Shown here: positions 1 through 18,777 of the stretch, piece after piece | Numbering within the stretch: the first letter of the stretch is position 1 | Layout of the letters: each line of letters starts with the position of its first letter | Source: a virus | Lineage: Duplodnaviria; Heunggongvirae; Uroviricota; Caudoviricetes | Direction: 5' to 3' (one strand) | Virus record (IMG/VR): IMGVR_UViG_3300025122_000007 | Span: 101,620 to 120,396 of that record | Length of the DNA stretch: 18,777 nucleotides | Notes under the pieces: generated by a model | What the model was told of the DNA's origin: nothing | The model's database searches: none | The model's input: only the letters and a program-made list of their open reading frames with translations | Made by a program: the position numbers and the translations under genes

Positions 1-1572
1 GTTGGTGCCTCTGCCATTACAGGGTACGATCGCTTTGGTGTTCGAGGAGCAATTGGTGGGGCAGCCCTTGGTATCGGCCTTGGCTTTGGAATGGAGCTTG
101 GCAAGTTTGACCACGCAGAAGGAAATCTTGGAAAGACTCTTTGGAACGTAGGACTTGAGGGCATAGGAACATCTGCAGGAGCCTCCATGCTTGCATCGTC
201 GATGATGAAAGGGGCATTCTTCAGAGGGAAGCTGGGAAAGTACGGTACAGATGAGCAGCTTGTGGGCATGGCTGAGAGCCTAGGTCTTTCTCCTGAAATA
301 GGAAAGGCAGGTGGCATGTATGGGATGTTGGGGAGATCTTATAGGCAAAAGATTGAAACTGCACTCCCAGGTAAGCTTGGAGAGATTCTGGGAAGAGGAG
401 TGGAGGCTCAAACAGGATCTCCTCACATGTTGGATGCAGTTCTTCAGCATGGTTCCATTCAAGCGATTCCTCCTCAAGAGTTCTTTATTGCGAATGCAAG
501 AGATGTTATGTCTGGTGCTGCTGCGGGCTTTGTGGCATCAAGTCCCATTGCATTCGGTTCGTACCTGTTCTCTGGAAAAGACGATGCTTACAACTCGATC
601 GAAGGTCTTCCTCATAAGGGGATGGCTGGGGCCAGTCGTAGACAAAGAACCGACTTCGGGTCTGGTTATCAAGGAGAAGATCAGGTTGGAGCCTTTGGCG
701 GTATGGTGGGACTCGGAGCCACCCTCTATGCAGGTCGTGGCGCATACAGTGTTCGTGGAAACTTGATGATGGCTCGTGGCCACTGGCGTGGATACATGGA
801 CTTCTTCCATGGTACTCCGATTGCGAACAGAGCGAATATCTTGGCGGAAGGTCTTGTGCCCAATGCCAAGGACTGGGACAAGATCAAGCATCTGACTCCT
901 ACAGACCCTGCTCAGAAGGCTCTGTTCGCTCAAATTAGAGAGAAGGGAGAGAGGGTATTCTTCTCTGGTGAATCTTGGATTGCAAGAGCACATGCAAGTC
1001 AACAGGTAAAGCAGAACATTGGTCCTTTTATGGAAAACATGGGAAAGGCCAAAGGTATGCTGGGTTATTTCCACCCTTCTGTTCATGGAGGAAAAGCAGA
1101 GGGAGCGATATTCAAGTTCCGCCTTCCGATGGAAGAGATCGCTTCTCAGACTGGCCTCTTGGCTCAGTATGAAGCCATTACAGGGAGTGAAGGAGTTTCT
1201 AAGTTTCTCAAGGGATGGGGAGATGCATTTGCTTCTCATACAGGTCCTTCTATTGACCTATCAAGAGCAGGAGGGGTGGCTCCTGAACTCTTTAATGAGG
1301 TAATTCCGACAAGAGGAGGAGAGATTCTCTGGGGAGAGAAGGAGGTCCTAAGGGCTGCAGAAACCACAGGCTTTAAGCCCAATAAGGCAAAGGCTGCTGG
1401 AAGATTTGCTCTTGCAATGGCTCCAATAGTATTGGCAGGCTGGGGAGTGAACAAGATGTGGAATGCGATGCATACAGACGCGACTACAGACATGAAGAAG
1501 AAGATGTCCAGGAAGAATATTCAAGGACATGCTAATATGGATCCAAAGAGGCATATGAATATTTATGGCTAA
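1..1572 (+). CDS. 5'-truncated Gly-rich membrane-associated protein with central ADP-ribosyltransferase-like (KptA/Tpt1/Arr/PARP-like, HGT-motif) domain
   Basis: Frame 1 is open from base 1 (VGASAITGYDRFGVRGAIGGAALGIGLGFG precedes the track's Met at 91). ART-like motifs in order: FFHGT...NILAEGLVP (His codon 808-810), RVFFS...ARAHA, GAIFKFRLP, GGVAPELF (~1270-1293). Several Gly/Ala hydrophobic stretches and a C-terminal hydrophobic helix (1405-1449). Ends TAA. The CDS is secure; the ART call is motif-based. Confidence 0.75.
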   Translation, partial: VGASAITGYDRFGVRGAIGGAALGIGLGFGMELGKFDHAEGNLGKTLWNVGLEGIGTSAGASMLASSMMKGAFFRGKLGKYGTDEQLVGMAESLGLSPEIGKAGGMYGMLGRSYRQKIETALPGKLGEILGRGVEAQTGSPHMLDAVLQHGSIQAIPPQEFFIANARDVMSGAAAGFVASSPIAFGSYLFSGKDDAYNSIEGLPHKGMAGASRRQRTDFGSGYQGEDQVGAFGGMVGLGATLYAGRGAYSVRGNLMMARGHWRGYMDFFHGTPIANRANILAEGLVPNAKDWDKIKHLTPTDPAQKALFAQIREKGERVFFSGESWIARAHASQQVKQNIGPFMENMGKAKGMLGYFHPSVHGGKAEGAIFKFRLPMEEIASQTGLLAQYEAITGSEGVSKFLKGWGDAFASHTGPSIDLSRAGGVAPELFNEVIPTRGGEILWGEKEVLRAAETTGFKPNKAKAAGRFALAMAPIVLAGWGVNKMWNAMHTDATTDMKKKMSRKNIQGHANMDPKRHMNIYG

Positions 1573-1750
1573 AAAAGAAAACATTGGTCCTATCAAGGAC
1601 AGAAGGTATAGAGAGGCTACGGTGAATAGGAGGAGCGCCTTTACGAGGGTATTGTGCGACCCCACATTCGTACCCATCTTCATCAAGAGAACACTGGACA
1701 GCAAACCAGCGGAACATTTATTGGATCCGTTCGGTTTTAGGAATGCATAA
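1565..1750 (+). CDS. Small basic hypothetical protein (61 aa)
   Basis: Fills the gap exactly: 8-nt ATGGCTAA overlap with the upstream stop and TAATG overlap with the downstream start, which indicates translational coupling. Confidence 0.65.
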   Translation: MAKKENIGPIKDRRYREATVNRRSAFTRVLCDPTFVPIFIKRTLDSKPAEHLLDPFGFRNA

Positions 1751-2634
1751 TGATCCCACAAGAACTATGGACCGATAGGGCGCTCGAGTATGAGGGCGCA
1801 GGTAGAATGCAGAATGCAATGATGGCCCGTGCCACAGGCACAGGTCGGATTGGCCGGATGAGAGTTCGTCAAGGACTTTCGGCAGCTCGCAAAGGGTGGG
1901 CAACGATGGCAAACAAAGGTCAGGCCTGGGCGGCAGGAGAGTTCAGCGCCGGAGCTTGGCATGGAGCAGATGGTAAGAAGATCTCTCAACGAGCTCTGTG
2001 GAAATCTGATAGTCCTTTAGCAATGCTGCAAGAAGCGAAGTACACCAAGCCTGGTCAGCGGCGTGCCTTTGACAAATGGGGTAAGGGTGTAAATCCTGAG
2101 AAGTTCTTTGGAAGAGGAGCGGCTGGTCACCTGTCTAGGGGCGCTAGCAATACTGTCAAGAACACTGGCAGTGCCTTTGCGATGGGTGCACTCGGAGGCG
2201 GCTACGGGGCTCTTCTTGGGGGAATCTTTCTTCATGGCGGAGCCATGGGAATGTCAGGTAACAATGTAGCATCTCCATACGATGGATTCGTTCGAGGAGC
2301 TGTCCATACGGCAGCTGGATTCCTTGGATTCGATTTAGGTATGAGTGCAGGCGCGGCAGTCGGTGCGACATTAGGTTCGGTGCTTGGGCCCGCAGGTACC
2401 GTTATTGGTGCAGCAGTAGGCGGGCTCGCAGGCGCTATGGGCTTGGAAGCTGCATCAGATCTTCCTTGGAAGATTGCAGAGATGGGATATGCGGCGACCA
2501 AACCGTTCGCTTCTCCTTTCCTAGATTCACAAAGAGCTGCTACAATGAGACAGAGGTCTATGAATATGATAAACCAGTCTGCCATGAATGCCAGAAGTGC
2601 ATTGAGTATGGAAGCAGCTGGGTATCACCTATAA
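1750..2634 (+). CDS. Glycine-zipper membrane protein (294 aa), putative virion internal/ejection protein
   Basis: TAATG coupling. GxxxG zipper GMSAGAAVGATLGSVLGPAGTVIGAAVGGLAG, a second Gly-rich hydrophobic segment, and a C-terminal helix DSQRAATMRQRSMNMINQSAMNARSALSMEA. Function is inferred. Confidence 0.75.
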   Translation: MIPQELWTDRALEYEGAGRMQNAMMARATGTGRIGRMRVRQGLSAARKGWATMANKGQAWAAGEFSAGAWHGADGKKISQRALWKSDSPLAMLQEAKYTKPGQRRAFDKWGKGVNPEKFFGRGAAGHLSRGASNTVKNTGSAFAMGALGGGYGALLGGIFLHGGAMGMSGNNVASPYDGFVRGAVHTAAGFLGFDLGMSAGAAVGATLGSVLGPAGTVIGAAVGGLAGAMGLEAASDLPWKIAEMGYAATKPFASPFLDSQRAATMRQRSMNMINQSAMNARSALSMEAAGYHL

Positions 2635-2644
2635 GAGGTATAGT

Positions 2645-3016
2645 ATGTGGAATAAAATGACAGACGCACTCAACAGTGCAAACGATTGGATGAGAGCTCC
2701 AGAGAACAGGAACGTCGCTCTTGGTCTTGCTGGCGCGGCAGCTATTCCAGCTCTTTACATGGCCGGTCCTACCGGAACAGGCATGGCTGCTGGTGGTTAC
2801 TTTGGTGCACGCTCAGCGATGAGCGGCATGGCAAGGCCTCTTGCTGGGAAGATGGGAGCCACAATGCTCAAGGCGAGTGGAAGGGCTGGCTATATGCGTG
2901 GCGCACACTCTCTTGGTGTGTTTAGTGGCAATGCTCTAAGAGGTGGTATCGGTGGAGTCGCAGGAGCCGTCGGTGGAGGAATCGCTGGTGCAGCTCTCGG
3001 AGCCCTCTGGGATTAA
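2645..3016 (+). CDS. Small glycine-zipper membrane protein (123 aa), paralogue A
   Basis: GAGG SD at 2635-2638. Starts MWN, ends GGIAGAALGALWD. Hydrophobic Gly/Ala segments. Confidence 0.8.
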   Translation: MWNKMTDALNSANDWMRAPENRNVALGLAGAAAIPALYMAGPTGTGMAAGGYFGARSAMSGMARPLAGKMGATMLKASGRAGYMRGAHSLGVFSGNALRGGIGGVAGAVGGGIAGAALGALWD

Positions 3017-3017
3017 G

Positions 3018-3317
3018 ATGTGGAATACACTTAAAACTAATGCGGAGCCTATCATGCAGGCAGTGAAAGCAAACCCGATGAAGGCTCTTGGCTACAGTGC
3101 TGTGGGCCTTGGCTCTATCGCTGGTGTAACAGGGATAAATGCCTTGGCGTATGAGCATGCAGGTGGTTTCTGGGGCGCAGCAGGTACAGGAGGTATCGCT
3201 AGTGCAATCACCGGCTATGCCGGTGGTGGTGGTGTGCGAGGAGCTATCGCTGGAGGGATCGCAGGGGGACTCTTTACTGGGTTCACGGCAATGGGGTCTC
3301 ACGCTCTTTGGTACTAA
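3018..3317 (+). CDS. Small glycine-zipper membrane protein (99 aa), paralogue B
   Basis: ATG at 3018 lies 1 nt after the upstream TAA and is preferred over the track start 2943. Starts MWN and ends ALWY, mirroring paralogue A. Extensive GxxxG repeats. Confidence 0.8.
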   Translation: MWNTLKTNAEPIMQAVKANPMKALGYSAVGLGSIAGVTGINALAYEHAGGFWGAAGTGGIASAITGYAGGGGVRGAIAGGIAGGLFTGFTAMGSHALWY

Positions 3318-3809
3318 ATGGCCTATTGTAAGTTCAGAAAAATAAAGAGAAGGACAAAGGATATACTGGACCCCATGGGGACCCGACTTCCTTTGACAAA
3401 GAGGCGTAGTCGTAACAGAAAAGCTCGCCTCATGTCTCACCTCAAAAGACTAAGTTTTCAAAAGAAATCAGCAGCGATGAAGCGAATCTACAACTCTCCG
3501 GAGTACAAGGCCTGGCGCAGGTCTGTCTTTGTCAGAGATAACTTCGCTTGTATCATGTGTGGCAGCGACGGATACGTTGAGGGACATCATATCCTTAGAA
3601 AATGGGACTACCCTGCATTGGTCTTCAACATGCATAACGGAGTCACTCTTTGTGGCCCGTCTACCAACAAGAAGTCCTGCCATGGCAAGGTCACGGGAAA
3701 AGAATACAAGTACATCACTAAGATCATGAGTAAGATGGGTGATCTTCAGAGAGCTCAGTTCAGACACATCTTAAAAAAGAAAGGAGTGAAACATGGACCG
3801 AGAAAGTAA
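3318..3809 (+). CDS. HNH endonuclease (possibly terminase-associated, HK97 gp74-like, or a homing nuclease)
   Basis: WRRSVFVRDNFACIMCGS...EGHHI...NGVTLC...CH is a CxxC/HNH zinc-binding pattern. TAAATG junction upstream. Lies directly before terL. Confidence 0.85.
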   Translation: MAYCKFRKIKRRTKDILDPMGTRLPLTKRRSRNRKARLMSHLKRLSFQKKSAAMKRIYNSPEYKAWRRSVFVRDNFACIMCGSDGYVEGHHILRKWDYPALVFNMHNGVTLCGPSTNKKSCHGKVTGKEYKYITKIMSKMGDLQRAQFRHILKKKGVKHGPRK

Positions 3810-3846
3810 GTATTATGTCTATGAGCTCTATTCAGAGAATGCTTAG
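3793..3846 (+). CDS. Possible 17-aa leader ORF (MDRESKYYVYELYSENA) in frame with terL
   Basis: AAGGAG at 3781-3786, 6 nt before ATG 3793. Ends at TAG 3844-3846, directly abutting the terL ATG. Too short for the ORF track. Confidence 0.35.
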   Translation: MDRESKYYVYELYSENA

Positions 3847-5889
3847 ATGGAAGGATTAACTCTTCACCCAGCATGCATCCGTTGTAAGAAGAAGAATACC
3901 CTCGAGAAGGATATTGTTCTGGAAGACGGGACCACGGTGTTCAAAGCCGGAGAGTTCCCCATCCAATGCAAAGGTATCCCTGCTGATTTCGGCCAGGTGG
4001 TAGACAAGGTCCTTGGTGACAAAAGAAGCTTCTTTGATAAGAATGAAGTTGAGATGCTTGAAGAAGGTCTCGACGCTACCAAGTGGGCAAAGAAGTGGTT
4101 GCTCGTTGATAAGGGTGGCTGGGAGCCGAGAGGTTGTACCCCACCCAACAAGCTTAAGTATGACCTTGATGACGATGCTGATATCTACCAAGAGATCATG
4201 CTCAAGTGTACTGCGAAGCGTAAGGTCTTCAGGATTGGACGACGTGGTGGAAAGACAGAGTCCATCTGTGTCAAGATGCTTCATCTCATTGACACCTGGC
4301 CTACGGGTCACTGTAAGATCCTTCTTGTCTGTCCTTTCAGATCACAGATCGATATTATCTACAAAAGACTCAATGAGTTGATCGCAGACTCTCCACGTCT
4401 GAAGAACCTCATCAAGCGCAAGGTCTCCAATCCATATCACGAGATCGAGTTTACCAATGGTTCCTACATCCGTGGCTTCTCAGCAGGCACCAACTCTGGT
4501 GCTAATGCTTCTTCCGTACGTGGACAGGGTGGTGACGTTATCGTTCTTGACGAGACGGACTACATGAACCCTGGAGATATCGACTCCATCGCAGCTATCC
4601 TGATGGACCACGAAGACACTCAGCTATGGGCCTCATCTACACCCACAGGTCGTAGGGACAAGTTCTATGAGTGGAGCTTCGACCCAGAATACAAGAACTT
4701 CCACTTCCCATCGATGGCGAACCCAAACTGGACCCACCGTATGGACCTTGAGTTCCGACGTACCCTTACCAAGGGCGGTTATATTCATGAGGTCCTTGCA
4801 GAGTTCGGAGACGACGATGCCGGAGTCTTCAGAAAGAAGGACATCGACTATGCCCTCAAGTGGGGCGGCAACTATGACTATGATGACAGCTACCATAGTC
4901 AGATCAATGCTCCAGGATGGGCCTATACGATCGGAGTGGACTGGAACCCGGTAAAGGGTACAGAGGTCATGGTCCTTGGTATTCATAGGTACACAAAAGA
5001 AGAGGCAGAGCTCGAAGGTGATTCTGCTCTTGAGGGAGAAGCATTCTTCAGGGTCGTTGACTCAAAGACCGTAGAAAGACAAGAGTTTACTGAAAGAGCG
5101 GCCAACCTGGAGATCATTCGTATGAATAGAAAGTGGGCACCGTTCGCTATCTATCTTGACTACGGTGGTGGTGGTGTCAATCACTTAGAGCAACTTAGAA
5201 TCTTCTCTGCGACAAAGCCCGATGGAACTGCTGACGGTAGAATCAAACACATCACCAAGAGCATCAACTTCTCTGGAAACATCGAAGCTTACGACCCTTG
5301 GTCCAAGAAGAAGACCAAGAAGCGTGCGAAGCAGATGATGATTGAAAATGCTCAGCGAAAGTTTGAGCAGCACAAGATTCAGTTGACGCAAGCAGATCCC
5401 ATTTTGACAAAGCAACTAGAGAACTATATTATCTCTCGTGTGACTCAGACCGGAATTCCGGTTTATGAAATGCAATCAGATGCGGTCGGAGACCACAAGC
5501 TTGATGCACTAGTTCTAGCATTGTTAGCAGTTCAGATGGAAGCGACCCAGTTCGGCAAGCCACGGCATGACGCAAAGATGCGTGTCGCCCCTGGTCTCGG
5601 ACAGGACATAGAGACTTCCGTAATAGAAGAACTTGGCAAGGCTGGAGTCAGCACCAAGCAACAGTTGAAGCTGGAGTTAGCCCCACAGCCTCGTGCTGTC
5701 AACGAAATGATCACACCGCGAACGGTGGTAAGGAGGAGTGACCATACTCATCGGTTCGCAAACGATAGAGATCATGAAAAGGACTGGGACAGAAGATTAT
5801 TAGCGCAACGCAAATCCAAGGTCAATAGAGGCAAGGGGTTTGGCAGGTTAAGAAATTCTCGAGGTCCACCAAGAAGATCGAACTTTTAA
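3847..5889 (+). CDS. terL: Terminase large subunit (ATPase plus RNase H-like nuclease)
   Basis: Walker A RIGRRGGKT, Walker B VIVLDE, motif III SSTPTG, nuclease aspartates in IGVDWN, IYLDYG and DHKLDA. Upstream of portal and capsid genes. Confidence 0.97.
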   Translation: MEGLTLHPACIRCKKKNTLEKDIVLEDGTTVFKAGEFPIQCKGIPADFGQVVDKVLGDKRSFFDKNEVEMLEEGLDATKWAKKWLLVDKGGWEPRGCTPPNKLKYDLDDDADIYQEIMLKCTAKRKVFRIGRRGGKTESICVKMLHLIDTWPTGHCKILLVCPFRSQIDIIYKRLNELIADSPRLKNLIKRKVSNPYHEIEFTNGSYIRGFSAGTNSGANASSVRGQGGDVIVLDETDYMNPGDIDSIAAILMDHEDTQLWASSTPTGRRDKFYEWSFDPEYKNFHFPSMANPNWTHRMDLEFRRTLTKGGYIHEVLAEFGDDDAGVFRKKDIDYALKWGGNYDYDDSYHSQINAPGWAYTIGVDWNPVKGTEVMVLGIHRYTKEEAELEGDSALEGEAFFRVVDSKTVERQEFTERAANLEIIRMNRKWAPFAIYLDYGGGGVNHLEQLRIFSATKPDGTADGRIKHITKSINFSGNIEAYDPWSKKKTKKRAKQMMIENAQRKFEQHKIQLTQADPILTKQLENYIISRVTQTGIPVYEMQSDAVGDHKLDALVLALLAVQMEATQFGKPRHDAKMRVAPGLGQDIETSVIEELGKAGVSTKQQLKLELAPQPRAVNEMITPRTVVRRSDHTHRFANDRDHEKDWDRRLLAQRKSKVNRGKGFGRLRNSRGPPRRSNF

Positions 5890-5957
5890 AGTTCCCTCGG
5901 CATCCTCTCTGCAGGTTTTCCTCCTCCTCCTTTTCCTGTGGAGAGGGTGCCACTTTA
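5887..5957 (+). promoter_or_regulatory. Long RNA hairpin with tandem anti-SD loop
   Basis: Arms 5899-5915 (GGCATCCTCTCTGCAGG) and 5935-5951 (CCTGTGGAGAGGGTGCC) give 14 Watson-Crick plus 3 G-U pairs with no mismatch. Loop TTTTCCTCCTCCTCCTTTT (5916-5934). Outer stem TAAAGT (5887-5892) pairs with ACTTTA (5952-5957). The structure is clear; its function is unknown. Confidence 0.75.
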
Positions 5958-5971
5958 TTCTTAGGAGAATC

Positions 5972-6454
5972 ATGGCCTTAAAGCTATACGAATACAATGA
6001 GGACACCAATCAGTTTGATGAGATTACAGCGATCAATCCGATCTCAAGCTCACACAACGGTGTTGACGGAGAGACTGTAACTCAAAAGCTCTTCATCAGA
6101 AACGACGACCTAACCAAATGGTATTCTGGAATTACCATCCTACCTACATCTACGCCTGACGACCTGGTCAGTGCGGGTAACGTGGCGGGATGGGAGGTGA
6201 AGTTGCTCGGTGGAGACACTGCGCCCACAGAGGGACAGTGGACGAATCGAGTTTCTGGAACGGTCCTGCCAAGCACAGCGAACATGGCGACAGCCTCTCC
6301 TCGCATTCACTTCCTTCCACAAATAGGAACAGCGGTTGCACCAGATGATAACTACTATCCATTCTGGCTCCGCATCGTAGTTCCAGTAAATACAAGAAAT
6401 AGAACAGAAAACGGAATCAGTCTTACGGTTGATGAAACGGAGAACGCAATCTAA
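5972..6454 (+). CDS. Hypothetical beta-rich protein (160 aa), probably a virion structural protein
   Basis: AGGAG SD at 5963-5967. Thr/Pro/Asn-rich beta-strand pattern. Located in the head module. Confidence 0.8.
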   Translation: MALKLYEYNEDTNQFDEITAINPISSSHNGVDGETVTQKLFIRNDDLTKWYSGITILPTSTPDDLVSAGNVAGWEVKLLGGDTAPTEGQWTNRVSGTVLPSTANMATASPRIHFLPQIGTAVAPDDNYYPFWLRIVVPVNTRNRTENGISLTVDETENAI

Positions 6455-6567
6455 TGGTGAGCTACTCTGTCGTGGTAACCATAAACTCCGCTCTCTCTGC
6501 TGCCATCAAGCAGTTGAAGAGAAAAGATCTCAGAATCTTAAGGAGCAAAGGTCTGAGGAGTAAGTAA
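6454..6567 (+). CDS. Small basic protein (37 aa, MVSYSVVVTINSALSAAIKQLKRKDLRILRSKGLRSK), absent from the ORF track
   Basis: TAATG overlaps at both ends (6452-6456 and 6565-6569). Its N-terminus resembles that of the next gene. Confidence 0.65.
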   Translation: MVSYSVVVTINSALSAAIKQLKRKDLRILRSKGLRSK

Positions 6568-6992
6568 TGATTAACTATGCTGTTCAGGTAACCATCCAAG
6601 GAGACTCCTCTCAGGAAGACCTGTCTTCCGGAGACAAGAAGGTCTTGCACTCTCGTCCGTCTTTTAATGGAGACAGGCCCATCGTTCCGCTGGATACTCT
6701 TGCCAGCCATGAGAAACCAGCCCAGCCACTCGGTACAACACCCACAGTAAGAGAGATACTTGAAGGCTATCGTGAAGTCGATCGAAGAAGCCAGGAGGCG
6801 CTTGATCTTCTGGAGAGAAGAAGCCAGGGTCTCATCATGCCCATTGACCCCGCTACGCAACCAGACTTGTTCAAGACAGTCAACAACCTCTTCGAGTCAA
6901 AGGAACCTATAGTAGAGGTGACCTATTCAATGTATAGAAAGATCGTAGAGTATGCTAAAGACCTGGGTCTTCTATTAGGAGCAGAGGCCTAA
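6567..6992 (+). CDS. Hypothetical protein (141 aa)
   Basis: GAGGAG upstream, TAATG coupling at both ends, ends TAA. Confidence 0.8.
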   Translation: MINYAVQVTIQGDSSQEDLSSGDKKVLHSRPSFNGDRPIVPLDTLASHEKPAQPLGTTPTVREILEGYREVDRRSQEALDLLERRSQGLIMPIDPATQPDLFKTVNNLFESKEPIVEVTYSMYRKIVEYAKDLGLLLGAEA

Positions 6993-7372
6993 TGTCACAA
7001 CTAACACCCGCACAGATTCTTGAGTTGGAAAGAAGTGAAACAGATCGTCGTCAGGCACAGCTGCGAGAGCTATACCAAGAGATCTATCCTTTTCTTCTTG
7101 AGGACTTTGCACACAAAGAAGATGTAAGCACTGCAATCAAGAGACTGTCTGCAGGTCTTTCTACCCATTCACATGCAGTATCCGTAGCGGGAACCGCCGT
7201 TAAGCAGGAGGGCTTGACCACCTCAGTCATCTGGCTTGAGGGCTCTGTGTCTCTCTTGGAAGCGATTGCAACGAGTCTGATCAAGAGTGTCAGGGAAGGC
7301 ATAGAGTTCTTCACTGCCAGAGTTGATTTTGAGGGAAAGGAAAAGAAGAAGCCTTTCAGTTTGGTGGATTAA
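6992..7372 (+). CDS. Hypothetical protein (126 aa)
   Basis: AGGAG upstream, TAATG start and TAAATG end junctions. Confidence 0.8.
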   Translation: MSQLTPAQILELERSETDRRQAQLRELYQEIYPFLLEDFAHKEDVSTAIKRLSAGLSTHSHAVSVAGTAVKQEGLTTSVIWLEGSVSLLEAIATSLIKSVREGIEFFTARVDFEGKEKKKPFSLVD

Positions 7373-8854
7373 ATGGCAGCGCCACAAATTGTACTTGCTC
7401 AGATACAACAAGCAGGTGTTCTGGTAACCGCTTACGAAGAGTTCCTCTTTGGCAAGGTCCTTTCTGGATCTCTTCATGCAGAGCCTGCCCTTGATGCACT
7501 TCATACAAGAACCATTGTAAAGCACATGGAGGCTGCAACGGCCATCGGAACCGCCTTCAAAGAGGTAGAGAACAAAGACAAGACCGATCCTTTACAGGTC
7601 GTGGATACAGCGGAGAGAGATGCGGAAGAGGGAACAGACTCCGATCCGGTAATCGTCTCTCCTGCTGCAAGTCCCAATCCTGGAAAAGAGGATAGGCGTC
7701 CCAATATGGGGCTCGACTCTTGGGCAGGAGACATCTTTACTGGAGATACCGCTGAGGTTGAAAAGAAGCTTAGACAACTTTGGGCAAATTGTATTCCCTG
7801 TGATAGACCGACATTGGCTGGGGTCGATTGGGGAAACGTACTGGAGGCATTCGATCTAGACTGGAAGGCTCGTCTTCTTTGGTTGGATGAGCTATTTGAT
7901 TTCCTTGGTCGTCTTGATGAGTTGATTGATCTTTGTGATGTGCTCAACTTCCTCAATGGCATGTGTGTTCCAGACATCATTGCAATGATAGGAGTGCTTA
8001 AGTTCTTGCTTTCCAATCTGGCAAACTCATTGAAGGATGTTTCTCTTGGAGACTTGCTTAATGGGCTGCTTGGGTCCATGCTTCAGCCATATACAAATAT
8101 GCTTATGGCTATCTTGAGAAAATGGATGGGCCTTATCTTTCAGCCTATCGAATGTATTATAACCTCTCTGATCACTGAGATGGAAAAGATCCCAGGCACA
8201 GAGGGAGCAAGGCACTGCTTAAGAGAAGTCAATAAGTCCAACAAGAGGTTGGTACAGTCTACCCTTACTGGAGATACAAAGAAGTTTCAGGGCGGTCTGA
8301 CAAAGCTAGATGACTGCACTGGATTAGGGTTGGCCTATACATCTACTCTCGGTTCGTTAGGTCAAAAGCTTCTAGAAGGCGAGGCTCTGGCGAGAGACAA
8401 GTTATTGTTAGTAGAGAAGTTTTTGAAAGAGATCCTTATTTCAGATTCACAGTCTTCGGGTTTCTTTCTTAAAATCACTTTGCAGATCAAGCATCTTCTT
8501 AGGTTGCTGGCTTTTATGGGCGCGTTCCTTATCGTAGCGGTAAACTCTGAGAACATAGATGAGTATTGCAATGGAAAGGATCTCAGCGAAGATGCGATTG
8601 AGTCTTTTGTCGCTGCGTTGAGTCCGTCTATGCCGGGTGATGTTACAGTAAAGAGAGACGCCGACGGTGCTCTTGCAGGATTTATCTGGGGTGGCCTCGA
8701 GCTTGGCAGCAGCTCTGGTGGATCTGACAAGAACGCACAAGGGCAAGAGACACAAGAAGTGTTCTCTTCCTTTGCCAAGTGCACTAGAGGACATCAAAGC
8801 CTCGATCTAAGTCGTATGCAGGCTTGGATTCTAGAACAAGAGAAGGAGTTGTAA
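7373..8854 (+). CDS. Hypothetical helical protein (493 aa) with hydrophobic/amphipathic helices and 9 Cys
   Basis: Long ORF abutting both neighbours via TAAATG. Contains CIPC and the hydrophobic segments IIAMIGVLKFLL and LLRLLAFMGAFLIVAV. Confidence 0.85.
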   Translation: MAAPQIVLAQIQQAGVLVTAYEEFLFGKVLSGSLHAEPALDALHTRTIVKHMEAATAIGTAFKEVENKDKTDPLQVVDTAERDAEEGTDSDPVIVSPAASPNPGKEDRRPNMGLDSWAGDIFTGDTAEVEKKLRQLWANCIPCDRPTLAGVDWGNVLEAFDLDWKARLLWLDELFDFLGRLDELIDLCDVLNFLNGMCVPDIIAMIGVLKFLLSNLANSLKDVSLGDLLNGLLGSMLQPYTNMLMAILRKWMGLIFQPIECIITSLITEMEKIPGTEGARHCLREVNKSNKRLVQSTLTGDTKKFQGGLTKLDDCTGLGLAYTSTLGSLGQKLLEGEALARDKLLLVEKFLKEILISDSQSSGFFLKITLQIKHLLRLLAFMGAFLIVAVNSENIDEYCNGKDLSEDAIESFVAALSPSMPGDVTVKRDADGALAGFIWGGLELGSSSGGSDKNAQGQETQEVFSSFAKCTRGHQSLDLSRMQAWILEQEKEL

Positions 8855-10945
8855 ATGGCTTTTTGGGACGATTGGTTCAAAAGTACAGACGCTAAGAAGC
8901 AGAGATCCAAGACGATTAGGATCTCTCGTGTCCGCACATTGATAGACCCTACACTCAATTACCCCCAAGCTCTGGGCGGTGGTCGTTGGTCAGGCGATGG
9001 CTTCAACGTACCTGAATACAACTTCCTTGAGATAGGTCAGGCAGAAGACACAGAGTCTTATGTAATGCAGGCTCATCTAAAGAAGCTTGCACTGATGTTT
9101 AAGGAGGGCTTCGACTTCGTTGGTCAAGATGAGCAGTCTGTCCAGTATATCCTGAAGAGGATCTCTCAAATAGAAAGGGCCTGCTGTCATTCATTCTGGA
9201 ATCTCCTTGTGGGTGTCGGTCATGACCTGATCAGATACTCCAACTCCTTCATGGTAAAGGTTCGCAAAGAATTCGATAACAAAGGCAGACCTGTCTCTGG
9301 AGGGCTGGTTCGAACAACTCCTGATGGAAAGAAACTTGAACCTATCGCTGCCTACTTCCGCCTCTCCCCTGAAACCGTAGAGATCAAAAGAAACAAGTCC
9401 AATGGAAAGGTAGAAAGATATCGTCAGGTAATGCCAGATGGATCCAAGAAGGAGTATCCAGCTCACGACGTCATTCACTTCCACTTCAATCGCAAAGGTC
9501 ACTTTGACGTGGGGACTCCTTCAATCATTCCAGTACTAGATGATATCCGTGCTCTTCGTAGAATCGAACAGAACGTAGAGATCCTGGTCTACCAACACCT
9601 CTTCCCGCTATACCAATACACAGTCGGCACAGAGGACGCTCCCGCACAGGTCTATACAGACGGAGAGTCTGAGATTGACCTTGTACGCAAAGAGATTGAG
9701 ATGCTCCCTGCAGAAGGAATGCTCGTAACTCCAGAGAGACATGAGATCAAGCCTGTCGGAGCAGAGGGCAGTGCTCTAAAGGTAGAGGGATACCTAGAGC
9801 ACTTCAAGAAAAGAATTATTGCTGGACTAGGAGTTTCCGCTGTAGACTTCGGTGACGGAAACACTGCCAACAGAGCTACGGCAGATAATATGTCAAGGCT
9901 CTTAATCGACAATGTTAAGTTTTATCAACAGGTTCTCTCTGATCAGATCAAGACGTTTGTGTTAGATGAACTGTTATTGGAAAGCACCTTTGATGGCGAC
10001 AAGCTATCTTTGGACAGAGCGGTACGTCACCGCTTCAATGAGATTGATACTGAACAACAGATCAAGGTAGATACGCATGCCTCCTTGATGTACCAGTCGA
10101 ATGTCTGGACACTGAATGAGGCAAGAGAACGAATGAACAGGAATCCTCTTTCTCCTGGTGACGAGAGTGATCTTCACTTAGAGAAGGTTGAGAAGAGCAT
10201 GCTTCAAGAGACCGCAAGGTTGGCTCCTTCTCCTGCAGCGGGGTCTTCTTCGGACGATCCTGCAAAGAAGGCTACGGCTACAAAGACCAGACCTTCTAAT
10301 CAGCATGGGACCAAGAGTGGCCCAGAGAAGAAGCGTAGCTTTGTGGACATGGGGCTAGGTGAACAGTTCGACGAGATCAGAGACGACGTAATCTCTTTGA
10401 TCAAGAGAGATGGAGATAGACTTAACCAAGGCTTGATTCGACAGACCATCCTTGCTGGAGCGACAGCTTCAAAACAAGAGTATAAGAGCAAGGTCTTTAA
10501 CGCGATGGTCAGAGGAGCTAGAGCTGGTGGTCTTTCTCATAGCGACGCAGAGCAATTGGTCGGTAGGCGTATGACGCCTATGATCACACGGTTCGATTCA
10601 GACATAGATCGTCTTTATAGACAGGTCAGTCATCTGATTGGAAATCTAGTTTCACAAAGAGGAGACAAGTCTCCGGAGGTGAGGCTGGCATTCAACTCAT
10701 TGAGGTACAGAACAAAGTTCATTGCTGCAACCGACATGCATCGTGCAGAGAACTTTGGAAAGGGTATCGCCATGAATGCTCTTGGGCACGAAGTCGCGAT
10801 CTCAACACAGCACAGTGATGAGGATGATATCTGTAAGGAACGCCACGGACAGGAAATACAGCTCTTGGCTTTGGGAATCGATGAGGTTCCTCCCTACCAT
10901 CCCATGTGCCAATGTGATCTCACCCCAAAGAGGACAGATGATTAA
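8855..10945 (+). CDS. Portal protein with C-terminal MuF (Mu gpF/SPP1 gp7-like) domain
   Basis: Portal-like features: DLIRYSNSFMVK, VIHFHFNR...GTPSIIPVLDDIRALRRIE, YLEHFKKRIIAGLGV, GNTANRATA, TLNEARERM. Positioned between terL and the protease/capsid genes. C-terminal FIAATDMHRAENFG and PPYHPMCQC match MuF motifs. Confidence 0.9.
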   Translation: MAFWDDWFKSTDAKKQRSKTIRISRVRTLIDPTLNYPQALGGGRWSGDGFNVPEYNFLEIGQAEDTESYVMQAHLKKLALMFKEGFDFVGQDEQSVQYILKRISQIERACCHSFWNLLVGVGHDLIRYSNSFMVKVRKEFDNKGRPVSGGLVRTTPDGKKLEPIAAYFRLSPETVEIKRNKSNGKVERYRQVMPDGSKKEYPAHDVIHFHFNRKGHFDVGTPSIIPVLDDIRALRRIEQNVEILVYQHLFPLYQYTVGTEDAPAQVYTDGESEIDLVRKEIEMLPAEGMLVTPERHEIKPVGAEGSALKVEGYLEHFKKRIIAGLGVSAVDFGDGNTANRATADNMSRLLIDNVKFYQQVLSDQIKTFVLDELLLESTFDGDKLSLDRAVRHRFNEIDTEQQIKVDTHASLMYQSNVWTLNEARERMNRNPLSPGDESDLHLEKVEKSMLQETARLAPSPAAGSSSDDPAKKATATKTRPSNQHGTKSGPEKKRSFVDMGLGEQFDEIRDDVISLIKRDGDRLNQGLIRQTILAGATASKQEYKSKVFNAMVRGARAGGLSHSDAEQLVGRRMTPMITRFDSDIDRLYRQVSHLIGNLVSQRGDKSPEVRLAFNSLRYRTKFIAATDMHRAENFGKGIAMNALGHEVAISTQHSDEDDICKERHGQEIQLLALGIDEVPPYHPMCQCDLTPKRTDD

Positions 10946-11360
10946 CGAAGTTCTTCGAGAGCAAAAGAGGTTGGCTCAGCAAAGATATCGGGAGAATCAC
11001 CCTGATAGAGTCAAGGCTCAGAAAGCGGCTTATTACGAAAAGAATAAAGAACGTGAACAAGAAAAACAGAAAAGATATCGAGATCTTACCAAAGAGGAAA
11101 GAAAGCTTTATGATCGTAAATATAGAGTTAAGAGTAAATATGGCCTTGATTGGGATAAGTATAAAGAATTGATTTCTTCTGGTTGTGAAATATGTGGATC
11201 TATGCCCGAAGAAACTATTATGCACCTTGATCACGATCACTTATCTGGTAAGATTCGGGGCCCTCTGTGTATCCATTGCAATACTGCTTTGGGATCATTC
11301 AAAGATGATATTGCTTTATTGAAAAAAGCAGTTCAGTACTTAGAGAAGCAAGATGCGTAA
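10938..11360 (+). CDS. Endonuclease VII-family (HNH-like) free-standing homing endonuclease
   Basis: KYGL...CEICGS...HLDHDH.SGKIRGPLCIHCNTALGSFKDD...AVQYL is the canonical EndoVII pattern, preceded by a basic helical N-terminus. The start at 10938 (8-nt overlap with the portal stop) is preferred to the track start 10776. AT-rich relative to its neighbours. Confidence 0.9.
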   Translation: MINEVLREQKRLAQQRYRENHPDRVKAQKAAYYEKNKEREQEKQKRYRDLTKEERKLYDRKYRVKSKYGLDWDKYKELISSGCEICGSMPEETIMHLDHDHLSGKIRGPLCIHCNTALGSFKDDIALLKKAVQYLEKQDA

Positions 11361-11391
11361 GCGCCTGAGTAGGAAATTGGAGAAAAAGAGA

Positions 11392-13209
11392 ATGGATAAG
11401 TTTATTAGGTTCAGAGACTATATCGAGATCAAGCCAGTCAAGCTCACTGATGGTAGGCTCGCGCAGAAGTTTGCAGACAACCACCTTGGAGCAGGACAGT
11501 CCTTGGAGGTCCTTGCAGACCTGACATTCGCAGGACTGAAGACAAAGAACCGCGCTCTCTACCTGCCAGACGAAGTCGCCAGAGGAGTGAAGTCTTGGCT
11601 CAAGCCATACGGAAAGCCAATCCAGCTACACCATGAGGATCACTTAGATCCCATTGGCAGGATCATCGACGCCAGATACATCAACACCATGGACCAGGTC
11701 ATGCACGCCAACGACTCTGTAAGGGACTACGTAAAGCTTAATGACTTTTGGAAGGTCAAGGACAAGGCTGCGGTCTTTGGAGAGATGCTAAGACTTTCCA
11801 AGGATGAGACCTATCAAGGTCTTGGCCGTATCCGTGGACACCTGAGAATCACTGATAGAGATGCAATTGAGAAATTGGCAGACGGAAGATACCTTACTGG
11901 TTCTGCTGGCTTCAGAGCGGCACATGCCTGGTGTTCTACCTGCATGATCAACGATGAACCGACCGACTGGGCAGACGATGGTCCTTGCGACCACTCTCCT
12001 GGTGAAGACTACAAGGGTCTTGAGTGTGTACTTATTCCTGGTGGAATCGCCTACGATGAGTACTCTTTCGTCAACCACCCAGCTCTCGTTCATTCTCAGG
12101 TCGTAGAGCTCGGAACTGCAGGGTTTGCGGACAAGCGCGTTGATATCAAGATGGATGACAAGGAAATCCCTAAAGGATTCTATGAGCTTTTTGTTCGTAA
12201 TAAGGATGAAAATGGGGATGTGTCTGTTATTAATATAGAGGACGAGGAAGACAATAATATCCTCGACTTCCAAACAAGATTTACCGACATGCTGATGCTT
12301 CTAGACAAGAAGACAGAATCGGCAGAGGATATCGATCCGACAATTAAGGATCCAGAACAGAGGGAGACAAATATGCTAAGCCTCATGAACATTACCAAGG
12401 ACACAGCGACTAACTATGCAACGCTGGTCGAACACCTACCAGAGGACGCAAAGCTGACTGATGAGAAGTTAGCTGAGCTAGATGACTCCGCCTTCATTGG
12501 CGTAGGTAGAACATTCCCAGTGCCAGACGCTGCTCACGCAGAAGCCGTGAGAAAGGTCCTTGACCAGGTTGAGGAGGGAGAGGGGCTAAAGACCCTGCTT
12601 CTTTCTGAGCTTGACAAGGCTGAGAAGAAGTTTGATGATTCTCAGGGAAATACAGATACTTCCGATGACGCAGGAGTTATTGGAGAGGGAGATGGGGAAA
12701 CTGACCCCGTCACCAAGCTACAGGATGAGATTGAAGATCTAAAGGTTAAGCTTTCTGAGAAAGATCAGATGGTTGAGCTACTTCGTAGAAACCTCACCTC
12801 CGTAGAAGACGAGCTTAACCGAGCCAACGAGGCAGCTCTTGAGTTTAACAAGAGAGCTCATGATCTCGTGGCCGAGAAGATCGTTGACAAGAAGGTCGCT
12901 CTCGGAGAGACTGTTGAAGACAGAGATACCGTGATTAAGGATTTTGCATCCAGAACATGGGAGTCACTGTCTGACACGCTAAAGGATCTGGAAGGAAGAA
13001 CCTCCACTCCTGGTCTTGCCAGAGACACTGTAGAAGATGCAATCGTCGACGATCCGACGAACGAGACTGAGGCTGACCTCACCAAGTTCGCAGCAATCGT
13101 TGAACAATACAAGGATCATAAGCTCTATAAGGGCGCAGCCTGGGCCGAAATGTGGCTCCAGAACGTCAAGCATCAGGGACTTTTCCCAGCTGACGCAAAG
13201 ATCCAATAA
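11392..13209 (+). CDS. Prohead (capsid maturation) protease fused to a C-terminal scaffold/coiled-coil region
   Basis: His motif KPIQLHHEDHLDPIGR, Ser motif YLTGSAGF and DEYSFVNHPA, as in HK97-type prohead proteases. Acidic linkers and a heptad-rich C-terminus. Start 11392 has GGAG at 11379-11382; 11353 is an in-frame alternative. Confidence 0.88.
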   Translation: MDKFIRFRDYIEIKPVKLTDGRLAQKFADNHLGAGQSLEVLADLTFAGLKTKNRALYLPDEVARGVKSWLKPYGKPIQLHHEDHLDPIGRIIDARYINTMDQVMHANDSVRDYVKLNDFWKVKDKAAVFGEMLRLSKDETYQGLGRIRGHLRITDRDAIEKLADGRYLTGSAGFRAAHAWCSTCMINDEPTDWADDGPCDHSPGEDYKGLECVLIPGGIAYDEYSFVNHPALVHSQVVELGTAGFADKRVDIKMDDKEIPKGFYELFVRNKDENGDVSVINIEDEEDNNILDFQTRFTDMLMLLDKKTESAEDIDPTIKDPEQRETNMLSLMNITKDTATNYATLVEHLPEDAKLTDEKLAELDDSAFIGVGRTFPVPDAAHAEAVRKVLDQVEEGEGLKTLLLSELDKAEKKFDDSQGNTDTSDDAGVIGEGDGETDPVTKLQDEIEDLKVKLSEKDQMVELLRRNLTSVEDELNRANEAALEFNKRAHDLVAEKIVDKKVALGETVEDRDTVIKDFASRTWESLSDTLKDLEGRTSTPGLARDTVEDAIVDDPTNETEADLTKFAAIVEQYKDHKLYKGAAWAEMWLQNVKHQGLFPADAKIQ

Positions 13210-13226
13210 TTAGGAGAATCTAAGAA

Positions 13227-14519
13227 ATGGTTAGACTCTATACACCAATCCACAGAAGGTATTCAGACCAGGGAATTATTGTCCCGAACGTTGAGCTATC
13301 AGAGGGCATTCGTCCCTTTATCGGCACAGAGGTAGCCCCGTACCTTCCAGTACAGCAGCTAGAAGAGTATCATGGCGATCACTACTCTATCCTAACGGGT
13401 AAGGCAGTTTCCATGGACAGCTTGGGCTTCGTAACCCTGGCAGGACTCAGACTACAGATGGACGCAGTCCGTGACGACCCAGAGTATGCAAACGGTGCAG
13501 CCGGCAGCCTTGACTTCGGTGTTGCAGACGCTGATGGAATCATCGCAGGCGGCGCACTTACCCTGTATGACGCAACTGACGTTGCTCAGGCAGTTTGGGA
13601 TGCGCGTGGCGCAGCAGCCGTGGCTAACGAGCCTGTCATCTGGGCATTCCTCAGAGACACGCTAGGCAACTGTCCAATGGACTTCGGAGCAGGCGACAAC
13701 ACGACTGCATTCAATCCAGCAGGCGTTGTTGACCCGTCCGGCACAATCGTCAACACTGACGTTTACAACTTCGAGTTCGTAGACTCAGTCACCGTCGGTT
13801 ATCCACAGGGTGTCGCACCTTACTCATACTACAGAAGCTCTCGTAACTTGACGGCAGCAACTGCAGCAGCAGTAGGTCTGACCAGACCTTTCGGTGCCAA
13901 CGTGAACTTCTCTGTCTTCAGCCCAACCGGTCTGAGGCAGCACAACTACAACAAGCAGGGTCGTGTTGCGATCCTTTGTGACTATGCATGTGAGTACCCT
14001 TGGGTCACCACAGCAGCTAACGTTCTCATTGAGGGCATGGCAGTATTCCAGGGAGCTCTTCAGGCTGACGCTGGTGTAGGTCCTCGCCCTGGTGACTTTG
14101 TCACCATCAATGCAGCTTCCAACCTAGTCCTAGAAGGACGTGTTGGTGGCAACGCAAACAACAATGGTGGATGGGAGCAGGCTCCAGTAGTCGAGGGTCT
14201 TGATCTTGGAAACGGTGACGCAGGTCTCGTAGCCAACCAGAGAGCTCTTGAGAATAGGCTGGGACGCTTCGCTGGCTACCGCATGGGACAGCTACTAAGA
14301 GTACAGGATGCTCATGTTGATACCGCATATCTGACGCGAGTTAGGTCTAGGTTTGAAGACAACGGCGGATTCGCCGGAGCAACGTCCGACTTTACGGACA
14401 TTGACAGACTGCCAGGTACGGCGACGGGCGGACAGCCTTGGAACGTATGGGCAGCAGGACGCACAGACGCGGCTCCAGCAGAGACTGGAAGCGTAATCGT
14501 TAACTTGATTTCTCGCTAA
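13227..14519 (+). CDS. Putative head decoration/cement protein (430 aa)
   Basis: Lies between protease and MCP. AGGAG SD, Gly/Ala/Asp-rich beta composition and strongly biased codon usage. The role is inferred from position. Confidence 0.65.
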   Translation: MVRLYTPIHRRYSDQGIIVPNVELSEGIRPFIGTEVAPYLPVQQLEEYHGDHYSILTGKAVSMDSLGFVTLAGLRLQMDAVRDDPEYANGAAGSLDFGVADADGIIAGGALTLYDATDVAQAVWDARGAAAVANEPVIWAFLRDTLGNCPMDFGAGDNTTAFNPAGVVDPSGTIVNTDVYNFEFVDSVTVGYPQGVAPYSYYRSSRNLTAATAAAVGLTRPFGANVNFSVFSPTGLRQHNYNKQGRVAILCDYACEYPWVTTAANVLIEGMAVFQGALQADAGVGPRPGDFVTINAASNLVLEGRVGGNANNNGGWEQAPVVEGLDLGNGDAGLVANQRALENRLGRFAGYRMGQLLRVQDAHVDTAYLTRVRSRFEDNGGFAGATSDFTDIDRLPGTATGGQPWNVWAAGRTDAAPAETGSVIVNLISR

Positions 14520-14547
14520 AAAGAGGAGAATCAGATAGGAGATACAA

Positions 14548-15792
14548 ATGCCAAAGGGTAAGAGCTTTAAGGATGATTTCAGAGGCTACGAATATATGTG
14601 GAGGCATCAGGGTAAGTGCCTTGATGGTGACAAGCTTTCTTTCGAGGATGCATTGGCCACACCAGAAGCCGGATACTTTATTCCTCGTGTAATCACAAAC
14701 GCAATTCAAGAAGCAGTGGAGCCGCTGCTAATCGGTCCTAGCCTTCTAACTAGGCTACAGTTCCAGCCTGGAACGTTCATCAACCTTCCGATCATGGGAG
14801 CACTTGACGGTGACTTCGATATGGGTGAGGAAGAAGAATACCAGGAGATCAGGGTCACGTTAGGCCCAGGAACGGCAATCACCAGCGTCGGAAAGACCGG
14901 TGTAGCCGTTAAGTTCTCTGAGGAAATTCTTCGTTACTCGTCATTCGACGTAGTCACGATGCACACCAGTGCAGCAGGCAAGGCGCTAGCCAGATATAAG
15001 GAGCGCAAAATCTTTGAGCTTCTTCTCAATGAGGGCACTGTCACTCACGACAACGCCGCTCCTGCGACTGCGCAGTTCGGTACAACTACCGGACGTAACT
15101 TGGTCGGAGCAGCTAACGGCTCTGTTAGAATGGAGGACCTCTTCGAGGCTTACTCTGTACTAGTGGCCAATGGTTTCATTCCCAACCTGCTTATCGTTCA
15201 CCCACTCACCTGGCTGATGTTTGTACAGGACCCAGTCCTGAGAGCATTCGCACTACAGAATGGTGGTGGAGCGATGTTCCAGGGATGGACAGGCAATCCT
15301 GGCAACATGGACTTCCCGTCTCAGTTTGGCGGACAGGGCGCTGCAGGCGGTAACTATCTGGTTCCGTCTCACGCTGGTCAGCACGCTGGTGCACAGGATG
15401 TTCCATCCGCACTGACGAACTACTCTCAGAACCTAACCAGCGCTCCACAGCTACCTGGTTACTTCGGGTTCCCAATGAGTGTTCTAGTCAGCCCGTTCAT
15501 GGCATTCAACACCGCAAACAACACGACTGACATCATCATGGCGTCAGCTGACGAGCTTGGTTACTTCATTGAAGACCATGGCTTGGTGGTTGAGGACTGG
15601 ACCGACCCAAGGAACGATATCCTTAAGGTCAAGATGAAGGAACGTTACAGCTTGGCTGTTAAGAATGAGGGTCTTGGTATCGCCGTACTAAGAAACGTTG
15701 AGGTTACACCTAACGAGATCGTTCTGCCTGCTCAGGCTCACATTGATGTTGGTGGTGCTATTGACGCGATCAACCGTGGCGTAGCGATCTAA
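14548..15792 (+). CDS. Major capsid protein (HK97 fold)
   Basis: Patterns AGYFIPRVITNAIQE, KTGVAVKFSEEILRYSSFDVV...AGKALARYKERKIF and PNLLIVHPLTW. Size 414 aa. Tandem SDs upstream and a double stop TAATAA. Confidence 0.95.
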   Translation: MPKGKSFKDDFRGYEYMWRHQGKCLDGDKLSFEDALATPEAGYFIPRVITNAIQEAVEPLLIGPSLLTRLQFQPGTFINLPIMGALDGDFDMGEEEEYQEIRVTLGPGTAITSVGKTGVAVKFSEEILRYSSFDVVTMHTSAAGKALARYKERKIFELLLNEGTVTHDNAAPATAQFGTTTGRNLVGAANGSVRMEDLFEAYSVLVANGFIPNLLIVHPLTWLMFVQDPVLRAFALQNGGGAMFQGWTGNPGNMDFPSQFGGQGAAGGNYLVPSHAGQHAGAQDVPSALTNYSQNLTSAPQLPGYFGFPMSVLVSPFMAFNTANNTTDIIMASADELGYFIEDHGLVVEDWTDPRNDILKVKMKERYSLAVKNEGLGIAVLRNVEVTPNEIVLPAQAHIDVGGAIDAINRGVAI

Positions 15793-15820
15793 TAACATCG
15801 CACTGACCTTATCGGTTAGT
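15784..15820 (+). promoter_or_regulatory. Two small adjacent hairpins at the MCP 3' end (possible mRNA stability/attenuation element)
   Basis: GCGAT (15784-15788) pairs with ATCGC (15797-15801). ACTGACC (15802-15808) pairs with GGTTAGT (15814-15820), including one G-U pair. No U-tract follows. Confidence 0.3.
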
Positions 15821-15835
15821 ACATAGGAGATAACA

Positions 15836-16402
15836 ATGCCAGATTGGAGCAAGGAAGCACTTGTAAATAGAGGATGGTCACAGACTGTTCTTCCGCCAGG
15901 AAACTGGTCCGGAATTTCAGGCGTGTGGACTGAGTCTTACGACGATGTCGCGAACCTATTCCGTCTTCGTAGAGGCCTTGATGCAGCAGTGACAGAATTT
16001 GTCATCTGCGCACCAATGGAGGGAAGATCCAGACTTGGATCAGACGCCGCTACAAGCAAGGGATTAAGGTTGGTAAGTGTGGAACTCAACTATGAGGTAA
16101 GAACTGCAGATCTTCAAAATGTGACTGTTCTTCCTCTCAGGTATACACCACCTGCTAATGGTGTAGTCGCAGCCTCTACAGCAATCGTGGGAGCATATGA
16201 TGCAGCCCATGACCTTGCAGCAGAGAGAGGGTTGGATACCGCCAATCCTGAATTGCATACTCTGCTATTCACTCTGACGACAGCAGATTACTTTGACGCT
16301 GACGAAGCGCTCTTGGTAAGGGTGGCTGTTGATGGCGATGCAGGCGCAGCGGGCATCTTCGACTGGAGAAGCCTTGTCCTTCATTGGGACGCAGGAGCAT
16401 AA
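15836..16402 (+). CDS. Hypothetical beta-sandwich virion protein (188 aa)
   Basis: Strong SD TAGGAG, directly after MCP, alternating beta-strand pattern. Confidence 0.8.
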   Translation: MPDWSKEALVNRGWSQTVLPPGNWSGISGVWTESYDDVANLFRLRRGLDAAVTEFVICAPMEGRSRLGSDAATSKGLRLVSVELNYEVRTADLQNVTVLPLRYTPPANGVVAASTAIVGAYDAAHDLAAERGLDTANPELHTLLFTLTTADYFDADEALLVRVAVDGDAGAAGIFDWRSLVLHWDAGA

Positions 16403-16405
16403 ACA

Positions 16406-16900
16406 ATGGCAGATATTACTACCAAGGTTGCTGGTGCAGCGTTTGATCTCGCTGGAACAGACACTGGAGAAGCAGCACAATTAGACATTCTTGATGCGGC
16501 AGCATCGATGGTTGCAGCACAGGTGGAAGCAGCTCTTGCTGAGCTTTCCACTCCTGTTACACTCAGTGCAGCTGCAGAGGGTGGCGATGCTATAGTCGTG
16601 ACTCTGGCAGGCCCTGCTCACGCAGCACAGTACTTTGCACAGGTTTACGATGCAGCTGGTCTCGAAGCTCTCGTTGGCGTATGGACTATCACAATCGGTG
16701 GTGGCGCGTCAGCAGTCTCGACAAACGTAAAGCCTGGCGTCGTATTCACCTCAAGCGCAGGTGGAGCAGCCACGCTGACTGTCACAGACGTTGCAACAGG
16801 AACAGGAGCGACTGTTTATCTCGAAGTAAGACCGGCAAGCGTACAGGCCGGATCAAAAGCAGGACCAGCAGCGCTGATCCCACTTACCTTCGCGGTATAA
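16406..16900 (+). CDS. Ala/Gly/Thr-rich putative virion surface protein (164 aa)
   Basis: AGGAG SD. Helical N-terminus followed by beta-rich Ig-like strands (ATLTVTDV, TVYLEV). Confidence 0.8.
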   Translation: MADITTKVAGAAFDLAGTDTGEAAQLDILDAAASMVAAQVEAALAELSTPVTLSAAAEGGDAIVVTLAGPAHAAQYFAQVYDAAGLEALVGVWTITIGGGASAVSTNVKPGVVFTSSAGGAATLTVTDVATGTGATVYLEVRPASVQAGSKAGPAALIPLTFAV

Positions 16901-16911
16901 AATTACACGGA

Positions 16912-16940
16912 TTGACTGAACTATAGAATTTGGTTATTCT
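16912..16940 (+). promoter_or_regulatory. Candidate sigma70-type promoter
   Basis: TTGACT (16912-16917), 17-nt spacer, TATTCT (16935-16940), located in one of the few real intergenic gaps and upstream of the SD GGAGGAGGAG. Confidence 0.4.
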
Positions 16941-16956
16941 CTCGGAGGAGGAGAGA

Positions 16957-17256
16957 ATGGGTACAATTGTCACTAGAGTAGTTGGTGGTGTCTCTATTAG
17001 AGCCGGCTCTGACGTTATCCTGGATTCAGGAGAAGACGTTGGATCCGTATCTAGAGGCTTCCTTGCTCTAACTGAAAATTTACAAGTATCAGATTCAGTC
17101 ACAGTAGACACAGTGCAGTTCTTGGGGGGTGGCTCTAGCCCCTATAGACAATCAGTTCCTGATAGCTGCAACAGCATTGGGAACCGTAGCGAACTTAGCT
17201 GCAGCCATAACCTCGGCGTCTTTCTCGATGGCATTGTAATTGACCTAAGAGATTAG
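16957..17256 (+). CDS. Small structural-type protein with an apparent +1 frameshift at G6 (17124-17129); zero-frame ORF ends at 17256 (TAG), shifted product ends at 17239 (TAA)
   Basis: SD GGAGGAGGAG at 16944-16953 favours ATG 16957 over the track start 16930. After the G run the +1 frame reads VALAPIDNQFLIAATALGTVANLAAAITSASFSMAL, which continues the motif DSVTVDTVQFLG. Confidence 0.65.
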   Translation: MGTIVTRVVGGVSIRAGSDVILDSGEDVGSVSRGFLALTENLQVSDSVTVDTVQFLGGGSSPYRQSVPDSCNSIGNRSELSCSHNLGVFLDGIVIDLRD

Positions 17257-17287
17257 AACACATACCATGTCCGTAAAGGAGAATGGT

Positions 17288-17872
17288 ATGAGAATTAGAC
17301 TAGGATCGAGCTTTATGTGGAGTCTCCCAAGTTGGGAGAGGGATGAGTGTCTTAACAAATCTCAGCCCTTACGAGATATAGAGTTCGATGAACTCTCTGA
17401 GGAAGAGAAAGCAATAGTTGCAATGAGTCTCAAGGCTGGCACCATAACTGATGCCACAAATGAGGATGGCTCTGGGCTTGGTCAGCTAGGTGAATCAGAG
17501 GAAGCCATCCAGAGTTATCTAGAGCTCTCTGTTCCCAAGTTTCGTAAGCAGGTCGTCAAGAACATCCAACCAGAGCAGATCGCTCTTGTAGACAATCTAA
17601 TCAAAGCAATCAAGGCTTCTTCTCATCCAGGGAAGAGGCCTTTGTTGCAAATGCTTCTCCCGTTAAAAAAGGGTATGATAAGTCCTAAGGATCCGTTTAT
17701 TGGTGATATAGGAGTTGACTCTAAGTGGGCAACACTCGAAAAGATCGAGATTGAGGAGCCCACGAAGTCCATGGACGCAGGCAAGCTTATAACTAAGTTC
17801 GAGACCTGGGCGAAGGACAATAACAAAGAGCTTGGTGAATCAGAATTCACAGAGTTCATGGAGACATTATAA
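17288..17872 (+). CDS. Hypothetical protein (~194 aa)
   Basis: AAGGAG at 17276-17281, 6 nt before ATG 17288 (track start 17267 is an in-frame alternative). TAAATG junction downstream. Confidence 0.8.
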   Translation: MRIRLGSSFMWSLPSWERDECLNKSQPLRDIEFDELSEEEKAIVAMSLKAGTITDATNEDGSGLGQLGESEEAIQSYLELSVPKFRKQVVKNIQPEQIALVDNLIKAIKASSHPGKRPLLQMLLPLKKGMISPKDPFIGDIGVDSKWATLEKIEIEEPTKSMDAGKLITKFETWAKDNNKELGESEFTEFMETL

Positions 17873-18484
17873 ATGGCAGACATAACAGTAACTACCACCT
17901 TGGATGCAGTTCTTTACCAAGGCGCTCTGCTAGCTCAGAACGGACAGATGCCAATAGTGGGTTACAACCCTGAGGTTACTTTCTTCAACGCAGATTTGGT
18001 TGAGGTCGTAGAAGAGTGGGAGCGCCAAGAGTTCAACGTCGGTGGTCTCTTCAGACGAGATACATATAGAAATGCCGCAGGCGATATCGTAAGAGTTTCA
18101 GGTTGGCGAATCGAGAACCCTCCTGTAATCAGTGTGACAGCTCCGATTACCGGACAGATCAATGGCGGCAATGTGGCTCTTACATTGACAGGGACAAACT
18201 TTGGAGTCCTTGTTCCTCAGATACAGGTCCACCTGTTGTTCAGACCCTCTTACAAAAAGGGCTCTGTTCAGAGAAGGGGTGGCGGACTCAACAGAATTGC
18301 AGCAACTGTGCTCACCGTAGCGGACACTTCCATTACAGCTACCCTAAATCTCAATGAGGAATATAGGGGTGCTCAGATGTTCGATAATCAGGTCGCCTCA
18401 ATAGTTGTACAAAGACTAGATCGTGGACTTGAGAGTGATCCCATCAACTTCACTCTGACCGGTAGTCCGGACCCGGAGGCATAA
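17873..18484 (+). CDS. Virion protein with an IPT/TIG-like immunoglobulin-fold domain
   Basis: PPVISVTAPITGQINGGNVALTLTGTNFG resembles the IPT/TIG signature P-x-I-x-x-x-x-P-x-x-G-x-x-x-GG-x-x-x-T-x-x-G-x-N-F. Confidence 0.7.
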   Translation: MADITVTTTLDAVLYQGALLAQNGQMPIVGYNPEVTFFNADLVEVVEEWERQEFNVGGLFRRDTYRNAAGDIVRVSGWRIENPPVISVTAPITGQINGGNVALTLTGTNFGVLVPQIQVHLLFRPSYKKGSVQRRGGGLNRIAATVLTVADTSITATLNLNEEYRGAQMFDNQVASIVVQRLDRGLESDPINFTLTGSPDPEA

Positions 18485-18487
18485 GAG

Positions 18488-18777
18488 ATGGCAGATTCAA
18501 AGAATATCCCAACCAAGCTAGGTATTGATCCAAGACGAATTGATATAGAAGTCGGTTCTGATATTGAGATCGGCGCAGTTGAGATCAAGAACGCGACGAC
18601 TGATGTAAGAGCAATCGTCTCAGGCGCAGGTTCTTTACATGTACTGGAAGACAACTCTGCTGCAATCGAGCTTGTCTTAGGAACAATCGATACAGACACA
18701 GGAAACATCGTAACTGCTGTTCAGCTATTGGACAATGTAGTCGGTGTAGAGGGTGCGGGTATGGTTACGAGTGGCAA
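18488..18777 (+). CDS. 3'-truncated putative structural/fibre-like protein (MADSKNIPTKLGIDPRRIDIEVGSDIEIGAVEIKN...)
   Basis: ATG 3 nt after the upstream TAA, GGAGG upstream, and the frame stays open to the window end. Confidence 0.75.
   Translation, partial: MADSKNIPTKLGIDPRRIDIEVGSDIEIGAVEIKNATTDVRAIVSGAGSLHVLEDNSAAIELVLGTIDTDTGNIVTAVQLLDNVVGVEGAGMVTSG

Follow-up and report, generated by a model that had tools for sequence, protein, structure and literature searches.

The end of a giant phage gene, at nucleotides about 748-1368 of the DNA analysed here (18,777 nucleotides in all, referred to below as the window), encodes a domain that its predicted structure places in the ADP-ribosyltransferase (ART) superfamily and that constitutes a previously unclassified, new ART family. 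The module is best explained as the last cassette of a phage polyvalent protein, with an ART fold and an H-[Y/F]-D site that probably carries out NAD+-dependent ADP-ribosyl transfer, and we would put the probability of this reading as a whole at roughly 0.55.

The module and its parent protein

The open reading frame at 1..1572 is open at the 5' end of the window and represents the last 523 amino acids of a protein of 2,085 amino acids (P0002), whose gene (L004:11935-18189) starts 4,686 nt before the window; the ART-fold module is the final cassette of this protein. Four sequence motifs had been quoted in a preliminary description of this DNA as marks of an ART-like domain, and all four are present, in the + frame of this reading frame, at the positions given in Table 1. 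The residue called His808 in that description is encoded by the CAT codon at nt 808-810 and is His1832 of P0002. The gene stops with TAA, so that the amber suppressor tRNA of the phage is irrelevant here, and amber read-through of the giant gene is ruled out. A minus-strand open reading frame at 538..1239 is a shadow of the conserved + frame that it overlaps.

Table 1. Features of the C-terminal part of the giant gene (nucleotide positions in the window; residue numbers refer to P0002)
Feature	Position	Strand	Remarks
C-terminal part of giant gene (P0001, 523 aa)	1..1572	+	TAA stop 1570-1572; translated 1-1569
Conserved spacer, fourth copy	568..669	+	immediately precedes the ART-fold cassette
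Gly-rich, weakly hydrophobic segment VGAFGGMVGLGATLY	685..729	+	best 15-aa Kyte-Doolittle mean 1.35
ART-fold module (predicted)	about 748-1368	+	P0002 about 1812-2018; model residues 1-207; ~205 residues
Motif FFHGTPIANRANILAEGLVP	802-861	+	frame translation
HGT motif, His1832-Gly1833-Thr1834	808..816	+	invariant; end of predicted beta1
Motif RVFFSGESWIARAHA	952-996	+	frame translation
beta2 core, Phe1882-Phe-Ser1884	958..966	+	from family alignment and model
His1893-Ala1894 (ARAHA)	991..996	+	invariant; helix after beta2; putative role
Motif GAIFKFRLP	1102-1128	+	frame translation
Asp1981 in P-x-I-D-L-S	1255..1257	+	invariant; directly before predicted beta5
Motif GGVAPELF	1270-1293	+	frame translation
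Hydrophobic helix AAGRFALAMAPIVLAGWGV, 19 aa	1393..1449	+	mean Kyte-Doolittle 1.46
Basic C-terminal tail, 40 aa	1450..1569	+	pI 10.1

Between the cassettes of P0002, all of which are basic, lies a conserved spacer about 34-37 amino acids long (consensus FSGKDDxYNxIEGLxHxGxAxxxRRxxTxFGSGY). The protein also carries a staphylococcal nuclease (SNase) domain (Pfam, E 7e-15) and, at its N-terminus, a weak match to a DEDD-exonuclease-like motif. With several unrelated effector or enzyme domains in one large polypeptide, P0002 is a phage polyvalent protein, a class known from phages and conjugative elements (Iyer et al. 2017, PMC5512222). The spacer contains the string [ST]-I-E-G, which we take to resemble known prohead-protease cleavage motifs. 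Read from its sequence, the spacer is a putative prohead-protease site; no matching protease family, including the S77 and S78 prohead protease families, was found in this 56%-complete record, and the two open reading frames between the portal and major capsid protein genes matched no Pfam family.

It had been suggested that the domain is embedded in a glycine-zipper protein with hydrophobic flanks. The first part of this view is not supported by Pfam, neither PF13488 nor PF13441 having a match in P0001 or P0002; GxxxG-type strings are present after the spacers of P0002, and only the neighbouring protein of 294 amino acids matches a Gly-zipper profile, below the curated cut-off. The second part is correct to the extent that the segment at 685-729 and the helix at 1393-1449 bracket the domain, but the N-terminal segment is weak. 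Its counterparts in relatives have Kyte-Doolittle values of 0.5-2.0, and judged by its residues it is too short and too weakly hydrophobic for a confident assignment as a transmembrane helix.

Directly downstream of the giant gene and on the same strand are genes for three Gly-rich proteins, HNH, TerL, portal and the major capsid protein (MCP), in agreement with the earlier placing of the domain next to the head module. A conserved upstream open reading frame of about 300 amino acids has no recognisable family. A NADAR gene occurs in the same record, 24 kb away from the giant gene, and none was found in the record of one relative (41% complete); Macro and ARH partner genes were absent from the 56%-complete record.

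Distribution and conservation of the family

The module is rare, occurring in only nine clusters among 1.84 billion proteins (cluster representatives, 50% identity), and in all nine it is part of a protein, 698-2,418 amino acids long, that contains the same spacer. Between the end of the spacer and HGT there are 47-58 amino acids, mostly Gly-rich, in every member, and a hydrophobic helix equivalent to that at 1393..1449 follows the module in every member as well. The motifs recur, with their order kept, in the eight other 50%-identity clusters at pairwise identities of 35-46%, and 21 columns (including H, G, T, K, H, N, Y, Q, Q and D) are invariant across the nine members, so that the motif pattern is more than chance. 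In the relatives the module is found alongside SNase or kinase-like domains, the order of which varies; SNase was present in five of the eight members scanned (P0010 was left out of the scan), and kinase-like matches, weak and mostly sub-threshold, in two of the eight.

Current domain libraries do not recognise the module. No ART model in Pfam matched it even at E<=10, and comparisons with PHROG and, by phmmer, with the PDB gave no match. Deepening of the alignment by a word-index search returned known members only, and searches of IMG/VR and of the JGI metagenomes each recovered only a member already known (the loci of P0006 and P0011, respectively). No family member was found by tblastn in 50,697 cultured phage records, and megablast with the first 6 kb of the window gave no match.

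Predicted fold and relationship to Tpt1/KptA

An AlphaFold (AF2) model of the module, built on the nine-sequence alignment alone, had a pLDDT of 82.2 and a pTM of 0.80. It consists, in order, of a helix, beta1, a helix, a helical insert, beta2, a helix, a loop region, beta3, beta4, a variable low-confidence insert, beta5 and beta6. The insert between beta4 and beta5 has indels between members in addition to its low confidence in the model, and pLDDT is below 50 at model residues 149-164. A fold search with such a model had been proposed as a check on the ART assignment, and it returned ART folds almost exclusively. The best 50 Foldseek matches in the PDB were all ARTs; in an unbiased VIA-align comparison with 48,161 chains only 78 reached a Z of at least 2, and ART-superfamily folds made up nearly all of the best 50. 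Matches in AFDB clusters, the ESM Atlas and BFVD were to DarT, pertussis-like, scabin/pierisin-like, DUF952 and jumbo-phage ART-like proteins. By VIA-align the best structural match was TreX (Z 9.5-9.7), TreTu and TreX together giving Z 9.3-9.7 with 119-121 residues aligned of the 128-130 in the chain at 13-14% identity. The Tpt1/KptA NAD lobe gave Z 7.3-8.0 (rmsd 2.4-3.1, 14-21% identity) and provided the closest superposition (rmsd 2.4, 21% identity). ARTs acting on nucleic acid (Scabin, pierisin, DarT, ScARP) stood high in this ranking, and among the weaker matches were ART-like folds that are not catalytic, namely IcmQ (Z 4.2), the TASOR pseudo-PARP (Z 3.8) and a CNFy domain (Z 4.2-4.4). 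A Z of 7-10 is middling in absolute terms, and the case for an ART rests on the exclusivity of the matches together with the sequence motif; the number of strands and their order along the chain also fit the superfamily. ARTs are characterised by a split beta-sheet core (strand order 4-5-2/1-3-6) whose two sheets enclose the NAD cleft.

Sequence profiles point in the same direction. When the family profile was compared with the PDB, Tpt1/KptA chains matched over the HGT-helix motif with E 0.0017, and hhalign against an 89-sequence KptA alignment gave a probability of 92%, collinear through beta1-beta3. This rose to 94.6% after trimming of the inserts, a soft result since the AF2 secondary structure had guided the choice of what to trim. 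Because of the inserts, a global hhalign alignment to full-length KptA is unreliable, and local and insert-trimmed runs were used in its place. The best profile matches in the PDB, to designer PPR proteins, reflect a repeat artefact caused by EKGIVPN (2-5 bits per repeat) and were set aside, as was a match to 8bfk (E 0.3), a phiKp24 tail protein entry, which is noise. The proposal of a His-initiated ART fold is thus backed by the predicted structure, the fold searches, the profile matches to the Tpt1/KptA NAD lobe and the invariant HGT.

The putative active site

His1832-Gly1833-Thr1834 is invariant (9/9) and aligns with the HGT of KptA. HGT is the NAD-binding motif common to Tpt1/TRPT1, the diphtheria-toxin-like ARTs and several PARPs, and in Tpt1 it contacts the adenosine ribose and the nicotinamide (PMC10415124). 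The position of Phe1882 is aromatic in eight of the nine members (Tyr in four, Phe in four) and Ser in the ninth; hhalign aligns it with the second His of the KptA string VHLS. A Ser or Thr (Ser1884 here) is conserved in the beta2 core. His1893 of ARAHA is again invariant (9/9), and its site corresponds, as a local pattern only, to LARDYA of the ART-PolyVal domain in Roseovarius phage RPP1. PARP1 and diphtheria toxin have a second Tyr at this position of the helix. It had been suggested that the ARAHA His may point to an unusual substrate such as nucleic acid or a phosphate end. In the alignment, however, the residue opposite the second His of the Tpt1 motif H-H-V is Phe1882 and not the ARAHA His, and the argument for a phosphate end is therefore left without specific support.

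The third position of the putative site is placed less directly. The terminal Glu of GGVAPELF, earlier put forward as the third motif, varies between E, D, G, Q and S and occupies a turn between the final strands, and it can be discarded in this role. No canonical Glu is conserved in the family. Asp1981, invariant (9/9) and immediately before predicted beta5, is our candidate for the catalytic acid, a placement made in the model from strand order and from range arithmetic that is accurate to about +/-1-2 residues. According to the alignment ranges, TreX R15 and PARP1 H862 fall on model residue 21, and TreX E102 and PARP1 E988 on model residues 170-171, again to within about +/-1-2 residues; if NGVWL of KptA is matched as a simple pattern, the catalytic-equivalent position falls on Ile1980 instead of Asp1981. 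The triad is likely to be H-[Y/F]-D. His1832 agrees with the H-Y-[EDQ] clade, in which the His is part of H-G-[ST] at the end of strand 1 and goes with a Tyr in strand 2 and with Glu, Asp or Gln where strand 5 starts. Membership of the R-S-E clade (cholera/pertussis/TreX/Alt type), whose marks are Arg in strand 1, S-T-S in strand 2 and [QE]-x-E ahead of strand 5, was rejected, as strand 1 carries an invariant His and P-x-I-D-L-S is found before beta5 in place of ExE or QxE.

Comparison with known ART systems

Among the modifying domains of phage polyvalent proteins, ARTs are the most frequent (PMC5512222). A close parallel to the present architecture is ART-PolyVal (PF18760; Tox-ART-HYD2 clade) of phage and conjugative-element polyvalent proteins, which is likewise an ART-fold module inside a giant multi-enzyme phage protein among late or structural genes. 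Its active site consists of H (strand 1), Y (strand 2) and D (strand 5) (PMC5512222), which matches the H-[Y/F]-D proposed here, and the local patterns around strand 2, GLFFT..LARDYA in ART-PolyVal of RPP1 and RVFFS..IARAHA in the module, are similar as well. Membership of ART-PolyVal was nevertheless rejected. PF18760 does not match the module at E<=10 whereas it does match the control, the RPP1 vRNAP; a search with the family HMM gives no hit in the ART region of that protein, and the hhalign probability is 5%. The module differs further in its two helical or loop inserts, the invariant His that replaces the helix Tyr, the trailing hydrophobic helix and the spacer-delimited cassettes.

Among solved structures, the NAD lobe of Tpt1/KptA/TRPT1 (PF01885; H-H-h clade) comes nearest to the module by sequence, the two having HGT-helix-GLxP in common; PF01885 itself gave no match at E<=10. 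The module is without the N-terminal RNA lobe of Tpt1 and its Arg-His-Arg-Arg tetrad, and only the stretch of 47-58 amino acids separates the spacer from HGT. In terms of the Tpt1 triad H-H-V (PMC10415124), the second His is replaced by Phe or Tyr (Ser in one member) and the strand-5 Val position is at or beside the invariant Asp. With no RNA lobe, the second His replaced and an Asp near strand 5, the module is not an orthologue of Tpt1.

The Rhs T6SS toxins TreX and TreTu, which give the highest structural scores, share with the module a compact ART core, and they too are C-terminal, carried as cargo into bacterial cells by a large protein. Their active site is Arg-Ser-ExE (PMC11606950, also the source of the TreX triad positions used above), whereas the module has a strand-1 His and no ExE, is 13-14% identical and shows no sequence-level match to them. 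T4 Alt, the functional analogy drawn in the preliminary description, is an ART that the phage carries in its head and injects along with its DNA (PMC5512222, PMC9503650). It belongs to the R-S-E Alt/VIP2 clade and, unlike the module, is a stand-alone protein with a capsid-targeting sequence, outside the polyvalent proteins.

Possible functions of the module

In the mechanism that we consider most likely, the giant protein would be made late together with the structural genes, packaged in the virion and brought into the host alongside the DNA. There the module would bind NAD+ and move ADP-ribose onto a host macromolecule, and the hydrophobic helix that follows it may anchor it at a membrane. 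Both the proposed virion delivery and the proposed membrane tethering fit the context of the gene.

Foremost among the alternatives, and in our judgement unlikely, is a module that transfers no ADP-ribose at all, whether as an ART-fold pseudo-enzyme, a binding domain for NAD+, nucleotide or nucleic acid, or a structural or membrane element. The absence of a conserved Glu would agree with this, as would the Phe that stands here for the strand-2 Tyr (Ser in one relative), the non-catalytic folds among the structural matches (IcmQ, the TASOR pseudo-PARP, the CNFy domain) and the hydrophobic helix that always comes after the module. Against it, the HGT NAD-contact motif is intact in full, the other cassettes in these proteins are enzymes (SNase, kinase-like domains), and ten polar residues (His1832, Thr1834, Lys1877, His1893, Asp1981, two Asn, a Tyr and two Gln) are invariant at 35-46% identity, as is typical of an active site.

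An improbable reading, and the next in order, is that of a KptA/Tpt1-like enzyme that ADP-ribosylates 5'- or 3'-phosphates or removes 2'-phosphates on host or phage DNA or RNA, perhaps at ends made by the SNase or exonuclease. The Tpt1/KptA NAD lobes are the nearest solved relatives by sequence (rmsd 2.4, 21% identity), members of the Tpt1 family ADP-ribosylate 5'-phosphorylated nucleic acids (PMC10415124, PMC12678800), Scabin, pierisin, DarT and ScARP rank high structurally, and nuclease cassettes are present in the same polypeptide. The pI of the module, above 9.3 in seven of the nine members, might be added to this list, but it is uninformative since all cassettes of P0002 are basic. Against this reading are the absence of the Tpt1 RNA lobe and of a PF01885 match, and a Phe or Tyr for the second His together with an Asp near strand 5, which is a pattern like H-Y-[EDQ] and not H-H-h.

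A related and more speculative proposal, to which we attach still less probability, would make the module the membrane-held ART cassette of a spacer-delimited ejection protein, arranged as 'beads on a membrane', in which hydrophobic segments would bracket each enzyme cassette and hold all of them on one face of the host membrane. With its H-[Y/F]-D site and the invariant helix His it would transfer ADP-ribose not to protein but to the nucleic-acid ends left by the co-delivered SNase and exonuclease cassettes, and thereby block host DNA or RNA repair.

We regard it as very unlikely that the module is an ART-fold NAD+ glycohydrolase altering host NAD+ or signals derived from ADP-ribose early in infection, with no macromolecule modified. 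ART-fold NADases are known within the H-Y-[EDQ] and R-S-E clades (PMC9503650) and the fold and HGT motif are compatible with such an activity, but there is no specific likeness to known NADase families, NAD+ depletion is normally an abortive-infection tactic of the host, and where transferases have their acceptor-recognition loop, the module has the variable insert between beta4 and beta5. That the motifs resemble those of ARTs by chance, in an unrelated domain, is barely credible despite the lack of a Pfam, PHROG or phmmer-PDB match and a pLDDT of 35 from single-sequence AlphaFold, as independent structural and profile searches converge on ARTs and almost nothing else.

Implications for phage ADP-ribosylation

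ARTs carried by phages are already known, and the module is therefore a new family and not a new principle. Phage-delivered ARTs are a recognised route to host takeover or disarming, of which few have been characterised beyond T4 Alt, and the family described here is a rare one that current domain libraries have missed, with an active site that differs from the canonical triads and an unusual placement in the order spacer, short hydrophobic stretch, ART fold and hydrophobic helix. If the module is inactive, it would illustrate how virion proteins can reuse the ART fold as a module for binding or for association with membranes. If, as we favour, it is active, it would bring to phage-host ADP-ribosylation a new catalytic variant and, possibly, a new class of target, and would provide a functional handle on giant spacer-built phage proteins that are otherwise without a known role.

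The giant gene and its neighbourhood

The window forms the final 18.8 kb of a 120,396-bp IMG/VR virus record (completeness 56%, CheckV), and its first ORF (1..1572, +) is open at the 5' edge. With the upstream DNA added, this ORF becomes the C-terminal 523 aa of an uninterrupted 2,085-aa ORF, the giant protein P0002 (L004:11935-18189), whose gene ends in TAA. The placement of this gene next to the head module, proposed from the sequence in a preliminary description, is upheld since HNH, TerL, portal and major capsid genes come after it on the same strand.

Features flanking the P0002 gene (window coordinates unless a locus is named; L004 holds P0002, L006 and L010 are relatives' loci)
Feature	Position	Strand	Remarks
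ORF of ~280-330 aa	L004:10943-11935; L006:3688-4584; L010:9164-9997		Abuts giant-gene start; conserved in three loci
Three small Gly-rich proteins	1750-3317	+	Directly after P0002 gene; Gly/Ala/Met-rich; 294, 123 and ~99 aa
HNH endonuclease	3318-3809	+	Downstream of P0002 gene
TerL	3847-5889	+	Downstream of P0002 gene
Portal protein	8855-10945	+	Downstream of P0002 gene
Endonuclease VII	10776-11360	+	Pfam E 6e-18; between portal and major capsid protein
Two large ORFs, 618 and 430 aa	11353-14519		Between portal and major capsid protein
Major capsid protein	14548-15792	+	Downstream of P0002 gene

The listed endonuclease VII ORF and the 3' end of the portal gene share 170 nt. The domain itself begins only at residue 117, so the true start is probably a later codon. 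The two large ORFs matched no Pfam family and gave only weak PHROG matches, and prohead proteases of the S77 and S78 families were detected nowhere in the 56%-complete record. The ORF abutting the giant gene (26-30% identity among the three loci, E 1e-23 to 1e-24) belongs to no Pfam family, and its Atlas neighbours are unnamed viral clusters. The first Gly-rich protein matches Pfam Gly-zipper models at E 5e-4, which falls short of their cut-off. It also matches PHROG 1047, 'tail associated lysin', in part (E 1e-4), and homologues of it come after the giant gene in both L010 and L006. The unit of three genes, encoding the upstream ORF, the giant protein and the Gly-rich protein, is kept in two other contigs.

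The phage also encodes a 169-aa NADAR-domain protein (PF08719, E 3e-25; G000:C1:77829-78269, -, in L012), some 24 kb upstream of the window; the one searchable relative record (41% complete) has no NADAR. NADARs undo the ADP-ribosylation of guanine, and orphan NADARs serve T4-like phages against DarTG1 (PMC11543638, PMC11825919). A role in anti-DarT counter-defence is more likely for this protein than partnership with the module discussed below.

Cassettes of P0002

The sole Pfam domain in P0002 is a staphylococcal nuclease (SNase; residues 542-661, E 7e-15), and at the N-terminus a DEDD-like motif, FDIETTG, has weak profile support. Four copies of a conserved spacer, with a consensus of roughly FSGKDDxYNTIEGLxHxGxAxxxRRxxTDFGSGY, split the protein into cassettes. 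Spacer DNA is also alike (window 567-680 against G000:C1:101457-101570 and 99145-99173; 70% over 114 nt and 90% over 29 nt), and paralogous Gly-rich segments open the cassettes that follow spacers 1 and 3, which together suggest internal duplication of spacer-plus-linker units. P0002 had been called a glycine-zipper protein, a label that Pfam Gly-zipper models do not bear out, as none matches it. In the cassette upstream of that in the window (P0002 ~1320-1512, approximately L004:15892-16470), the conserved string H-E-x-x-E-x(1-2)-H occurs along with a GPEHY motif, and the N-terminus of the protein P0004 shares both. This cassette had no Pfam match at E<=10 and may be peptidase-like or metal-dependent in some other way.

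A rare module family

The module of interest (window ~748-1368, +; P0002 ~1812-2018; model residues 1-207) contains four motifs on which an ADP-ribosyltransferase (ART) domain had been proposed, and all four were found, at nt 802-861, 952-996, 1102-1128 and 1270-1293. The residue originally numbered His808 is encoded by CAT at 808-810 and is His1832 of P0002. The module matched nothing in Pfam, PHROG or PDB sequences. Exhaustive phmmer of 1.84 billion representatives returned only nine clusters, the query's included (E 1e-147 to 6e-15), all of them within proteins of 698-2,418 aa; word-index, IMG/VR and JGI metagenome scans recovered known members only, and tblastn of 50,697 cultured-phage records found none.

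Every one of the nine members has its HGT motif 47-58 aa past the FGSG end of a spacer. In each, a hydrophobic helix of 19 aa (Kyte-Doolittle 1.42-1.96) comes after the module, about 190-275 aa beyond HGT, or about 190-200 aa in modules free of inserts. Insertions of 45-85 aa follow the GLVPN turn in three members. Most members that extend beyond the helix have another spacer next. The module is an independently shuffled cassette, because its position relative to the SNase cassette varies among relatives and, in two of them, weak kinase-like matches (one above and one below the Pfam cut-off) take the place of SNase. The nine-sequence alignment (A2) has 21 invariant columns at 35-46% identity, including His1832-Gly-Thr, Asn1838, Lys1877, His1893-Ala, Asn1908, Tyr1918, Gln1945, Gln1951 and Asp1981. 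The Glu of GGVAPELF, previously taken as a motif residue, is E, D, G, Q or S among members and loses that status.

Fold of the module

The AlphaFold2 model from A2 has pLDDT 82.2 and pTM 0.80 (five models span 77-82), residues 149-164 being the sole stretch below 50. As the proposed ART domain would predict, Foldseek and VIA-align return ART folds almost exclusively. ARTs make up 50 of the 50 matches listed by Foldseek against the PDB (best E 2e-4). VIA-align gave Z 9.3-9.7 for TreTu/TreX (119-121 aligned of 128-130 in the chain, rmsd 3.6-3.9), 7.3-8.0 for Tpt1/KptA NAD lobes (80-93 aligned, rmsd 2.4-3.1, identity 14-21%) and 7-8 for PltA, LT, pertussis S1 and Scabin. In a Foldseek-independent search of 48,161 representative chains, 78 reach Z>=2, and the best 50 of these are almost all of the ART superfamily; the list holds TreX, PltA, Scabin, KptA, LT, pertussis toxin, CARDS, pierisin and DarT, together with PARP1/2/10/15/16, diphtheria toxin, Arr, exotoxin A, cholix, IcmQ and the TASOR pseudo-PARP. 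Searches of AFDB clusters, ESM Atlas and BFVD gave the same picture, the last including ART-like jumbo-phage proteins (Vibrio phage nt-1, Bacillus phage G, phiRSL1, PaBG). The model thus makes a strong case for an ART fold, owing to the near exclusivity of ART matches rather than to the absolute scores, which are middling.

Sequence profiles also support the relationship, independently of the model. Once PPR repeat artefacts were set aside, the A2 profile matched Tpt1/KptA chains in the PDB (E 0.0017-0.07) over the YHGT-helix-GLxP stretch. Compared by hhalign with 89 KptA sequences (E. coli K-12 kptA and homologues), the family gave a probability of 92%, rising to 94.6% after removal of family-specific inserts and collinear through beta1-helix-beta2-helix-beta3; the higher figure is softer, as the trimming followed the modelled secondary structure. 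Language-model features pointed weakly to PARP, Tox-ART-HYD1 and Arr clusters (0.87-0.89), a lead only.

The module is not a Tpt1 orthologue, having no RNA lobe, PF01885 match or H-H-V motif. Nor is it ART-PolyVal by sequence: PF18760 matches the control, the vRNAP of Roseovarius phage RPP1, and not P0002, and direct comparison of the family with the RPP1 domain gave no match. An R-S-E type is rejected because strand 1 has His and ExE is absent.

Candidate active site

ART triads take one residue each from the end of strand 1, mid-strand 2 and the beginning of strand 5 (PMC11606950). Here the invariant HGT closes strand 1 (model residues 16-24); in TRPT1 this motif binds adenosine ribose and nicotinamide, and several PARPs share it, as do diphtheria-toxin-like ARTs (PMC10415124). 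The pattern of strand 2 is V-[F/Y]-x-[S/T], with Phe1882 of P0002 (Tyr in four members, Phe in four, Ser in one) aligned by hhalign to the second His of KptA VHLS. The invariant Asp1981 (P-x-I-D-L-S) stands just before predicted strand 5 (model residues 171-174). Alignment of TreX 9..136 to model 15..204 places R15 at 21 (His1832) and E102 at 170 (Asp1981), and that of PARP1 854..1008 to model 13..191 places H862 at 21 and E988 at ~171, although such arithmetic presumes few gaps and has an error of one or two residues. By naive pattern matching to KptA NGVWL, the exact position would fall to Ile1980, not Asp1981. For these two reasons the candidate site H-[Y/F]-D (His1832, the Phe1882 position, Asp1981) is proposed with moderate confidence. 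In the rifampin ART Arr the site is H-Y-D. Iyer et al. give the same configuration for polyvalent-protein ARTs (PMC5512222).

In the helix after strand 2, His1893-Ala is invariant. The earlier description of a His (ARAHA) replacing the second-motif Tyr was accurate. The counterpart in RPP1 ART-PolyVal is LARDYA. A second Tyr takes this place in PARP1 and diphtheria toxin. The insert between strands 4 and 5 is variable, of low confidence and subject to indels, and carries invariant Gln1945 and Gln1951; it lies where transferases have the acceptor-recognition loop.

Proposed mode of action and novelty

ARTs are the commonest macromolecule-modifying domains of phage polyvalent proteins, which are predicted to be packaged and injected (PMC5512222); among packaged ARTs, T4 Alt serves as the experimental prototype (PMC5512222, PMC9503650). 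P0002 resembles polyvalent proteins in being giant and multi-enzyme and in lying on the late/structural strand, directly upstream of packaging and head genes. On the strength of this fit, we infer that the module would act as an NAD+-dependent transferase that is delivered together with the contents of the virion, and its trailing hydrophobic helix may tether it to a membrane. Fold neighbours modify proteins (TreX, cholera/pertussis type), nucleic acids (KptA, Scabin, pierisin, DarT) and small molecules (Arr), and the putative target may belong to any of these classes. The module's basic pI is uninformative here because every P0002 cassette shares it.

The principle of an ART within a phage polyvalent or packaged protein is already published. 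What is new is a rare module family invisible to domain libraries, its putative H-[Y/F]-D site, supplemented by a further invariant His, and its fixed placement, with a spacer before it and a hydrophobic helix after.

What the first reader, a model, noticed from the sequence alone, without database searches (positions are those of the whole stretch)
5887..5971. Mismatch-free 17-bp RNA hairpin displaying a tandem anti-SD loop (UUUUCCUCCUCCUCCUUUU) just upstream of an SD
Seen: the only long intergenic gap in the first 13 kb folds into a 17-bp stem. All 3 non-Watson-Crick pairs are G-U on the + strand (they would be A-C mismatches on the - strand), which argues for selection on the + strand RNA. 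The symmetric 19-nt loop mimics the 16S rRNA 3' tail several times over. A 6-bp outer stem includes the terL stop, with a UCCCUC bulge. The next gene's AGGAG lies 11 nt after the inner stem (5963-5967), so loop-SD pseudoknot pairing looks feasible. The loop is also perfectly complementary over 10 nt to the SD GGAGGAGGAG at 16944-16953. Inference: either a cis translational switch coupling terL termination to downstream expression, or a processed small RNA acting as an SD-sequestering 16S mimic in trans on phage or host mRNAs. This is not a standard terminator architecture.
Basis: partly seen in the sequence, partly recalled or inferred. Interest (0 to 1): 0.78.

Follow-up and report, generated by a model that had tools for sequence, protein, structure and literature searches.

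The report
Conserved phage anti-Shine-Dalgarno RNA hairpin
Seven related uncultured phages keep an RNA hairpin right after their DNA-packaging gene whose stem changes freely while its loop always mimics the ribosome's mRNA-binding tail, and a conserved promoter hidden inside that gene suggests the phage makes a small RNA that blocks ribosome-binding sites, as known bacterial RNAs do.

Summary
The hairpin is real (17 bp, three G-U pairs, + strand z about -4) and under selection. All 7 clade members with DNA for this gap have a 14-20-bp stem after terL (five have full terL, 53-68% identical to this one). Arms are about 49% alike; the loop core CCUCCUCCU is invariant. Two of the seven were found after the motif was defined. 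About 25 distant relatives lack it. New: a sigma-70 promoter inside terL (5404-5432) is the best match in the 120-kb contig and is kept through minority codons in 5/5. A C-rich strand between the stop and the stem can also pair with the next gene's SD (weak support). Not supported: the outer stem through the terL stop (pair probability 0.003), a conserved target at 16944 (gene absent in the two relatives checked) and a conserved loop-SD pseudoknot. Best reading (0.45): an anti-SD RNA module working like cuckoo/CcsR/NfeR1 or RepG, but not a cuckoo member. Expression, RNA ends, host and targets are untested. The scan noted the same hairpin in another assembly, and similar anti-SD hairpins in bacteria.

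The parts
3847..5889 (+). terL, terminase large subunit; its stop lies 9 nt before the stem
   Evidence: PHROG 2, E 3e-25
5404..5432 (+). sigma-70-type promoter inside terL (TTGACA, 17 nt, TATTAT); start site inferred near 5438-5440
   Evidence: Best match in the 120-kb contig; the only + strand match of 10/12 or better in each of four relatives' late regions. Minority codons TTG and TAT invariant in 5/5; the -35 hexamer is absent in 4 hairpin-less relatives
5439..5889 (+). inferred leader of the promoter-driven transcript; no conserved SD-led ORF and no conserved structure
5730..5738 (+). AAGGAGGAG inside terL, a 9-nt perfect complement of the loop; possible long-range partner, weak evidence
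   Evidence: Synonymous shuffles p 0.003 here and under 0.003 in P3; not significant in three other relatives
5891..5898 (+). C-rich 5' flank, can pair with the downstream SD as a basal helix
   Evidence: C-rich in 7/7; cognate flank-tail pairing better than swapped, permutation p 0.045; pairing probability 0.07-0.8
5899..5915 (+). 5' arm of the 17-bp stem
5916..5934 (+). 19-nt pyrimidine loop; invariant core CCUCCUCCU at 5920-5928
   Evidence: Invariant in 7/7; unpaired probability 0.92-1.0 in five leader folds
5935..5951 (+). 3' arm of the stem
5952..5962 (+). U-rich tail, 5 U in the first 8 nt; possible weak terminator tract
   Evidence: U in first 8 nt across the seven: 5, 4, 8, 6, 1, 6, 5
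5963..5967 (+). Shine-Dalgarno AGGAG of the next gene
5972..6454 (+). 160-aa gene of unknown function, first gene after the hairpin; starts a few bases after the terL stop in most distant relatives
   Evidence: No PHROG or Pfam match

Best explanation
The hairpin is the working end of a phage RNA that pairs with Shine-Dalgarno sequences in trans. A host-type sigma-70 promoter inside terL starts a transcript about 450 nt before the terL stop (promoter conservation shown; activity inferred). That stretch has no conserved start site, so it is probably free of ribosomes. The long stem folds and, with its U-rich tail, ends the transcript or protects its 3' end, giving an RNA of about 520 nt or a processed 3' piece of it (inferred). 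The stem holds CCUCCUCCU unpaired (predicted in all folds), and this loop seeds on GGAGG-type ribosome-binding sites of host or phage mRNAs and lowers their translation, as the same motif does in NfeR1 and CcsR (inferred by analogy). On long late transcripts where terL is translated, the ribosome stopping a few bases before the stem would weaken termination and open the flank-SD helix, letting the head genes be read (inferred; in E. coli terminators close to a stop codon are repressed, PMC4824070).
For: Loop core invariant in 7/7 while arms average 49% identity. 11 of 15 model pairs change on both sides; covariation score above 500/500 shuffles and all slid controls (the structure came from this same alignment, so this leans in its favour). 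Two members found after the motif was defined both carry it. 15 G-U versus 0 A-C. Promoter conserved and unique. No SD-led ORF in the leader. U-rich tail in 6/7. The loop does not track the adjacent SD, and is unchanged where a homing endonuclease gene was inserted behind the hairpin. Variable stems with a fixed CCUCCUCC loop are the signature of cuckoo RNAs (PMC4615179), whose loops pair with ribosome-binding sites (10.1101/2025.11.14.688489). A C/U-rich terminator loop alone is enough for RepG activity (PMC8295292).
Against: No evidence of expression or of RNA ends. The tail is weak in the window (5/8 U) and missing in one relative (1/8), and a 13-19-nt loop is long for a terminator. The phage's own genes use AGGAG/GGAG sites (53 of 134 have GGAG), so a strong anti-SD RNA could hurt the phage. 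No conserved target was found and the host is unknown. Promoter and hairpin share one clade, so their co-occurrence is not independent evidence. Look-alike hairpins in unrelated phages often sit directly before an SD, which fits a cis role as well.
Confidence: 0.45

Rival explanations
1. Cis control element of the head operon. The promoter inside terL transcribes the head genes. The hairpin loops out the gap so that the terL stop and the next SD stay close, the C-rich flank covers the SD until a ribosome terminates, and the loop acts on the same mRNA, either on the adjacent SD or on the AGGAGGAG inside terL.
For: In most of about 25 distant relatives terL and the next gene are only a few bases apart, so coupling is ancestral. 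Flank-SD pairing in 6/6 with the native next gene, p 0.045. A 7-9-nt loop complement lies in the terL 3' end in 6/6 examined; 2 of 24 hairpin-less relatives reach that energy. In L097 a CCCCU loop faces an AGGGG SD. Unrelated phages have similar hairpins just before an SD.
Against: Coupling needs no fixed loop. The loop-SD helix is only 6-7 kcal/mol and the linker is 3 nt in one member. Covering the flank raises SD accessibility clearly only in P3 and L160. The internal complement sits at different places and is explained by Glu-Glu codons in three of five; hairpin-less relatives are lower in G+C.
Confidence: 0.3
2. The loop is a protein-binding site: a mimic of the 16S rRNA 3' tail that binds or decoys a factor recognising that tail (a ribosomal protein, a maturation factor, or a nuclease of a defence system), or a site for a phage protein.
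For: Four of seven loops contain CCUCCUUU, as in many 16S tails (16S tail from general knowledge). The loop is invariant whatever the neighbouring SD.
Against: No candidate protein was identified. The CCU repeat is longer than the 16S tail needs and lacks its ACCUCC context. It matches known base-pairing sRNA seeds better.
Confidence: 0.13
3. An ordinary terminator, RNase III site or stabilising hairpin; the loop is pyrimidine-rich only to avoid pairing and has no sequence-specific role.
For: Position after a stop, U-rich tail, stems of 14-20 bp. An unrelated phage with a T7-type polymerase has two similar hairpins, one after the capsid gene and one in the early region, positions where T7 has a terminator and RNase III sites (general knowledge).
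Against: A fixed 9-mer would occur in a 16-nt all-pyrimidine loop about 1.6% of the time, yet it is kept in 7/7 while stems diverge and silent sites are saturated (0 of 13 Pro, 0 of 16 Ala and 0 of 20 Arg invariant columns keep their codon).
Confidence: 0.12

Closest known systems
Cuckoo RNAs: CcsR1-4, NfeR1/alpha-r14 (Rfam RF02344); PMC4615179, PMC8034643, 10.1101/2025.11.14.688489
   Same: Anti-SD motif CCUCCUCC in a hairpin loop over stems that vary by compensatory change; CcsR RNAs come from the 3' UTR of a gene.
   Different: One long hairpin instead of 2-4 adjacent ones; core CCUCCUCCU, with the full CCUCCUCCC in only 2 of 7 (running into the stem); phage terL locus instead of alphaproteobacterial DUF1127 loci; no Rfam hit.
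RepG of Helicobacter pylori (PMC8295292)
   Same: A long C/U-rich loop on a terminal stem-loop that is enough for base-pairing regulation.
   Different: RepG has its own intergenic gene and a known G-repeat target. Here the promoter is inside a coding gene, termination is unproven and targets are unknown.
C-rich-loop sRNAs of Gram-positive bacteria (RNAIII as described in PMC4615179; 6C sRNA, PMC6486639, title and abstract only)
   Same: Unpaired C-rich loops seed on G-rich target sites.
   Different: Multi-hairpin chromosomal RNAs with UCCC or C-run loops; no sequence relation shown.
Terminators repressed by a nearby stop codon (PMC4824070)
   Same: The stem starts 4-22 nt after the terL stop, within the range where lambda tR2 was repressed in E. 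coli.
   Different: Long loop and weak U tract here; whether the host couples transcription and translation is unknown.
Nearest cultured phages: Moorella phage MTATph1, Bacillus phage 0305phi8-36, Acinetobacter phage ME3
   Same: Terminase and capsid proteins of the same broad kind, about 25-33% identical.
   Different: Too distant to give a host; MTATph1 has no such loop motif after terL.

Membership tests
Cuckoo RNA (alpha-r14/CcsR) | CCUCCUCCC motif in the hairpin loop | tested here: inconclusive
   CCUCCUCC in 7/7; ninth base U in the invariant core; CCUCCUCCC only in P4 and P5, running into the stem
Cuckoo RNA (alpha-r14/CcsR) | 2-4 adjacent hairpins, each with the motif | tested here: not met
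   One hairpin per locus; single copy in the 120-kb contig, which is 56% complete
Cuckoo RNA (alpha-r14/CcsR) | Stems vary by compensatory change | tested here: met
Cuckoo RNA (alpha-r14/CcsR) | Match to an Rfam cuckoo model | tested here: not met
   No hit at E up to 5. The RF02344 genome search was blank but so were its controls
Cuckoo RNA (alpha-r14/CcsR) | Alphaproteobacterial locus, mostly beside a DUF1127 gene | tested here: not met
   Flanked by phage terL and an unknown gene with no Pfam match; host unknown
Anti-SD trans-acting sRNA (functional class) | Exposed anti-SD seed conserved above background | tested here: met
Anti-SD trans-acting sRNA (functional class) | Own promoter or processing from a UTR | tested here: inconclusive
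   Conserved sigma-70 site 450 nt upstream; activity and RNA ends not shown
Anti-SD trans-acting sRNA (functional class) | Discrete, stable RNA that represses targets through the loop | not testable with these tools
   Needs RNA reads or bench work
Intrinsic terminator | G+C-rich stem followed at once by a U tract | tested here: inconclusive
   U in first 8 nt: 5, 4, 8, 6, 1, 6, 5
Intrinsic terminator | Short loop of 3-8 nt | tested here: not met
   Loops of 13-19 nt; not called by the terminator scan
CsrA/RsmA site on the opposite strand | GGA loop on a stem that folds on the - strand | tested here: not met
   15 G-U pairs on + become A-C on -; - strand z -0.5 in the window
H-type pseudoknot switch (loop with adjacent SD) | Linker able to span the stem, and loop-SD covariation | tested here: not met
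   Linkers 3-12 nt for 14-20 bp; the loop stays fixed while SDs vary among AGGAG, GGAG and GAGGU. No pseudoknot folding program was available

The most novel reading that the evidence does not exclude
A phage hides a host-polymerase promoter in its terminase gene to make, early in infection, an RNA whose loop mimics the 16S rRNA tail and dampens SD-led translation, while the same hairpin gates the head operon so that it opens only when terL itself is translated: one element acting as both trans repressor and cis timer, with the same design recurring in unrelated phages.
Probability: 0.2. Interest if true: 0.85.

Novelty: new variant of a known kind. Interest (0 to 1): 0.62.

Why it matters
Anti-SD small RNAs are well studied in bacteria, where NfeR1 reaches about 7% of genes (10.1101/2025.11.14.688489). 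My searches of the held literature found no phage-encoded example; they cover open-access papers only. A conserved one in the packaging operon of large phages would be an RNA route to host takeover or to timing of late genes. The element is under 90 nt and its loop is easy to mutate, so the question can be tested directly in laboratory strains.

Tried and rejected
Rfam scan: nothing on the element. No RNA holder was listed; this is no evidence either way, and no reads were laid. The exact 19-nt loop in viral contigs gave 17 hits, none in a long hairpin. A loop-SD-start pattern gave 47 hits, none of this design. terL relatives in genome contigs: none. Sigma-factor domains PF04542 and PF04545: none in this 56% complete contig. 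Rejected: the outer stem through the stop; the 16944 site as a conserved target; a structured 500-nt leader (mean z about -1 against codon shuffles, RNAalifold pairs mostly broken); a conserved leader ORF; a - strand CsrA-type site. A shared target among phage start regions was not found; the best matches here are the 16957 gene and two - strand genes with phosphoheptose-isomerase-like and dehydrogenase-like hits. Host not identified.

Full report
Setting. The window is the last 18.8 kb of a 120-kb phage contig, 56% complete. It holds an HNH gene, terL (3847-5889), a portal gene and a major capsid gene. The nearest cultured phages are only 25-33% identical in terminase and capsid, so the host is unknown.

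Observation. The + strand folds far better than shuffles (z -3.79) and the - strand does not (z -0.52). The gap is the longest in the window. The outer stem through the stop can be drawn but has pair probability 0.003 in context. Rfam has no match.

Conservation. Four terL relatives at 53-68% identity were fetched with their DNA. All have a 75-88-nt gap with a long hairpin whose loop carries CCUCCUCCU. Two more clade members, found later through the downstream protein, also carry it, which serves as an out-of-sample test. Across the seven, stems are 14-20 bp with 15 G-U pairs and no A-C mismatch, arms average 49% identity, and loops are 13-19 nt. Eleven of 15 model pairs change on both sides; that structure was derived from the same alignment, so the per-sequence folds are the firmer evidence. 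Silent sites in terL are saturated among the five full genes, so an invariant 9-mer is not simple inheritance. About 25 more distant relatives lack the element; in most, the next gene starts a few bases after the terL stop. One of them, L097, has a different, shorter hairpin with a CCCCU loop. A covariance model finds a single copy in this contig.

A promoter inside terL. TTGACA-17-TATTAT at 5404-5432 is the best sigma-70 match on either strand of the contig. The equivalent site is the only + strand match of 10/12 or better in each of four relatives' late regions. Of 16 invariant Leu columns only this one keeps its codon, the minority TTG (12% use); the Tyr codon TAT (40% use) is kept too; four hairpin-less relatives lack the -35 hexamer. 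The leader that follows has no conserved SD-led ORF and no conserved fold. Promoter activity is inferred, not shown.

Cis features. The 8 nt between stop and stem are C-rich in all seven and can pair with the next SD; cognate pairs beat swapped pairs only modestly (p 0.045), and pairing probabilities run from 0.07 to 0.8. The pairing is lost in the phage where a homing endonuclease gene was inserted after the hairpin. The loop itself can form only a 6-7 kcal/mol helix with the adjacent SD, the linker is as short as 3 nt, and the loop does not change when the SD does. I infer that a pseudoknot is not the conserved function; no pseudoknot folder was available. A 7-9-nt complement of the loop lies in the terL 3' end of all six members examined (5730-5738 here). 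It is significant against codon shuffles in two and explained by Glu-Glu codons in the others, so it is a lead only. The 16944 site is the best match among this contig's start regions, but its gene is missing from the two relatives that cover the region.

Elsewhere. Unrelated phages hold hairpins of the same design: between ssb and a helicase gene in a complete 58.9-kb genome (43.7 bits), and twice in a phage with a T7-type RNA polymerase. Most of these came from patterns that contained the loop, and some from patterns that required a downstream SD, so they show recurrence but not frequency.

Mechanism. Shown: structure, strand, loop invariance, promoter conservation. Inferred: transcription from the internal promoter, a 3' end at the hairpin, base pairing in trans, and relief of termination when terL is translated (PMC4824070 shows such relief for tR2 in E. 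coli). I put 0.45 on an anti-SD RNA acting in trans, 0.30 on a purely cis control element, 0.13 on a protein-binding 16S mimic and 0.12 on an ordinary terminator or processing site. The first two do not exclude each other.

Comparison. It is built like a cuckoo module, with a fixed anti-SD loop on a variable stem (PMC4615179, PMC8034643, 10.1101/2025.11.14.688489), and like the RepG terminator loop (PMC8295292). It fails cuckoo membership on hairpin number, Rfam match and locus. A review of phage sRNAs (PMC12197685) and a survey of viral structured RNAs (PMC10690425) showed no such element on the terms I searched; I did not check the survey's supplementary candidate list.

Verdict. A real, conserved phage RNA element with no Rfam match; a new variant of a known kind; interest 0.62.

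Noticed in passing
window 6454-6567 and 6567-6992: A 37-aa ORF whose N-terminus resembles that of the next gene (repeat D11). A small ORF sits here in all five relatives, and in L027 the two N-termini share their first 13 residues.
   Followed up: partly
window 5860-5866: Gly673 codon GGT is the only invariant codon among 33 invariant Gly columns. It forms a GAGGU/GGGGU run about 25 nt before the stop in four of five phages, which could compete for the C-rich flank.
   Followed up: partly
window 5536-5889: terL ends in a roughly 110-aa basic extension beyond the nuclease motif, kept in length but not in sequence among relatives.
   Followed up: no
L097 2438-2500: A distant relative has a 10-bp hairpin with loop UCCCCUUUU, a U6 tail and the SD AGGGG after terL; loop and SD are complementary.
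   Followed up: partly
L138 908-996 (-), L144 1746-1833 (+): An unrelated 58.9-kb phage has a 19-bp hairpin with the same loop, a U6 tail and a strong SD between ssb and a helicase gene.
   Followed up: partly
L399 about 1500-1585 (-) and L400 about 1500-1580 (-): A phage with a T7-type RNA polymerase has two long hairpins with anti-SD-like loops, each directly before an AAGGAG SD; one follows the capsid gene.
   Followed up: partly
L276 3777-3880 (-): Two adjacent hairpins with CUCCUCCC and CCUCCUCC loops in a viral contig; looks like a two-hairpin cuckoo RNA.
   Followed up: no
L323 2931-2999 (-); L393 3778-3810 (-): Short bacterial hairpins with the same loop, a U tract and an SD; the Simkaniaceae one precedes an ORF that reads like rpoD.
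   Followed up: no
L148 2330-2410 (-): A 28-bp hairpin with a CCUCC-rich loop about 370 nt upstream of a terminase-like gene pair in an unrelated phage.
   Followed up: no
L003 2361-3008 and 5108-5656: Endonuclease-like genes flank terL on both sides in one relative; the downstream one matches GIY-YIG homing endonucleases.
   Followed up: partly
window 16857-16885 (-): Weak Rfam toga_FSE match (29.4 bits, below the cut-off of 40) on a 13-bp hairpin; probably chance.
   Followed up: no
window 16957-17256: A 99-aa gene with a very strong SD and no PHROG match, absent from two relatives.
   Followed up: partly
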